Below, in pieces: positions 1-64,000 of a stretch of DNA of 64,000 bases. A program made the translations under genes and the position numbers. The stretch is from the IMG/VR virus record IMGVR_UViG_3300021959_000013. One strand, 5' to 3'. The DNA comes from an uncultured virus (IMG/VR IMGVR_UViG_3300021959_000013). Lineage: Duplodnaviria > Heunggongvirae > Uroviricota > Caudoviricetes. A model generated the notes under the pieces. The model had not been told where the DNA came from and searched no databases. It saw only the letters and a list, made by a program, of their open reading frames with translations. Each line of letters begins with the position of its first letter. Position 1 is the stretch's first letter.

Positions 1-489
1 TTAGTAATCCTACTATTAATAACTAGTGGTTGTTCTTTATTAGGAACAAAACAACTAGAGGTCGTATCTAAACCTGTACAAATAGATATCATGCAACCAG
101 ATTTGCCAAGGACTGTTGATTTAACAGCGCCAAAATGGTATGTTGTATCTGAAGCAAGAATAACAAATCCATGTAAAAAAATAGAAGATAAGAGACCAAA
201 AACATGTGACTTATCTGAAAGAGAAAATCCTGATTGGCCAGAAGGTTATACATATCTGGATAGATTCCTTGATGAAATGAAGGAACAAAATAATGGTGAA
301 GTAGTTTTTGTAGCTACATCAGTTGGTGACTATAAAGTTATGGCTGAAGATATGCAAGAACTTAAAAGATACATAAAACAATTAGGTGAAGTCGTTATAT
401 ATTATAGAAACGTTACGATGCCTAACGGTGAGAAAGGTGTCGGAGTTGGAGTACAAACTCCTGAAAATGTAGCCGAAATAAGAGGCTAA
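1..489 (+). CDS. Lipoprotein, possible outer-membrane spanin (5' truncated by the window)
   Basis: Frame 1 is open from base 1: LVILLLITSGC|SLLGTKQLEVVSKPV. This is a hydrophobic signal plus lipobox in frame with ORF 91..489, with a Pro-rich N-part. Confidence 0.5.
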   Translation, partial: LVILLLITSGCSLLGTKQLEVVSKPVQIDIMQPDLPRTVDLTAPKWYVVSEARITNPCKKIEDKRPKTCDLSERENPDWPEGYTYLDRFLDEMKEQNNGEVVFVATSVGDYKVMAEDMQELKRYIKQLGEVVIYYRNVTMPNGEKGVGVGVQTPENVAEIRG

Positions 490-505
490 AAACTTAAAAT
501 AAACG

Positions 506-534
506 TTTACAAATCGCACGATTTGTGGTATAAT
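506..534 (+). promoter_or_regulatory. Early sigma70-like promoter (TTTACA-N17-TATAAT, extended -10 TG)
   Basis: TTTACA 506-511, TATAAT 529-534; one of nine near-identical copies. Confidence 0.85.
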
Positions 535-544
535 ATATAATATA

Positions 545-2839
545 ATGAATACAACTACTATAAATGTCACTAAACGAGATGGGTCAATAAAACCATTCGA
601 TTTAGATAAAGTTCATAAAGTTTTAGAATGGGCAGTTGAAGATATATCAGGCGTATCAATGTCTGAAATAGAACTTAAAGCTAACATACAACTATATGAC
701 AAAATTGCAGCTTATGATATCCATGAGCTTTTAATCAAATCAGCCGCTGAATTAATTTCAGAGCATACACCAAACTATCAATTCGTAGCAGCTCGTCTTA
801 TATCTTATAAGATGAGAAAAGAAGCTTATGGAGAATACACACCTCCACCATTAACTCAAATCATAGAAGAAAACATAGAGTTAGGAGTATATGATAATGA
901 GATTGTTAATATATATTCTGAAGATGAAATTGTAGAGCTTGATGCTTATATTAAACATGAAAGAGATGATACATTCACATACGCAGGAATGGAACAATTT
1001 CGTGGTAAGTATCTTGTTCAAGATAGAAGAACAAAGAAAATATACGAAACTCCACAAATACTTTATATGATGATATCAATGACTCTCTTTGGTAAGTATA
1101 AAGAGAATAGATTAAAATATGTTAAGGACTACTATGATGCAATATCTCAATTCTATATATCACTACCTACTCCAATCATGGCAGGGGTTAGAACACCGAC
1201 TCGACAATTCAGTTCTTGCGTCCTTATTGAATCAGGAGATTCCCTTGACTCTATTAATGCTACTGCTACTTCTATTGTTAGATACATAAGTAAAAAGGCA
1301 GGTATAGGAATAGGCGCCGGCTCAATAAGAGCAAATGGTGCAAAAGTTGGAGATGGTTCAGTAGTACATACTGGATTGATTCCATTCTTAAAATATTTCC
1401 AATCAGCTGTAAAATCCTGCTCTCAGGGAGGTGTAAGAGGAGGAGCTGCAACTGTATATCTGCCCTTATGGCATCATGAATTTGAAGACCTAGTAGTACT
1501 TAAAAACAATAAAGGTACAGAAGAAAATCGTGTAAGACACATGGATTATGCGTTTCAATTTAATAAGCTTATGTATCAAAGGTTACTTGAAGGCGGTAAT
1601 ATAACTTTCTTTGACCCAAATGATGTACCTGGTTTATATGAATCATTCTTTGTTGACCAAGAAAAATTCCAAGAGTTATATGAAAAATACGAAAGAGCTC
1701 ATAGTGTAAGAAAGAAATCTTTACCAGCACTTGATGTATTTCAAATGTTTTTAACTGAAAGAAAAGATACTGGTAGAATATACCTTATGAATGTAGACCA
1801 TGCTAATGACCACGGTTCATTTATAGCAGAAAAAGCTCCAATCAGAATGAGTAATCTTTGTTGTGAAATTGACTTACCAACAACTCCTTTAAACGGTCCT
1901 GATGATAAAGATGGAGAAATATCTTTATGCACATTATCAGCTATCAATTGGGGACTTATAAACGAGCCACATGAATTTGAAAAATATTGTGACTTAAGTG
2001 TAAGAGCTCTTGATGAGTTATTAGATTATCAAGGTTATCCAATACCAGCTGCTGAAAGAGGTACAATGAATAGAAGACCTTTAGGCATAGGTATTATCAA
2101 CTTAGCTTATTTCTTAGCAAAAAGAGGACTTAAATACGACGAATCAGCATATAAGATTGTTGATGAATATGCTGAAGCATGGTCATATTATTTAATAAAA
2201 AGTTCAGCAAACCTTGCTGCTGAGAAAGAAAAATTGATATATAATACAGATACGAAATATTCTTTAGGAATACTTCCAATCGATACTTATAAGAGTGCAA
2301 TAGATAATCTTGTAGAGTACAGAGAACGTTTACCGTGGGAAGATTTGCGTAAGCAACTCAGAGAAACTGGCATCCGAAACTCGACTCTAATGGCTTTAAT
2401 GCCAGCCGAAACAAGCGCTCAAATAAGTAATAGTACAAATGGTATTGAACCTCCAAGAGCTTTAGTATCATATAAACAGAGTAAAGATGGAGTTATGGCG
2501 CAAGTTGTGCCTGGTTATCATCATCTTAAAAATAAGTATGACCTTTTGTGGGACCAAAAATCTCCCGAAGGATACTTAGCTATATGTGGTATATTACAAA
2601 AATATATAGACCAAGGAATCTCTGTTAATACATCTTATAATCCAGAACACTATGAAGATAATAAGATACCAATGTCAGTGATGATACAAGATACTGTCAC
2701 TGCATACAAATATGGTTTAAAACAACTATATTACTTTAATACTCATGACGGCGCAGGTGAAATGAAAGAAGATGAACATCATACGTATGATGGAACAGAA
2801 ATAATAGATGATGAGGACTGCGATTCATGCAAGATTTAA
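545..2839 (+). CDS. nrdA: Ribonucleotide reductase class Ia alpha subunit
   Basis: N-terminal ATP-cone (VTKRDG), TRQFSSCVLI, SCSQGGVRGG, SNLCCEI, C-terminal CDSCKI. Confidence 0.98.
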   Translation: MNTTTINVTKRDGSIKPFDLDKVHKVLEWAVEDISGVSMSEIELKANIQLYDKIAAYDIHELLIKSAAELISEHTPNYQFVAARLISYKMRKEAYGEYTPPPLTQIIEENIELGVYDNEIVNIYSEDEIVELDAYIKHERDDTFTYAGMEQFRGKYLVQDRRTKKIYETPQILYMMISMTLFGKYKENRLKYVKDYYDAISQFYISLPTPIMAGVRTPTRQFSSCVLIESGDSLDSINATATSIVRYISKKAGIGIGAGSIRANGAKVGDGSVVHTGLIPFLKYFQSAVKSCSQGGVRGGAATVYLPLWHHEFEDLVVLKNNKGTEENRVRHMDYAFQFNKLMYQRLLEGGNITFFDPNDVPGLYESFFVDQEKFQELYEKYERAHSVRKKSLPALDVFQMFLTERKDTGRIYLMNVDHANDHGSFIAEKAPIRMSNLCCEIDLPTTPLNGPDDKDGEISLCTLSAINWGLINEPHEFEKYCDLSVRALDELLDYQGYPIPAAERGTMNRRPLGIGIINLAYFLAKRGLKYDESAYKIVDEYAEAWSYYLIKSSANLAAEKEKLIYNTDTKYSLGILPIDTYKSAIDNLVEYRERLPWEDLRKQLRETGIRNSTLMALMPAETSAQISNSTNGIEPPRALVSYKQSKDGVMAQVVPGYHHLKNKYDLLWDQKSPEGYLAICGILQKYIDQGISVNTSYNPEHYEDNKIPMSVMIQDTVTAYKYGLKQLYYFNTHDGAGEMKEDEHHTYDGTEIIDDEDCDSCKI

Positions 2840-3060
2840 AAAATAAAATCAATACAAGAATGGATATTCTTCAAGCTTGGATGGAAGAAGATTACCATTT
2901 AAAAAGACCACACGTAGTTTATGACCATACACTTACAATAAGTAAATTTTGGTCAGTACTTTCAGAAGAAGACAAGGAATATATACAATGCGCACAAGAT
3001 GCAATAGAAACAAAATCAACAATATCATGGAATCCTAATGGCAATACTACACAAAAATAA
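2827..3060 (+). CDS. Hypothetical protein between nrdA and nrdB
   Basis: 77-aa ORF overlapping both neighbours. Confidence 0.7.
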   Translation: MQDLKNKINTRMDILQAWMEEDYHLKRPHVVYDHTLTISKFWSVLSEEDKEYIQCAQDAIETKSTISWNPNGNTTQK

Positions 3061-4111
3061 AAAATCACACTTAGAAAAAAATATGTTTTTAGACGAGCCA
3101 GTTGATGTCGCTCGTTATGACCAACTTAAATATCCACAAATAGATAAAATTACGGAAAAACAACTAGGATTCTTTTGGAGACCAGAAGAAGTAGATGTAT
3201 CAAAAGACAAAAAAGACTTTGGAGAATTAACTGACCATGAACAACATATATTCACATCTAATCTCAAAAGGCAAATACTTTTGGACTCTGTACAAGGTAG
3301 GGCCCCGAACCTTGCTTTCTTACCTATATGTTCGTTACCCGAAGTTGAAAACTGGGTCGAAACCTGGTCGTTTTTTGAAACTATACATTCTCGTTCTTAT
3401 ACTCATATTATTAGGAACGTTTATGCAAACCCATCGATAGTATTTGATTCAATGCTTGATGTAAAAGAAATTATGGATTGTGGCTCTGATATCGCAAGAT
3501 ACTATGATGATTTAATAACAGATAATAATTCAGCCACTAATAAAATGCAACATAAGACATCATTATATATGGCAATGCTTTCAGCGAATGCTCTAGAAGG
3601 AATACGTTTTTATGTTTCCTTCGCCTGCAGTTGGGCATTTGCTGAACTTAAAAAGATGGAAGGTAATGCTAAGATTATTAAGTTTATAGCAAGAGATGAA
3701 AATACTCATCTTGCAGCAACTACTGTTATGATTAAGAATCTATTAAAAGAAGATAAAGATTTCGAAAAGATAGCTAAAAAGAATGAAGAACAAGCTATTA
3801 AATTATTTGTAGATGTTATTGAACAAGAAAAAGCATGGGCAAGATACTTATTTAAAGATGGTTCAATGATTGGTTTAAATGAAACAATATTAGAAAATTA
3901 CGTAGAATGGATAGGTTGTAAAAGAATGAGAGCAATAGGTTTACATTGCCCATACACAGTTCCTCAGATGAATCCACTACCTTGGACGGAAAAGTGGATA
4001 TCTGGAGGAAACGTACAAGTCGCTCCACAAGAAACAGAAATAACTTCATATATAACTGGTGGAGTTAAACAAGACGTTGATGATTCAACATTAAAAGGAT
4101 TAAGCTTATGA
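3038..4111 (+). CDS. nrdB: Ribonucleotide reductase class Ia beta subunit
   Basis: FFWRPEEVD, LDSVQGR, ETIHSRSYTH, EGIRFYVSF, RDENTH, APQETEITSY. Confidence 0.98.
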   Translation: MAILHKNKKSHLEKNMFLDEPVDVARYDQLKYPQIDKITEKQLGFFWRPEEVDVSKDKKDFGELTDHEQHIFTSNLKRQILLDSVQGRAPNLAFLPICSLPEVENWVETWSFFETIHSRSYTHIIRNVYANPSIVFDSMLDVKEIMDCGSDIARYYDDLITDNNSATNKMQHKTSLYMAMLSANALEGIRFYVSFACSWAFAELKKMEGNAKIIKFIARDENTHLAATTVMIKNLLKEDKDFEKIAKKNEEQAIKLFVDVIEQEKAWARYLFKDGSMIGLNETILENYVEWIGCKRMRAIGLHCPYTVPQMNPLPWTEKWISGGNVQVAPQETEITSYITGGVKQDVDDSTLKGLSL

Positions 4112-4545
4112 GAGAATTAGGAATGACATTATTAGGATGTTTGGCAATAGGATTATTTTTTGCAATGAAAGTATATCCAAATCTAGAATACTCTGGATAT
4201 GGTGGAGGACATTCATGCACAGGAGAATGCTACGAAGAATATGTAAGAATAAATGGAACGAGTGTAGATATATTAAAAGCAAAACAAGCTCTTGCTGCAA
4301 TGGATGAATTTAGTGCAATTAAACCTTTATGGTCAGGTTGCGCAGCATGCCACGGTCAACAAGGCGAAGGTATGGCAGTGTTTCCAAAACTTGCCGGTCA
4401 GTCAGCTGATTATATTACTGATAGATTAAATACGTATAAAAACAGAGGAGAAGTTGGACCTATGAGTTCGACAATGTGGGCTCAGGCTGGAATGTTATCA
4501 AGTGCAGATATGGAAATGCTAGGTAAATATATAGAAACGCTATGA
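4108..4545 (+). CDS. Membrane-anchored or exported mono-heme c-type cytochrome (c553/c4-like)
   Basis: N-terminal hydrophobic segment, CAACH heme motif, FPKLAGQ, distal Met (GPMSSTM). Confidence 0.85.
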   Translation: MRELGMTLLGCLAIGLFFAMKVYPNLEYSGYGGGHSCTGECYEEYVRINGTSVDILKAKQALAAMDEFSAIKPLWSGCAACHGQQGEGMAVFPKLAGQSADYITDRLNTYKNRGEVGPMSSTMWAQAGMLSSADMEMLGKYIETL

Positions 4546-4727
4546 GCAAAACAACTGAAGAAAAAGTACTACAAGCAGTTAACCTTGCACCAAGTGAAGA
4601 CATTGTAGAAAGATTAACAGAAATACACCCAATGAGGCAGATATTTTGGGCATCAATAATTCAAGTCTCTGTATTTGGATTTATGCTCTTTGCATTTTGG
4701 GCAATAAATTTAGGATTAAAAACATGA
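4542..4727 (+). CDS. Small membrane protein
   Basis: 61 aa with a C-terminal hydrophobic helix; ATGA overlaps on both sides. Confidence 0.65.
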   Translation: MSKTTEEKVLQAVNLAPSEDIVERLTEIHPMRQIFWASIIQVSVFGFMLFAFWAINLGLKT

Positions 4728-4969
4728 TAGAAATATATGGAAAAACGCAATGTCCTTATTGCGATATGGCAAAACAACTATGTCAACAGGAAAAATTAGA
4801 TTATAGTTATAATCAATTGGATGTAGATTTCACAAGAGAACAACTCTTTGAACTCTTTCCAGGAGCAAGAACTTTTCCACAAATCAAAATTGATGGACAA
4901 TCGATTGGTGGTTATGTAGAATTAAAAGAGCATGTTGCTGGCAGAAGAACTCTGCTTACTGAAGGATGA
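4724..4969 (+). CDS. nrdC: Glutaredoxin
   Basis: Start at internal ATG 4724; CPYC, RTFPQI, IGGY. Confidence 0.9.
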   Translation: MIEIYGKTQCPYCDMAKQLCQQEKLDYSYNQLDVDFTREQLFELFPGARTFPQIKIDGQSIGGYVELKEHVAGRRTLLTEG

Positions 4970-5094
4970 TTTTAGAATGTGAATATTGCTATTCACGAAT
5001 AGTGATTAAACCAGATGAGCCTATTAAAATAAATTTTTGTCCACATTGTGGCGAACCTACAGATGATTCAGAAGAATTAGACTTTAATGAATAA
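4966..5094 (+). CDS. Small zinc-ribbon protein (42 aa)
   Basis: Read manually: MILECEYCYSRIVIKPDEPIKINFCPHCGEPTDDSEELDFNE; two CxxC pairs. Confidence 0.7.
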   Translation: MILECEYCYSRIVIKPDEPIKINFCPHCGEPTDDSEELDFNE

Positions 5095-5524
5095 TTGGAT
5101 ATATCAAGGACTAAAATTTACTCCTGATGAACCTTTTACATTTGAAAGATATGGAAAGGATTGGTATGGATTTGTATATTGTATAACTAATCGAGCTACA
5201 AACAAAAAATATATAGGCAAAAAATTCTTTTGGAAGCCTAAAACATTACCTATAACTAAGAAAAGAAAAAGACGTCAAAGACTTAAAGTCGAATCTGATT
5301 GGCGTACATACTATGGTTCTAATAAACACTTACAAGAAGATGTACTTAAAATGGGAGAAGATTTTTTTTATAGAGAAATAATCTACCTGTGTAAAACTAA
5401 AGGTGAGTGCGCGTATTATGAAGCAAAAGAACAATTTGACAAAGAAGTTTTATTAAGTGAAGATTACTATAATGGTATAATCAATTGCAGAATTGGTGGG
5501 AATGCAGTAAAAAACTTAAAATAA
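5087..5524 (+). CDS. GIY-YIG family endonuclease
   Basis: GFVYCITN...KKYIGKK, YYGS, late conserved E and YN. Confidence 0.8.
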   Translation: MNNWIYQGLKFTPDEPFTFERYGKDWYGFVYCITNRATNKKYIGKKFFWKPKTLPITKKRKRRQRLKVESDWRTYYGSNKHLQEDVLKMGEDFFYREIIYLCKTKGECAYYEAKEQFDKEVLLSEDYYNGIINCRIGGNAVKNLK

Positions 5525-5527
5525 TCC

Positions 5528-5556
5528 TTTACATTTGCTCAAAAGTATGGTATAAT
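5528..5556 (+). promoter_or_regulatory. Early sigma70-like promoter
   Basis: TTTACA 5528-5533, 17-nt spacer, TATAAT 5551-5556. Confidence 0.85.
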
Positions 5557-5564
5557 ATAGGTAT

Positions 5565-6026
5565 ATGACTAAAAAGTATAAAGATAATGTTATTCAATTT
5601 CCAACGAAAGAAGAATTAACGCAAAAAGAAGAATCAGAAATCCTAGACGAATTAAGTAATGAATGTGTAGAATCATCTCATATACTTATGGAAGTGATGG
5701 AAGAGTTTATCAATACTGGTCAAGTAAGTGAAGGGTTAATGGATTTAAATTTCAGAGATGAAACAGTCCAAGAATCTAGAGATATGTTTGTTATAGTAAA
5801 TTTATTAAATGCAATGTTTAATCGTTATTATGGTATACCTCATGGTCTACATCAAACACTTGATAATGCTTATATAAAAGTAAAAGAAATGATTCTTATT
5901 AATGAAGAAGCAAATCATGATTTAGCTGATTTTGTATTCACGCCAGAAGGTAGTGACCAAGAAATTCTCTTTACTCCTGATTTTGATTTAGACCCGCCGG
6001 AAGAGGACCCAGATGATACTAATTGA
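5565..6026 (+). CDS. Hypothetical acidic protein
   Basis: 153-aa ORF directly behind the promoter; NVIQFP N-terminal motif. Confidence 0.75.
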   Translation: MTKKYKDNVIQFPTKEELTQKEESEILDELSNECVESSHILMEVMEEFINTGQVSEGLMDLNFRDETVQESRDMFVIVNLLNAMFNRYYGIPHGLHQTLDNAYIKVKEMILINEEANHDLADFVFTPEGSDQEILFTPDFDLDPPEEDPDDTN

Positions 6027-6867
6027 TTATTCACAAATCGCGCTATCTAATATAATAGTGCAAAAACTTAATGATGAAAGCATGATAAGGCATATGATAC
6101 TTAACAGTATTAGAATGTATAACAAAAGATATAGAGAAGAATATGGACAACTTGTTATATGTGCTGATGGCATGAATACATGGAGAAAAGAATTCTTTCC
6201 AGAATATAAAGCATCTCGTAAAAAGAACAGAGATAGTTCAGGTCAAGATTGGTCAGAAATCTTTAGGATTCTACATACTGTAAGAGACGAAATAAACGAA
6301 TATATGCCATACAAAGTTGTACATTTAGAAGGTGTAGAAGCTGATGATGTTATTGGTACACTTACAATGCAAACACAAGAGTTTGGTCAAGCAGAACCTG
6401 TTATGATTATATCATCTGATAAAGACTTTATACAGCTACAAAAATATAATAACGTAAAACAATTCAGTCCTATACAAAAGAAATTTGTTAAAGATAAAAA
6501 TCCAAGAACTTATTTATTTAATCATGTTATGAGAGGAGATAGTGGTGATGGTATACCAAACGTTCTCTCAGCTGACGATACATTTATATCAGAAAAAAGC
6601 CAAACTCCTTTAAGACAAACAAAGATAGATAATTGGTTAGAAAATGCTGATAATCTAAGAGAACACATGGATGATGAGATATATCGTAACTATCAACGTA
6701 ATAAAAAACTTATTGATTTAACTGATATACCAGAAAACATACAAGAAAGTATTATAAATACTTTTAACGGGCAAACAAAAACGCCTAACATGAGAGTGTT
6801 AAACTATTTAATTAAAAAAAGATGCAATCATTTGATTGAAGTCGTCGAGGAATTTTACAATGGCTAG
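6013..6867 (+). CDS. rnh: T4-type RNase H / 5'-3' flap exonuclease
   Basis: ILIDYSQ, FPEYKASR, EADDVIG, SSDKDFIQL, GDSGDGIPN. Confidence 0.95.
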   Translation: MILIDYSQIALSNIIVQKLNDESMIRHMILNSIRMYNKRYREEYGQLVICADGMNTWRKEFFPEYKASRKKNRDSSGQDWSEIFRILHTVRDEINEYMPYKVVHLEGVEADDVIGTLTMQTQEFGQAEPVMIISSDKDFIQLQKYNNVKQFSPIQKKFVKDKNPRTYLFNHVMRGDSGDGIPNVLSADDTFISEKSQTPLRQTKIDNWLENADNLREHMDDEIYRNYQRNKKLIDLTDIPENIQESIINTFNGQTKTPNMRVLNYLIKKRCNHLIEVVEEFYNG

Positions 6868-7288
6868 AAAATTAGTATCCGAAGTCCTAGCAGAAGCAGG
6901 CAAAATCGTAATTCGTGAAGAGCGTATAAAGTTCTTACGATTAAATAAATCACCAGGTCTTACAGACATATTGAGAATTCAGTATGATGATAGTATAGTA
7001 TCAGTGTTACCATTAGGAGCTCCGTCTTATAAACAAGATGACGCACCTAAAGGTTATGAGTATACAATATTAAATAAAGCATATACACAATTTAAGTATT
7101 TCTTTAAAGGACCAGTATCTAGTGGAATGAAACCTCTTAAGAGAGAAGGTTTGTTTTTAAATCTATTAGAGTCACTTAATCCAGAAGAAGCTGAATTACT
7201 TATTGCAGCTAAGGATAAAAAAATGAAATCGAAAGGTATAACTAAAAGATTAGTAAATGATACCTTCCCTGGATTATTAGTAAAATAA
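6860..7288 (+). CDS. Conserved T4-like hypothetical protein
   Basis: Start at ATG 6860 after GAGG; KREGLFLNLLESL..EAELL..KDK motif, typical of the gene after rnh. Confidence 0.75.
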   Translation: MARKLVSEVLAEAGKIVIREERIKFLRLNKSPGLTDILRIQYDDSIVSVLPLGAPSYKQDDAPKGYEYTILNKAYTQFKYFFKGPVSSGMKPLKREGLFLNLLESLNPEEAELLIAAKDKKMKSKGITKRLVNDTFPGLLVK

Positions 7289-7291
7289 TCC

Positions 7292-7320
7292 TTTACATTT
7301 ATGCCAAACTATGGTATAAT
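7292..7320 (+). promoter_or_regulatory. Early sigma70-like promoter
   Basis: TTTACA 7292-7297, TATAAT 7315-7320. Confidence 0.85.
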
Positions 7321-7327
7321 ATATATT

Positions 7328-7651
7328 ATGATACAAATACTACGCGAAATAACAGACTGGGGTGACCAGCAAATATCAAACGGCGACTATTATGTCAACA
7401 GCCACGGCTATCTTATAGGTTATATGCCTCAAGGTAAAGCTTACAAAGAGTTTAAAACTCCTATAAAACAGTTTTCAAAGTCAAGACGTAAGTTTAAGCT
7501 TATAGGAGAATGGCCTGAGGAATTACCAGATGGAGCAATTACAGTCAAAGGTAGTAACGGTAATACGTATACTATTGTTGACAACAAATGTTCATGTCCT
7601 GGCTTTAAATTCAGAGGTTCTTGTAAACATCTAGCACAGGTAGCAGCATGA
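7328..7651 (+). CDS. SWIM-type zinc-finger protein
   Basis: C-terminal CSCPGFKFRGSCKH; start moved to ATG 7328, downstream of the promoter. Confidence 0.75.
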   Translation: MIQILREITDWGDQQISNGDYYVNSHGYLIGYMPQGKAYKEFKTPIKQFSKSRRKFKLIGEWPEELPDGAITVKGSNGNTYTIVDNKCSCPGFKFRGSCKHLAQVAA

Positions 7652-8196
7652 ATATATTCATACTAGATAATGACCCAGTAATTGCAGCACAAGAGCAATG
7701 TGACAAACATGTTGTTAAAATGATTGTTGAATCTGCTCAAATGCTATCAACTGTTCATCGTATGCTTGATGGTACTATGGAACGTAGACCATCTAAATCA
7801 GGTGCAATGCTTCAGTATTGGAAACTTCATGATGACCGTGAAGATATAGTATACAAAGCATGCCATTTCAATCATCCATCAACTATATGGACAAGAGAAT
7901 CTAAAGCTAATTATGATTGGCATTACAAACACTTTATAGGATTATGCGATGAATATACATATAGGTATGGTAAAGTTCATTCAACAGATACAAAACTAAG
8001 AAAACATCTAGTGCATTCACCAAATAATATTCCAATGAAAGGAATGACTCCATTCAAACTTGCAATGGGTTCTAATCCTGAATGTATGTTTGAAGATGCA
8101 GTTAAATCTTATCGTGCATTCTATCATACTAAACAAGCAAAGTTTAATATGGCATGGACAAAACGTCCACAGCCAAAATGGTTCAATGCTGTATAA
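7648..8196 (+). CDS. Pyrimidine-dimer DNA glycosylase (DenV)-like family protein
   Basis: MNIFILD..P..AA..CDKHVVKMIVESAQML, HFNHPSTIW, EYTYRYGKVH. Confidence 0.7.
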   Translation: MNIFILDNDPVIAAQEQCDKHVVKMIVESAQMLSTVHRMLDGTMERRPSKSGAMLQYWKLHDDREDIVYKACHFNHPSTIWTRESKANYDWHYKHFIGLCDEYTYRYGKVHSTDTKLRKHLVHSPNNIPMKGMTPFKLAMGSNPECMFEDAVKSYRAFYHTKQAKFNMAWTKRPQPKWFNAV

Positions 8197-9058
8197 ATTT
8201 CACGATTATAAATTTGAAAAAATCGCTAATAAGTATTACGATATAATTCGTGGTGCTATGAATAATTTAGGTCATATCGAAGTTGTTGATGATAGTGCAG
8301 CAGATTATAATTTTTATAATCATACCACAACTAATACTAAAAATACATTTATTGTTAAACCTACAGCGCCCACGAGTCGTCACTTTGCAATAGATACCAT
8401 AGGATATGCGAATTCAAGTGCACTCTCGTACACAAGGCCAGATATAAATGACGACATAGAACAGATGGATTGGGAAAGTATATTGCAATTAAAAAATACT
8501 AAGCCAAACAAATGGGACGATTCAGTATTACTTAAATGGAGAGATGCTAAAGATATAAAAGACGACCATATATTAATTATAGGTCAAATGCCAGATGATG
8601 AAACAGTAAATGGATTTGGCTTTGGTGACCATATTAAAAGAATGGATATGATTATAAATAAATTAAAGAATGAAAACCTACTTATTAAATTACATCCAAG
8701 ATATAAAAATAAAACACTTGTAAAAAAATGGAAAGATGCTGGTCATCATGTTATAACAGGATTTGATTGTATACATAGTATATTACCAAAAACAAGAGTA
8801 GCAATTGTAGATAACTCAACAGCCGGTATAGAATGTCTTATGCATGAAGTACCAATTATATCTCATGGCTGGCCTGAATATCATTGGGCTACTCAAAAAT
8901 TACAAACATTGCCACAACTAGAAAACTTGGTAAATGATTTGTCATGGTATAGACCAGTATATGCAAAACAATTTATTGAATGGTATATAAATCATTACTT
9001 ATGTCATGATGAAGCTACAACACAAAGAAGATTAAAGGAGATATTAAATGCCAACTGA
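8186..9058 (+). CDS. Capsule polysaccharide biosynthesis (KpsC/KpsS-like) glycosyltransferase
   Basis: GQMPDD, LIKLHPR and NSTAGIECLMHEVPII motifs; start at ATG 8186. Confidence 0.6.
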   Translation: MLYKFHDYKFEKIANKYYDIIRGAMNNLGHIEVVDDSAADYNFYNHTTTNTKNTFIVKPTAPTSRHFAIDTIGYANSSALSYTRPDINDDIEQMDWESILQLKNTKPNKWDDSVLLKWRDAKDIKDDHILIIGQMPDDETVNGFGFGDHIKRMDMIINKLKNENLLIKLHPRYKNKTLVKKWKDAGHHVITGFDCIHSILPKTRVAIVDNSTAGIECLMHEVPIISHGWPEYHWATQKLQTLPQLENLVNDLSWYRPVYAKQFIEWYINHYLCHDEATTQRRLKEILNAN

Positions 9059-9143
9059 AAAACAATTTAAAAGAGCAGAAAGATTACTATTAGGACTATA
9101 TGTTTTTATTCCATTAGTCTTTATACTTGAAAGGATACTATAA
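9048..9143 (+). CDS. Small membrane peptide (31 aa)
   Basis: MPTEKQFKRAERLLLGLYVFIPLVFILERIL after AAGGAG; fills the gap exactly. Confidence 0.5.
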   Translation: MPTEKQFKRAERLLLGLYVFIPLVFILERIL

Positions 9144-9391
9144 TGCCAACATACGATTTTGAAAATAAAGAAACTGGTGAAGTTGAAGAACGCATCTTAA
9201 AGATATCAGAGTATGATGATTTCTTAAAAGACAATCCTCAACTAAAACGAGTATATTTAACAGCACCTCATATAGACCATGACGGTGGTCAATCAGTACT
9301 TTCAAGAGCAGGTAGTGGATGGAAAGAAGTACAAGATAGAATTAAATCCGGTATGCCACCAAAAGATAGGAGTAATATCAAAACAAAATGA
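9143..9391 (+). CDS. FmdB-like small protein
   Basis: MPTYDF...TGE start and GWKEV..RIK end, common in T4-like phages; Cys ligands absent. Confidence 0.6.
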   Translation: MPTYDFENKETGEVEERILKISEYDDFLKDNPQLKRVYLTAPHIDHDGGQSVLSRAGSGWKEVQDRIKSGMPPKDRSNIKTK

Positions 9392-10062
9392 AGTTTAAAC
9401 ATGAAGCAGTTGACCTAGGTTATAATGACCTTGAAGCAGTTACGGGAGATAAAGGGAGATTTTATACAGACCCAGAAGGAAATAAGTACGCATCAGTTAC
9501 GACAGTATTATCAATACTTTCAGAAGAAGCGATACAAGCCTGGCGCGCGCGTGTAGGCGAAGAAGAAGCAAATAGAGTATCACGTATTGCAAGTAGTCGT
9601 GGAACAACAGTTCATAACATCATAGAAAAATACGTAGCAAATGACCCTGACTATCTTAAAGGAGAAATGCCGCATAATGTACAAACATTTAAAGATATAC
9701 AACCCGTCTTAGACGAAAGTGTTACAAAGGTTTATCAACAAGAAGCTCCTCTTTATTCTAAACACTTAGGTTTAGCTGGAAGAGTAGATTTAGTTGGTCA
9801 ATGGAAAGGTGTTGATTCAATCATTGATTGGAAAACATCGCGTAAGTTAAAAAAGAAAGAATGGATTAGTTCATACTTTATGCAATGCTCAGCTTATGCA
9901 ATTATGTGGGAAGAAAGAACTGGCGTACCAATAAAACAATTAGTTGTTTGTATTGCCGGTGATGAAGGACCACAAGTCTTTATAGAAGATAGAGACAGAT
10001 GGACAAAAAAGTTATTGGAAACAATAGCTGAATATAAACGTAGAAAATTATTTGGGAGATAA
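9388..10062 (+). CDS. PD-(D/E)XK exonuclease (Cas4-like phage nuclease)
   Basis: SVTTVL, RGTTVH, AGRVD, IIDWKTS, QCSAYA. Confidence 0.9.
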   Translation: MKFKHEAVDLGYNDLEAVTGDKGRFYTDPEGNKYASVTTVLSILSEEAIQAWRARVGEEEANRVSRIASSRGTTVHNIIEKYVANDPDYLKGEMPHNVQTFKDIQPVLDESVTKVYQQEAPLYSKHLGLAGRVDLVGQWKGVDSIIDWKTSRKLKKKEWISSYFMQCSAYAIMWEERTGVPIKQLVVCIAGDEGPQVFIEDRDRWTKKLLETIAEYKRRKLFGR

Positions 10063-10063
10063 A

Positions 10064-10261
10064 ATGAATTATCTATTAGAAGCTTTAATTAAAAAACTAG
10101 AAGGCGAGATTGTAGTAGCACATGCTAATATATTAGTCTATCAACGAAATCCAGTAGGTATCGGTGAACACATCGATATTGTAGAAACTATTGAAAAAGA
10201 AGTTGAAAAGATAGCTGATGCACATGATAAAATTGAGGCAATAAAGACTTACTGCAAGTAA
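10064..10261 (+). CDS. Conserved small phage protein
   Basis: NPVGIGEH motif; ATG after GGAG. Confidence 0.7.
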   Translation: MNYLLEALIKKLEGEIVVAHANILVYQRNPVGIGEHIDIVETIEKEVEKIADAHDKIEAIKTYCK

Positions 10262-10267
10262 AAAACT

Positions 10268-10308
10268 TATAAATAGATATTTACATTTAATAAAAAGTGT
10301 GGTATAAT
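10268..10308 (+). promoter_or_regulatory. Tandem late (TATAAATA 10268-10275) and early (TTTACA 10280-10285 / TATAAT 10303-10308) promoters
   Basis: Both consensus motifs are present. Confidence 0.75.
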
Positions 10309-10314
10309 ATATCT

Positions 10315-10920
10315 ATGAAAAAGTTTAACGAATTTTTAGCAGAAAAAGCAGGTAAAGGATTAACTATATTTGATATAGATGATACTTTGTTTGTCTCAAA
10401 AGCTCGTGTAATAGTAGTGAATACAAATACTGGAAAAACAAAAGCTTTGACTCCTATGGAGTTTAATAGTTATAAGCTAAGAAAGCATGAAGAGTATGAT
10501 TATGGTGAGTTTAAATCAGCAAAGCTGTTTTATCAAACTGCTACTCCTATAGGTCGAATGGTAGATAAAGCAAAAGCAATTATACGTAATGCTACTGCTA
10601 AAGGTTCAAAAGTTATTATTGTCACAGCAAGAGCTAACATGGATGATAAAAAGCTTTTTGTAAAGACATTTGAATCTCATGGTATACCAATGAAAGATGT
10701 ATATATAGAAAGAGCTGGTAACATGAGCGGCTCAAGTGCTGAAAATAAAAAAGTTATATTTAGAAAGTATTTAAAAACAGGAGAGTATGCTAGAATAAGA
10801 CTCTTTGATGACCACAAAGAAAATTTAAAAGCTTTACTTGATTTGAAAAGAGAGTTTCCTTCAGTAGATATGTTTGCGTATCTTGCTAACTTAAAGGGAA
10901 GCGTTAAAAGAATAAAATAG
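10315..10920 (+). CDS. HAD-superfamily phosphatase-like protein
   Basis: FDIDDTL, IVTAR, FDD motifs; start at ATG 10315. Confidence 0.8.
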   Translation: MKKFNEFLAEKAGKGLTIFDIDDTLFVSKARVIVVNTNTGKTKALTPMEFNSYKLRKHEEYDYGEFKSAKLFYQTATPIGRMVDKAKAIIRNATAKGSKVIIVTARANMDDKKLFVKTFESHGIPMKDVYIERAGNMSGSSAENKKVIFRKYLKTGEYARIRLFDDHKENLKALLDLKREFPSVDMFAYLANLKGSVKRIK

Positions 10921-10929
10921 GAGAATATT

Positions 10930-11124
10930 ATGCCAATAAAATTAGGAAAATCACACACAACAATAGATAGAGTTACGAAAAAAGCTACAACAGTACACCC
11001 GTATATAAAGGGGTTTGCAAAAGCAGAACTTATAGAAAAATATAACCAAGCTAATACTCGTCCAAAAGACAAACAAAAGATTAAAAACGAGTTAGTGAGA
11101 AGAGGTGGAGTTGTATTTAATTAA
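10930..11124 (+). CDS. Small basic hypothetical protein
   Basis: 64 aa with AGGAG RBS. Confidence 0.7.
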   Translation: MPIKLGKSHTTIDRVTKKATTVHPYIKGFAKAELIEKYNQANTRPKDKQKIKNELVRRGGVVFN

Positions 11125-11276
11125 TGAGTAATATCGATAGAATTAAAGAAGTTCTTAATTTAGAAACCTACTATAAGAAACAAAAAACTTTATTTCGTAA
11201 GAGAATAATTAGTAGTGTAATAGCGATTTTATTAATTGGTGCAGTAATATATATGTGGTATAATGGATACGTCTAA
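11124..11276 (+). CDS. Small membrane protein (50 aa)
   Basis: Read manually: MSNIDRIKEVLN...IISSVIAILLIGAVIYMWYNGYV. Confidence 0.55.
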   Translation: MSNIDRIKEVLNLETYYKKQKTLFRKRIISSVIAILLIGAVIYMWYNGYV

Positions 11277-11481
11277 ACAATGGCATGGAGGAAAGGGTTC
11301 TAAGAGAAGGAACTCAAACGAGGACGCATACGCCGATGGATGGGAGCTTGCTTTTGGTAAAAAGAAGCCAGAAATAAAAGCACGTAAAGAACAACCATCT
11401 CATTCTATTACACAAATTCATAAAGATAAGTCAAAAGTTATACCTAGGAAGTATAAATATAATAACGAGGAAGAAATATGA
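11263..11481 (+). CDS. Small basic hypothetical protein
   Basis: WHGGKGSKRR motif. Confidence 0.65.
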   Translation: MDTSKQWHGGKGSKRRNSNEDAYADGWELAFGKKKPEIKARKEQPSHSITQIHKDKSKVIPRKYKYNNEEEI

Positions 11482-11744
11482 GCATAGATATAGACCAGTT
11501 CGATTTTGGATTTACTGCTGTAGACGAAGATGAACTAGAAGTAGTACAAAAACAAACTCAAAAATTAGAATCAACAGCGGGTAAAGCTGAAGAGTCAGAA
11601 GAAAAGTTAAATAGTTTATATAATGCAATCTTACCTTTACTCTCAAATTTAAAAGCAAATCCGGAAAAGGATTATATCTATTGGCCAAAGAGAACAGAGA
11701 AGGTAGAAGCCTTTGAAGATTTAATAGCAGGGATAATTAAATAA
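11478..11744 (+). CDS. Conserved hypothetical protein
   Basis: FDFGFTAVDEDEL and NPEKDYIYWPKR; late promoter TATAAATA at 11452-11459. Confidence 0.75.
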   Translation: MSIDIDQFDFGFTAVDEDELEVVQKQTQKLESTAGKAEESEEKLNSLYNAILPLLSNLKANPEKDYIYWPKRTEKVEAFEDLIAGIIK

Positions 11745-12700
11745 TGGCATTACCATCATCAGGCGAAATAAAAATGGGTGGCTCAGGCACCAATAGTATT
11801 GCTCAAGAAAAAGCAGGAACAACTTCTGGTACACCATCAGCAGTTCAAAATGTATCATTAAAAGGATTATCAGTTGATGGTGTTAATGATTTTACATATA
11901 CAGGTGGAGCAGCTGTAGATATTACAGGAACACCAGATGGAAATACTCCTTATGCTATGTCAGAATTTCATGGATATAGTCAATTTAGCTGGGGAACACC
12001 GAATAATACTGTTGGTGGTGGTACTCCGTTTAATCAAAATTTTGCAAGCCAATTTACTGGAACTGTATTTACAACAAATGCTGGACAAAGAGATATCTCA
12101 ACAAGTTGTGATATTAGATTAGAAACCAGTGTACCAAGAGTAAGTTTTGGTTTACATAGAAGTGGCGATGGAGTTACTTTAGTTAGTACTAGTCAAGGAC
12201 AAGTATCTTATAGTGGAACTTTAAATAAAATAGAAGTAAGGTTTGTATATTCTAATGTAGATTTAGTGGCCCAAGAAAATGGAGGGCTTGCTATTGTATC
12301 TGAAGCTTATTCAAATGCAGCTACGTCAAATACACAATTAACACATGGCAATGTGGGGTCTAATCAATATTCTGTCACCGGAGCTGATACAACAGTACTC
12401 TTAGCTTCTACTGGAGTAACTCCTACGACAGACAGAGAAGGCACTGACGTTTCATGGAATGGAGACTGGATAGATTTTGGAGCAACTAATAATGTCACTA
12501 AGTCAGCAATGATTTATTGTAGTGCTGACGCAAACAGTGGTTCTCTTGGAGCTATTGCAACATTTCGCTCAGGCGGAGATGGTACTGTATCTCTTCAATT
12601 AAGAGCAAACCAGGATAATAATTCAATAGTTACATTATGGACAAAAGCTGCAGGTAGTTGGAACATGACAGCTGATAGTGAAGACGATGAATCAAGTTAA
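11744..12700 (+). CDS. Putative virion or fibre-associated protein
   Basis: MALPSSGEI... start with MSEFHGY motif; Gly/Ser/Thr-rich beta-type composition. Confidence 0.6.
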   Translation: MALPSSGEIKMGGSGTNSIAQEKAGTTSGTPSAVQNVSLKGLSVDGVNDFTYTGGAAVDITGTPDGNTPYAMSEFHGYSQFSWGTPNNTVGGGTPFNQNFASQFTGTVFTTNAGQRDISTSCDIRLETSVPRVSFGLHRSGDGVTLVSTSQGQVSYSGTLNKIEVRFVYSNVDLVAQENGGLAIVSEAYSNAATSNTQLTHGNVGSNQYSVTGADTTVLLASTGVTPTTDREGTDVSWNGDWIDFGATNNVTKSAMIYCSADANSGSLGAIATFRSGGDGTVSLQLRANQDNNSIVTLWTKAAGSWNMTADSEDDESS

Positions 12701-13269
12701 TGCTACCTAGTATTGATAAATTTATATTATGTTTAGAAGAATACAATTTTTTAGAAGTATTTGATAAATGGGAAACATATCTTTGGAGTAATTTTCCATA
12801 TAACTATACACGAGATATAGATATTATGTTTATAGGAGAACCTACTGAAGAGCTTGGAGAAAAGATAATCGATTTTCAAAAGTACGTTATGGATAAAACA
12901 GAAATGAAAATTGATGAACAAGTATTTGAAAATACAAAGGTATTTAAACACATAGAAGATTATAATAGAATAGGTGATATGAATTTTGATGGTAGTATAG
13001 TAAAATATAAAACTAAAATACATAATCATAGAAAACCTGAAAAGTTTAATAAGCATTTTTGGAAGTATACTTTAACTTCTATGAATGAAAAAAATAAATT
13101 TAGAGCTGGTAAAGCAAATTTACACTATCCAATTTTAATAAAAGATTTTATAAAGTTAGTATTTAATATAAAGAATCAAGATATATATAATACTGCAAAC
13201 GATTCATCATATGAAAAATATGATGAATTACGTCACGAATGGAGATTTAATAGAAATGTTAATAGATAG
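12700..13269 (+). CDS. Hypothetical protein with a possible nucleotidyltransferase-like motif
   Basis: YLWSNF...TRDIDIMF resembles an NTase DxD signature. Confidence 0.5.
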   Translation: MLPSIDKFILCLEEYNFLEVFDKWETYLWSNFPYNYTRDIDIMFIGEPTEELGEKIIDFQKYVMDKTEMKIDEQVFENTKVFKHIEDYNRIGDMNFDGSIVKYKTKIHNHRKPEKFNKHFWKYTLTSMNEKNKFRAGKANLHYPILIKDFIKLVFNIKNQDIYNTANDSSYEKYDELRHEWRFNRNVNR

Positions 13270-13930
13270 AGGTCATATAGTAAGAGGTAGTAATTACCTA
13301 TACGAACATTGTTTAAAAGAAGATTTAGAAGGAAAGTCTATTCTAGATTATGGATGTAATCGCGGCAATTTTTTAAAGTCGATACCGGATGATTTAACTT
13401 TTACTTATACCGGCATTGATGTTCAAGATTCTTTTATAGAATCATTAAGTATAGACTACCCAGAAAATACATTTACTTATTTTAATAAATATCATCCATC
13501 ATATAATCCAGCTGGAAACCCAAAGCTTAAGCTTCATGAAGTTGTATCAGAAAAATATGACGTTATATTTGCATGGAATGTATTTACACATTGCACCTAC
13601 GAATATACAAAAGAATGTATAGAAGAAATGAAACTTTGTTTAAAAGATGGTGGTAAAATAATATTTAATCTTTACTCAAAAGAATCATTTGTGCATTTAT
13701 CAAATATAATGAAAGGCGAAAATGGAACTCATACACCAATTACAGTTATAAATAGTTTTGACAATTATGCTTATTGGGTAAATGGAACTGATATATTATA
13801 TGATACTACTCTAATGGGAAATTATAGCAGCTTATTTGCATGTTATGATATATCATGGGTAGATTCAGACAATAGTAGCTGGACATTAAGAGAAAACCAT
13901 GAAAATAGAAGTCACACATTTGTAATTTAA
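13256..13930 (+). CDS. Class I SAM-dependent methyltransferase
   Basis: ILDYGCNRG, YTGIDV, YDVIFAWNVFTH, LKDGG; start at ATG 13256 after GGAG. Confidence 0.85.
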   Translation: MLIDRGHIVRGSNYLYEHCLKEDLEGKSILDYGCNRGNFLKSIPDDLTFTYTGIDVQDSFIESLSIDYPENTFTYFNKYHPSYNPAGNPKLKLHEVVSEKYDVIFAWNVFTHCTYEYTKECIEEMKLCLKDGGKIIFNLYSKESFVHLSNIMKGENGTHTPITVINSFDNYAYWVNGTDILYDTTLMGNYSSLFACYDISWVDSDNSSWTLRENHENRSHTFVI

Positions 13931-13944
13931 TAAGGAGACTGTAT

Positions 13945-14424
13945 ATGGCTATTTGGCATATGAACGACCAAGAGGAAATAAGAATGAATATAGAACAATT
14001 AAAAGAAACATTAAAAGTAGATGAAGGAGTAGTATACGAGATATACAAAGACCACTTAGGTTATCCTACATTTGGAATAGGGCATCTTGTTATAGAAAAA
14101 GACCCTGAATGGGGAGCCGATACTGGTACTCCAGTATCTGAAGAGCGTGTTGATGAATGCTTTGAATCAGATGTACAAACAGTAATAGAAGATTGCATTA
14201 AATTACATGCTGGCTGGGATGGTTATCCTCAAGAGGCTAAACAAATTATAGCAAACATGATGTTTAATATGGGACTTACGCGCTTAAGTAAATTTAATAA
14301 GCACAATGCAGCGCTGCAGTGTGGTGATTGGAAGGAGGCTGCTAAAGAAGGCAGAGATTCAAGATGGTACAAGCAAGTAACAAACAGAGCCGAAAGGCTG
14401 ATGAAAAGGCTCGAGGAGATATAA
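13945..14424 (+). CDS. Phage lysozyme (T4 gpe / GH24-like)
   Basis: DEG...IYKDHLGYPTFGIGHL, MMFNMG, SRWYKQVTNRAERL; alternative start at 13984. Confidence 0.92.
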   Translation: MAIWHMNDQEEIRMNIEQLKETLKVDEGVVYEIYKDHLGYPTFGIGHLVIEKDPEWGADTGTPVSEERVDECFESDVQTVIEDCIKLHAGWDGYPQEAKQIIANMMFNMGLTRLSKFNKHNAALQCGDWKEAAKEGRDSRWYKQVTNRAERLMKRLEEI

Positions 14425-14507
14425 AAACTAACAAAGGTTGGTTTTGGTGTCATGAGAGAAAGGACTTATTCCGCTGGGATGAGTTTATTAATTATAAATA
14501 TAAGTAA
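14364..14507 (+). CDS. Possible small ORF overlapping the lysozyme 3' end (47 aa)
   Basis: MVQASN...KGWFWCHERKDLFRWDEFINYKYK fills an otherwise empty gap; weak RBS. Confidence 0.35.
   Translation: MVQASNKQSRKADEKARGDIKTNKGWFWCHERKDLFRWDEFINYKYK
14493..14500 (+). promoter_or_regulatory. T4-type late promoter
   Basis: TATAAATA 21 nt upstream of ATG 14522. Confidence 0.7.
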
Positions 14508-14521
14508 ATAATGGAGGAAAT

Positions 14522-14779
14522 ATGTTTAATTGGTTGAAAAAACTTTTTGATAATACTGAACCTGAAGCTACTGGTGTAAGAGCTAGAAATTCTAAAGGTC
14601 ATTTTGTCAAAGACGATGCATCGACACCTAATGTCAATGAAGCATACGTAGATGGTAAAACACCTAAACGTAAGCCAAGAAAAGCAGCTGCTAAGAAAAA
14701 GCCGGTCGCTAAAAAAGCACCAGCTAAAAAAGCACCAGCTAAAGCTAAAGCTAAAAGAAAAACAACTGCTAAAAAATAG
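14522..14779 (+). CDS. Lys/Ala-rich histone-H1-like protein
   Basis: GGAGG RBS; C-terminal KKPVAKKAPAKKAPAKAKAK repeats. Confidence 0.75.
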   Translation: MFNWLKKLFDNTEPEATGVRARNSKGHFVKDDASTPNVNEAYVDGKTPKRKPRKAAAKKKPVAKKAPAKKAPAKAKAKRKTTAKK

Positions 14780-14790
14780 CATTTGTTTCG

Positions 14791-14820
14791 AAAGAGGGGA
14801 GTTTAATACTCCCTTTTTTT
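14791..14820 (+). terminator. Rho-independent terminator
   Basis: GGGAGT-ttaat-ACTCCC stem followed by T7. Confidence 0.85.
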
Positions 14821-14841
14821 GTGTATTGGCGTTGTAAACCT

Positions 14842-14849
14842 TATAAATA
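14842..14849 (+). promoter_or_regulatory. T4-type late promoter heading the csg/FecR/cyclase operon
   Basis: TATAAATA just after the terminator. Confidence 0.75.
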
Positions 14850-14886
14850 ACAGTGTAATAAATTAATTTTTTAGAGGATATATACA

Positions 14887-15138
14887 ATGGCAACAGTCAA
14901 ACTTAAAGGTTCAGAAGGTACTCTGGCTTCAGCAAGTAACGTTAACTTTGCTACACTAGTAAGAATTGTAAATAATAAAACTTCAGTACAAGTCATTACG
15001 CATAAAAATGCAGGTGGCACTACTTTAGGAACATTTACTATGACAGCTGGTTCAGTAGAATTAGTTGAAAAAGTATCAACAGATACTCTTACTGGAGCTG
15101 CAACATCATTAGCAGTTAAAGTAGCTTATACCAAGTAA
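14887..15138 (+). CDS. Small beta-rich hypothetical protein
   Basis: 83 aa with GAGGA RBS. Confidence 0.75.
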   Translation: MATVKLKGSEGTLASASNVNFATLVRIVNNKTSVQVITHKNAGGTTLGTFTMTAGSVELVEKVSTDTLTGAATSLAVKVAYTK

Positions 15139-15140
15139 GT

Positions 15141-15437
15141 ATGGAAGACATTTTCACGCTAATCTCCGATGTCGGCTTACCGATTGCGGGTGCATTAGTG
15201 ATGGGAGCTTTCATATTCATTATTATTAAACAAATAATGGAAGGTGTAGTTGATGATATAAAGACGCTTACTATGTTTTGCTCATCATTAGAAAATAGAG
15301 CAAGAACAATGTGTAATGAAATGGTCAAGATAGATTTACTCGTAAGTAGCGCATTAGAATTAAGACCAGATATAGAACGAATCTCAAGAGCTGAGAATTT
15401 CGTAGAAGATGGCAAGCTTGACGTAAGAAGAGATTAG
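15141..15437 (+). CDS. Single-TM plus coiled-coil membrane protein (YvrJ/holin-like), paralog A
   Basis: ISDVGLPIAGALVMGAFIFIII then an amphipathic coil. Confidence 0.65.
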   Translation: MEDIFTLISDVGLPIAGALVMGAFIFIIIKQIMEGVVDDIKTLTMFCSSLENRARTMCNEMVKIDLLVSSALELRPDIERISRAENFVEDGKLDVRRD

Positions 15438-15438
15438 T

Positions 15439-15726
15439 ATGGAAGATGTAGCAGTTGTAGCAAGTAGCGATCCAACAATAGTGACCTTAATTAATGATTA
15501 TGGGTTTCCTATTGTTATGGTTGTAGGTTTAGGATATTTTGTCTATTTTGTATGGAATTTTATTAGCACAGAAATAGAACCAGCAACTGAAAAAATGCAC
15601 ATGCAATTAATAAGAGTTATTGACCAAATGAGAATGTTGGACCAAGACCTTATAAGACTCCAACAAAAGGTAGATACAGTATTGGAGTATAAAGAAAACG
15701 AAAAGAAAAGAGGTAATGATGAATAA
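15439..15726 (+). CDS. Single-TM plus coiled-coil membrane protein (YvrJ/holin-like), paralog B
   Basis: INDYGFPIVMVVGLGYFVYFVW then a coiled coil. Confidence 0.65.
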   Translation: MEDVAVVASSDPTIVTLINDYGFPIVMVVGLGYFVYFVWNFISTEIEPATEKMHMQLIRVIDQMRMLDQDLIRLQQKVDTVLEYKENEKKRGNDE

Positions 15727-16261
15727 ACATGATAAAAACTTTTTATTTAATATGAGTCCGTTATTAGCAACGGCGTTTGTTATGTTTCTTATGTTAATAG
15801 CATTTGAAACTAGAGCACAAGAAATAACTCATAAATTTAAAAATCCATCATTTAGTGGCCAAGGTACTGGCGCTCATTATTTAACTATTGAGAACCAAGA
15901 ATTCTCTCGTAAAAAAGCAATAGAAGAAGCTTTAGAATCAGCAAGAAAAGCTGCAGAAAGAGCTGAGGATAATACTACCTTAGCAAAATTTATTAGAAAT
16001 TTAGAGAGCAGAATATATGCTCAAATGGCAAAACAATTAGTAGAATCAATGTTTTCAAATGACAATCCAGTAAGGTTTGGTTCATTTGTTTTAGAAGGTT
16101 CAACAGTAACGTACGAAGTGATAACAAATGCCGATGGTACCGAATTTATTCGCATGACTATAATCGACGAAAATGGTACATCAACGATTATAGAAATACC
16201 TATAGGCTCAGGATATTTCGGAGGAGATGTTGATGGTGATGGCACGACTGACGGCGGCTAG
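15716..16261 (+). CDS. csgF: Curli assembly component CsgF-like
   Basis: Signal peptide ending TRA|Q, HKFKNPSFSG, IENQE, FIRNLESRIYAQMAKQL; directly upstream of csgG. Confidence 0.85.
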   Translation: MMNKHDKNFLFNMSPLLATAFVMFLMLIAFETRAQEITHKFKNPSFSGQGTGAHYLTIENQEFSRKKAIEEALESARKAAERAEDNTTLAKFIRNLESRIYAQMAKQLVESMFSNDNPVRFGSFVLEGSTVTYEVITNADGTEFIRMTIIDENGTSTIIEIPIGSGYFGGDVDGDGTTDGG

Positions 16262-17171
16262 TTTAGCATTCTTAATATTACTTAGTGGCTGCGCAATGTC
16301 GCCACGTTTTACTGAACTACCACAAGATTGTAATAAAGATACATGGGGTAAAGATTACGACCATGACTTATGGAACTATGCAAAAGCTTCAGGTAGAACA
16401 TTTGAAAGAGCATTACCATTTATATGTGTTGAAGCTCCAGAAGTTGTTCAATTACCTTCTTTTATAGAACTTTTAGATTTACCACCAGCAAAACAAAAAC
16501 CAGTTGTTGCAGTTTATCAATTTGCAGATAAGTCAGGAGCAAGAAAGCCAAGAGAAAATATAGCTGATTTCTCTACTGCAGTATCACAAGGTGGAGTTGA
16601 ATTAGTTATTGATGCGCTAAAAACAGCTGGTAAAGGTGAATGGTTTAGAGTCGTAGAAAGAAATGGCTTAGACCATTTAGTAAGAGAAAGACAAATTATT
16701 CGATCAGCAAGACAGGATTTTGCTAAGAAAGAAGGAAAAGAAAAGTTTCAAGAATTAGAATCACTACTCTTCGCAGGTATGATAATCGAAGGTGGTGTAA
16801 TAGGGTATGATACCAATATTAAAACTGGTGGGCGAGGAGCTCGTTATTTAGGTATTGGCTATACAAAGCAGTATAGACAAGATGTTGTTACTGTTTCTAT
16901 GAGAGCGATATCAGTTCTCACAGGAGAAGTTTTACTTAATGTACAAACTCGGAAAACTATATTAAGTTATGGTAAAAGTGGAGATATATTTAGATTTATC
17001 GAAATGGGAACTGAACTAGTAGAGTATGAAGATGGAGCGACTAATAATGAGAGCGTGACATACGCAACAAGGTCTGCCATCGAAGCAGCCGTGTTGGAAT
17101 TAATATACCAAGGTCACAGACGTGGCTATTGGGAAATCGAGGGGTATAACGAAAATGAAGAAACTAATTAG
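16239..17171 (+). CDS. csgG: Curli secretion pore lipoprotein CsgG
   Basis: Lipobox LSGC; VAVYQFADKSG, FSTAVSQG, WFRVVERNGL..L.RERQIIR, IIEGGVIGYDTN, TGEVL. Confidence 0.93.
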   Translation: MARLTAASLAFLILLSGCAMSPRFTELPQDCNKDTWGKDYDHDLWNYAKASGRTFERALPFICVEAPEVVQLPSFIELLDLPPAKQKPVVAVYQFADKSGARKPRENIADFSTAVSQGGVELVIDALKTAGKGEWFRVVERNGLDHLVRERQIIRSARQDFAKKEGKEKFQELESLLFAGMIIEGGVIGYDTNIKTGGRGARYLGIGYTKQYRQDVVTVSMRAISVLTGEVLLNVQTRKTILSYGKSGDIFRFIEMGTELVEYEDGATNNESVTYATRSAIEAAVLELIYQGHRRGYWEIEGYNENEETN

Positions 17172-17883
17172 TTTAATTTTATTATTGTCGACAACAACTA
17201 TTTTCGCAGATACCGATGATAACGAAATCATAATAACTCAAACTGGTGATACACTAAAATTATACATTGACCAAGAAGGTTTTGGTAATAAGATTGGAGG
17301 TAATGACTTCTCATCTTCCGGAACTGCAATGTTAGTTACTGGTGCAACACTTGAGTTTGATTTAGATTTCACTGGCAATTCAAATATTTTATTTGGTCCA
17401 GTCACAGCTGATAATTCAACTTATAAGCTAGACTTTACTGGAAGTTCAAATGTAATAGATTGGAGTGTTGGTAGTACAGGAAGTTCAGACGATTCTGATA
17501 TAAACTTTAATGTTACTGGTTCAAGCAATACTTTTGACTTAGACCAGGGTACAGCATTTAGTGCAGAACGTTTAAACGCTGACTTAATTGTCATTGGAAG
17601 CTCAAATGTATTTGACGTCGATTGGGAAAGTGATGATGTAGTTTGGAACTGGGATTTAACTGGTTCAACAAATAACATTAATACTTTACAAAAAGATGGA
17701 TCGAATGAAATGACCGTAGAATTAAATGGTGATAGTGCCGATGTAGACATAAATCAATTATCAGGAACATGCGCAGTTTCAGGTGGTGGTTGTGCTACAC
17801 CGAATGCTATTATTACATTGGATATTACAAGTGATAACTCAGTCATTCAAATTAATCAAAAAGACGCAGCTAACGATAGTTAG
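17155..17883 (+). CDS. Exported curlin-like beta-solenoid protein
   Basis: Signal peptide MKKLISLILLLSTTTIFA; repeated x-hydrophobic-x-TG-S-S-N units; CAVSGGGC near the C-terminus. Confidence 0.7.
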   Translation: MKKLISLILLLSTTTIFADTDDNEIIITQTGDTLKLYIDQEGFGNKIGGNDFSSSGTAMLVTGATLEFDLDFTGNSNILFGPVTADNSTYKLDFTGSSNVIDWSVGSTGSSDDSDINFNVTGSSNTFDLDQGTAFSAERLNADLIVIGSSNVFDVDWESDDVVWNWDLTGSTNNINTLQKDGSNEMTVELNGDSADVDINQLSGTCAVSGGGCATPNAIITLDITSDNSVIQINQKDAANDS

Positions 17884-18982
17884 TAGTTTATTACTAGTGG
17901 GGTCTGTTTATGCAGACTCCATTGGTGATATTGTTGAATCAACAGGTGTAGGTAAAATAGTACGCCAACAAGAAAATATATCAAACCTCAATAATCTTCC
18001 TATACAATTAAATGATGTAGCAGAAACTGCGATGGGTAGTATGCTTATCAAATTCCTAGATAACGCAGAGTTATCTTTAAAAGAACATTCAGAAGTTTTA
18101 ATAGACGAAATCTATTATGACCCTGACCCAAATTTATCAAAAATGTCTATGAAGTTTACTATGGGAACAGCAAGATTTGCTTCAGGTTCTCTTGGTTTAG
18201 TAAACAAAGCAAACATAGATATACAAACACCAACAGCAACAATAGGAATTCGTGGGACAGACTTCACGACTACCATAGATGAGCTCGGACGAAGCCTTAT
18301 AGTCCTATTGCCAGACGCAAACGGTTCCCCGTCGGGTGAAATCAGTGTCACAAATCTGGGAGGAACAGTGTTATTAACTGAATCTTACCAGGCAACTATG
18401 GTAAGTACACTTGACAGCACTCCTACTACTCCGGTAACTATTAATGGTTTAACACCATCTATGATTGATAATATGTTTATTGTTAATCCACCAACTGAAG
18501 TTAAACAAGCAATCGAAGATGCTGCAGCTGATGAACAAGACCAAGATAGTGGAATGCTTGATGTAGACTTTTTAGAGTTTAATGAATTAGAACAAGACGC
18601 ATTAGCAGATAGCGAAAAAGACTTAGAGTTTTCTGAACTTGATATTGACATGTTAGATGTAGACTTCTTAAAAGATTTATTAGACGTAGTTGAAGCTTTG
18701 GAAAAAACTAGAGTATCTTTATCTGATGCTCAAGGCAGTGGTGGAAATCTAAGTGGATTTACTCTTAAAGGAGCAGCAGTTGGATTTAATAAAGATTCGC
18801 AATTTAATGTTTTTGAACAAGATGGTAATTTAGTTTTCTTTCGTAGCGTAAATGGAGTTATAAATATAATAATAGGAGCTGGTGGTAGTGGATTTATAGA
18901 TGTTATCACTAACGATTACGAAGGCGTAATGCAATTTAATGACGGAGATGGAATTGAGATATATATTAATCAGTCTAATTAG
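17804..18982 (+). CDS. FecR-domain periplasmic protein (start uncertain, 17804 or GTG 17831)
   Basis: Signal ending VYA|D; I.FLD...L.L.EHSEV.ID and IQTPTATIGIRGTDF FecR signature; acidic C-terminal region. Confidence 0.85.
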   Translation: MLLLHWILQVITQSFKLIKKTQLTIVSSLLLVGSVYADSIGDIVESTGVGKIVRQQENISNLNNLPIQLNDVAETAMGSMLIKFLDNAELSLKEHSEVLIDEIYYDPDPNLSKMSMKFTMGTARFASGSLGLVNKANIDIQTPTATIGIRGTDFTTTIDELGRSLIVLLPDANGSPSGEISVTNLGGTVLLTESYQATMVSTLDSTPTTPVTINGLTPSMIDNMFIVNPPTEVKQAIEDAAADEQDQDSGMLDVDFLEFNELEQDALADSEKDLEFSELDIDMLDVDFLKDLLDVVEALEKTRVSLSDAQGSGGNLSGFTLKGAAVGFNKDSQFNVFEQDGNLVFFRSVNGVINIIIGAGGSGFIDVITNDYEGVMQFNDGDGIEIYINQSN

Positions 18983-19592
18983 TTTATCTGTTTTAGCAGA
19001 TGATAATCACGTGCACGTAGAACAAGTAACTGATGGAGATAATGCTAGTATAACTGCAACTCAAATAGGTTATGATAATACTATTAACTTTACATTTGGA
19101 CATCAAAATAATACCTTTGACTTTTTACAATCAGGAAATGGTAATTCTATTTCATGGGTTTCATATTGGGGCTCAGGAAAAGCTTGGGGTGGTGATGTAG
19201 ATGGTTATAATAATAATGAATATGTACGACAATATAACGGTGCAACGTATGGTCGACATATATTAGGAAATAATAATGATGTTGATGTATATCAAAGTGG
19301 AACACATACACATAATTTAGATATTCATGCGAGTGATGTTGTACATGATATAAATCAATCAGGAACAGGAAGTCATTATAACCATACATATTTTTATGGA
19401 AGTACTTCTACATCAGAAACAACAATTGTTCAATCAGGTACTGGTTCTCATAATTCACAAATAAGATTACAAGGTAATCAACCAACAACTTTAAATCTTA
19501 CTCAACAAGGTGGAACAAATCAAACTTATAGTTTAACTCAAAATTGCTTTACCGTAGGCGGATGTACAGTTTCAGTAACACAAGGAAACTAA
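18948..19592 (+). CDS. Exported curlin-repeat protein (CsgA/CsgB-like)
   Basis: Signal ending VLA|D; repeats QIGYDN, QSGNGN, QSGTH, QSGTGSH x2, QQGG; C-terminal CFTVGGC. Confidence 0.75.
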   Translation: MELRYILISLISLSVLADDNHVHVEQVTDGDNASITATQIGYDNTINFTFGHQNNTFDFLQSGNGNSISWVSYWGSGKAWGGDVDGYNNNEYVRQYNGATYGRHILGNNNDVDVYQSGTHTHNLDIHASDVVHDINQSGTGSHYNHTYFYGSTSTSETTIVQSGTGSHNSQIRLQGNQPTTLNLTQQGGTNQTYSLTQNCFTVGGCTVSVTQGN

Positions 19593-20011
19593 TGGCATAT
19601 TCAAAAGAAGTAGTAGATAGGTTCGAATCTGTATTAGCAAATCCAGAAAAACATTCAGTTGGAAGATTTGACCCTAATGATAAAACAGTAATCACAGGTA
19701 TGGTTGGTGCTCCAGCGTGTGGTGATGTAATGAAACTAGATTTAAAAATGAAAGGTAATGTAATAGAAGATGTTAAGTTTAAAACATACGGCTGTGGTTC
19801 AGCAATAGCATCATCAACTCTTTTCGTAGAAATGCTAAAAGGTAAAACAATAGAAGAAGCACAAGCTATTAAAGATAAAGATATAGCAAAAGCTTTACAA
19901 TTACCTCCAATCAAATTGCATTGTTCTGTATTAGCTGAAGATGCAATAAGACAAGCAATATCAAACTGGGAACCCGATACGATGATGGGTCATAATAATC
20001 CACCAGAATAA
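19592..20011 (+). CDS. iscU: Fe-S cluster scaffold IscU
   Basis: GAPACGDVM, FKTYGCGSAIASS, LPPIKLHCSVLAEDA. Confidence 0.95.
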   Translation: MAYSKEVVDRFESVLANPEKHSVGRFDPNDKTVITGMVGAPACGDVMKLDLKMKGNVIEDVKFKTYGCGSAIASSTLFVEMLKGKTIEEAQAIKDKDIAKALQLPPIKLHCSVLAEDAIRQAISNWEPDTMMGHNNPPE

Positions 20012-20322
20012 TGGAACTTACAGATGCAGCAATTAAACAACTTATTGAAAAAACTAAAAACGGTAATGATACGATTAGGATTGGTCTTACTGGTGGCGGG
20101 TGTGCTGGCTTTGAATATATATTCGATTATGAATCCAGAGTTAACAGTAATGACCACGTGTTCGACTATGGAAAGTTTACAATCGTCATTGATGATTTAT
20201 CACTGCCCTATTTTGACAATGCAACATTAGATTATATTATAGAAGGCATTAACGAACAATTTAAAATAATTAACCCAGCTGAAAAATCATCCTGTGGATG
20301 TGGCATTTCAGTTCAGTTTTAG
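20011..20322 (+). CDS. iscA: A-type Fe-S carrier (IscA/HesB family)
   Basis: GGGCAGFEY, NP...SSCGCGIS. Confidence 0.92.
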   Translation: MELTDAAIKQLIEKTKNGNDTIRIGLTGGGCAGFEYIFDYESRVNSNDHVFDYGKFTIVIDDLSLPYFDNATLDYIIEGINEQFKIINPAEKSSCGCGISVQF

Positions 20323-20343
20323 TATTACACAGTATAACACTTT

Positions 20344-22179
20344 ATGAAATATTTAACTTCAATATGGACTACTATATTAATTGGTATTACACTTTTAGGA
20401 GTAAGAATATCAGACCCTCAGTTATTAGAACAATTTAGACTTAGTATATTTGACCAATATATACAATCAATACCAGTAGAACAATCAAACGATATAGTGT
20501 TGATTAACATATCCGAGTCTTCACTCGAAGCCTATGGTCAATACCCTTGGCCACGTCAGAATCACGCAGCGGTGATATCTGATTTACGGAACTCGAACGC
20601 TGGCATGATAGGGTTCACTATTATGTTCCCAGAAGATGACCGTTTCGGCGGTGATGATATCTTTGCCTCGTGGATAAAAAATAATGGTGTTATACTATCT
20701 CAAGATGCAGATTCTAATGGTAGGTCATCAAAAGCTCCTTATGTCGGTTATGCCACGTTTGGTTATTCAGGCGATGTATTAGATTTAACATATCGATATG
20801 GTGGATTGATAACTAATATCGATAAACTAGAATCAGAAGCTTGGGGAGCAGGATTATTAAATGGAGCTCCTGAAGTAGATAATCTTACGAGAAGAATACC
20901 ATTAATGTCTCAAGTTAACGGAGATTTATATCCATCATTTGCATTAGAAACTGTAAGAGCAATGCAGGATAAAAAATCATATACAATAAAGTTAAATGAA
21001 GCTGGAATAGAAAGTATAGTATTAAGACCTTTTATAATACCAACTGATGAGAGAGGAAGTATATGGTTAAAATGGAATACACAGTTTGAATCTATTGATT
21101 ACGATGGAAAACCTTTACCAGATTTAAAAGGAAAGACAGCTATTATAGGAGTAACAGCAAAAGGTATTGTACCACAAGTATCTACGCCAGCTGGGTTGTT
21201 ATATCCTCATGAAATACAAGCAAATGCTTTACAGACAATAATATCAGATAAACCTATATCACGGCCTCAATGGACTTATCTTGCTGAACTTGCAATGATT
21301 CTGATTGGTTCTCTTCTGATTGTATTAACGGTATACTATCTTCCGATATGGGTCGGTGCTGTATCCTTCGTTGCCTCTGCAATCGCTGTAAGCTTTGCTT
21401 CTTATTACGCCTGGTACGAATTTTCTATACTCCTCGATTTATCAGCTACTCTAATAATATATATACTTTTACTCACCTCAGCGAGTTTCAATAATTTTTA
21501 TAAACAATTTGTATTAAGACAACAAGTAAAGAAACAATTTGGTACATATGTATCACCAGATTTAGTAAAACAATTACAGAAGGACCCATCACTCTTAAAG
21601 CTTGGTGGTGAAAGAAAAGAAATGACATTTATGTTTATGGATATATGTGGATTTACTCCAATATCAGAACATTATAAAAACAATGACGACCCAGAAGGAT
21701 TAGTAATTCTTATAAATAATTATTTAGATACGATGACAAAGATTGTTCTTAAGAACGGCGGAACAATAGATAAATTCATGGGTGATTGTATCATGGCATT
21801 TTGGAACGCACCATTACCATGTAAAAACCATGCGGATAAAGCTGTTCAAACATCGATTGAAATATGCGAGGCAGCAGATGAACTTATACAACAACTTGAA
21901 GACCAAGGTTTACCTAGGATTGATATTGGTATTGGTATCAATACCGGTACATGCATCGTCGGAAACATGGGAAGCGAATCTAGATTTGACTATTCCGTCA
22001 TTGGAGATGCCGTCAACCTTGGCGCTCGACTCGAGGGACAAACAAGAAATTATGATGGGGTTCGAGTGTTGTTGGGACCAGAAACATATCGAAGCAGTAC
22101 ATCTAGAGCATTCGCTGAAGTCGATAGAATCCTTGTTAAAGGAAAATCCGAGAAAGTTACAATATACACACCAATCTAA
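20344..22179 (+). CDS. CHASE2-sensor class III adenylate cyclase
   Basis: N-terminal TM; CHASE2 (SLEAYGQYPWPR, FPEDDR); three or more TM helices; catalytic FMDICGFT, DKFMGDCIMAFW, DYSVIGDAVNLGARLE. Confidence 0.93.
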   Translation: MKYLTSIWTTILIGITLLGVRISDPQLLEQFRLSIFDQYIQSIPVEQSNDIVLINISESSLEAYGQYPWPRQNHAAVISDLRNSNAGMIGFTIMFPEDDRFGGDDIFASWIKNNGVILSQDADSNGRSSKAPYVGYATFGYSGDVLDLTYRYGGLITNIDKLESEAWGAGLLNGAPEVDNLTRRIPLMSQVNGDLYPSFALETVRAMQDKKSYTIKLNEAGIESIVLRPFIIPTDERGSIWLKWNTQFESIDYDGKPLPDLKGKTAIIGVTAKGIVPQVSTPAGLLYPHEIQANALQTIISDKPISRPQWTYLAELAMILIGSLLIVLTVYYLPIWVGAVSFVASAIAVSFASYYAWYEFSILLDLSATLIIYILLLTSASFNNFYKQFVLRQQVKKQFGTYVSPDLVKQLQKDPSLLKLGGERKEMTFMFMDICGFTPISEHYKNNDDPEGLVILINNYLDTMTKIVLKNGGTIDKFMGDCIMAFWNAPLPCKNHADKAVQTSIEICEAADELIQQLEDQGLPRIDIGIGINTGTCIVGNMGSESRFDYSVIGDAVNLGARLEGQTRNYDGVRVLLGPETYRSSTSRAFAEVDRILVKGKSEKVTIYTPI

Positions 22180-22486
22180 TTTAGATAAAGAAGTATGGTT
22201 TGCTTGGTATCTAGTAAATGTACTAGATATCTATTCAACAGTAAAAGGATTAAAATATTCTTGTATATATGAAGCCAATCCAACTCTACCAAATGTTCCT
22301 CATAGAGACCATTTAATTATTCATAAAGCTTTTTTGCTTTCCACAATATTTAATCCTGATTCCAAATATTGGAGTGATAGTACTATTAATACATTAAGTT
22401 TTACCATAGGTCTTGCTGTCGTTAATAATACAAAAATTATAAATGAAGCAAAAAACAATCCTAATACCTGTCCTAAACGCGGTTAA
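21878..22486 (+). CDS. Exported or membrane protein overprinted on the cyclase 3' end (DUF5658-like C-terminus)
   Basis: GAGG RBS and ATG 21878; signal MNLYNNLKTKVYLGLILVLVSIPVHA; LDIYSTVKGL...EANP. Confidence 0.6.
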   Translation: MNLYNNLKTKVYLGLILVLVSIPVHASSETWEANLDLTIPSLEMPSTLALDSRDKQEIMMGFECCWDQKHIEAVHLEHSLKSIESLLKENPRKLQYTHQSNLDKEVWFAWYLVNVLDIYSTVKGLKYSCIYEANPTLPNVPHRDHLIIHKAFLLSTIFNPDSKYWSDSTINTLSFTIGLAVVNNTKIINEAKNNPNTCPKRG

Positions 22487-22541
22487 AACTGCTGACATAG
22501 TGATTGTTGTGTAATTATTTTCATTATTTTCCCAAAAGTCC

Positions 22542-22570
22542 TTTACATTTGCTCCGAACTATGGTATAAT
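22542..22570 (+). promoter_or_regulatory. Early sigma70-like promoter
   Basis: TTTACA 22542-22547, TATAAT 22565-22570; RBS GATAAGGAGT 22590-22599. Confidence 0.88.
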
Positions 22571-22603
22571 ATACCCATACAGTTTAAAAGATAAGGAGTT
22601 TAA

Positions 22604-22903
22604 ATGAATATAACAACAATAAAAGAAATCGTTCAAGAATTTGATGGCATCAAATTTACAACAAGTGGTAAAACTTTCGAAGGCTATGTCAAAGAAGTTA
22701 ACGACACTGATATACACGTAAGAGCATATAATAAAGATGAAGTTGAACCTAATGGGTTAGCTAACCATTCTACATATATCTTACCTTACGTAACATTTAA
22801 AGGTATTAATTTAGAATGGTTTTATGAAGGACAAGGCGCTGATAATTCAGCAATTGGAATGTCTGGATATTGGGTTAATGATTTACAAGAGGTAGTAGCA
22901 TAA
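22604..22903 (+). CDS. Early hypothetical protein
   Basis: Strong RBS; first gene after the promoter. Confidence 0.8.
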   Translation: MNITTIKEIVQEFDGIKFTTSGKTFEGYVKEVNDTDIHVRAYNKDEVEPNGLANHSTYILPYVTFKGINLEWFYEGQGADNSAIGMSGYWVNDLQEVVA

Positions 22904-23340
22904 TGAAAATAATATTTGATGTAGACGGAACATTAATGGATGTTGAACACAGAAGACATTTTGTCGAAGGAGTATCAACAGATTGGAAAGCGTTTGAAGA
23001 AGCAACAAAAGATGACACTCGTATGGAGCATGTCTTTGAAGTTGCTGAATCAATGTATGATGCTGGCCATGAAATAGTTATTGTTTCAGCTCGTAAAGAA
23101 AGACAAAGAGAGTTGACTGAACATCAACTTAAACAGACAATGGGCGTATTTTGGTCACATCTTTTTATGAGACCAGATGATAGCTTTGAGCCTGACCATC
23201 AGTTCAAACAAAGAGTTCTTGACGAGCTTATTAAAGCTGACTGGAAACCAGACATGGTATTTGATGACAGAGACCAGGTAGTTGAAATGTGGAGAGCGAA
23301 TGGTATTCCATGTTTTCAAGTTGCACCAGGGAACTTTTAA
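22903..23340 (+). CDS. HAD phosphatase similar to the polynucleotide kinase/phosphatase C-domain
   Basis: FDVDGTL, VSAR, LFMRP.D, FDDRDQVVEMWR..GIPCFQV. Confidence 0.88.
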   Translation: MKIIFDVDGTLMDVEHRRHFVEGVSTDWKAFEEATKDDTRMEHVFEVAESMYDAGHEIVIVSARKERQRELTEHQLKQTMGVFWSHLFMRPDDSFEPDHQFKQRVLDELIKADWKPDMVFDDRDQVVEMWRANGIPCFQVAPGNF

Positions 23341-23341
23341 G

Positions 23342-23467
23342 ATGGGTAAGTTAAGACAATGGTTTAGAAATTGGTTTGATGCTCAAATAGAGAAATCATG
23401 GCAAAGAAAAGCAGATAAAATGTTTGAAAAGCATAGTGTAGAATATAGAGATGGCGATAACACGTAA
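23342..23467 (+). CDS. Small hypothetical protein
   Basis: MGKLRQWFRNWF...DGDNT. Confidence 0.55.
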   Translation: MGKLRQWFRNWFDAQIEKSWQRKADKMFEKHSVEYRDGDNT

Positions 23468-23518
23468 AATGGAACAACACTTTCTCACAATTATTTCACC
23501 TAAAAGTGAAAATAATCC

Positions 23519-23547
23519 TTTACATTTGCTCAAAACTATGGTATAAT
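23519..23547 (+). promoter_or_regulatory. Early sigma70-like promoter
   Basis: TTTACA 23519-23524, TATAAT 23542-23547; RBS TGATAAGGAGT 23568-23578. Confidence 0.88.
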
Positions 23548-23582
23548 ATACATATATTCGGACAAATTGATAAGGAGTTAAT

Positions 23583-24092
23583 ATGAATAAATTAGTAATA
23601 CACACACAATATCTCGAGAACTACGGAGATTCAAAAGACCCGTACATGAAGTTCAAGGGTGGCACTACTTACGTAATGTCTAACTGTGGCGAACTCAATG
23701 AAAATGAGATTGCTACTTTAGTGGCTAGAGTCAAGCCATATATAACCACTGACTTAGTCAAGTCAAACGGTGGTTCAGAAGAATACATCAATGACGTAAA
23801 AGTTGTTCCTCACATGGAGCAAGTTTGCGCTGATTGGGATTCAGTCACTGAGTTTTCTTTTGACCTTTTTGGCCATGTTAATTTCATCAAAATTACTGAC
23901 AACCGTGAAGATGGTTGGATGAGAAAAGAAATTCTCGAAACAACTGAAACATGGACTAACAACCGTAAAAACTATAAGAAAGAATTCTTAATGGATAACG
24001 GCGATTTCTGTATCGGCGATAAAGAAGCTGGAACATGGCTTAAAGAGCATGCAGTAGTAGAATCAAAAATTGAAAGAAACATAACATTTTAA
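23583..24092 (+). CDS. Early hypothetical protein
   Basis: TQYLENYG...KFKGG.TY motif; strong RBS. Confidence 0.8.
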   Translation: MNKLVIHTQYLENYGDSKDPYMKFKGGTTYVMSNCGELNENEIATLVARVKPYITTDLVKSNGGSEEYINDVKVVPHMEQVCADWDSVTEFSFDLFGHVNFIKITDNREDGWMRKEILETTETWTNNRKNYKKEFLMDNGDFCIGDKEAGTWLKEHAVVESKIERNITF

Positions 24093-24102
24093 GGAGTATA
24101 TT

Positions 24103-24297
24103 ATGGAAAGATATTTAATAACAACAGAGTCATATATCTATGCAGAGGACGAGAAAAAAGCAAAGTCACTCGCAGGATATATCCAAGGCAAACAAAGAAA
24201 GCAATACGATAATCAGCATTGCGTAACAAATTTACAGTACGCCCCATTTGGCGGCGGCTTTTCAGAAAAGAATTTAATTGAAGGAGAAATACTATGA
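24103..24297 (+). CDS. Early hypothetical protein
   Basis: TAAGGAG RBS. Confidence 0.75.
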   Translation: MERYLITTESYIYAEDEKKAKSLAGYIQGKQRKQYDNQHCVTNLQYAPFGGGFSEKNLIEGEIL

Positions 24298-24461
24298 ACG
24301 AAGATATCATGAGTCTATTAGAAGACATACAATGTAAGCTAGACAATATGGAAAATCAAATCAACAATATGGCTGGTGAAGTCAGCTCTTTAGGAGATAT
24401 TGAATCAAGAATCGATTCAGTCCAAAGTACTGTTGATTCTATTGAAGGGAGGATTGAATAA
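24294..24461 (+). CDS. Small coiled-coil protein (55 aa)
   Basis: Read manually: MNEDIMSLLEDIQCKLDNMENQ...; AAGGAG RBS; overlaps both neighbours. Confidence 0.65.
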   Translation: MNEDIMSLLEDIQCKLDNMENQINNMAGEVSSLGDIESRIDSVQSTVDSIEGRIE

Positions 24462-24757
24462 TGGCTAAAACATTTAATGCGCTGAAAGCAGAATTACTGC
24501 AAATAAAAGAAGAGATTGAAATGAAAGACATCATTACAAAACTCGATAATCGTAAAGCTAAACTAAAAGAAGAAGCTAAATTACATAAAAAGCTTACACG
24601 TTCAGTAAAGAAAGCAGGCGAACATATGCCAGGCTCTCTTGATTTTAATTCACCAGATAATATGTACTATAGCGAAAAGTCTACAGAAAGATTTCTAGAA
24701 AACAGTTCTTATATGGATGCTTATAACGCGTCTAAACTAGACCAGGAGTGGAACTAA
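24461..24757 (+). CDS. Hypothetical protein
   Basis: GGAGG RBS; 98 aa. Confidence 0.7.
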   Translation: MAKTFNALKAELLQIKEEIEMKDIITKLDNRKAKLKEEAKLHKKLTRSVKKAGEHMPGSLDFNSPDNMYYSEKSTERFLENSSYMDAYNASKLDQEWN

Positions 24758-24933
24758 TGAGTGTATTACATAAAATAATCTCTTTGCAAGATGCAAGAGA
24801 TAGAGCACAGGACCCAGACTTTAAACTGTTATGGGAACAAAAAAGATTAGAGTTGATAAGACTCGCAGAAAGAGGAGAAAGAGGACAATGGGCCAATACG
24901 ACGAAAGAGTTGAAAAGCAACGAAATAAACTAG
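24748..24933 (+). CDS. Hypothetical protein
   Basis: RAQDPDFKLLW motif; start may be ATG 24757. Confidence 0.6.
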   Translation: MELMSVLHKIISLQDARDRAQDPDFKLLWEQKRLELIRLAERGERGQWANTTKELKSNEIN

Positions 24934-25157
24934 CAGCTGAAGAGTGGGCAAAAGGAGTTAAATGTCTACATGCGCATTCAGTAAGCTCAATGCATTATGA
25001 TGATAGACCGCAAGATACAGCTGATGGCAAATGCGTAACTGATGTGGAATATAACGATGGTAGTGTTAATAGAACATTATCAAACGGAGAAACTGTAATA
25101 CTTGGTAAAGCTTTAAGAGGCCAAGACTTAATAGATGCATATACAAAATATATGTAA
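24888..25157 (+). CDS. Hypothetical protein
   Basis: GAGGA RBS before ATG 24888. Confidence 0.7.
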   Translation: MGQYDERVEKQRNKLAAEEWAKGVKCLHAHSVSSMHYDDRPQDTADGKCVTDVEYNDGSVNRTLSNGETVILGKALRGQDLIDAYTKYM

Positions 25158-25163
25158 TAATCC

Positions 25164-25192
25164 TTTACATTTACAAAGAACTATGGTATAAT
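25164..25192 (+). promoter_or_regulatory. Early sigma70-like promoter
   Basis: TTTACA 25164-25169, TATAAT 25187-25192. Confidence 0.85.
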
Positions 25193-25199
25193 ATACATT

Positions 25200-25460
25200 A
25201 TGAATCCAAAACAAAAATACTTAAAAGAAACTCGTAACTTTAATGGTGGTATACAAAAGATATATGAATTTCCTAATGGCTATGGCGCTAGCGTCATAAA
25301 GCATAAAGGTTCTTATGGCTATCTTAATGGCTTATGGGAACTTGCTGTATTAGATGTTGATGGTTCATTATGTTATACCACTGAAATAACAGACGATGTT
25401 ATAGGGCATCTCAATGACCCTGAAGTTGATGCGATATTAAGGAGAATCAAACAATTATGA
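25200..25460 (+). CDS. Conserved phage hypothetical protein
   Basis: FPNGYGASVI...SYG...LWELAVL...DVIGHL motif. Confidence 0.8.
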   Translation: MNPKQKYLKETRNFNGGIQKIYEFPNGYGASVIKHKGSYGYLNGLWELAVLDVDGSLCYTTEITDDVIGHLNDPEVDAILRRIKQL

Positions 25461-25588
25461 AAAATAAAACAAAACGTCCAGTGAGTACGCTAACTCACAC
25501 AACAAGAGAAGTTGCAATTCATTTCCTAGCATGGAGAGAAAAGCAAAAACAAAAGACCATGATAGGTCATAATGGAGGACCTAAGTAA
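25457..25588 (+). CDS. Small basic protein ending in IGHNGGPK (43 aa)
   Basis: Read manually; AAGGAG RBS; overlaps both neighbours. Confidence 0.6.
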   Translation: MKNKTKRPVSTLTHTTREVAIHFLAWREKQKQKTMIGHNGGPK

Positions 25589-25944
25589 TGGCAGTAACAA
25601 GTTTTTATATGGGTTCACTTAGATATTCACCTTGTGGCAGAAAGAGAAAAAATCATGCTGCTAACAGAGTTAAAAAGAAACCAGTAGCTTTTCAATCAGT
25701 AGCTTTAAAGCAATCTCAATTAGAGAAGATAAGAGAAAGACAAGCAGTACAATACAATTCTATAATGGAAGAATATATGAAGTCTGGTGAGTATCATAAA
25801 ATTAAAAGCGATTGTACTAAACAGGAGCCAATGAAATACACTGGCACATTAGTAAAAGGTATTGCCACTATGCATAAGTCAAATGCTGTACCAGTTATAT
25901 CTCAGCAAGAAGCAGAAGATATCGCTAAAATGAGGAGAAACTAA
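25588..25944 (+). CDS. Conserved T4-like hypothetical protein
   Basis: YTGTLVKGIATMHKSNAVPV motif. Confidence 0.8.
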   Translation: MAVTSFYMGSLRYSPCGRKRKNHAANRVKKKPVAFQSVALKQSQLEKIRERQAVQYNSIMEEYMKSGEYHKIKSDCTKQEPMKYTGTLVKGIATMHKSNAVPVISQQEAEDIAKMRRN

Positions 25945-26066
25945 TGAATACAATATTTAGTGTATTAATAATGATATGTGCAGCATGGTTCGCATATATG
26001 TCATCACATGTTGCTGAAGAACAAAGGAAAGGTAAACATATACCTTTACCTTGGGAGAAAGATTAA
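25944..26066 (+). CDS. Small membrane protein (40 aa)
   Basis: MNTIFSVLIMICAAWFAYMSSHV...PLPWEKD; GAGGAG RBS. Confidence 0.6.
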   Translation: MNTIFSVLIMICAAWFAYMSSHVAEEQRKGKHIPLPWEKD

Positions 26067-26073
26067 TTGTTTT

Positions 26074-26131
26074 TGGCTGGGTCTCATCAACGCGACTCCT
26101 TATCACCCGCAGAGGCCTGGCCATTTTTTTT
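26074..26131 (+). ncRNA. GC-rich structured RNA or terminator presenting an anti-Shine-Dalgarno loop
   Basis: 12-bp stem TGGCTGGGTCTC/GAGGCCTGGCCA with three G-U pairs, inner GCG/CGC, loop ACTCCTTATCACC, T8 tail. Confidence 0.55.
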
Positions 26132-26142
26132 AAAAATAATCG

Positions 26143-26171
26143 TTTACATTTGCTTAAAAGTATGGTATAAT
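26143..26171 (+). promoter_or_regulatory. Early sigma70-like promoter
   Basis: TTTACA 26143-26148, TATAAT 26166-26171; RBS ATAAGGAGT 26186-26194. Confidence 0.88.
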
Positions 26172-26198
26172 ATAAGTATTAAATAATAAGGAGTTAAT

Positions 26199-27350
26199 AT
26201 GGCTAAAAGAAGATTAAAAAACGCTGATGAAGCAATGATGGGACCAAAACCATCTTATGGGGTACACAATCCTGTACCAACTAATAAAAAAGATAAAGAT
26301 AGAGAATATCGCAGAGCAAGATATTGGTTCTACTATTTTGAGAATAAGAAAAAAGCCACTGAAACAGTTCTTACTTATTGTACAAGAGTTCTTAATTTTG
26401 ATAAGACTAAAATAGCAAATCTTAAGAAACTTCCTGATTGGAAGTATAGGATGAAAACTTATCAAACTATTGAGTTAATTAATAATGGTTGGACTGGTTA
26501 TCCTTTAACAGACGAAGCTATTGAAGAGATGCATACTTTTCTTAAAGGGCGAGAAAAAGAAGGAAGAGCTATTCAAAAGGTAGAAGATAAAAAACCTAAG
26601 CCAATAGTTATCTCTCCAGCTGAAAGAATACGTAGAAAAGTTATGCAAACAATGTATCATTCATGGGATACGATGGTAATTGATAAATGGATGGATGGAA
26701 TCTTTGATAAGAAAGAAGTCATATTCCCTACTTACAGTTTATTACAAATGCATTCTATAAAAGGAGCTGGTATTAATATATTCAGAGAACTAGTTCAAAA
26801 TGAATATGACGTTATATCAGATGCTTATCATAAAAAATGTGACCAAGCTGTTGAAGCATATTCACATATCAAAAAAGGTGACTTACGCAAAATGATGAAT
26901 ACAATGGATGGAATATTTGAAGACATCGATCGTATGAAACAGAATTCTAAAGTAACGCGAATCCCAAGAGCTAAAAAACCTAAAGCTTCAGATAAACAAA
27001 TCGAAAAGCTTAAGTTTATGCCTGAAAATGTAGATGCTAAATTAGTATCGATTAATCCTATATTGATACCTGGTAAGCAGAAGCTTTACATATATAATTG
27101 CAAGAATAAAAAGTTAATTGAGTATGTTACGACTGCGACAAGTGGCTTTGAGATATCAGGCACATCAATAAAGAACTTTGATAAGGTAGATTCTAAACAA
27201 GCTACTTTAAGAAAGCCTGATGAAATCTTACCAATGATTTTAGGTAAGACTGAAAAACAAATCGAAAAGATTTGGAATACATTAACAACAAAAATTGATA
27301 ACCCTACAGGAAGAGTTAATGCTGACTGTATTTTAATGAGAGTATTTTAG
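26199..27350 (+). CDS. Conserved T4-like hypothetical protein
   Basis: 383 aa; EAYSH, LVSINP, GTSI, TLRKP and GRVN motifs typical of this marine T4-like family. Confidence 0.8.
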   Translation: MAKRRLKNADEAMMGPKPSYGVHNPVPTNKKDKDREYRRARYWFYYFENKKKATETVLTYCTRVLNFDKTKIANLKKLPDWKYRMKTYQTIELINNGWTGYPLTDEAIEEMHTFLKGREKEGRAIQKVEDKKPKPIVISPAERIRRKVMQTMYHSWDTMVIDKWMDGIFDKKEVIFPTYSLLQMHSIKGAGINIFRELVQNEYDVISDAYHKKCDQAVEAYSHIKKGDLRKMMNTMDGIFEDIDRMKQNSKVTRIPRAKKPKASDKQIEKLKFMPENVDAKLVSINPILIPGKQKLYIYNCKNKKLIEYVTTATSGFEISGTSIKNFDKVDSKQATLRKPDEILPMILGKTEKQIEKIWNTLTTKIDNPTGRVNADCILMRVF

Positions 27351-27359
27351 GAGGATAAT

Positions 27360-27881
27360 ATGCTATCAGTCGGAGAAAAGTTCCCTGCGTTCTCACTGCA
27401 AGGAATCAATGAAAAAAATGAATTTGTGAGAGTTGAAGTAAACGAAAGCTATATGCCACAGAAAAAACAGTGGAGTGTAGTTTATTTTTATCCTAAGGAC
27501 TTTACCTTTATATGTCCAACAGAAATAGCAGGGTTTGACTGTTTAGTCGATGATGCTAATGTTATTGGAATAAGTGGAGATAATGAGTTCTGTAAATTAG
27601 CTTGGAAGCAAGATAATAATATGATTGGTAATATTAATCATACTCTTGCTGCTGATTGTGGATTAGGATTATCAAATACTTTAGGTATTGTTAACGAAGA
27701 AGAAGGTGTTCCATATAGAGCAACGTTTATCTTTGATAAGAATAGAATTATACAACATGTATCTATTAACGCTTTAGATACAGGAAGAAACGCACAAGAG
27801 GTATTAAGAACATTGAAAGCTTTACAAGCAGGTGGTCTTACAGGTTGTGCATGGAACGAAGGTGAAGAGTTTGTCGGATAA
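27360..27881 (+). CDS. ahpC: Peroxiredoxin (AhpC/TSA)
   Basis: FYPKDFTFICPTEI, RATFI, GRN.QEVLR.L.ALQ. Confidence 0.93.
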   Translation: MLSVGEKFPAFSLQGINEKNEFVRVEVNESYMPQKKQWSVVYFYPKDFTFICPTEIAGFDCLVDDANVIGISGDNEFCKLAWKQDNNMIGNINHTLAADCGLGLSNTLGIVNEEEGVPYRATFIFDKNRIIQHVSINALDTGRNAQEVLRTLKALQAGGLTGCAWNEGEEFVG

Positions 27882-28122
27882 AGATAATCCAGTAGAGCAA
27901 AAGATTATGACAAAGAAGAGATTCTCTGCAGCAGTAGAGCATCTTGTAGCAAATAACAATATGTCATATATCGATGCAGCATCTTACGTAGTAGAACAAA
28001 GAGGTATGGATTATAAAAATCTTAAAAAACTCTTAACAGATTCTTTAAAGCAAAAGATTGAAGAAGAAGCTTCAGGCTTACATTTAATCAAAGCTAAGAG
28101 AGGTAATAAACTACCTTTATGA
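27871..28122 (+). CDS. gp33: Late-promoter transcription co-activator gp33
   Basis: F..AVE..V....SYIDA...LKQKIEEEA..L; TTG start; position before gp59 and gp32. Confidence 0.8.
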   Translation: MSDKDNPVEQKIMTKKRFSAAVEHLVANNNMSYIDAASYVVEQRGMDYKNLKKLLTDSLKQKIEEEASGLHLIKAKRGNKLPL

Positions 28123-28715
28123 ATGACCCGTTTGAATCTTATAAATTATATAACGCTCTTAAACTCCATTTTGAAACAGATGGATATGATGCGATTAAGT
28201 ATCATTTTAAGACTTCAGTAAAACCTACTTCATTCTTTAAAAGAAAAGACAAATTCTTCTTTGCAAAGCTAGCAAAAACATACGGACCAGAATTGAAAGA
28301 GTTCTATATAGCTAACTTTAAAAACGATGTTAAGTATGTCGGTGATATGCTTAACGAAGGTGGAGAAAGATATTATAGAGACCATAAAAAAATTATGGAA
28401 TCTTTAAGCTATCAGTTTCAAACTGATATAAATAAACTTAATGATATGGATATATCGTTTGATTCTCTTTTAGAAGCAGAAGAAAACAATCATCCATTAA
28501 TCATAAAGCTTTGGATGCAAGAAGAAATACAATTGGAAACAATCGTAATCTTGGATTCAATACTTGGGTTCGTAGAACGTGAAAATAGAAAGATAACAGA
28601 TACTATTATTTGGCCTGACATCTATAGAAAGATTATGAAATACAAACCATTCGTAAAGTTTGATAGAGATAAATGTTTACATTTATTAAAAGAAACCTTT
28701 ACAAATGCCACGTAA
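28119..28715 (+). CDS. gp59: Helicase loader gp59
   Basis: YKLYNALKLHF...YD, F.KRKDKFFF.KL, HPLIIKL, ETIVILD, KYKPF. Confidence 0.9.
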   Translation: MNDPFESYKLYNALKLHFETDGYDAIKYHFKTSVKPTSFFKRKDKFFFAKLAKTYGPELKEFYIANFKNDVKYVGDMLNEGGERYYRDHKKIMESLSYQFQTDINKLNDMDISFDSLLEAEENNHPLIIKLWMQEEIQLETIVILDSILGFVERENRKITDTIIWPDIYRKIMKYKPFVKFDRDKCLHLLKETFTNAT

Positions 28716-28726
28716 TGTGGTATAAT
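28698..28726 (+). promoter_or_regulatory. Early sigma70-like promoter for gp32
   Basis: TTTACA 28698-28703, TATAAT 28721-28726. Confidence 0.85.
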
Positions 28727-28789
28727 ATAACTATATTATGAATAAAGTGGATAATTCAGTAATACATTGTAAATATGGAGAAATATAAA

Positions 28790-29707
28790 ATGTCATTAGA
28801 AAATCTAAAGAGCATGCGAGGCTCGTCAATCGACAAACTCGTAAAAGCAGCAGAAGCTGTATCTTCAGCTAAACCAGAAACTAATTCCTATGCGGATGAT
28901 AGATTTTGGAAGCCTACAAGAGATAAAGCAGGAAACGGCTATGCTGTAGTCAGATTCTTACCAGCGAAAGATGGTGAGGACTTACCTTGGGTAAGATATT
29001 GGGACCATGGATTCAAGGGACCAACTGGCTTATGGTATATCGAAAACTCTTTAACGTCCATTGGACAGCAGGACCCAGTATCGGAGCATAACTCTGTACT
29101 TTGGAACTCAGGTAGAGACGAAGATAAAGCAACTGCTAGGGATAGAAAAAGAAGGCTGCACTACGTAAGTAATGTGCTAGTCGTTTCTGACCCATCAAAT
29201 CCAGAGAATGAAGGGAAGGTATTCCTTTACAAATTTGGTAAGAAAATCTTTGATAAGATTATGGATGTTATGCAACCTCAATTCGCTGATGAAAATCCAG
29301 TAAATCCTTATGATTTCTGGGAAGGCGCTGATTTTAAAATTAAAATCAGAAAAGTAGAAGGTTGGGTAAACTATGATAAATCAGAATTCAGTTCACCAAG
29401 TGCTTTGCATGAAGGCGATGAATCTAGATTAACAGAAGTTTACGACAAACTGTATTCTTTACAGGATTTCTTAACACCTGAAAACTATAAAACTTATGAT
29501 GAGCTATCAATGAAGTTGAATAAAGTACTTGGAGTCGATGCGGGTCATTCTGCAATGCCGGCACCAGTAATGAATGAAACTGCAGCTCCAGTAGCGGGTA
29601 TGAGTACAGCCAATGCGGAAGCAATGGGTACTGCGCCTTCAGCTGAAGAATCATCTGATGAAGATGATACATTAAGTTATTTTGCTAAACTAGCGAAAGA
29701 AAGTTAA
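28790..29707 (+). CDS. gp32: Single-stranded DNA-binding protein gp32
   Basis: DDRFWKPT.DKAGNGYAVVRFLP, WYIENS, KFGKKIFDK, acidic tail; ATG 28790 after GGAG. Confidence 0.97.
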   Translation: MSLENLKSMRGSSIDKLVKAAEAVSSAKPETNSYADDRFWKPTRDKAGNGYAVVRFLPAKDGEDLPWVRYWDHGFKGPTGLWYIENSLTSIGQQDPVSEHNSVLWNSGRDEDKATARDRKRRLHYVSNVLVVSDPSNPENEGKVFLYKFGKKIFDKIMDVMQPQFADENPVNPYDFWEGADFKIKIRKVEGWVNYDKSEFSSPSALHEGDESRLTEVYDKLYSLQDFLTPENYKTYDELSMKLNKVLGVDAGHSAMPAPVMNETAAPVAGMSTANAEAMGTAPSAEESSDEDDTLSYFAKLAKES

Positions 29708-29725
29708 AATCTTATAAGATTTGAG

Positions 29726-29750
29726 AGGAGGCGAAAGCCTCCTTTTTTTT
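29726..29750 (+). terminator. Rho-independent terminator at the convergence point
   Basis: AGGAGGC-GAAA-GCCTCCT followed by a T-run. Confidence 0.9.
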
Positions 29751-31554
29751 AGTCTGAATACTGATTGATTAATGCTGCATTCTTAAAATTAAAGTCAGAA
29801 GGAGGAGGCCCATTAACTATAAAAGTTGCTCCGCCTTGAGCATTTTGATATGAAATATTTTGAGTAGGTGGACCAGCTGGATATTTTTCTTGTAATGCTT
29901 GTGATTGTAAAACTTTACCTTCTTTAGAAAGAGCATCTATTATTTGTCCATCTTCGTCTTTACCATCTCTTTTAGCCATCATTGCATCAATAGTAGCTTG
30001 CCCTCTTGACATAACTTCATTAAATTTACGAGAAAAAGCTTCTTTCGGACTTTCTCCGCCTGGCATCGCTGCCCCAATTGCCGATAAAGCTGCAGCTGCG
30101 ATTGCTTTTGGAAATGCTGCTATCTTCATGAATATACTTAATAGGCTTAAACCGATATTTTTAATTATACCACCAAATCCAATATCTGCTATTCCATCTC
30201 TTAAACGATTAAAGAATCCAAGAACTGCATTTTTAACAGCGTCAAACATACTATCAAATAAATCAGCAAAAGAAAAGCTTTTCATTTTTTCTGCAATACC
30301 ATCAAACCCAAAAAGACCTAAGAAAAATGCTGGTATAGTTATAACGAAAAAGTCGAGTAATGAGCCAACTAGCATTCTAAATGCGCCTTTTAAACCATCA
30401 AATACACCCGCAATAAATTTATTTAAATTATCTTCTTGGGATTTCATTCCATCTATAAATCCTCTAACAAATCCTATAATTCCTAATACTGGTCTTAATA
30501 TCTGACCAAATACCATACCTAATCTTTGAAATGCTCCTTTAAATTTATCTAATACACCGAATACAGTTTTTAATACAGGTAGTTTATTAAAGAACATAAA
30601 TATTTTAGTACCTATGTTTGTAAAATTCTTTCCTACATTTTTTGCAGATGCAGTTGCAGCGTCTAAACCTCTTGCAAATACAATACCAATTCTTTTAGGT
30701 AGATTCATTAACATTCTAAAAGGTTTTAATATCATCTTTACTAATTTATTGGCACCTTGTCCTACTAATCCAGAGGCTTTAATTTTAGTATCAATTCTAC
30801 CAAATGCGGTAAATGCTGATTTTCTTCCAGTTAAAAATCCTGTCATACCTTTTAAAAAGTTACCTACATTAGCTAATGATAACTGCATTAACTTACCAAG
30901 GTCTTTTCCAGCATTTAAAATAAATCTTGCCCCTTTTGCAAATACTCCTCCGCCTTTACCTTCAGGTGAAAATTTAAATGTTTTTGCTACTCTATCTCCA
31001 AAGCCTTTAAATACATTTTTTATATTATCAAAGAGTACTGGAAGACCAAGCGTCTTACCCATGTTTGTAGCGCCTTTAATAATACCTTTACCTATGTTAG
31101 CATAGGGAGTCATAAATCCTTTAAAAGCTCCAATAAGAAAACTAAATATTGCTGTTCTTACAAGGAATCCAAATATTCTACTGCCCTTTTCATCTTTAAA
31201 CTGCATTTGTAAGAGTCTAAACTGAAGTTTTAATTGTTTGAAGATATCAAATAAACTATCATTACGTTCTTCGTCTCTTTTCTTCTCCATACGTCCGCGT
31301 AAGAGTTGTTCTTTGTCAGCTTCTAAATCATCTAATCGACCTTCTTTTAAAGTCATTATTAATTGTTGCATCGCATCTATTTGCGATTGACTCATATTCA
31401 TAGCATCTCTTTCTAAATGGTCTTGCAGTTCTTTTGAGTATACTGCAGCTTCTTTAGCCATATCATTTTGGTCACTATTCAAAGTTTTGATACTATCTAC
31501 CAAATCGTCAAATGGGTTATTTGCGCCGTCTGATACTCCTGATATTGATGCCAT
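29749..31554 (-). CDS. Tape-measure / baseplate hub protein (gp29-like)
   Basis: 601-aa helical Gly/Ala/Phe-rich amphipathic protein downstream of gp26/gp51. Confidence 0.7.
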   Translation of the reverse strand: MASISGVSDGANNPFDDLVDSIKTLNSDQNDMAKEAAVYSKELQDHLERDAMNMSQSQIDAMQQLIMTLKEGRLDDLEADKEQLLRGRMEKKRDEERNDSLFDIFKQLKLQFRLLQMQFKDEKGSRIFGFLVRTAIFSFLIGAFKGFMTPYANIGKGIIKGATNMGKTLGLPVLFDNIKNVFKGFGDRVAKTFKFSPEGKGGGVFAKGARFILNAGKDLGKLMQLSLANVGNFLKGMTGFLTGRKSAFTAFGRIDTKIKASGLVGQGANKLVKMILKPFRMLMNLPKRIGIVFARGLDAATASAKNVGKNFTNIGTKIFMFFNKLPVLKTVFGVLDKFKGAFQRLGMVFGQILRPVLGIIGFVRGFIDGMKSQEDNLNKFIAGVFDGLKGAFRMLVGSLLDFFVITIPAFFLGLFGFDGIAEKMKSFSFADLFDSMFDAVKNAVLGFFNRLRDGIADIGFGGIIKNIGLSLLSIFMKIAAFPKAIAAAALSAIGAAMPGGESPKEAFSRKFNEVMSRGQATIDAMMAKRDGKDEDGQIIDALSKEGKVLQSQALQEKYPAGPPTQNISYQNAQGGATFIVNGPPPSDFNFKNAALINQYSD

Positions 31555-31564
31555 ATTTTATTCC

Positions 31565-31942
31565 TTATTTACCGAATGCTTTACCAGCTTCAGATATACC
31601 AAACGACCCTAGTGTTACTACCACAAAGGATGTGTAAATTGTTTCAGAAACCTTTAAGTCTAAATCCCATACTAATGCTGTGACTAAATCGGTGATACCG
31701 AAACACATCATTAAAAAGAATGATATAAATCCTATGATTGCTTTTTCGTTTAAGTCATTGTCGTCTAAGAATAAATCCATGAATTTTCTTTTACGAGGTC
31801 CTAGTTGCTCCGCAGCACGCCTAGCTTCCTCTTTCATTTCCTTAATTTGGTCTTCTTGTTCGTCAAGCTTGTCAATCATAGCCATATACTTATCTAAGTC
31901 TATTTCTACTTCATTTCTGCTGTTATCTTGATTCTCAGCCAT
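31565..31942 (-). CDS. Coiled-coil plus two-TM membrane protein
   Basis: AGGAG RBS; NEKAIIGFISFFLM... and FVVVTLGSFGI hydrophobic segments. Confidence 0.75.
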   Translation of the reverse strand: MAENQDNSRNEVEIDLDKYMAMIDKLDEQEDQIKEMKEEARRAAEQLGPRKRKFMDLFLDDNDLNEKAIIGFISFFLMMCFGITDLVTALVWDLDLKVSETIYTSFVVVTLGSFGISEAGKAFGK

Positions 31943-32142
31943 TATCCATTTCTCCTATTTTCCGCTTTTATGCGTTCGTTTTCTTCTGCAATGTGTTCCT
32001 GCAAAAGAGCTATGTATATCTCCCTTTCCCACGGTACCATATCATTTAGTTCTGTTAAACTATACTTATGATGTTGCATCATTGCAAAATTAGTCTTATA
32101 ATGGTTTACAAGACTATCGTGCGAAAGGCCTATGTAAAAAAA
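31942..32142 (-). CDS. gp51: gp51-like baseplate hub assembly segment (first ATG at 32082; probably reached by -1 frameshift from gp26)
   Basis: -1 frame reads YIGLSHDSLVNHYKTNFAMMQHHKYSLTELNDMVPWEREIYIALL... Confidence 0.8.
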   Translation of the reverse strand, partial: FFYIGLSHDSLVNHYKTNFAMMQHHKYSLTELNDMVPWEREIYIALLQEHIAEENERIKAENRRNG

Positions 32143-32837
32143 CTTTGCAGACCTCTTAGTTCCTGCTCGTTATCTTTGCCACAACTACATTTATAAGTCA
32201 AGTTGTGGTTAACTGCCGGCATAGTATTAAAAAAGTCTGTCATTTTCATAAATTGTACAGAACTTAATGAATCAACAAACTTTGTAAGTGATGCTTTAGA
32301 TTCATTCTTAGAATCATATACATCATCTTTATCAAAGATTGTATCTATGCATGCCATAATCATTCCCATAGCGCTATCAACGCCTTCTTCAGCTTCGGCA
32401 AAACGATTTACGTCTTTTACTGAAGGGTATTTCATTACAACACCTACATCATCAGTTATCATTATAGTAGTTTCATCTTTTGAAACCACCGGTAAATTTA
32501 TTTCATCAAAATCGACTGTTACATCGGTTCTCATGTCACATTCTTCATCATTACATTTCATAGATAAATCAATCTTTTCACCAACTGATTTAGCTCGTAA
32601 TGCTAAAAATAAAGTTTCAATGTCAAACATTGCTAAATTTTCAACATCATCAATATCATCTACACAAGATTTAATAACATCTATTGTTGACTGCATAATA
32701 ACCTTTTGGTCATTTGTCTCCATAGCCATCATTAATATCTTTTCTTCCTTCACTAGGTATGGTCTATACGTCACTGTTTGACCAGTTGACGGTATTTCAA
32801 TACTATACCTAGCTGTATTTAGCTCTGGTAAAGCCAT
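32130..32837 (-). CDS. gp26: Baseplate hub assembly protein gp26
   Basis: MALPEL..Y...IPSTG..V.YRPYLVKEEKIL, FDIE.LFL.LRAKSVGE, GLQSFF. Confidence 0.9.
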   Translation of the reverse strand: MALPELNTARYSIEIPSTGQTVTYRPYLVKEEKILMMAMETNDQKVIMQSTIDVIKSCVDDIDDVENLAMFDIETLFLALRAKSVGEKIDLSMKCNDEECDMRTDVTVDFDEINLPVVSKDETTIMITDDVGVVMKYPSVKDVNRFAEAEEGVDSAMGMIMACIDTIFDKDDVYDSKNESKASLTKFVDSLSSVQFMKMTDFFNTMPAVNHNLTYKCSCGKDNEQELRGLQSFFT

Positions 32838-32855
32838 AATAATTCTCCTATTATA

Positions 32856-33491
32856 TTATCCAAATATAGATAACGCACTTCTTATTGCGCTACCTGTACT
32901 ACTTAACGCACCTTGTGGTACGTATTTATCATAAGCAAAACTCACATTCAATTTTTGAATCTGGCTAGTACTTTCGTTAGAAAGCGCTACTTCACTCATC
33001 GTCACAGGGAATGCTCCCTCCAATTTCACGCCATATATTGGCACGTCTTGTTCATCTAACTGTTGTATTATTACATCAGTAACTATATCTTCTTTATAAG
33101 CGATACAGTATTTATCTGTATCTACTATACTATTTATCCACTTATCAAAGATAGTTTTCATATAATAATCATTTGTAAGTAAAAAACTTATTGCAACATC
33201 ATCATGTATTGTACCGTACGGTATTTTTTTAGACTGTCTTACAGTTTGATGTTCAAAAGTACTTATTTGTTTTCCAGGTATTACTACTGAATCACAAAGT
33301 AATGATATATCTCTTGGGTCGTTAATTAAATTCTTTGAATTAAAATTACCTGCGATAGCTGATGAGATAGCTCCTTGCAAATCAAAATTAAATAATGAAC
33401 CACTTGGTGGTGTAAACATTACATTGAATCTATTAGCTTTTGCTAATCCACCTTTTTTACCTATTGTTGATTTTAATCTATCTATGCTCAT
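32856..33491 (-). CDS. gp54: Tail-tube initiator gp54-like protein
   Basis: GGLAKANRFNV, LCDSVVIPGK, V.IQQLD, AFPV, VSFAY. Confidence 0.75.
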   Translation of the reverse strand: MSIDRLKSTIGKKGGLAKANRFNVMFTPPSGSLFNFDLQGAISSAIAGNFNSKNLINDPRDISLLCDSVVIPGKQISTFEHQTVRQSKKIPYGTIHDDVAISFLLTNDYYMKTIFDKWINSIVDTDKYCIAYKEDIVTDVIIQQLDEQDVPIYGVKLEGAFPVTMSEVALSNESTSQIQKLNVSFAYDKYVPQGALSSTGSAIRSALSIFG

Positions 33492-34078
33492 GGTTGTCTC
33501 GCTATTTTAAGGCTCTCATTCCAAACACTTCCTTTACTTTTCTTCTTAAATTGTTCTACTGGTAAGAATATAGCAATCTCCCAATCAGTCATTGGGACTC
33601 TTGCAAACTGTGATTTAACATGTGCTCCTAAATAATGTTTAAAGCACGGTTTAAATTCTTTAAATTTTTGTACACCTGATAATAAATTGTATCTTATTTT
33701 AGTAAGACGAGTACTTTCAGTTGATTTTTCTGGTCCTAATGCCATTAGCTCATCTAAAAATTTAGCTCTTGTATTATAATTTAAATAATGTAGATTCAAT
33801 CCATAGAATCCACCAGGCGCAGCATCTACCATTATTGTTAATGGAAACCTATCGTAATATGGTAATGTTTCTTTATGCTTAGGGTCATAAAAATACATAT
33901 ACATACTTCCACGAAGGTTAGTAGTTGTTCTATCTAAAGCTGAATCTCCTAAAACTTTTTGTCTTGATATAGATAACCCTTGCACTTCTTTTTTAAACCA
34001 ATCACGTGATTGTTTTGTACGAGCTTGTACTCCAGCTCTAAATGCGTTTGCTTGTAGGGTATCGAATAAACTTGCCAT
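33488..34078 (-). CDS. gp2: DNA end protector gp2
   Basis: MYMYFYDPKHKETLPYYDRFPL, GLNLHYL, PCFKHYL. Confidence 0.92.
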   Translation of the reverse strand: MASLFDTLQANAFRAGVQARTKQSRDWFKKEVQGLSISRQKVLGDSALDRTTTNLRGSMYMYFYDPKHKETLPYYDRFPLTIMVDAAPGGFYGLNLHYLNYNTRAKFLDELMALGPEKSTESTRLTKIRYNLLSGVQKFKEFKPCFKHYLGAHVKSQFARVPMTDWEIAIFLPVEQFKKKSKGSVWNESLKIARQP

Positions 34079-34083
34079 ATATC

Positions 34084-34091
34084 TATTTATA
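34084..34091 (-). promoter_or_regulatory. T4-type late promoter (minus strand)
   Basis: TATTTATA on the + strand just upstream of gp2. Confidence 0.7.
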
Positions 34092-34096
34092 CAGAC

Positions 34097-34537
34097 TTAT
34101 AGTATCTTTATGCCTAAATTCTTTAAAGTTTCTTCTGTCCATACTTGGAACTTCCAACCTTTATATTCAGCAAACTGAGTAGCTGCTTCCCATTTATCTT
34201 GATTCTTACTATATGTAATCATCTCATTAATATATTTTTTAGTCTTACGACTACGTTTTTTAGGTGGAGTTGTTTGATTTTTTGGTTTAATTTCTATTAA
34301 ATAAGTTTTTTTATCTTCCATTTGTATTAAAAGGTCAACAAAATAACGATGTAATTTTTTATCTACTGTACATTTATAGGGTACAACTACCTCTTCTGAA
34401 TTCCACATCTTTACTTTTGGATTATTTTCGCACCATTTAAATGCTTGTCTTTCCCACAAAGAACGGTATACAACTTTACTTGCATCTCCCGCATATTTTT
34501 CTGGTCGTTTTATTGTGTATCTGCCTCTATAACTCAT
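34097..34537 (-). CDS. gp4: Head completion protein gp4 (TnsA-like nuclease fold)
   Basis: PEKYAGD..KVVYRSLWER, WNSEEVVVPY, HRYFVD, EIKP, NQDKWEAA. Confidence 0.93.
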   Translation of the reverse strand: MSYRGRYTIKRPEKYAGDASKVVYRSLWERQAFKWCENNPKVKMWNSEEVVVPYKCTVDKKLHRYFVDLLIQMEDKKTYLIEIKPKNQTTPPKKRSRKTKKYINEMITYSKNQDKWEAATQFAEYKGWKFQVWTEETLKNLGIKIL

Positions 34538-34578
34538 ATAAATAACTCTATAGTATAATTAATATACAAGTATTTATA
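34537..34578. promoter_or_regulatory. Pair of opposed late promoters
   Basis: TATAAATA on + at 34537-34544 and on - at 34571-34578. Confidence 0.7.
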
Positions 34579-34590
34579 TAGGAAAAAGAT

Positions 34591-35622
34591 ATGCCTACAC
34601 AAAATTTCGGTCAATCGGGTCAAATTGGTTTTGTTGGACCTTCAAGGCCAGGCGGAAAAGACCAAAATAAAGTAATAACAACAGAGACAGCTGTCGAACC
34701 TGAAGCTACTTTTTTTGATAGATATACAAAAAAGTTTAAAAATAGAGTTTCACAACAATTAGAAAAGTATACTCAAGAAAGAGTTGACATAAGTAAACTT
34801 CATCATTATTCTTATCCACTTGATATAAACGAAGGAGCAAAATCAGGATTACCATTTATACGATTTGGTATTAAACCTGCTACATCTACTGAAAGAGTAG
34901 CAATATTTTTATATCAGCCTCCTGGATTTTCAGTATCAGATGGCGCTAATTATGCCAATTTTGATGTTGGTAGTATAAAAGGTGGTTTAAATTTATTAAA
35001 CAGCGCAATGAGTGGTAAAGGACCTAATATAACAAATGCTGATATTGGAGCATTTGCTATGATGGGTAAAGATAAATTAATGGGTGGGTCAAGTACTATC
35101 GATAAAATAACAAGCTCCGGTGCTATTTCAATGGGTGTTGCAACTAATCCATATACAAGAACAGCATACGAAAGTACAAATGTAAGAGCTTTTAGTTTTA
35201 GTTTTAAATTAATTGCTGAAAATGAAAAAGAAAGTGAAATGGCAAAGTTGATTGAAAGAACTTTTCGAAAATTTTTATATCCAAAGAGAGCAGGTTCTGT
35301 TGCTTTAGTATATCCGCCATTAGTTGATATACAATTTTATTCTGAAGGTAGAATTAATGACTATATGCCGAAAATAAAACCATGTTATATAACATCTTTA
35401 GAATCAACGTTTAATGAAGGAAGCACTGCGTTCCATAAAGATACCGGTGCGCCATTAGAAGTTAATTTAACTCTTGGATTCCAAGAAGAAAGAGTATTAG
35501 TACGTCAAGATTTATATGAAACTGATGATTCTGTTAAAGAAAAAGAATTTGGATATTATACTCCAGAGCAAAGTGCATTTGTATCTACGACAGAAAACGT
35601 AGACGAAGGAGGAAAGTCTTAA
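34591..35622 (+). CDS. gp48: Baseplate tail-tube cap gp48-like
   Basis: YPLD, NPY....Y....R.FSFSFKL, YPP, C.I.S, L.FQE. Confidence 0.75.
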   Translation: MPTQNFGQSGQIGFVGPSRPGGKDQNKVITTETAVEPEATFFDRYTKKFKNRVSQQLEKYTQERVDISKLHHYSYPLDINEGAKSGLPFIRFGIKPATSTERVAIFLYQPPGFSVSDGANYANFDVGSIKGGLNLLNSAMSGKGPNITNADIGAFAMMGKDKLMGGSSTIDKITSSGAISMGVATNPYTRTAYESTNVRAFSFSFKLIAENEKESEMAKLIERTFRKFLYPKRAGSVALVYPPLVDIQFYSEGRINDYMPKIKPCYITSLESTFNEGSTAFHKDTGAPLEVNLTLGFQEERVLVRQDLYETDDSVKEKEFGYYTPEQSAFVSTTENVDEGGKS

Positions 35623-36402
35623 ATGTTTTTTAAACAATTTCCAAAAGTAGAATACGATTTTAATCGTACTGGTATTAAACAAAATATGGTCGACTTATTT
35701 AGAAGTGTAAGACCGTTACCATCTTTTTTAGATAATTTTTCAGGCTATAGTTTATATAATATAAAAAATGGTGAAAGGCCTGACCTAGTATCTGGTAGAT
35801 TATACGGTACATCGATGTATTATTGGACATTCTTTTTAGTTAATGACCATTTACATGATGGATACAGAGCGTGGCCAATGAGTCAAGAAGCTTTACAAGA
35901 GTATATGGCAACATCATATAACGGATTTGCAATAGAAACTAATCCTCAAGTACTTAATAACCATGAAAATAGTTTATCTGGTAGATTTAAAATGGGCGAA
36001 ACAGTTACTGGTTCTGTCAGTAGCGCATCAGGAAAAGTTACTAAAAAAATAGTCGATTTAAGTCAGTTAATTGTACAAGATACAACAGGTACATTTATAG
36101 GTTCATCAAACGGAGCTAAAGAATTAATTGTAGGAGCAACATCAGAAGATTCAGTTTCTACTTATAATGTATATAATTACATTGACGCTCCATACTATTA
36201 TCACAGAACAGACGATGCTCTTAAAAAACCAGTTACTAATAGTGACCATATTGTTGGGGGTGTATCACCAGCTAACTTATCTTTTGTTACAAACAGAGCG
36301 CATCTTGAAGAAACAAATGATAAGAATGCTCAAATAAGAGTTATCGATCCTTCTAGCATGACTGCTTTTATAAAATCATTTAAAGAATTACTTAACAGAT
36401 GA
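35623..36402 (+). CDS. gp53: Baseplate wedge subunit gp53
   Basis: FFKQFPKVEY, YNIKNGERPD.VS..LYG..YYWTF, WPMS. Confidence 0.88.
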   Translation: MFFKQFPKVEYDFNRTGIKQNMVDLFRSVRPLPSFLDNFSGYSLYNIKNGERPDLVSGRLYGTSMYYWTFFLVNDHLHDGYRAWPMSQEALQEYMATSYNGFAIETNPQVLNNHENSLSGRFKMGETVTGSVSSASGKVTKKIVDLSQLIVQDTTGTFIGSSNGAKELIVGATSEDSVSTYNVYNYIDAPYYYHRTDDALKKPVTNSDHIVGGVSPANLSFVTNRAHLEETNDKNAQIRVIDPSSMTAFIKSFKELLNR

Positions 36403-37733
36403 GTAACAACTATAATTCAGTCGGTAAAGATAACTTATCGGTATCTCCGAAGAGTTATAGTATTGACCAAGCTATTATTACAGCAAACAATGGACATGAA
36501 GTTGAATTAAAAAATATTGTTCATGATATAAAAATTCATGAAGGTTTACATCGTTCAGGTATAGTAGTAGAAATATTCTTAGTAGATACAGCTAACCTTA
36601 CAAATGAACTAAAATTATCTGGTAATGAAAAAATTCATTTAATAATTGCAAGAAATGAACCAAAACTTGGAGAACAAGGATTTGATTTAGAACTTTATAT
36701 TGCTGATATAACAAATTTTTCTGAACCAACACCAGCATCTAAATCTTATACTCTTGTATGTGTTTCTAAACATATGTATTTAAATAATAAAAAACTTTTA
36801 GATGGAGCGTTTCAAGGAACACCTCGAGCTTTGGTATCTCAAATAGTAAAAACTAATCTTGACTCAAAATTACAAGTAAGTGCTTCAACAAAAGGTATTA
36901 TAAAAGGTATATACCCTAATATACAGCCACTTCAAGCTATTAGTTGGCTCTTAAGAAATTCTTTTGATGATAATACTCAAATATATTTTTATGAATCAGC
37001 AAAATTTGGATTAGTTTTAACATCATATGCATCGATACTTAATCAAAATGAAGTATATGGAAACTATAACAGAAATCCTAATCCAACTGAGACAATGTAT
37101 AATAGTAAAGAAGAAAAAATGTTTGAAGAAGAAAGACTTAAAATACAAAAAATGGCATCTTCATTAAATGTTTCTAAATTAAATGCATCTTCAAAAGGAA
37201 CTTTTGGAGGAGTTTTAAATAAATTAGATATATCAACTAAAACAAGAAGTGATAAAACCGTTCAATATGATACTCCTAAGATAAGATTAAATACCTTTGC
37301 GCCAATAAATGATAAGATGACTATCGATGGTCAAAAGATTACTGATTTTAAAAAATTTAAACAGCATTGGATAACATATAACGCTAATGCATTTGATAAT
37401 CATCAGAATTATCATAATCCGACTCAAGATGAAGCATTATTAAGAAGTAGAATGAGTATTAATAATTTAGATACTACAGTAGTTGACCTTAATTTAACTG
37501 GCGATTTTAACTTAGCTCCTGGTTTAATTATTAGTCTTGCTATATTAAAACAAGCTGATGTATCAGAAGAACTTTCAAATAAAGAAGGAGCTGATGGAGA
37601 AATATTTGATAATTATGTAAGTGGTGCTTATCTTGTATCAAGTATTACACATCATTTTGGTAAAGAAGGTTATAATATAAATGCTAAAGTTAAAAAAGAT
37701 TCATTTATTGAAGAACAAATAAGAGGTAAATAA
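36399..37733 (+). CDS. Baseplate hub protein (gp27-like)
   Basis: Between gp53 and gp5; YFYES, GDF.L.PG, SGAYLVSSITHHF. Confidence 0.7.
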   Translation: MSNNYNSVGKDNLSVSPKSYSIDQAIITANNGHEVELKNIVHDIKIHEGLHRSGIVVEIFLVDTANLTNELKLSGNEKIHLIIARNEPKLGEQGFDLELYIADITNFSEPTPASKSYTLVCVSKHMYLNNKKLLDGAFQGTPRALVSQIVKTNLDSKLQVSASTKGIIKGIYPNIQPLQAISWLLRNSFDDNTQIYFYESAKFGLVLTSYASILNQNEVYGNYNRNPNPTETMYNSKEEKMFEEERLKIQKMASSLNVSKLNASSKGTFGGVLNKLDISTKTRSDKTVQYDTPKIRLNTFAPINDKMTIDGQKITDFKKFKQHWITYNANAFDNHQNYHNPTQDEALLRSRMSINNLDTTVVDLNLTGDFNLAPGLIISLAILKQADVSEELSNKEGADGEIFDNYVSGAYLVSSITHHFGKEGYNINAKVKKDSFIEEQIRGK

Positions 37734-38239
37734 TGTTTGATAGGAAGGTAGACCAATTTAAAAACGGAGTCTTTACATGGTTTATTGGCGAAGTAAAAGA
37801 TATTAATGATACTAAAAATTTAAATAGAGTAAGAGTACATGCTTATGGATATTATGACGGAGTAGTAAATAATGGAGATTATCCCTGGGCAACTGTTATG
37901 ATGCCAACAACATCAGCATCTATTAAAGGTAATGGTGGTAATCATCACTTAGAAGTTGGTTCATGGGTAGTAGGATTCTTTGCAGATGGTCCATCAGCTC
38001 AAGACCCTATAGTTATGGGTTCAATCGCTACACAAACAAATGGAACACAAGATATACCAAGTGACGCATCAGTAGATAATAAAGTATATGAATCAAAAGC
38101 TGGTCATTTAATTGAAATTGATAATAAAGATGGTTCAGAGGAAATAAGAATTACACACGGTAAAAAAGATTCACATATTAAAATGAAAAGTGATGGCTCT
38201 ATTGAAATAAAATCAGTTGTTAAAACAACAATATTATAA
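37733..38239 (+). CDS. gp5: Short gp5/VgrG OB-fold spike protein
   Basis: WFIGEV.DI.D...RVRV..YGY, PWA, GSWVVGFFADG..AQ.PIVMGSI, ESKAGHLIEID; only 168 aa. Confidence 0.85.
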   Translation: MFDRKVDQFKNGVFTWFIGEVKDINDTKNLNRVRVHAYGYYDGVVNNGDYPWATVMMPTTSASIKGNGGNHHLEVGSWVVGFFADGPSAQDPIVMGSIATQTNGTQDIPSDASVDNKVYESKAGHLIEIDNKDGSEEIRITHGKKDSHIKMKSDGSIEIKSVVKTTIL

Positions 38240-39240
38240 TGTCGACGCCAAATATTACATTGCCACAAATAGAATGTCCTGATGTTTTATTACCTACTCC
38301 AGCTAATTTAAGAAACTTATTTAGTGGATTAGCTACACATGCTTATCGTTATGAGATTGATGAATTAAAAAAAACTCTTGAAGATATAAGAAAGTTAATA
38401 AGTTCTGTCGACCCTAAGTTTGAAAAGATAGAAATACCAGAAATAGAATGGGAATTAATGATAACTAAGTTATCAGCTGATTTTCCAATGTATGTACAAA
38501 AACAAATACTTGAATTAATAAATGCTTTGTTTCCTATTGACTTTAATGTGACTATATTAGGCATACAAATTAATATAATTGATTTTTTAACTGACCCAAG
38601 TAGTGTTTTAGATAATATAAAATTAGAAGAGATTGATAGTATATATGATTTAATACCAGATGAATATAAAATATGGGATAAATTTGAAACAGCTGATTTT
38701 AAAAAAGAAACTGTAACAAATTATATACGTTCTGAAGTTGCAAAGAAAATGAATCTCTTATTAACTGGTGGATTCTCTGGTCTTATAGATTTATTTGATG
38801 AAATATGGGACGCATTAGAATTACCATCATTTCCTGGATTACAAGAAATAGATTTAGAAGCTTTAATACGAGATAAAACAATAGAAGAATTAGAACAGGT
38901 ACAAATATTTGGATTTAGTTTATTAGATTTATTAGGTGGAGAGTTTGATGATAAGGTAGAAATACCAGAGTTTCAAAAAGAAAGATTATTAAAAAGAGCA
39001 AGAGAGTTTACAGAGGAATGGCAAACATATCTTATAAAACTATGGATTCAAAAGGTTGAGGATTTTTTTAATGCTATAGGATTAGGTGCAATAATTGATT
39101 TAATTACATTTAGTTTCTGTGATTACTTAAAGGTAATAGGCTTTCCATCAACAATAGATTTACCAGAATCAGTACAAACATTAATTAATAACACACAAAG
39201 TCAACTTCCTAACACAACAGTTGAGCAAGGAAGCAATTAA
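38239..39240 (+). CDS. Acidic helical hypothetical baseplate-region protein
   Basis: 333 aa, coupled to gp5 by TAATG. Confidence 0.75.
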   Translation: MSTPNITLPQIECPDVLLPTPANLRNLFSGLATHAYRYEIDELKKTLEDIRKLISSVDPKFEKIEIPEIEWELMITKLSADFPMYVQKQILELINALFPIDFNVTILGIQINIIDFLTDPSSVLDNIKLEEIDSIYDLIPDEYKIWDKFETADFKKETVTNYIRSEVAKKMNLLLTGGFSGLIDLFDEIWDALELPSFPGLQEIDLEALIRDKTIEELEQVQIFGFSLLDLLGGEFDDKVEIPEFQKERLLKRAREFTEEWQTYLIKLWIQKVEDFFNAIGLGAIIDLITFSFCDYLKVIGFPSTIDLPESVQTLINNTQSQLPNTTVEQGSN

Positions 39241-39244
39241 AGAG

Positions 39245-39252
39245 TATAAATA
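39245..39252 (+). promoter_or_regulatory. T4-type late promoter
   Basis: TATAAATA immediately upstream of gp25. Confidence 0.75.
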
Positions 39253-39257
39253 GTATT

Positions 39258-39707
39258 ATGGCAGGATTATATACAGGCGACAAGCAAATATCGGGCGATT
39301 TAGAGCAGGCAAGAAATGTTTCTAGAAAAAAAGCTCATCGCGATTTAGATTTATCTTTAAAGATTCATCCTATACGTAAAGATATTATACCTTTAAAAGA
39401 CGATGCTGCTATTAAGAATGCAATAAAAAATTTACTTATAACTAATTTTTATGAAAGACCGTTTGCAGATGATTTAGGAGCTAATCTGAGAGGATTACTT
39501 TTTGAACCTGCTGGGATAATAACAAACATAGAATTAAGAAGTAATATAAGAGATGTTATAGAAAAGTATGAACCAAGAGTATCAGTCACAAGTATCGATA
39601 TAACTGATAATATACCTAGGAATGAATATCTTATAGAAGTTTTTTTTAATATAAAAGGAATCAACGTAGAACAAGTCGTTGAAATACCACTTAGAAGGTT
39701 AAGATAA
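39258..39707 (+). CDS. gp25: Baseplate wedge subunit gp25
   Basis: DLDL, AIKNAIKNLL.TNFYERPF, LLFEP, YEPRV. Confidence 0.92.
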   Translation: MAGLYTGDKQISGDLEQARNVSRKKAHRDLDLSLKIHPIRKDIIPLKDDAAIKNAIKNLLITNFYERPFADDLGANLRGLLFEPAGIITNIELRSNIRDVIEKYEPRVSVTSIDITDNIPRNEYLIEVFFNIKGINVEQVVEIPLRRLR

Positions 39708-39708
39708 A

Positions 39709-41550
39709 ATGGCAACAAATTTAAATGTAACGGAACTAGATTTTGCAGATATAAAAAATAATCTCAAAAACTTTTTAAAACAACAAACAGAATTTAATGA
39801 TTATGACTTTGAAGGTTCAGGCCTTAATGTCTTATTAGATGTATTAGCTTATAATACTCATTATAATGCTTTAAATGCTCATTACTCATTAAATGAATCG
39901 TTTTTAGATTCAGCTCAGATAAGAGGTAATGTCGTAACAAGAGCTAAGTTATTAGGATATACACCTAGGTCTGTTTTATCTCCAAGAGCTACAGTTAATA
40001 TTGTTGTTACTAAACCAAATTCAGGTACTATACCAACAGTATTAGAACTTACAAAAGGGACTAAATTAAATACAGTTGTAAGTGGAGAAGAATTTCAGTT
40101 TGTTGTTTTAAATACTCAACAAGCTACGTTAAGTGGTTCAACATGGACATTTAATAATGTCACTCTTGTTGAAGGAACTTCAAGAGAATTAAAATATAGA
40201 GTTGATAATGATATAGAAAATCAGAAATTTCAACTCTCTGACTTTGATGCTGATACAAGCACGTTACGCGTACGTGTACAGGCGAATGAGGAATCAACAG
40301 CATTTGACGTATATACAAAATTTGAAACATTAAAAGGTGTAGATTCTACATCAAAGGTTTATTACTTACAAGAAAATCCAAGCGGTTATTATGAAGTATA
40401 CTTTGGTGATGGCGTAACTGGATTTAAACCAACTAATAATAATATCGTAACAGTTGATTATGTAACCACTAAAGGTACTGAAAGTAATGGTGCAAATTTA
40501 TTTACAATGGTTGATGATATTGGTACATTTGATAATATTGCAGTATCATTAGTTGCAGCAGCTGCTGGTGGAGCTGAAGAAGAAACAATGGAGTCAATAA
40601 GATTTAACGCTCCTCTTACTTTTATATCACAAAACAGAGCAGTAACAGCTGATGACTATGCAGCAATTATTAAAAAGGAATTTAGTAATATAGATTCTAT
40701 CTCAACATGGGGTGGTGAAGATAATGACCCACCTGACTATGGAAGAGTATATGTTTGTATTAAACCTTTATTAGCAGAAACACTTACAACAGCAGAAAAA
40801 ACAAATATTACCGGAGCTATTTTAAAAGGTAAGAATGTTGTATCAATTACTCCACAAATAGTAGACCCTAACTTTACTTATTTAGAATTAGATGTATCAT
40901 TTAAATATAATCCTAATTTAACAGATAGAAGTTCTGTAGATTTACAATCAGTAGTAAGAGATACTATAACAGATTATAACTTTAATAATTTAAATAAATT
41001 TGATGGTGTATTTAGACACTCACAGTTAACAAGAAATATAGATAACAGTGACCCAGCTATATTAAATACAACAGTAAGACCGAGAATGTTTCAAAATATT
41101 ACACCGGCAAATAATGCATTAAATAACTTTAGTTTAAGTTTTTCATCTCCTTTTTTCCAGTCAGGTAATTCAAGTGCATTTTTAATATCATCTTCAGCTT
41201 TTAAAATAAATAACGTCGACCATTTCTTTGGTGATGAGCCTATTACTGATTCTACTAAAAGAAATGTAATTGTTTATAAAGTAGTGAATGAAGTTAATAC
41301 AACTGTGATTAAAAGCGCTGGTGAAATAGATGTAAATAAAGGTACTATTCTTTTAAATAACTTTACGCCTGATACCACTGATAATATTAAAATTACTGTA
41401 TTACCTAACTCACTAGATTTAGGACCAAAGAGAGACCAATTAATATCAATTGACAATAGTTTTGTAGTTATAACTCCAGAAATAGATACAATTGCAGTTG
41501 CTGGTTCAGCCGGTTCTATAGACTATACAACAACATCAAGATTTAAGTAA
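39709..41550 (+). CDS. gp6: Baseplate wedge subunit gp6
   Basis: LDF.DIK.NLK.FL, DYDFEGSGL.VLLDVLAYNTHY, FGDG, QNRAVT.DDY, WGGEDN.PP.YG.V. Confidence 0.95.
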   Translation: MATNLNVTELDFADIKNNLKNFLKQQTEFNDYDFEGSGLNVLLDVLAYNTHYNALNAHYSLNESFLDSAQIRGNVVTRAKLLGYTPRSVLSPRATVNIVVTKPNSGTIPTVLELTKGTKLNTVVSGEEFQFVVLNTQQATLSGSTWTFNNVTLVEGTSRELKYRVDNDIENQKFQLSDFDADTSTLRVRVQANEESTAFDVYTKFETLKGVDSTSKVYYLQENPSGYYEVYFGDGVTGFKPTNNNIVTVDYVTTKGTESNGANLFTMVDDIGTFDNIAVSLVAAAAGGAEEETMESIRFNAPLTFISQNRAVTADDYAAIIKKEFSNIDSISTWGGEDNDPPDYGRVYVCIKPLLAETLTTAEKTNITGAILKGKNVVSITPQIVDPNFTYLELDVSFKYNPNLTDRSSVDLQSVVRDTITDYNFNNLNKFDGVFRHSQLTRNIDNSDPAILNTTVRPRMFQNITPANNALNNFSLSFSSPFFQSGNSSAFLISSSAFKINNVDHFFGDEPITDSTKRNVIVYKVVNEVNTTVIKSAGEIDVNKGTILLNNFTPDTTDNIKITVLPNSLDLGPKRDQLISIDNSFVVITPEIDTIAVAGSAGSIDYTTTSRFK

Positions 41551-44438
41551 TGGGATATAAAAAAACATTAACTCCTGGAGCGATTGAACTCGAACAAGGA
41601 ACTCTGTCTCAAACGAAAGAAGATATTCGTTTAGACCAAATAATACCATCCGAAATATTAGAAAATAAAGATAAGCTAGATAAATTCTTACAAGCTTATT
41701 ATACATTTATGAATATGGATGAATTTATTTATCAAGAAAATAATGTTTTTACAGATGTTGTATTAAATGGCCAAGCACAATTTAGAATACCTGACCCTAA
41801 TAACGAAAATAATAAATTTTTTACAGATGAAACTGGTGCAGGGTCATCTCTTGTTTTAACAGCTCCTGATGGTACAACAACTAATATAACTTTAACTGAT
41901 GTCAATGTAGCAATAACAAATGGTAATGAACTACCTGGGACACTCGTTAATTCAACATCTGAAATAGGTAAAACATTTACTGTTAACGGTTTATCAGCTC
42001 ATAATAACTCTTCAGCTAAATTAACAACAATACAAAAGAATTGGGTAGGTCCAGGTCCATCATATGTAATGAATACTATTGAACAGGCAATGGATATTGA
42101 TACAAATAGCGAAGGTTATTTAGAATTAATGCAAAAAGAAATTGCTGCTACAATTCCAAGAGGAGTTACGGTAGATAAAAGAACTCTTTATAAACAAATT
42201 ATAGATTTTTATAGATTAAGAGGTACATCAGATTCTATTGAGATATTTTTTAAAATATTATTTAATGATATTGCTGAAGTAGAGTTTCCTTATGATAAAG
42301 TATTAATACCATCATCTGGTAATTGGGATGTTAACGCAGCTCTTCCAAAAGGTGGACAATATTTAGATAATAAAGGATTCTTATCTGATAGTATTGTAGT
42401 ACAAGATAGTAAAAAATATCAAAAGTTTTCTTATTTAATTAAGACTGGTAAAAATTTAGCCGATTGGGACTTATCATATAATAGATTAGTTCACCCAGCT
42501 GGATTTATTTACTTTGCAGAGATATTAGTATTCTTACAATTAACAAAAGCTGTATTAGGAGAAGATGTTTTTAATCCTAATGGTTATGTAGACCTAGCTC
42601 CAAACGGAGAACCTTCTGGTAGAAAAAGAACAGATGATTTAGGATTAGCAATAAGGAAAGTTTTATCAGCGATACCAGATAGACAGCCAGGTATTATAGG
42701 ACCAGAAGATGTTCCAATACTTGTTGAGATGTTTGTTTCAGCTTTCTTACCTACTATTACAGCAAAGGTTCATAAATCAGGTACTGTTTCAGTTGATTTA
42801 AAAAATGGTATAATAAATGGAACATCAATAACATCTGGCGGTACAGGTTATACAGCAGTTCCTGTTATAACTTCATCAGATAGTGGAACTCCATCAGGAT
42901 TTACAACAGCAACATTAACAGCTGTTCTTACAAATGGTTCAGTATCTTCAATAACAATAGGTAATGGTGGTAAAGATTATAATACAGCAGTTTTAAGTAT
43001 TGCTGCTCCAACAGCTCAAACATTTAATGGTTCAAGTAGTTCAATTGTAAGTACTTCAAATAATAATATTACACTTACTGCAACTCAAAAAAATTCATGG
43101 GTAGCAAATGATAGTATTACATATAATAGTGGTGGAGGAACATCAATTGGTGGATTAGTTTCTGGTACAACATACTTTGTTAAAACAATATCAGGCAATG
43201 CTATTTCTTTATCAGCAACAGCAGGCGGAGCAGAACTTAATATATCAGGAGTTGGTTCCGGAACATCACACACATTTACAGGAGCAACTGCAACTGCAAC
43301 TGCCGCAACTTTAAACGGAGCTTTGGAAGCACTTACAATAGGAGAGCCAGGATTTGGTTATACTGGTTCGTCACTGACAATCACTTTTAATGGTATATCC
43401 CTCCCAGGACTTTCTGGCGTTGCACCGTCGGTGACGGTAGGTTTAGACGCTTTAGGAAGACTAAACAAAGATGTTATAACTGTTAACTCAGAAGGTAGCA
43501 ATTGGCAAAATTTAGTTGGAACAGCTCCAGCAAATCCAAATGCAACTAAAATAGCATCTGTTGATGTTGTAGGATTGGCAGATAAAAACTTTTTAGTAGC
43601 TCCAACAATTTCTTTTCCAATACCACAATCAAAAGATGCGACAGGAGCTTTCTTATCTACAAACGTAACGGCAACAGCAGTATTTACTATAGATAGCGAC
43701 GGAGAGATAACCGGTACAACAATAACAAATGCAGGAAGTGGATATATTAATGACCCTATTCTTACAATTGGAAGTCAAGCAAATAATGAAGTAAGAATAG
43801 CAGACCAACAAGAGATAATAGAAGTTAATTGTAATCATAATCATGTAGATACATTAATAACAGAAGTTAAAACAAATCCAGTACAAGCAACTGGTTCTCA
43901 AGATGGAGCAACATTATTTGACAGTGGCAGAATTAGAGATGGTGTAATAGGAATAGTAAACGGTGTTTCGATAGGAGCTGGAGGTAGTGGATATACTTCA
44001 GCAACGGTACAATTTAATGGAGGAGGAGCATCTGTTCCAGCCACTGGTACCGTTACTCTTTCAGGTGGTGCAGTTTCTGGTATTTCCATAACTAGTGGAG
44101 GATATGGTTATACATCAGTTCCAACAGTAGTAATTAGTGGAGATGGAAGTAGCGCTGCTGCAACAGCAACTGTTAATTTAAATTGGACTATATCTCAGTC
44201 ATCAAGTTCAGCTAATAAAAAATTACCAGAGTCTAAAGTTAAAGTAGTAAATGCAAGTTTTAGAACTGTTATAAATAATAATTACATACAAAGAAAAGGC
44301 ACAGATAATTTTTATAATACAGCTAGGCTTTATAATAGTAACCAAACAATTGAGTTTTTAGGTAGTAAAACATTGCAAACTATCGACTCAAGTGATATAA
44401 ATAATAATAACACAAGTACTTTTGTACATATAGAATAA
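41550..44438 (+). CDS. gp7: Baseplate wedge initiator gp7-like
   Basis: FY..RGT..SI..FFKILF, QDS..YQKFSY, LVHPAGF; G.GYT repeats. Confidence 0.8.
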   Translation: MGYKKTLTPGAIELEQGTLSQTKEDIRLDQIIPSEILENKDKLDKFLQAYYTFMNMDEFIYQENNVFTDVVLNGQAQFRIPDPNNENNKFFTDETGAGSSLVLTAPDGTTTNITLTDVNVAITNGNELPGTLVNSTSEIGKTFTVNGLSAHNNSSAKLTTIQKNWVGPGPSYVMNTIEQAMDIDTNSEGYLELMQKEIAATIPRGVTVDKRTLYKQIIDFYRLRGTSDSIEIFFKILFNDIAEVEFPYDKVLIPSSGNWDVNAALPKGGQYLDNKGFLSDSIVVQDSKKYQKFSYLIKTGKNLADWDLSYNRLVHPAGFIYFAEILVFLQLTKAVLGEDVFNPNGYVDLAPNGEPSGRKRTDDLGLAIRKVLSAIPDRQPGIIGPEDVPILVEMFVSAFLPTITAKVHKSGTVSVDLKNGIINGTSITSGGTGYTAVPVITSSDSGTPSGFTTATLTAVLTNGSVSSITIGNGGKDYNTAVLSIAAPTAQTFNGSSSSIVSTSNNNITLTATQKNSWVANDSITYNSGGGTSIGGLVSGTTYFVKTISGNAISLSATAGGAELNISGVGSGTSHTFTGATATATAATLNGALEALTIGEPGFGYTGSSLTITFNGISLPGLSGVAPSVTVGLDALGRLNKDVITVNSEGSNWQNLVGTAPANPNATKIASVDVVGLADKNFLVAPTISFPIPQSKDATGAFLSTNVTATAVFTIDSDGEITGTTITNAGSGYINDPILTIGSQANNEVRIADQQEIIEVNCNHNHVDTLITEVKTNPVQATGSQDGATLFDSGRIRDGVIGIVNGVSIGAGGSGYTSATVQFNGGGASVPATGTVTLSGGAVSGISITSGGYGYTSVPTVVISGDGSSAAATATVNLNWTISQSSSSANKKLPESKVKVVNASFRTVINNNYIQRKGTDNFYNTARLYNSNQTIEFLGSKTLQTIDSSDINNNNTSTFVHIE

Positions 44439-44451
44439 CCAGGATAGAAGA

Positions 44452-46050
44452 ATGGCAGCAATCATAACATCAAATTTTAGAACAGTAAATGCATCGCATT
44501 TTAAAGAGCAAATAGAAGGCTCTAGTGTCTATGTAGCAATAGGTAAATCAGACGTATGGTCTTTAACCACATCTGATACTACAGATACAACACCTTTTGT
44601 TCCAGGAGATAACTTAGACCAGTTAGGAGAAGCAAGAGCTAACCTTATAGCTATGAAAAAAATCGTATCTGCTGATATTGCTCACGTAGTACCAAGACAT
44701 ACTTGGACATCAGGTAATTCATACTATGCCTGGGATTCAGACGACGCAAGTATATTTGATAAAGCGTTTTATATCGTAACATCAGAATTTAAAGTTTATA
44801 AATGTATTGTGGCTGGTGGAGGTGCTTCAAGCATTCAGCCAACTCAAACATTAACTTCTCCAACTGCAGAATCAGACGGATATACATGGAAATATATGTA
44901 TACAATATCAGTTGCTGACGCAGAAAAATTCTTAACTAATAGTTATATGCCAGTTAAAACTGTTTCATTAGCAGCAAGTGCTACTGTAGCAGTCGCTTCA
45001 ACAACAGCTACAATTATACTAACAGAAACTGTTCCTGGTATACATGTTGGAATGACAGTAAGTGGAACGAATGTAGGTTCATCTAAAACTGTTTCAGCTA
45101 TTAACGGTTCTGTATTAACATTAAGTGGAGCTCCATCAGGTTCAGTATCAGGTATATTAACCTTTGCATATGCTAATGATGCCGCGGCAGAAGCTGTTTT
45201 ATCAGAAGCAGATTATGCTCAATACTTAAACCAAAAAGCTTCAAGAGATTCATCAACGGCCGCTGGTATCGAAAGAATTGAAGTCACAGCAGGTGGAACA
45301 GGTTATACAAATAATACTAATGTCGCAGTTGCAATAACAGGTGATGGTACCGGAGCAACCGTCACAACAACCGCTGGCGTTACAGTAGCAGGTGGTGCAG
45401 TCACTGCAATCACAATCGCAAACAAAGGTACTAATTATAGAGTAGCTGATTTAGTAATTTCAGGTGGTGCTGGTTCAGACGCTACAGCAAGAGCAGTTAT
45501 TGCTCCAAAAGCAGGACATGGAGTTGACCCAGTATCAGAACTTGGTGGATTCTTTGTAGCTCTTAATTCTAAACTAGACGGAAATGATGGTGGTGATATC
45601 ACTGTAGGTAATGATTTTAGACAAATTACTTTAATTAATGAACCAAGAGATTATAACGCTACTCCATTGGCTGGTAATATTGCCACAGCAGATACTTTAA
45701 AGGCTACAAGTTATTTAGACTTTAATTCATCTGCAACAGTAGCTAATTATACAGTTGATGAGTTAATTGTAGGAGCTGGCGGAGCTCAAGCTTACGTAGT
45801 AGAAAAAGATACATCAAATGGTTATTTAAGATACCATCAAAATTCAAAAACAGGATATAAGGCTTTCGTAAATGGCGAAGTCGTTACTGGTCAGTCATCA
45901 AGTCAGGCAGATACATTAGAAACATCTAATGCAATAGGTAGTCCTGAAGTAGACCGTGCAAGTGGAGAGATTTTATTCTTAGAAAATAGAAATCCTATTA
46001 GCAGAACAACAACACAGATTGAAGATATTAAAGTAATAATTGAATTCTAA
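44452..46050 (+). CDS. gp8: Baseplate wedge subunit gp8
   Basis: MAAIIT..FR, VVPR..W, FKVYKC, DGYTWKYMYTI, SGEILFLENR, EDIKVIIEF. Confidence 0.88.
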   Translation: MAAIITSNFRTVNASHFKEQIEGSSVYVAIGKSDVWSLTTSDTTDTTPFVPGDNLDQLGEARANLIAMKKIVSADIAHVVPRHTWTSGNSYYAWDSDDASIFDKAFYIVTSEFKVYKCIVAGGGASSIQPTQTLTSPTAESDGYTWKYMYTISVADAEKFLTNSYMPVKTVSLAASATVAVASTTATIILTETVPGIHVGMTVSGTNVGSSKTVSAINGSVLTLSGAPSGSVSGILTFAYANDAAAEAVLSEADYAQYLNQKASRDSSTAAGIERIEVTAGGTGYTNNTNVAVAITGDGTGATVTTTAGVTVAGGAVTAITIANKGTNYRVADLVISGGAGSDATARAVIAPKAGHGVDPVSELGGFFVALNSKLDGNDGGDITVGNDFRQITLINEPRDYNATPLAGNIATADTLKATSYLDFNSSATVANYTVDELIVGAGGAQAYVVEKDTSNGYLRYHQNSKTGYKAFVNGEVVTGQSSSQADTLETSNAIGSPEVDRASGEILFLENRNPISRTTTQIEDIKVIIEF

Positions 46051-46075
46051 TATCAATTAGAAAGAGAAGAGATTT

Positions 46076-49000
46076 ATGGCAACAACAATAGTAAAACACA
46101 ATTTTACAGATTACACACTTGATGATTTTGATGAAACAAAGAATTATCATAGAATTCTGTTTAGACCAGGATATGCAGTACAAGCAAGAGAGCTTACACA
46201 ATTACAAACTGCATTACAAGCTCAAATAGACCGTTATGGTCAATACGCTTTTAAAGATGGTTCAAGAGTTGTTAACGGTAAAGTCACATTAAATGTAGAA
46301 TACGATTTTGTTAAAATTGAATCATCATTTACTCATTCAACAGCTGGTGCATTAAATGCAGACAACTATTTATCAGAATTTGTGGGTACTACAATTACTG
46401 GTGCTACAAATGGAGTCACCGCTGAAGTATTAGAAGTAGTTGCAAAAGGAGATGCTTCAAACCCAGCTACTTTATATGTAAAATATACTAATTCAGGCAC
46501 AAATAATGCAACTTCAGTATTTGCAAACGGCGAAGAATTATCATCTAATGGTTCACCAGTAAGATATGCTAAAGCTATATCATCAGCTGCTACTGGATTA
46601 GGCTCAACAATAAATATAGAAGAAGGTGTATATTTTATATCAGGAACATTTGCTTATGTTCCAGCTGGTTCATTAATATTAGACAAATATACAAACACAC
46701 CTAATTATATCATAGGTTTAAGAGTTACAGAATCTATAGTTGAATCAGGAACAGATACTACTTTATTAGATAACGCACAAGGTGTTCCAAATACAGCTGC
46801 TCCAGGAGCAAAAAGGTATAAAATAAGTACAACACTTATAAAAGAACCTTTAGCTTTATCTTCAAGAACAGAAAATGATTATATTACATTAGTTGTAATA
46901 GAAGATGGTAAAGCTGCTATTGATAAAACAGATAAAACAGGCGATACAGAATTAACAGAAAGATTAGCAAGAAGAACATTTGAAGAATCTGGTGATTACG
47001 TTGTAGAACCATTTCAACTTAATGTAAGAGAATATTTAAACGATGGAACTAACTTTGGTTTTAAAACCACTGATGAAATTATAGCTGATGGAGATGCTGC
47101 TAACACAGGCGCAGCTACAACATTCGGTGAAGATAGATTAGTTGTAGGTATTGACCCATCAGTAGCTTATGTAAAAGGATTCAGAGTTCAAAATAATACA
47201 ACTAAAAATTTAGTAGTAGAAAAACCAAGAGGTGCAAATTCTACAAATACAGTCAATGTAGCTACAACAAGTGCACAAGTAGGAAACTATGTCAAATTAA
47301 CAGCATCAACTGTAAAAGGGATGCCAGATGTTAATACTTTTGCAACAATGAATTTACATAACGCAACAGGACAAGGCGGTAGTGTTATAGGTACTGCAAG
47401 AGCAAGAGCTTTAGAATTTGTAAGTGGAGAATTAAGGCTACATCTTTTTGATGTTAACATGTCTAGTAATAATGTATTTAGTGCAGTAAGAAGTGTTAAC
47501 CAAACAGGAACTACTCAAAACTTTATCGGTGATTTAGCTTCAGCTGGTAATCTATTTGAAGTCGGTAATAACACAATGGTATTTAAATTGCCACAAGCCG
47601 CTGTCAAAACTTTAAAAACAGGTAGTACAACAACAGATACTATTATAGTAGTAAAACAATTATTTGATTTAAATTCAAATTCAATCTCAGTTTCTGGCGG
47701 AGATACCTTTGTTAATACAAGTTCCATTACAGCTTCTTTAGGTACTGGTGTTATTGATACCACACCAACAAGAGATACAGCATCAGGCGCTGGTGGAGAT
47801 GGTTCAACTAGTATAACTTTCACCGATATTGGTGGTGTCACACCTGGTTCTACCAGAATGAAAGTAATGGCTGATGTAAGAAAAAATATATTACAAAAAC
47901 AAAAAAATAGAGTTAATGGTGCTACAAAAACAGCCGCTCTTTCAAGTAAAGCGTTAAGTTTAGGCAAATCAGATATTATAAGAATAGTATCTGTTACTGA
48001 TGCTCAATCAGTAAATATTACAGATAGATTTATATTAGATAATGGACAAAGAGATAATTTTTATCAAAATGGTAAAGTCACACTTAAGCCAGGATTCCCT
48101 ACACCTGCAGGTAATATAACAGTTACGTTTGACCATTATACTCATGCATCAGGAGATTATTTCTCAGTTGATTCATATCCAGAAGCAGATAGAAAGAAAA
48201 AAATATTATTTAATAGTTCTAAAGGAACCTTTAATTTATTAGATTGTTTAGACTTTAGACCAACTAAAGCTGATAATGGAGTAGATAATTTTACTCCAAT
48301 AAATAACCAACCACAACCGGTTAAGCCAAATTCAGCACCTATTGCTCAAGTAGAACATTACATGGCACGAATTGATAAAGTCTTTATTAATCGTAAAGGC
48401 GAATTTAAAACAGCTGTTGGTGTACCAAATTTAAATCCTAAAGCTCCAGAAACACCTGATGACGCAATGGGTATATATGACTTAAATTTAAAACCTTTCA
48501 TATATGATTTAGACGATGTTAAACCAAAAATTCTTAATAACACAAGATATACCATGAAAGATATTGGTGCACTTGATAAAAGAATTAAAAACTTAGAATA
48601 TTATACATCCCTATCATTATTAGAACAAAGCGCTGCTGACGTAGAATTGTTTGATGGTAATGGATTTTCAAGATTAAAAAATGGATTTATAGTAGATGGA
48701 TTTAGAAGTCATTCGGTTGGAGATTCATTAAATCCGGATTATACAGCAGCAATAGATAAATCAAATGGTATATTAAGACCTAAGTTTGATGAAAGAAATG
48801 TTAACTTAGTAAGATTAAGTACAGAAAGTAATTCAACTTCTGGTGCAGCAACATTAACTAATTCATTAGCTACTATGCCAATGGCAACAGATGTTAATTA
48901 TATCAATCAACCTTATGCATCAACATTCTCAAATGTAAATCCATACAACGTATTTAGTTGGGCTGGAACTATGGAGCTTTCTCCTGATTCAGACGAATGG

Positions 49001-51316
49001 AAAGAAACTGATGTAAGACCAAATGTTGTAATAGATGATTCCTCTTCATATGACCAATTTAAACAAATGGCTGAAGAAGCTGGTATATTAGGTACAGTGT
49101 GGAATGAATGGGAAACAAATTGGACTGGAGTAGAAACTGATGTTACAACTAGAGGAGCATTTAGAACTGGTATTAGACCGTGGTGGCTTGATGAACAATT
49201 CGAGTTTGCTTTTGGTACGACTACTACAACAACAACTACTACTACACAAAATCAATCAAGGACTGGTTTAAGTACTGAACTTGCATTTGATACTGTTTTA
49301 AGAAGTGATGGAACAAGAGTTGTTGAAGTTAACTTTGTACCATTCATAAGGTCAAGAAAAATATTTTTTAAAGCTCAATTAATGAAGCCAAGTACAAAAG
49401 TACATGCTTTCTTTGATGGAGTTAACGTTACTGATTTCTGTGAAGAAACATCTTTTGTAGAGTTTGCAACAAGAACTGGTGTTACAACTCACGAAGGAGA
49501 ATCCGCAGCAAATGTTAGTGACCATCTTATTACTAATGCTTCAGGCGTAGTGGAAGGTTCGTTTATCATACCAAGAAATGCCGCGCTTAAGTTCCAGACT
49601 GGTGTAAGAGAATTTAGACTTACAGACAGTTCTTCAAACGATAAGGATAGCGAAACTACCTACGCTGAAGCTCAGTATCATGCTCAAGGATTAATAGAAT
49701 CTGTTGAGAGTAGAATAGTATCTACAAAGGTACCAAGATTAGTACAATCAGAATTAAATCAAGATAGAACTCTTGTCGATACACAAGTAAGCGAAACAAC
49801 AGAATGGATAGACCCAGTAGCAGAAACAATTCTTATTGATAAAGCTGGTGGTATCTTTGCCAAGTCAGTTGACTTATTCTTTAAAACTAAATCAACAAGT
49901 ATACCAGTAAGGGTAACTATAAGAACAACTCAAAATGGTACACCTACACAAAGAATAGTACCAGGTGCTGATAAAATATTATATCCAAGTTCAGTAAATG
50001 TATCAGCTACTGCTGCAACAGCAACTAACTTTGCATTTGATTATCCAGTTTATTTAGCTCAAGATACTGAATATGCAATAGTAATCACATCTCAATCAGA
50101 TGATTATGAAGTATGGATAGCAGAAATGGGTGGGTTTGACGTAACAAATACATCTGAAAGAATTACAAAACAGCCATATAATGGTGTATTCTTTAGTTCA
50201 GCAAATGCTTCAACATGGACACCAGAACAAAGTAAAGATTTAAAATTCAAATTAAACAGAGCTTCATTTAGTGGTTCATCATCAACATTAACATTAACTA
50301 ATGATATATTACCTCCTAAAAAACTAGGTGGTAATCCCCTAGCTACTACACAGAATTCTGGTGTAATTACAGTCACACATAAAAATCATGGAATGTATGG
50401 TGGTGGAACAGTAACAATTGCTGGAGCAGTAGACACTAATGGTATTTCAGCTGGAAATATAAATGGTAATCGTACTATTTCTAATATTGCTCATGATAGT
50501 TATACAATAACAGCAGGAAGTTCAGATGTTTCAACAAATTCAGCTGCTGGTATCGGAGCAGGTGGCGGAAGCGCTGTGACAGCAACAGAAAATAGACACA
50601 TGGATTTAATATATCCAGTAATATCAAATATTACATTACCAGGAACTTCTGTTAGATATTTCCTTACAACATATGCTGGTAAAAGTATTAATGGAACAGA
50701 AACGGCTTATCAACCAAAAGCTGAAAAAGAAATACTTGTAAATAAAAACTTTACATTCGACGCACCAAGTGTTATTGGTTCAGCAATTAATGAATCAACA
50801 TCAATGGGTAGTGCTAAATCATTTAAATTAAGATGTGTATTAAGTACAACTGATGAAGCTATATCTCCAGTAATAGATTTAAACAGAGCATCAGTACATA
50901 CAATAGAAAACCTTATCAGTTCAAGCGGTGGTTTAGAAACTACTGCAACAGGTGGAGCAGAGTTAGCTAGGTATATAACTAAAAAAGTAGAACTGAACGA
51001 AGAAGCAGATTCAGCTACTGTATTTTTAAATGTTTTAAGACCAGGCGCTTCAAATGTAGATTTATATTACAGAACTCTTGAAGGTGGTTCATCAGCTGAT
51101 ATTAATGATGTTGCATTTACAGCAGCAACTCCAAGTGAATCAATACCAGTTAGCGAAAGTTCTTTTTCTGAAGTAAGATATGATTTAACAGAATCAGTAT
51201 TAACTGCAGCAGATATTGGTAGTTTTGGTACTATACAATTTAAAATAGTATTACGTTCGACATCAACATCGAATCCACCATTAATAAAAGATTTTAGAGC
51301 AATTTGCGCGACATAG
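46076..51316 (+). CDS. Large virion structural protein (DUF4815/VrlC-like)
   Basis: DDFDE.KNYHRILFRPG.AVQARELTQLQ, APGA.R, RYTMKDIG.L.KRI..LEYYTSL, KNGFIVD.F. Confidence 0.85.
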   Translation: MATTIVKHNFTDYTLDDFDETKNYHRILFRPGYAVQARELTQLQTALQAQIDRYGQYAFKDGSRVVNGKVTLNVEYDFVKIESSFTHSTAGALNADNYLSEFVGTTITGATNGVTAEVLEVVAKGDASNPATLYVKYTNSGTNNATSVFANGEELSSNGSPVRYAKAISSAATGLGSTINIEEGVYFISGTFAYVPAGSLILDKYTNTPNYIIGLRVTESIVESGTDTTLLDNAQGVPNTAAPGAKRYKISTTLIKEPLALSSRTENDYITLVVIEDGKAAIDKTDKTGDTELTERLARRTFEESGDYVVEPFQLNVREYLNDGTNFGFKTTDEIIADGDAANTGAATTFGEDRLVVGIDPSVAYVKGFRVQNNTTKNLVVEKPRGANSTNTVNVATTSAQVGNYVKLTASTVKGMPDVNTFATMNLHNATGQGGSVIGTARARALEFVSGELRLHLFDVNMSSNNVFSAVRSVNQTGTTQNFIGDLASAGNLFEVGNNTMVFKLPQAAVKTLKTGSTTTDTIIVVKQLFDLNSNSISVSGGDTFVNTSSITASLGTGVIDTTPTRDTASGAGGDGSTSITFTDIGGVTPGSTRMKVMADVRKNILQKQKNRVNGATKTAALSSKALSLGKSDIIRIVSVTDAQSVNITDRFILDNGQRDNFYQNGKVTLKPGFPTPAGNITVTFDHYTHASGDYFSVDSYPEADRKKKILFNSSKGTFNLLDCLDFRPTKADNGVDNFTPINNQPQPVKPNSAPIAQVEHYMARIDKVFINRKGEFKTAVGVPNLNPKAPETPDDAMGIYDLNLKPFIYDLDDVKPKILNNTRYTMKDIGALDKRIKNLEYYTSLSLLEQSAADVELFDGNGFSRLKNGFIVDGFRSHSVGDSLNPDYTAAIDKSNGILRPKFDERNVNLVRLSTESNSTSGAATLTNSLATMPMATDVNYINQPYASTFSNVNPYNVFSWAGTMELSPDSDEWKETDVRPNVVIDDSSSYDQFKQMAEEAGILGTVWNEWETNWTGVETDVTTRGAFRTGIRPWWLDEQFEFAFGTTTTTTTTTTQNQSRTGLSTELAFDTVLRSDGTRVVEVNFVPFIRSRKIFFKAQLMKPSTKVHAFFDGVNVTDFCEETSFVEFATRTGVTTHEGESAANVSDHLITNASGVVEGSFIIPRNAALKFQTGVREFRLTDSSSNDKDSETTYAEAQYHAQGLIESVESRIVSTKVPRLVQSELNQDRTLVDTQVSETTEWIDPVAETILIDKAGGIFAKSVDLFFKTKSTSIPVRVTIRTTQNGTPTQRIVPGADKILYPSSVNVSATAATATNFAFDYPVYLAQDTEYAIVITSQSDDYEVWIAEMGGFDVTNTSERITKQPYNGVFFSSANASTWTPEQSKDLKFKLNRASFSGSSSTLTLTNDILPPKKLGGNPLATTQNSGVITVTHKNHGMYGGGTVTIAGAVDTNGISAGNINGNRTISNIAHDSYTITAGSSDVSTNSAAGIGAGGGSAVTATENRHMDLIYPVISNITLPGTSVRYFLTTYAGKSINGTETAYQPKAEKEILVNKNFTFDAPSVIGSAINESTSMGSAKSFKLRCVLSTTDEAISPVIDLNRASVHTIENLISSSGGLETTATGGAELARYITKKVELNEEADSATVFLNVLRPGASNVDLYYRTLEGGSSADINDVAFTAATPSESIPVSESSFSEVRYDLTESVLTAADIGSFGTIQFKIVLRSTSTSNPPLIKDFRAICAT

Positions 51317-51324
51317 GATAACAA

Positions 51325-51525
51325 ATGGCAAAGACAAAAGTAAAAGAAAATCCAGATTTAGTAAAAGATACAGTAACTCAAGCTGTTATAAATACTAATA
51401 CATCGGCCTTTTCTGCAAGAAGAGACCAACTTGATAAACTTAAAGCAAAAGATACTGAAATTGAAACTATGAAATCAGATATAGAAGAGCTTAAAAAGAT
51501 TATAAAAAAATTAGGTAGTAAATAA
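51325..51525 (+). CDS. Small conserved coiled-coil virion-module protein
   Basis: LVKD..T.A.INTN...EI..MK.DI.ELK pattern. Confidence 0.75.
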   Translation: MAKTKVKENPDLVKDTVTQAVINTNTSAFSARRDQLDKLKAKDTEIETMKSDIEELKKIIKKLGSK

Positions 51526-54500
51526 TGGCAATAAGAGACGAAGTAAGAACATTAAAGGCAAATACTCTAGAAGAGTTTAGACAGAAAAGTAATGAGCTTT
51601 CAATAAGAAATGTTGGTGATGATAGCCTTTTAAGTAGTAACTTAGGAGATAAAACTGAATCATTTACAGCTACATCAGGTCAGAAATTCTTTGAATTAGC
51701 TGGAAGGTTTGAAATATTACCTGAAATTACTGTTGATAAAACAACAGGAGTTGCAGAGTCATATAGGACTGGTGCTATCAGAGTAACAAAACAAGGTACA
51801 GCATTAACTCAAGGATTGGCCGCTGCAGATTTTAAAGTTCCTAACTATGCTTTAAAAGTAACACTAAATGGTTCACCTACAATACATTCATCTTTTGTAG
51901 AAAATGCAACTCTTACTCAGTCAGGTGGATTCTCTGGTGTATTATTATCAGCAGATTCTAGTATATTAAGATTTAAATCTACTAACGGTGTATCATTTAA
52001 CACTGGCCAAAATTTAACTCTTGGTAGTAATAGTATTGTTGCAGCAAGAATATCATCTCAAAATACAATCGATGCTGGTCATGGTACATTAATAGAATTA
52101 ATAACAGGCGCAACATCAGGTCATGTTATTGTAGTAGATTCAACAAGTTTAGTAGATGCAGTTAACGAATTACAAGACGATGTAGGTGTCGTAGAAAATT
52201 TAACAACAAGCGCAGGTAGTTTAACTCTTGCAGTTAATGAACATGATGCAGAGCTTGGAACAATTACATCTGGAGCAATGGGAACATCAGCTTCAACTGT
52301 AAGTACAGCAATTGCAGAACACGAAGGTCAAATAGGTAATATGTCCTTAACTGGTTTATCAGCTACAGATTTATCTGCAGGATTAAGAGAACTTAGAACT
52401 GAATTAGGTAATCATGCTTCACTTGATACAAACGTAAAAACTTCAGCTGTTGTTGCAATTAACGAATTAGAAACTGCAATCAGAGGAAGTGCTAGTAATT
52501 ATACACTAAGTACAGCAGCAAGTAATTTAGTAGCAGCAATCAACGAATTAGACGCTTTACAAGGTAACGTTGATATAAGCGCTATTGCTTCTACAGTTAC
52601 TGCAGCTTTAGCTCAATTACATACAGAAATAGGTGATGTTAATATTACCACAATTGCTTCAGGTAATAATAGTATTACTGGAGCTTTATCTCAATTACAT
52701 ACAGAATTAGGAAGCGCTACTTTAGCAACAAGTTCAAATACTCATACAGGTGCTATTAACGAATTGCATGGAGAAATAAATTCAAACGATACTGATATAG
52801 CTACAATTAATACTAAACTTGGTACAATTACAGCAGGCGCATTTGGAACAACAGCTTCAACAGTAAGTACTGCAATTAACGAATTACATACTGATGTCGA
52901 TGCAAGATTATTCTTAACATCTGGTTCAGAACAAACCGTTAATTCAGACGTAAAAATAGGTAGTGGAAAAACTCTTGATTTATCAGATGGTACATTATTA
53001 TTATCTAGTGGAGGAGCAGGTTCGGTTGCAAGTTTAGGTTCAGCTTTTGTTCAATTAGATGCTAACTTAACTTCATCTCCAATGGGATTAAGAGTAGATA
53101 GAGACCATATTACTCCATCCGGTTCTATGACTAACCATGATGTAGAATTACAATGGGATGAAACACAAGTAAGTTCAAATGCTAAAAGAGCATGGAGATT
53201 GAAAGGAATGGCAGCAAACGGTTCTGCAAATACTGCAGATATCGTAACATTCTATAATGCTGAAGATTTAGTTCATGCAAATACAATAGCTGGAACAAAT
53301 GGAATAAAAGCTACGTGGAATGGTGGAACTGAAGATTTTGATTTTACTTTAACAGCTGACCCAGAAATTACTTTAGGCGGAGATTTAAGTGGAGCAGCAA
53401 CTTTAACAAATTTAGGTGATGCCACATTAACAGCAACTATCGTAGCAGGGTCTGTAGAAAATAGTATGTTGGCTTCAAATGCAGTTACTAATGTAAAGAT
53501 TGCAGATTCAACTATTGCAAATGCTAAATTAGCAAATAAAGGAATAAGTATCGATGCTGATTCAGGCACAACTCATCTTATTAATTTAGGTGAAACACTA
53601 ACAGTAACTGGCCAGTCAGGAGAAGTAGATACTACTATTTCAAATAATACTCTTACAATTGGATTACCAAGTAATGTCACAATAGGAAATAACTTAATTG
53701 TTACTGGTGACTTAACAGTTCAAGGTACAAATACAATATTAAATACATCAACACTAGAAGTAGAAGATACTTTAATACTTGCCGGTAGCAATTTAGGTTC
53801 AACCGAACCATCAACTGGCGGATTCGGTCTTGAAACAAAAGTTTTTGCAGGAGTTCATAGTAATGCTGCTGCTGGAGTAACAGGCGCTCACTCATTAGTA
53901 TATAACTTTGCGACTGACCAATGGGAAGCTGATGGTAACCAAATATTAGATACTGTTAATAGTTTAATTACTCCACAAATAAAAACAAATAATGGAACTT
54001 CTGGTAATTTAACACCAACTGATTTAACAGGTACAAGAGATTTAGACTTTATTGCGGGTTCTGGTATTACAATTGCTGGTGCTTTAAATAGTACAGATAT
54101 TGATATTACAATTACAAACTCAGATAAAGGTTCATCACAAACATTCTATAAAACATTTACAACAGACGCTGGTTCCAATGTAGTTGCTAGCGCCAATAAT
54201 GATTCAATTGAAATAGAAGGTGGTACAGGATTAACTACTACAGGTTCTGCAGATAAGGTTTCAATAAAATTAGATAACACTGCAGTAACTCCAAATAGTT
54301 ATGGTAGTGGTTCAGCTATTCCAACATTTACTGTAGATGCTCAAGGCCGTTTAACAGCCGCAGGTAGTGTTTCAGTTGATACTTACAGTGGATGGAATTT
54401 AACTGTAGGCGGAGTTGCAAGAGGTTTAATATCAGAAGATGAAATTGTTTCATTTACTGGTGGAAATGCTATTGATGTAGCTTACAGTGCTACAAATAAT

Positions 54501-55670
54501 AACATAACGTTTAATCATGCTGATACATCAGGTGCAGCCAATGTAGATAATAATGGTACTAATTTTGTACAAGATATGACTTTTGATGCGTATGGTCATG
54601 TTCAAAGCGTGACTTCAGCTGGATTTACATTAGGTAATGGAACATTAACAGTTCAGGGTACTGGAGTCCTAGGTGGAACAGGAACATTTACAGCTAACCA
54701 ATCTACAGCTGGTACAATATCAATTACACATGATGCTGTAAGTAAATCAAGTACTACAAGTACAGCTACTCCTGGATATGGCTCAACATTTACAGCAATT
54801 GATTCAATTACAACAAGTGCTGAAGGTCATGTCACTGCAGTTAATACAAAAACCGTTACAATTCCTGCTTCTGATAATACAAATACTCAATTAAGTGTTG
54901 CACAAGTAAGAGCAGCAGTAGAGGCTGCAAGTGATTCAAATGTATTTACTGATGCAGACCATACTAAATTAAATGGTGTTGCAGCAGGCGCAACAGCTAC
55001 TAACGCTACTGACCAAAATTTTACAACCACATTAAAGAATAAATTAGATGGTATAGCAGCAGGTGCAACAGCTACTAACGCTACTGAACAGAATTTTACA
55101 ACTGTTTTAAAAAATAAATTAGATGGTATAGCAGCAAGTGCAACGAATACAGCTGCACCTCATTATACTAGTGCAATTGGTTCTTCTGATGTTACAACTG
55201 CATTAGGATTTACACCATATAATTCAACTAACCCAAGTGGTTATACAACATATAGTGCTAACCAAACTTTAAATAATAACTCTAATGTTCACTTTGAAGG
55301 TTTAATGGTTGGGCAAACAAGTTCTGCTACTGCAAATACCATACGTTGTGTTGGTGATGTTGTTGCTTTCTATTCATCAGATGAAAGATTAAAAGATAAT
55401 ATTACACCAATCGAAAATTCATTAGAAAAGGTTGGCCAACTTAAAGGTTATGAGTTTGATTGGAACGATAATCAAGAAGTTTACGAAGGACATGATGTTG
55501 GTGTTATTGCTCAAGAAGTAGAAAAAGTAGTACCAGAGATTGTCGAAACAAGAAAACATGATGGCTATAAAGCTGTTAAATACGAAAAATTAGTTCCTTT
55601 ATTAATAAATGCAATTAATGAATTAAAAGCTGAAATTGAAGAACTAAAAAGTATAAATAAGAAGGTATAG
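51525..55670 (+). CDS. Fibre protein with segmented coiled coil and C-terminal S74-type intramolecular chaperone
   Basis: NTLEEFRQK.N start; many AINEL-type heptad segments; SSDERLKDNI...G.IAQEVE.V.PE.V...V.YEKLVPLLI.AI.EL. Confidence 0.85.
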   Translation: MAIRDEVRTLKANTLEEFRQKSNELSIRNVGDDSLLSSNLGDKTESFTATSGQKFFELAGRFEILPEITVDKTTGVAESYRTGAIRVTKQGTALTQGLAAADFKVPNYALKVTLNGSPTIHSSFVENATLTQSGGFSGVLLSADSSILRFKSTNGVSFNTGQNLTLGSNSIVAARISSQNTIDAGHGTLIELITGATSGHVIVVDSTSLVDAVNELQDDVGVVENLTTSAGSLTLAVNEHDAELGTITSGAMGTSASTVSTAIAEHEGQIGNMSLTGLSATDLSAGLRELRTELGNHASLDTNVKTSAVVAINELETAIRGSASNYTLSTAASNLVAAINELDALQGNVDISAIASTVTAALAQLHTEIGDVNITTIASGNNSITGALSQLHTELGSATLATSSNTHTGAINELHGEINSNDTDIATINTKLGTITAGAFGTTASTVSTAINELHTDVDARLFLTSGSEQTVNSDVKIGSGKTLDLSDGTLLLSSGGAGSVASLGSAFVQLDANLTSSPMGLRVDRDHITPSGSMTNHDVELQWDETQVSSNAKRAWRLKGMAANGSANTADIVTFYNAEDLVHANTIAGTNGIKATWNGGTEDFDFTLTADPEITLGGDLSGAATLTNLGDATLTATIVAGSVENSMLASNAVTNVKIADSTIANAKLANKGISIDADSGTTHLINLGETLTVTGQSGEVDTTISNNTLTIGLPSNVTIGNNLIVTGDLTVQGTNTILNTSTLEVEDTLILAGSNLGSTEPSTGGFGLETKVFAGVHSNAAAGVTGAHSLVYNFATDQWEADGNQILDTVNSLITPQIKTNNGTSGNLTPTDLTGTRDLDFIAGSGITIAGALNSTDIDITITNSDKGSSQTFYKTFTTDAGSNVVASANNDSIEIEGGTGLTTTGSADKVSIKLDNTAVTPNSYGSGSAIPTFTVDAQGRLTAAGSVSVDTYSGWNLTVGGVARGLISEDEIVSFTGGNAIDVAYSATNNNITFNHADTSGAANVDNNGTNFVQDMTFDAYGHVQSVTSAGFTLGNGTLTVQGTGVLGGTGTFTANQSTAGTISITHDAVSKSSTTSTATPGYGSTFTAIDSITTSAEGHVTAVNTKTVTIPASDNTNTQLSVAQVRAAVEAASDSNVFTDADHTKLNGVAAGATATNATDQNFTTTLKNKLDGIAAGATATNATEQNFTTVLKNKLDGIAASATNTAAPHYTSAIGSSDVTTALGFTPYNSTNPSGYTTYSANQTLNNNSNVHFEGLMVGQTSSATANTIRCVGDVVAFYSSDERLKDNITPIENSLEKVGQLKGYEFDWNDNQEVYEGHDVGVIAQEVEKVVPEIVETRKHDGYKAVKYEKLVPLLINAINELKAEIEELKSINKKV
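54966..55150 (+). repeat. 75-nt (25-aa) tandem repeat, about 2.5 copies, within the fibre gene
   Basis: KLNGVAAGATATNATDQNFTTTLKN / KLDGIAAGATATNATEQNFTTVLKN / KLDGIAASAT starting at 54966, 55041 and 55116. Confidence 0.85.
55652..55659 (+). promoter_or_regulatory. T4-type late promoter
   Basis: TATAAATA upstream of ATG 55676. Confidence 0.7.
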
Positions 55671-55675
55671 ATTAA

Positions 55676-56014
55676 ATGGCAATATACTCTAACATAGTAA
55701 TCGATCAAGGAGCTGATTACGCAGCTTCAATTGATGTAACTGATGCCGATGGAGATGCTTTAAACTTAACAGGTCATACAGGAAAAGGCCAAATAAGAAA
55801 AACATACTCATCAACAACTGCTGTAGATTTTGCAGTATCAGTAGCAAATCCGGCTACTACGGGAGTATTAAACATTAGTTTGACAAACGTTCAAACTAAT
55901 GCTATGAAAGCCGGTCGTTATGTTTATGATATAGAAATAACTGCTGGGTCAGGTACAAAAACAAGAGTTTTAGAAGGACAATTAGAAATTACACCGGGAG
56001 TTACGCAAACATAA
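55676..56014 (+). CDS. Virion structural / fibre adaptor protein
   Basis: IDQGAD, QIRK.YSS, GRYVYDIEI, RVLEG...TPGVT. Confidence 0.8.
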   Translation: MAIYSNIVIDQGADYAASIDVTDADGDALNLTGHTGKGQIRKTYSSTTAVDFAVSVANPATTGVLNISLTNVQTNAMKAGRYVYDIEITAGSGTKTRVLEGQLEITPGVTQT

Positions 56015-56229
56015 TGGCGAATATAAAAGCTAAAATAAAACGAAACCCAAATAAAATAGTAGCGCAAACCTTAAAAGTAGGTAACGTTGCTTTAACAGAT
56101 TTAACAGATGTGAATGCTCAGGGATTCTCCGATGGTGGTGTTTTGATATATAATGGTTCAACAACAAAATGGGATGCAACAACAACAATTGGAAACATCA
56201 ATACTAATATAACTGGAGGCACATACTAG
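56014..56229 (+). CDS. Small virion-module protein
   Basis: LTDLTDV...GGVLIYN...KW...GGTY. Confidence 0.7.
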   Translation: MANIKAKIKRNPNKIVAQTLKVGNVALTDLTDVNAQGFSDGGVLIYNGSTTKWDATTTIGNINTNITGGTY

Positions 56230-57716
56230 TGGCTAATTTAACAAGAATAAAAATATTAACTACGGGCTCAACAACCACTGCTCCGGCTAATATCAAAACA
56301 GGTGAGCTGGCATACTCTTATGTAACCGGTACTCAAGCAAATAACGGTGATAGACTTTATGTAGGTACAGGCGCAGAATCAGGTGGGGTTGCATCTTCTG
56401 TAGACCTAATAGGCGGTAAGTATTTTACATCATTATTAGACCATGTTCATGGAACAACAACAGCCAGTAGCGCTTTAATTGTTGATGCTAATAAGCATGT
56501 ATCTGATTTAAATATCGGAAGTTTAGCACTTGAAGCTTCAGGTGGTTCTGGACAAGTTGTAACAAGTATTGTTACTTCAATGCCAGGTTCTCCAACTGAT
56601 GCTCAGTTAATTACAGCACAAGGTGTTAAAGAATTTGTTGATACATTAGACTTATCAGTTTCTGGTGATAGTGGTTCAATTGCAGTAGATTTGTTTACTG
56701 GTGCTGCTTCTAACGAAGAAACATTAGGTATTATAGGTACTGCTAACGAAATTGAAACTGCAGCATCAGGTAATAATGTCCAAATAGGTTTACCGAATAA
56801 TGTAACAATTACTGGTGAATTAGATGTTGCAACTTTAGATGTCGCTACATCAGCCGCAATCGCATCTGCTACAATCGAAGATTTAACAAACAATAGAGTT
56901 GTTATAGCAGGTACTGGTGGAGAACTTGAAGATGACGCTAACTTTACTTTTGACGGTACAAGTTTAAATGTTGGTGGAGCAAACTTCTCAGTTGCTCATG
57001 CATCTGGTAATACAGTTGTTGGTGGAACATTACAAGTAAACGGAAATGTTACTTTAGGCAATCAATCATCTGATACAGTTCAAACACAAGGTAATTTAAC
57101 AGTTGGTGGAAACTTAACTGTACAAGGAACAACAACATCAGTTAACTCAACAGAAACAACATTAACTGACCCAATGATAGAATTGGCTAAAGATACATCA
57201 TCAGCCGATGGTCTAGACAGAGGAGTAAGATTTAAATGGCATAATGGTTCAGCAGTTAAAGATGGTTTCTTTGGTTTTGATATACAAACACAAAGATTCT
57301 CATTTACTCCAGATGAAGATTTAAGTGGAGGCGACGATGCTTCATCACCTTGGGGTGACTTAAACATTGGAGACATTTATGGTACTGGTGCTACACTCGA
57401 CAATGTAAGAGTCGGTGTTACTGCAGCAGGAGAAATAGATACAAGTTCAGGCAATTTAACTCTTGACTCAGCTGGTGGTACAGTTGTTGTTGATGATAAT
57501 TTAAATGTCACTGGAACAGTTACGTTAACAAATGATTTGGCAGTTACCGAGGGTGGTACTGGAGTTTCAGCATTTACAGACAATGGTGTATTATATGGAG
57601 ATGGGACTAACGCTTTAGACGTTACAGCAGCTTCAAGTGCAAATGGTTCTATATTACAAGCTAACTCTGGAGCAGCTCCTGCGTTCTCTAATATCATTGA
57701 TGGCGGAACATATTAA
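56229..57716 (+). CDS. Tail fibre-like structural protein (GTG start)
   Basis: N-terminal AP..L..GELAY...RLYVG module; GNLTV.GTTT repeats; ends DGGTY. Confidence 0.8.
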   Translation: MANLTRIKILTTGSTTTAPANIKTGELAYSYVTGTQANNGDRLYVGTGAESGGVASSVDLIGGKYFTSLLDHVHGTTTASSALIVDANKHVSDLNIGSLALEASGGSGQVVTSIVTSMPGSPTDAQLITAQGVKEFVDTLDLSVSGDSGSIAVDLFTGAASNEETLGIIGTANEIETAASGNNVQIGLPNNVTITGELDVATLDVATSAAIASATIEDLTNNRVVIAGTGGELEDDANFTFDGTSLNVGGANFSVAHASGNTVVGGTLQVNGNVTLGNQSSDTVQTQGNLTVGGNLTVQGTTTSVNSTETTLTDPMIELAKDTSSADGLDRGVRFKWHNGSAVKDGFFGFDIQTQRFSFTPDEDLSGGDDASSPWGDLNIGDIYGTGATLDNVRVGVTAAGEIDTSSGNLTLDSAGGTVVVDDNLNVTGTVTLTNDLAVTEGGTGVSAFTDNGVLYGDGTNALDVTAASSANGSILQANSGAAPAFSNIIDGGTY

Positions 57717-57724
57717 TATAAATA
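57717..57724 (+). promoter_or_regulatory. T4-type late promoter
   Basis: TATAAATA after the stop codon. Confidence 0.7.
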
Positions 57725-57780
57725 TATTATAATATAGTTTATAAACTTCCTTATATAAGGATTGAAAAAAGGAGCCAAAA

Positions 57781-60700
57781 TTGGCAAGAAATACGAACAT
57801 TAAGTTAAGGCGTTCGGCAACAGCCGCTGCTATTCCAACAACAAGTAATTTAGACCTAGGTGAGTTAGCGCTTAATACTAACGACGGTAAGTTATATATG
57901 AAAACTACCGAGGGTAGTTTAGATAGCGTTATTCAGGTCGGCTCCGCAACAGATACTTATTTTAAAATAAGAAAAACTGTCAATCAAAATTTTACTGTCA
58001 CAGTTGCTTCAAAAACTACAGACCACGTTTATAATGGCTTAGGTTCAAGCAGTGGTTATATTATTAATGGTATTGAATCACCTCATTTAAATTTTGTACC
58101 AGGTAATTCATATCAATTTGACCAATCAGACGGCTCAAACTCAGGCCATCCTTTAAGATTCTATTACGATGCTGCAAAAACGACAGCATATACAGCAGGC
58201 GTAACAACAAACGGAACTGCTGGTAGTTCAGGAGCATATACAAAAATTGTTCCAACTAAAGATACTCCAATGGTTCTTTATTACCAATGTACTGCTCATG
58301 GATATATGGGTGGTTCAGTCAGTTTTGCTACAAGAAATTTAACTGGATTTGATACTGATGAACTAGGAGAAGGTTCAAGTAATTTATACTTCACGAACGC
58401 ACGAGCGCGCGGAGCAATATCAGTTACAGATTCTGGTGGAGATGGTTCTCTTGCTTATAATAGTTCAACAGGTGTTATAACTTATACAGGGCCAAGTGCA
58501 TCGGAAGTAAGAGCTCATTTTTCTGCAGGAACTGGTATAGGAATATCAGGTGGTACAATATCCACATCAATAACACAATATACAGATGCTCTTGCAAGGG
58601 CAGCAATATCAGTCACTGATTCCGGTGGAGATGGAAGTTTAGCATACAATAATTCAACTGGTGTTATAACATATACCGGTCCTTCTGCCGCTGAGGTAAG
58701 AGCTCATTTATCAGCTGGAACTGGTGTAACATATTCAGGTGGTCAAATAAGTATTGGCCAGGCAGTTGCAACAACTTCAAATGTACAATTTAATAACGTA
58801 CAGGTAGATGGAACATTAACATCAGACGATATCACATCAACAAATATAGCTGCTACTGGTAATTTAACTGTATCTGGTAATTTAACAGTTAATGGAACTA
58901 CTACAACTTTAAATACTGCAACGCTTGATGTTGAAGATAAAAATATAACTCTGAATAAAGGTTCAGGAGATACATCAGGTTCAGCAAATGGTGCTGGTAT
59001 TACAATACAAGATGCCGTTAATAGTTCAACAGATGCCACTATATTATGGAATACAACTAGCGATGCATTTGATTTTTCACACCCATTAACAATTACAAGT
59101 ACAACAACTAATGATACTTTATTATTAACAACAACTGAAGCTTCAAGTTCTGCAGCTCCAGTATTAACCTTTAAAAGAAATTCTGGTTCACCGGCTGATG
59201 CAGATTATTTAGGACAACTTAAATTCAAAGGTGAAAACGATGCTGACCAAGAAGTTGTATATGCAAAAGTCACAGCTAAAATACAAGACGCTTCTGATGG
59301 AAGTGAAGATGGTTTATTAGAATTTGCAAATAGAAAAGCTGGTTCAAATGTTATTACAGCTAGATTGCGTTCTGATTCATTACAATTATTAAATGGTACG
59401 AGCCTAGTAGTTGCAGGATTAACTTACCCGACAAGTGATGGCACAAGTGGCCAGGCTCTCGTAACTGATGGTTCAGGTAATTTATCATTTAGTACAATAT
59501 CTAGCGGTGGTGGAACAGTTACTGAAGCATTTAAAAATATTGCTGTAAGTGGTCAAACAAATATTGTTGCTGACGCGGCGACAGATACACTTACATTTGC
59601 AGCAGGTTCTGGTATTCAATTAACAACTACTCCAGGAACTGATACTCTTACAATTACATCAACAGCTACAGGTTCGGTTACTGAAGCATTTAAAACTATT
59701 GCAGTTTCAGGCCAAACAAACATAGTTGCTGACTCAGCTACAGACACACTTACATTAGCTGCTGGTAGTAATATGACTATTACTCAGGATGCTAGTACAG
59801 ATACAATTACATTCGCTTCATCAGGTGGTGGTGGCGGTCAAAGTGCATTATATAAAGAATATGTATATACACCAGGAAGTAATACAACAACCTTTAGTGG
59901 TAGTGATGCAAACGGAAGTACATTATCATATACAGTTGGTTATATAAGCGTATATTTAAATGGTGTATTATTAAAACCTACAACTGACTATACAGCAACA
60001 AATGGAACTTCTGTAGTATTAGTTAATACTGCGGTAAGCGGTGATGTAATACAAATTGCCACATTCGTACAAATTGTAGGCTCTGGTGATTCAGCAATAA
60101 CTGCAGTAACATATAGTGGTTCAGGTACTATAACACTTAGTGCTAATCCAAATCATGAAAACAATACACAACTTTACATCGATGGTGTTTATCAAAATAA
60201 AGATACTTATTCAGTCAGTGGTACAACATTAACATTTTCTACTACACCACCAGCCGGGGCATTAGTTGAAGTTGTTATTGGAAGCAGAAATGTAACTGTC
60301 GATGATGTAGAAGGATTAACAGTCAATGGTGATTTAACTGTTGATACAGATGTATTGTATGTAGATTCTACAAATAATAAAGTTGGTATAGGAACGACTA
60401 ATCCAGGAGAACTATTAGAAGTTAATAGTGATGGCTCTGATGCTGATGGTGCAGTATTACTCTTAAAGCATGCAAACAATAATACTACTGATGTAATTTC
60501 TACAATAAAATTTGCAAATAATGCAGGTTCAGTAGCTAATATTCAAGCTGGAACTTTAGGTTCTAACAGCACTGGATATATTACTTTTAATACAGATATT
60601 ACTAATACTTCAGCTGAAAGAATGCGAATTCATAGTAATGGTTATGTTGGTATCGGAACGGCTTCACCAACTGCTACTTTAACAGTTGGCGCTTTATCTA

Positions 60701-62046
60701 GCGGTCAAACAGGTAATGTAGTTATTAATAACGAAGGCGGTAATATAGCAACCTTAGAAGTTTTATCAAGAACGAATAGGTCAGTTTTAAAAATAGCTGA
60801 TAATGACACTATTGGTTATATGAGTGCTGAAAATGGCTTATTAAGTATAGGTAGAAATTCAGGACTTAATGCAGCTAACATTAATATTGATAGTTCAAAC
60901 AGGGTGGGTATAGGTACAACTTCGCCTGCGGTTGGTTTAGATGTTGGTTCTAAAACAGATGCAATAAGAGTTCCAAATGGAACAACAGGTCAAAGACCAA
61001 CTGCAGCTTTAGGACAATTAAGATATAATACAACAACATCAGAATTTGAAGGATATGCTGCTGGTGCATGGGGTAAAATAGGCGGTGGCGGAGATTCATT
61101 CGGAACCATTGCTGTTGCAGGCCAAACAAATATAGTTGCAGAACAAGAAAATGATACACTTACAATAGTAGGGGCAGGTGGTATTACAGCCACAACAACT
61201 GCAGGGACAGATACACTTACATTAACTGGCCAAACTTCAGTCAATCCATTTACAACAGATTTCTTTACAACTGCAAATAATTCAACCACAGCATTTACCT
61301 TAAGTGTTACGCCACCAAGTGAAGATAACTTAATAGTATTTATGGAAGGTGTATATCAAAATAAAAATTCATATACATTAAGTGGTACAACATTAACATT
61401 AGATGCAGCTCCAGCTTCTGGTACAGAAGTAGTAGTTCATATAATACAAAATGGTGTTGTAGGAGCTGGACATGTTGTTGATGAATTTACTGGAAATGGT
61501 AGCACAGCAGCTTATACATTATCAGTTACTCCTTTAAATGAAAATAATACTTTCGTATATTTAGATGGTGTGTATCAAGAAAAATCAACATATAGCGTAA
61601 GTGGTAACACATTAACATTTCCAGCAAATATAACAAGTGGACATAGTATAGAAGTTATCACACCACAACTTACAGAAATAAATCAACCGGCCGTTGGGTC
61701 GATTGATAATGTTAATATGTTTAGTGGCTTACAAGCTTCAGAGATAACATCAACAACTGTAGCATCGACAAGTGCAACGACAATTGCAACACATGCTGTA
61801 GCTACATATAGGTCAGTTAAATATAATGTACAAATTACCCAAGGCAGTAATTATCATACTACTGAAATAAATGTTTTGCATAATGGTACTACAGCTTATA
61901 TAACAGAATATGGAACAATTTTTAGTGGTTCTTCTTTAGCAACATTTGATGCTACAATTAGTAGTGGTAATTTATTATTACAAATAACTATGGGAAGTGC
62001 AAATTCAGCAACAATTAAGGTAGTTTCAACGGCAATACCTGTATAA
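57781..62046 (+). CDS. Long tail fibre-like protein (TTG start)
   Basis: AAGGAG RBS; LRRS...P....L..GELALNT.DGKLY N-module; duplicated 63-aa block; VGIGT repeats; VYLDGVYQ Ig-like repeats. Confidence 0.85.
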   Translation: MARNTNIKLRRSATAAAIPTTSNLDLGELALNTNDGKLYMKTTEGSLDSVIQVGSATDTYFKIRKTVNQNFTVTVASKTTDHVYNGLGSSSGYIINGIESPHLNFVPGNSYQFDQSDGSNSGHPLRFYYDAAKTTAYTAGVTTNGTAGSSGAYTKIVPTKDTPMVLYYQCTAHGYMGGSVSFATRNLTGFDTDELGEGSSNLYFTNARARGAISVTDSGGDGSLAYNSSTGVITYTGPSASEVRAHFSAGTGIGISGGTISTSITQYTDALARAAISVTDSGGDGSLAYNNSTGVITYTGPSAAEVRAHLSAGTGVTYSGGQISIGQAVATTSNVQFNNVQVDGTLTSDDITSTNIAATGNLTVSGNLTVNGTTTTLNTATLDVEDKNITLNKGSGDTSGSANGAGITIQDAVNSSTDATILWNTTSDAFDFSHPLTITSTTTNDTLLLTTTEASSSAAPVLTFKRNSGSPADADYLGQLKFKGENDADQEVVYAKVTAKIQDASDGSEDGLLEFANRKAGSNVITARLRSDSLQLLNGTSLVVAGLTYPTSDGTSGQALVTDGSGNLSFSTISSGGGTVTEAFKNIAVSGQTNIVADAATDTLTFAAGSGIQLTTTPGTDTLTITSTATGSVTEAFKTIAVSGQTNIVADSATDTLTLAAGSNMTITQDASTDTITFASSGGGGGQSALYKEYVYTPGSNTTTFSGSDANGSTLSYTVGYISVYLNGVLLKPTTDYTATNGTSVVLVNTAVSGDVIQIATFVQIVGSGDSAITAVTYSGSGTITLSANPNHENNTQLYIDGVYQNKDTYSVSGTTLTFSTTPPAGALVEVVIGSRNVTVDDVEGLTVNGDLTVDTDVLYVDSTNNKVGIGTTNPGELLEVNSDGSDADGAVLLLKHANNNTTDVISTIKFANNAGSVANIQAGTLGSNSTGYITFNTDITNTSAERMRIHSNGYVGIGTASPTATLTVGALSSGQTGNVVINNEGGNIATLEVLSRTNRSVLKIADNDTIGYMSAENGLLSIGRNSGLNAANINIDSSNRVGIGTTSPAVGLDVGSKTDAIRVPNGTTGQRPTAALGQLRYNTTTSEFEGYAAGAWGKIGGGGDSFGTIAVAGQTNIVAEQENDTLTIVGAGGITATTTAGTDTLTLTGQTSVNPFTTDFFTTANNSTTAFTLSVTPPSEDNLIVFMEGVYQNKNSYTLSGTTLTLDAAPASGTEVVVHIIQNGVVGAGHVVDEFTGNGSTAAYTLSVTPLNENNTFVYLDGVYQEKSTYSVSGNTLTFPANITSGHSIEVITPQLTEINQPAVGSIDNVNMFSGLQASEITSTTVASTSATTIATHAVATYRSVKYNVQITQGSNYHTTEINVLHNGTTAYITEYGTIFSGSSLATFDATISSGNLLLQITMGSANSATIKVVSTAIPV
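58414..58730 (+). repeat. Internal duplication with 189-nt period in the fibre gene
   Basis: AISVTDSGGDGSLAYN.STGVITYTGPSA.EVRAH.SAGTG occurs twice (58414 and 58603). Confidence 0.85.
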
Positions 62047-62049
62047 ATA
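62042..62049 (+). promoter_or_regulatory. T4-type late promoter
   Basis: TATAAATA overlapping the stop of the preceding gene. Confidence 0.7.
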
Positions 62050-62081
62050 GAATAATAAAACGATGGAGAGTGAAATCGTAA

Positions 62082-64000
62082 ATGGCAAATAAAAATTTCG
62101 AAATAAAAAACGGTTTAACAGTAGCAGGTACTGAGCGTATCACTGCGGCTGGTGCCGGTTCATTAACAAACCTTACATTAAGTGGAAACTTAACTGTTCA
62201 AGGTACTACTGTCACACTAGATGCTAGCACTTTACAAGTAGCAGATAAAAATATCGTTTTAAATTACCACGCATCTAATGATACCTCAAGTGCTGCCAAT
62301 GGCGCAGGTATTACAATTCAAGACGCAGTTGATGGGTCAAATGACGCAACATTAACATGGGATACCAGTCTTGATAAATTTGATTTATCGCATGGTTTAC
62401 ACATAGGTGATTCAGCCGCAATAGGAACTACAACAACTCCAGCTTTACAAATAGGTGGAACAACAACATATCGTTTAGGATTATATACATCCGCTGAAGG
62501 TGGTGTTATTGAAAATAAAAATGGCGATGATGGTTTACAATTTAAAGTAAAAACTGCTGGTGAATCTATGAGAATAGATGGCGGAACAGGCAACGTTGGT
62601 ATCGGAACAGCTTCTCCAGCTGCTAAACTTCATGTAGCAAATGCAGCAACAGAAGAATATATTTTTGAAACTACAAGCAACAACACAAGGTCACAAGTAG
62701 AAGTTAAGTCAAAAGATAGTTCAGGTAATGCTGTTCAAACAAGATTATCTAGTATGGGTGACGGTGCTTATGGAATGCTTTATACGCTTACGAATCATAA
62801 TTTAACCTTTGGTACAAACAATGCTGCTCCTCAAATGAATTTAGATACTTCAGGAAAACTTGGGATTTCAACTACCGCTTCATTAAGTGGGAGTGATTAT
62901 GGAATGCTTACCATTAAAAAGACTGGTAGTAATATATTTGGTGACAGTGCTATTACAATAAATTCAGCAGACACAAACCAATCAACACTTGCATTAGGAT
63001 TAACTAGTTCTCTTGCATATGTTGATTCTACAGAAAGCGGAAGTGGTACTGTATTACCTTTAGTATTTGCCACAGGTTCCGCCGAAAGAATGCGTATTAG
63101 TCCTTCCGGTGGTGTAGAAATAGGAGATGGAACAAACTATGGATATGTAAAAGTCATAAATGATAGTGCAGTTGTACAATACTTAGATAGGCGTGGGTCA
63201 GATGGAGTTGTATTAGAAATTAGACATGCTGATTCAAAGGATGGTCAAATAAATACTCTATCTGGAAGAATGGCAGTAGGGTCTGGTGATACAGGAATAT
63301 TCTTTGATAGTACGAGAGATTGTCTTTCTCCTTTTAGTATGACATCTAATGATGGTAGAGGAGACCTTATTGATATAGGCAGAACTGGTGTAAAATTTAG
63401 GGACCTCCACCTATCAGGAACAGGGTACTTTGGAACCAGTGTACAAATAGCTGATTCTGCCAAGTTGGTAACTAAAACAACTAATGGTGAAGTAATAAGA
63501 TTTGAAAGAGCAGGTGATTCGCTCAGATATTCTTCAATCCATGCAAATAGTACAGATGCTGGAGGTGCTTTTATACAATTTAAAGTACATACAGGAGCTA
63601 GTGCTACTTCACTAGCTGATGTAATGACTCTAAAGGGTAGTGGAAATGTTGGAATTGGCACAACGACTGCAGCAGACCGCCTTCACATATCTGGTGGTAA
63701 TATATTACTAGAAAATGCTTTAGAACTTAGATCGAAAGATACTGGCGGAAGTGTTAGAACAATTACAAGAGTAAATAGCTCTAACGAATTAGAGTATGGT
63801 TGGTCAGGTGCTGGCCCAGTTAAATTCATGGGTGGTGGTTCATATACCGAGCGCATGAGAATACACACAAATGGAAATATTGGTATTGGAACAAATGCTC
63901 CTGTATCTGAATTAGACATTTTTAATTCAACAAGTCCAACTATAAGTTTAGGCTACAATGGTGGTGGTGGAAATGGTGGAACTATAGATTGGAACTTAAA
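62082..64000 (+). CDS. Tail fibre-like protein, 3' truncated by the window
   Basis: ATG 62082 MANKNFEIKNGLTVAGTERI..., open to the window end; repeated ERMRI..GNVGIGT units. Confidence 0.85.
   Translation, partial: MANKNFEIKNGLTVAGTERITAAGAGSLTNLTLSGNLTVQGTTVTLDASTLQVADKNIVLNYHASNDTSSAANGAGITIQDAVDGSNDATLTWDTSLDKFDLSHGLHIGDSAAIGTTTTPALQIGGTTTYRLGLYTSAEGGVIENKNGDDGLQFKVKTAGESMRIDGGTGNVGIGTASPAAKLHVANAATEEYIFETTSNNTRSQVEVKSKDSSGNAVQTRLSSMGDGAYGMLYTLTNHNLTFGTNNAAPQMNLDTSGKLGISTTASLSGSDYGMLTIKKTGSNIFGDSAITINSADTNQSTLALGLTSSLAYVDSTESGSGTVLPLVFATGSAERMRISPSGGVEIGDGTNYGYVKVINDSAVVQYLDRRGSDGVVLEIRHADSKDGQINTLSGRMAVGSGDTGIFFDSTRDCLSPFSMTSNDGRGDLIDIGRTGVKFRDLHLSGTGYFGTSVQIADSAKLVTKTTNGEVIRFERAGDSLRYSSIHANSTDAGGAFIQFKVHTGASATSLADVMTLKGSGNVGIGTTTAADRLHISGGNILLENALELRSKDTGGSVRTITRVNSSNELEYGWSGAGPVKFMGGGSYTERMRIHTNGNIGIGTNAPVSELDIFNSTSPTISLGYNGGGGNGGTIDWNL

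Follow-up and report, generated by a model that had tools for sequence, protein, structure and literature searches.

Gene clusters of this kind are already in print. The accessible part of PMC9599517 (2022) describes in pelagiphages the order small membrane protein pair, CsgF, CsgG, curlin, FecR, curlin, adenylate cyclase, and names the FecR and cyclase of the cluster as putative regulators. In bacteria, an operon of Burkholderiales combines a LysM-FecR gene with a CHASE2 histidine kinase gene (PMC5192318). In S. meliloti, the cAMP regulator Clr targets the FecR-domain gene SMc02177, according to the available excerpt of PMC5498481, and the CHASE2 cyclases CyaK and CyaD depend on the outer-membrane protein NsrA, which acts upstream of them, according to the available section of PMC7529298. 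The gene cluster itself is not new. What is newly found here is the pairing of FecR and CHASE2 genes in bacteria with varied envelope partners, and the likeness of the phage FecR N-terminus to PupR and to an adhesin plug.

Results

The window, that is, the whole stretch of 64,000 nt that was analysed, contains a run of ORFs on the + strand in which neighbouring genes overlap or abut, no gap being larger than the 21 nt that separate iscA from the cyclase gene. A sequence-only reading had named the genes of this run, and the ORF list, Pfam, and PHROGs place all of them where it had put them. The run and its upstream neighbour are as follows:

13945..14424, +, lysozyme gene, T4 e-type, cluster neighbour (PF00959, E 1.8e-10)
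14887..15138, +, p83, 83-aa protein (phrog_19805, E 4.5e-14)
15141..15437, +, TM1, 98 aa, N-terminal membrane helix and helical tail (phrog_18771, E 2.2e-25)
15439..15726, +, TM2, 95-aa single-pass paralogue of TM1 (phrog_18771, E 3.2e-26)
15716..16261, +, CsgF homologue with signal peptide (PF10614, E 8.3e-16; phrog_35372, E 3.8e-37)
16227..17171, +, CsgG homologue, lipoprotein with lipobox LSGC (PF03783, E 2.7e-53)
17155..17883, +, curlin-like protein 1, secreted beta-solenoid (ORF from GTG 17122; ATG 17155; Curlin_rpt below cut-off; model)
17831..18982, +, FecR-domain protein, secreted (listed ORF 17783-18982; PF04773, E 4.4e-7)
18939..19592, +, curlin-like protein 2, secreted, variable in relatives (Curlin_rpt, E 0.033 only)
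19592..20011, +, IscU, movable insert outside the core (PF01592, E 4.8e-38)
20011..20322, +, IscA, movable insert outside the core (PF01521, E 9.2e-15)
20344..22179, +, CHASE2 class III adenylate cyclase (PF05226, E 2.7e-40; PF00211, E 9.4e-19)

The sequence-only reading had called for a synteny survey of related phages, and this survey, which covers many marine phage contigs, upholds the linkage. The cluster is colinear in 42/42 loci sampled by the cyclase (those that extend 5.6 kb or more upstream of it). In the loci sampled by CsgG, FecR lies downstream of CsgG in 63/63 and the cyclase in 49/54; because near-duplicates and shared contigs are frequent among the loci, these numbers do not represent independent lineages. 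The order is identical in HTVC008M and Melnitz, where the cyclases are 43% and 36% identical, respectively. The five loci that lack the cyclase belong to one phage lineage, with CsgG about 54% identical. In these loci, FecR and the two curlin genes are retained, and no alternative sensor gene was found downstream. Since this lineage retains FecR, FecR therefore has a role independent of the cyclase. In every phage locus, the FecR and cyclase genes are separated by curlin 2, here together with IscU and IscA. A lysozyme match precedes the cluster in 41 of the 42 loci, in line with the location near the lysozyme gene noted earlier.

By contrast, IscU and IscA do not hold up as core members. Of the 42 loci, they follow curlin 2 and precede the cyclase in 12, lie ahead of the membrane pair in 8, and are absent from 22. 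They are a movable insert, probably unrelated to the core.

The p83 protein has no Pfam match, even at E up to 10, and TM1 does not match HisKA or HATPase_c at E up to 10. TM1 or TM2 was found in 63/64 CsgG-sampled loci with room upstream; the pair is downstream, on the opposite strand and away from the lysozyme gene, in 8 loci. The closest named Atlas cluster to TM1 and TM2 is YvrJ, at 0.87, which we regard as a lead only.

The signals flanking and within the run are the following:

14789..14821, +, terminator-like hairpin and U run, 3′ of an 85-aa Lys/Ala-rich gene (−18.3 kcal/mol fold)
14842..14849, +, TATAAATA, T4-type late-promoter motif, 45 nt 5′ of the first gene (motif match)
18859..18866, +, internal TATAAATA, within the FecR gene, 80 nt 5′ of curlin 2 (motif match)
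22542..22570, +, sigma-70-like promoter match (TTTACA, 17 nt, TATAAT with TG), 5′ of the next gene (11/12 positions)

A terminator followed by a late promoter had been proposed ahead of the run, and both signals are seen there. The hairpin has z = −4.55, and none of 200 shuffles was equally stable; a consensus scan did not list it. TATAAATA occurs 8-150 nt upstream of p83 in 17/37 related loci and of TM1 in 23/46, with 0.034 expected per search interval in each case, and at the same distance upstream of curlin 2 in 25/45. Judged by this motif, putative late promoters are conserved at two sites, one ahead of the first genes and one ahead of curlin 2, and the proposal of a single late operon is too simple. 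Another TATAAATA is located inside the run at 21711. The early promoter proposed at 22542 does match at 11 of 12 positions, but the scan as a whole gave 44 matches against a shuffle mean of 51.3, that is, no excess. RNA-library contigs covering the region come from 4 runs in 3 studies. One contig of 5,479 nt spans csgF through to the cyclase; the region thus occurs in RNA libraries, but this does not establish a single transcript.

The phage CsgG aligns with E. coli CsgG (PDB 3x2r) at E 1.9e-47 over residues 76-310, and a PDB sequence search with the CsgF homologue gave no match. The Curlin_rpt matches of both curlin-like proteins are under the Pfam cut-off; that of protein 1 scores 18.3 bits, compared with 20.7 for the cut-off. 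The model of protein 1 is all-beta (pLDDT 85.2, pTM 0.82), and of 48,161 chains compared, Pontibacter CsgA (8c50_A) fits it best, with Z 17.4, rmsd 8.7 Å, 190 aligned residues, and 18% identity. In protein 2, which is 25-100% identical to its relatives, QxGxxN-like repeats are seen in the sequence.

The FecR gene probably starts at GTG 17831, because relatives have stop codons farther upstream. In the model, the protein consists of an N-terminal beta domain, an acidic disordered linker, and a small C-terminal beta domain. The FecR domain directly follows the signal peptide, and there is no cytoplasmic anti-sigma domain. Residues 31-193 resemble the cell-surface signalling domain of PupR (6ovk_R; Z 15.4, rmsd 2.6, 136 aligned), and residues 1-75 resemble the RIN plug domain 5ix9 (Z 10.2, rmsd 1.9, 71/76 aligned). 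According to the available portion of PMC5550230, the latter domain is periplasmic, acts as a plug in the TolC pore, and keeps a type I-secreted adhesin in place.

The cyclase is predicted to have one membrane helix, a periplasmic CHASE2 domain (about residues 22-312), three membrane helices, and a cytoplasmic catalytic domain. It matches P. aeruginosa CyaB (3r5g) at E 1.6e-35. The metal-binding Asp residues, the adenine-specifying Lys, and the N/R pair had been described as retained, and the CyaB alignment agrees, showing both Asp, the Lys in DKFMGD, a Thr, and the Asn/Arg pair. Across 55 sequences, D433, D481, and R562 do not vary, and conservation is 90% or more at each of K477, T534, and N558. 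We take the catalytic roles of these residues to be those known for class III cyclases.

Using an HMM derived from the phage FecR, we found that 31 of 73 bacterial CHASE2 loci have a FecR gene no more than 300 nt from the CHASE2 gene; Pfam FecR is present in 14 of the 22 loci examined. FecR next to CHASE2 is a common bacterial pairing. SMc02177 presumably also adjoins a CHASE2 cyclase gene, cyaD1, in S. meliloti. The partners differ among the 22 loci: FecR is accompanied by OmpA in 5 and by a TPR/beta-barrel protein in 4, and in 2 the FecR domain is N-terminal on giant Big_9/cadherin/RTX proteins, with HlyD and ABC genes. The adhesin-like protein of locus L092 shares 28% identity with the phage FecR across a stretch of 159 residues (E 4e-15). 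CsgF, CsgG, and curlin matches were found in 0/73 loci; therefore, coupling to curli is without bacterial precedent in this sample.

The tuning of host cAMP regulons had also been suggested. A cNMP-binding domain was found in none of five large related phage records (54-71% complete) and in only 2/41 genomes from the family of a MAG titled Candidatus Pelagibacter, of which 1/41 has class III cyclases. Host-regulon tuning is therefore without a visible receiver in these two sets.

Discussion

The observation made in the sequence-only reading is confirmed, and its interpretation is partly supported. We suggest that the cluster is a type VIII secretion (curli) module of the pelagiphage kind, carried by a marine T4-like myophage and joined to a bacterial envelope-sensor pair. 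FecR and CHASE2 would be a pre-existing two-gene sensor, coupled to differing envelope structures in bacteria and to curli in the phage. We give this explanation as a whole, relay mechanism included, a probability of about 0.4.

A trans-envelope relay is plausible because the FecR-CHASE2 pairing is common in bacteria and the N-terminus of the phage FecR is PupR-like and adhesin-plug-like. Late in infection, the pore would be installed and the curlin-like subunits exported, assembling into fibres on the cell surface. The FecR-domain protein would be held in the periplasm by its plug-like or PupR-like N-terminal beta domain, and its coupling to the pore or the fibre may run through the long acidic linker and the small domain at the C-terminus. 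The protein could then signal the state of the surface structure to the CHASE2 domain in the periplasm, and this domain would set cAMP synthesis in the cytoplasm.

Alternatively, two functions may simply travel together: curli secretion, with FecR as an accessory or anchor of the pore or fibre in aggregation or superinfection defence, and an independent auxiliary cyclase gene whose CHASE2 domain senses something else. This is somewhat unlikely. In its favour, FecR accompanies CsgG in 63/63 loci and is kept in the lineage without the cyclase, which is missing in 5/54. IscU and IscA intervene between curlin 2 and the cyclase in 12/42, and the second conserved late promoter begins at curlin 2. 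Podophage versions have the cyclase and the second curlin less often, as stated in the accessible part of PMC9599517. However, recurrence of the FecR-CHASE2 pairing in bacteria (31/73) makes a chance co-occurrence in the phage cluster unlikely, and the cyclase is present and colinear in 49/54 and 42/42 loci, with the same order even in the distant HTVC008M (43%) and Melnitz (36%).

Could the cluster be a device for lysis timing, as in the Melnitz paper, with CsgG/CsgF as a gated outer-membrane pore and TM1/TM2 as holin-like proteins that, with the lysozyme, control progeny release? The lysozyme gene directly upstream in 41/42 loci, the late-promoter motifs, and the small size of TM1/TM2 (about 95 aa, one N-terminal membrane helix, YvrJ the nearest Atlas cluster as a lead only) are consistent with it, and PMC9004378 proposes a pinholin- or secretin-like role. 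We nevertheless find it improbable. The Melnitz proposal assumed that fibre subunits are absent, but two curlin-like secreted proteins are present, in agreement with the available text of PMC9599517. Furthermore, a CsgG pore sits in the outer membrane and cannot depolarise the inner membrane, TM1/TM2 are downstream on the opposite strand and apart from the lysozyme gene in 8 loci, and no holin family was matched. Iron-linked regulation or uptake is very improbable. FecR would sense iron as in FecIRA, an open CsgG pore would import iron compounds, and IscU/IscA would use the iron, an iron link that the same portion of PMC9599517 raises and that fits the FecR domain and the Isc genes in or beside the cluster in 20/42 loci. 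Yet the FecR domain follows the signal peptide directly, without a cytoplasmic anti-sigma domain, and neither an ECF sigma factor nor a TonB-dependent transducer was found in the cluster or the rest of the window. The FecR genes next to bacterial CHASE2 are partnered with OmpA-like, adhesin-like, or TPR/barrel proteins, not iron transport, and the Isc genes are absent near the cluster in 22/42 loci.

The run ends in a further ORF:

21878..22486, +, +1-frame ORF, sharing 302 nt with the 3′ end of the cyclase gene (ORF opens 21782; weak DUF5658 match)

The sequence-only reading took this to be the gene of an exported protein. An ORF with a signal-peptide-like N-terminus does exist, but that start lies only within the cyclase gene, and no in-frame start was found past the cyclase stop. 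Synonymous constraint is raised only slightly; the ATG and the hydrophobic N-terminus are kept in 49 loci.

Gene content and transcription signals

The window derives from a marine myophage of the T4-like type. It has a GC content of about 33% and encodes ribonucleotide reductase, gp32, gp59, a late-transcription coactivator, baseplate proteins, and large fibre-like ORFs. The curli cluster runs along the + strand from 14887 to 22486 with a maximum intergenic gap of 21 nt. Its genes encode, in order, an 83-aa protein (p83), two paralogous single-pass membrane proteins of 98 and 95 aa (TM1 and TM2), CsgF, CsgG, a curlin-like secreted protein (curlin 1), a FecR-domain protein, a second curlin-like protein (curlin 2), IscU, IscA, and a CHASE2 class III cyclase, followed by an ORF over the 3' end of the cyclase gene. 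The assignments of CsgF, CsgG, FecR, IscU, IscA, CHASE2, and the cyclase domain are backed by Pfam and PHROGs. The gene content and gene places that had been read from the sequence alone are confirmed, as are the hairpin and the late-promoter motif ahead of the run. The flanking and overlapping features are:

13945–14424: T4 e-type lysozyme gene, upstream of the cluster
14522–14779: 85-aa Lys/Ala-rich gene, between the lysozyme gene and the terminator hairpin
14789–14821: hairpin and U run, −18.3 kcal/mol, z −4.55, 0 of 200 shuffles equally stable
14842: TATAAATA, T4-type late-promoter motif, 3' of the hairpin
21878–22486, + strand, +1 frame: ORF overlapping the cyclase gene and covering its last 302 nt (21878–22179)

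Related loci totalling 1.14 Mb contain TATAAATA 269 times on the strand of the cluster vs 24 times on the opposite strand. At a distance of 8–150 nt, the motif precedes p83 in 17 of 37 loci, TM1 in 23 of 46, and curlin 2 in 25 of 45, where 0.034 would be expected per window of that size. It is nearly absent from the same interval ahead of CsgF (0/9), CsgG (0/30), curlin 1 (0/51), FecR (1/45), the two Isc genes (0/23 and 0/24), and the cyclase (0/75). Because of this placement, the cluster is best read as late, with two conserved putative start points. The sequence-only reading had described one late operon; lateness fits the motif conserved ahead of p83 and TM1, while the second conserved motif, ahead of curlin 2, speaks against a single simple operon. 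An early promoter had also been placed at 22542, beyond the end of the run. A sigma-70 scan gave 44 matches vs 51.3 in shuffles, that is, no excess, and a match at 20213, inside iscA, is as good as the one at 22542. Both are thus consensus matches only. RNA-library contigs from four runs in three studies cover the cluster region, and one contig of 5,479 nt spans csgF to the cyclase; strand, ends, level, and a single transcript are not provable from such contigs, and DNA carry-over is possible.

Conservation of the cluster among phages

The phage loci were sampled from two directions. The cyclase had at least 529 relatives in IMG/VR, of which the best 80 were kept, and 42 loci had at least 5.6 kb of upstream sequence. 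TM1, TM2, CsgF, CsgG, curlin 1, FecR, and curlin 2 are colinear in all 42, and a lysozyme gene lies upstream in 41. The sampling by CsgG is free of cyclase ascertainment bias; the best 80 of 151 relatives were kept, and 77 new loci were analysed. FecR is downstream of CsgG in 63 of the 63 loci of this set with at least 3 kb of room, and the cyclase in 49 of the 54 with at least 6.5 kb. Thus, csgG does travel with FecR and the cyclase, as had been anticipated from this one sequence. Since many of the loci are nearly identical to one another or share a contig, the counts refer to loci and not to lineages.

The five loci lacking a cyclase (L182, L184, L187, L188, and L189) belong to a T4-like lineage whose CsgG is about 54% identical, and they keep TM1, TM2, CsgF, CsgG, curlin 1, FecR, and curlin 2. 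At L184, curlin 2 is the last gene of the cluster, and the genes beyond it are replication genes on the opposite strand. This locus also has an extra gene for a 170-aa protein between FecR and curlin 2.

Among the 42 cyclase-sampled loci, IscU and IscA lie in the gap between curlin 2 and the cyclase in 12, ahead of TM1 in 8, and are absent from 22; these two genes are movable. Matches labelled 'Acinetobacter phage MD-2021a' (L164, CAKLQF020000009.1 35411–49950) were set aside as irrelevant, since they cover the region of a bacterial isc operon, and the small cyclase found there lacks CHASE2. With its complete isc operon (iscR, iscS, iscU, iscA, hscB, hscA, fdx), mfd, and the small cyclase, L164 looks like bacterial chromosome rather than phage.

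The cluster is already described in print. A 2022 mSystems paper (PMC9599517) describes the type VIII secretion (T8SS, curli) module of podo- and myoviral pelagiphages: CsgF and CsgG are preceded by one or two genes labelled 'histidine kinases' and followed by a curli repeat protein, FecR, in many cases a further curli repeat protein, and an adenylate cyclase. The same paper reports metatranscriptomic expression of the module and regards a regulatory role of FecR and the cyclase as putative; the words 'CHASE2' and 'IscU' do not occur in its main text. Zaragoza-Solas et al. 2020 (PMC7029224) and Buchholz et al. 2022 (PMC9004378) treat only csgF and csgG, and 'cyclase' and 'FecR' are absent from their main texts. 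Pelagibacter phage HTVC008M (NC_020484) and Methylophilales phage Melnitz (MZ577097) have the same gene order as the window, without the Isc genes, and the window cyclase is 43% and 36% identical to theirs, respectively. Compared with the module as the main text of PMC9599517 gives it, the window differs by IscU and IscA between curlin 2 and the cyclase and by the ORF over the cyclase 3' end.

Curli components

CsgG matches PF03783 with E = 2.7e-53 and has a lipobox, LSGC, readable in the sequence, which places it in the family of outer-membrane lipoprotein pores. It is homologous to E. coli CsgG over 235 residues (E = 1.9e-47). When the loop that we take to form the E. coli constriction is aligned, the phage protein keeps the Phe, whereas the Tyr and Asn positions are Arg and Asp. 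CsgF matches PF10614 with E = 8.3e-16 and 58.8 bits, vs a cut-off of 25.8; a phmmer search of the PDB with this protein gave no match.

The two curlin-like proteins score 18.3 and 14.6 bits with Curlin_rpt, under the Pfam cut-off of 20.7. The model of curlin 1 (pLDDT 85.2, pTM 0.82) shows regular strand–turn–strand rungs of a β-solenoid. Alignment of this model against all representatives put CsgA (8c50_A) first, with Z = 17.4, rmsd 8.7, 190 aligned residues, and 18% identity, a lead of only about 2 Z over generic β-helices. Foldseek found nothing for it in the PDB at E up to 0.001. The phage shares CsgG and the CsgF domain with the curli systems of E. coli and related bacteria; its secreted repeat proteins are candidate curlin subunits, with repeats under the Pfam cut-off and a β-solenoid model nearest to CsgA. 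The phage cluster differs in that FecR and a CHASE2 cyclase are embedded in it. The Pfam scan found no CsgE, CsgC, or CsgD among the 17 region proteins. To our knowledge, CsgE is not universal among curli systems. The pelagiphage modules are reported to lack it too (PMC9599517).

The small upstream proteins p83, TM1, TM2, and the Lys-rich protein have no meaningful Pfam match at E up to 10. For the last of these, the 85-aa product of 14522–14779, which is without a family match, the C-terminal half consists of Lys/Ala/Pro repeats of histone H1-like composition. The nearest named Atlas cluster for TM1 and TM2 is YvrJ, at 0.87, which we take as a lead only. The label of histidine kinase, given to upstream genes in PMC9599517, is not supported for TM1 and TM2: these proteins and their HTVC008M and Melnitz counterparts have 92–115 aa, and none gave a HisKA or HATPase_c match at E up to 10, although the pairing with the 'HK' of that paper is by position only. 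In eight loci (L086, L087, L218, L228, L229, L238, L239, and L241), the TM1/TM2 pair is found downstream of the cyclase on the opposite strand rather than ahead of csgF, where it is linked to the cluster and off the lysozyme side.

The FecR-domain protein

The listed start of the FecR gene is 17783. In relatives, the upstream extension contains stop codons, and a conserved Met aligns with the GTG at 17831, so the true start is probably this GTG. The FecR domain (PF04773, E = 4.4e-7) is the only domain matched. The N-terminus is a signal peptide ending VYA/DS, with the β domain directly after it, and the mature form has 355 residues. No cytoplasmic anti-sigma domain or membrane anchor was found in the protein by Pfam or by reading the sequence. 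Neither an ECF sigma factor nor a TonB-dependent transducer was found among the 17 region proteins or the 47 other proteins of the window.

A structural model was made from a 39-row alignment, with mean pLDDT 69.9. It has an N-terminal β domain (residues 1 to ~180; block means 73–88, save for a low block at 91–100), an acidic segment of ~90 residues, mostly with pLDDT <50, and a small C-terminal β domain (~280–350; block means 64–83). Residues 31–193 of the model resemble the C-terminal cell-surface signalling domain of PupR (6ovk_R), with Z = 15.4 and rmsd 2.6 over 136 aligned residues. Furthermore, mature residues 1–75 superpose on the RIN domain 5ix9 with Z = 10.2, rmsd 1.9, 71 of 76 residues, and 20% identity. 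A curlin-like C-terminal domain was considered and rejected, since profile comparison of the FecR and curlin 1 families gave no similarity (probability 3.5%). An Atlas search with the C-terminal 95 residues gave best scores of 0.87 and no named family.

In FecIRA and PupIRB, the periplasmic FecR-type domain contacts the outer-membrane transducer. The phage protein shares with these systems a periplasmic FecR domain (PF04773) and the PupR signalling fold, but it is secreted, lacks the anti-sigma domain, the anchor, the sigma factor, and the TonB-dependent transducer, and contains two further parts, the long acidic linker and the C-terminal domain. The domain 5ix9 is the RIN of the Marinomonas ice-binding adhesin MpIBP, which is retained in the periplasm and thought to plug the TolC pore, keeping the adhesin attached (PMC5550230). 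Such RTX adhesins (MpIBP; LapA-like) go with a T1SS, whereas the phage gene lies among those of a T8SS, and its product has neither Ig-like repeats nor an RTX signal. By analogy, the phage FecR protein may be threaded through the pore. Complex prediction of the CHASE2 periplasmic domain (22–312, 55-row alignment) with mature FecR (39-row alignment), run without controls, gave 0.00, 0.47, and 0.00 vs a mark of 0.32 and so speaks neither for nor against contact.

The CHASE2 cyclase and the search for cAMP receivers

The CHASE2 domain (PF05226, E = 2.7e-40) spans residues 15–327, between membrane helices read as hydrophobic segments from the sequence, and the catalytic domain matches PF00211 with E = 9.4e-19. 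In the alignment with CyaB of P. aeruginosa (3r5g, E = 1.6e-35), the metal Asp pair, Lys, Thr, and the Asn/Arg pair, which we take to be the catalytic positions of class III cyclases, all six match. The six positions are invariant or at least 90% conserved among 55 aligned phage and bacterial sequences. The earlier statement that the cyclase retains both metal Asp residues, the Lys, and the N/R pair is borne out. In a three-way alignment, the Asn of the Asn/Arg pair is present in the window and HTVC008M cyclases but replaced by Ser in that of Melnitz (L002 8826–10877). At its C-terminus, the Melnitz protein is extended by about 70 residues.

Receivers of cAMP were sought as cNMP-binding domains. 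None was found in five related phage records, which are 54–71% complete. In the family of a MAG titled Candidatus Pelagibacter, 2 of 41 genomes have cNMP-binding domains and 1 of 41 has class III cyclases. The suggestion that the phage tunes host cAMP regulons is thus not matched by a visible receiver in these sets.

The overlapping ORF opens with an ATG and a signal-peptide-like N-terminus that lie some 300 nt within the cyclase gene and are conserved in 49 related loci; no in-frame start codon was found after the cyclase stop. Synonymous-site variability of the cyclase is 0.396 in the overlap vs 0.443 in the adjoining region (p = 0.067), so constraint is only slightly raised.

FecR and CHASE2 genes in bacteria

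Bacterial relatives of the cyclase were sampled with one genome per prokaryotic species, and 80 of 86 were kept. Seven loci were set aside: L083, L084, and L086–L089 carry phage cluster genes on phage-like contigs in MAG bins, and L085 has no upstream sequence. Of the remaining 73 loci, 31 have a match to an HMM of the phage FecR proteins no more than 300 nt away from the CHASE2 gene (24 upstream on the same strand, 6 upstream and divergent, 1 downstream), and another 31 have no match at all. CsgF, CsgG, curlin, and TM1/TM2 were found in 0 of the 73. Pfam detects a FecR domain in 14 of 22 loci for which 82 neighbouring proteins were examined. The phage genes lie 1.36 kb apart in one cluster, so the phage has the same pairing of a secreted FecR gene with a CHASE2 receptor, except that the bacterial genes are usually adjacent, whereas the phage pair is split by curlin 2.

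The bacterial pairs come with various envelope partners. An OmpA-family protein is beside a small FecR protein in five loci (L105, L107, L115, L116, and L157), and a TPR or TPR-plus-β-barrel protein is upstream of FecR in four (L121, L125, L139, and L148). L092 (5425–9849, − strand) and L101 (2856–8663, − strand) encode proteins of 1,475 and 1,936 aa with a FecR domain near the N-terminus, followed by Big_9, cadherin-like, and RTX repeats, and HlyD and ABC type I secretion genes lie on the opposite side of the CHASE2 cyclase gene. The cyclases of these two loci rank with the bacterial enzymes most similar to that of the phage (33–34% identity, 80 of 86 relatives kept), and the adhesin-like protein of L092 is 28% identical to phage FecR over 159 residues (E = 4e-15). 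Literature searches, including CHASE2 with 'RTX adhesin' and 'retention module' with FecR, found no report of this FecR–adhesin–CHASE2 arrangement. In bacteria, the partner can therefore be an OmpA-like, LysM, or TPR/barrel protein or resemble a type I-secreted adhesin, and it is curli in 0 of 73, whereas in the phage it is curli. The CHASE2 output also varies: besides cyclases, there is a hybrid histidine kinase at L107 and a SpoIIE phosphatase at L116. Proteins that bind cNMP are neighbours in 3 of 22 loci.

The S. meliloti FecR-domain gene SMc02177 presumably adjoins the CHASE2 cyclase gene cyaD1. It is described as a target of the cAMP regulator Clr (PMC5498481). We found no experiment in the literature on functional or physical coupling of FecR and CHASE2. 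The only published pairing that we found is from Burkholderiales, where a LysM-FecR protein accompanies a CHASE2 histidine kinase (PMC5192318); like the phage, this combines a secreted FecR-domain protein with a CHASE2 membrane receptor.

Proposed mechanism

The sequence-only reading had proposed a relay from a surface fibre through the outer-membrane pore, periplasmic FecR, and the inner-membrane cyclase to cAMP. Late in infection, the CsgG/CsgF pore would be installed and the curlin-like subunits exported. The FecR protein, under or in the pore or tied to the fibre, would pass the state of this structure to CHASE2, which would then set cAMP synthesis. We consider this a reasonable refinement of the known cluster, because the phage gene order is conserved, the FecR–CHASE2 pairing recurs in bacteria with an envelope partner, the FecR model has a PupR-like and plug-like fold, and S. 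meliloti offers a precedent. There, NsrA with CyaK and CyaD1/D2 is an experimentally supported route from an outer-membrane protein through a CHASE2 adenylate cyclase to cAMP (PMC7529298). NsrA is a β-barrel receptor with output through the Clr regulator, whereas the phage outer-membrane component is a secretion pore, and no cNMP-binding receiver was found.

Two observations count against the relay: one lineage keeps FecR without the cyclase, and no cAMP receiver is visible in the sets searched for cNMP-binding domains. Because FecR persists in that lineage, it would have a role within the curli part itself, and it is possible, though somewhat doubtful, that two independent modules merely travel together here. 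It is unlikely that the cluster is a lysis-timing pore, as proposed for Melnitz, with holin-like TM1/TM2 beside the lysozyme gene; that proposal presumed no fibre subunits, and the inner membrane is not where CsgG forms its pore. A role of FecR in iron, together with the neighbouring IscU and IscA, would be very improbable, as the protein lacks the anti-sigma part and has neither a sigma factor nor a TonB-dependent transducer as a partner.

Taken with the adhesin-linked bacterial loci and NsrA, the phage cluster suggests that a FecR-like partner may inform CHASE2 about the condition of a structure in the outer membrane or at the cell surface. More generally, FecR-domain proteins could be periplasmic co-sensors of CHASE2, with a plug-like N-terminus under an outer-membrane pore that carries a polymer (an adhesin in bacteria, curli in phages), reporting to CHASE2 when the polymer is pulled, lost, or engaged; we give this a probability of about 0.2. 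If it is true, the phage would own a sensor of contact or superinfection that converts surface events to cAMP in a host without cAMP signalling. Phages of this kind are abundant in the ocean. We know of none of the cluster genes in SAR11 or OM43, the known hosts of the cultured relatives, so an infected cell would gain a surface structure and a second messenger that are both new to it. The general link between FecR-domain proteins, an envelope structure, and CHASE2 is the part worth following; relative to the published cluster, what is new is the tie to a widespread and unstudied bacterial pairing.

Strain variation and other genes of the window

In run X3, an RNA-library contig with 98.6% identity to the window carries two insertions, one of 30 nt after 20004, where IscU and IscA meet, and one of 1 nt after 19590. 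Loose contig ends fall near 18450–18460, 15727, and 22163–22183 in several RNA-library runs. The insertions and these ends suggest strain-level mosaic boundaries within the cluster. One RNA-library variant skips 22164–22467, within and after the overlap of the cyclase and the ORF. The record nearest to the window, G001, is a 38-kb fragment without the cluster. Elsewhere, the window encodes a cytochrome c-like protein (4108–4542), a SegE-type GIY-YIG endonuclease (5087–5521), an AhpC/TSA peroxiredoxin (27360–27878), and a TnsA-like endonuclease (34100–34537, − strand).
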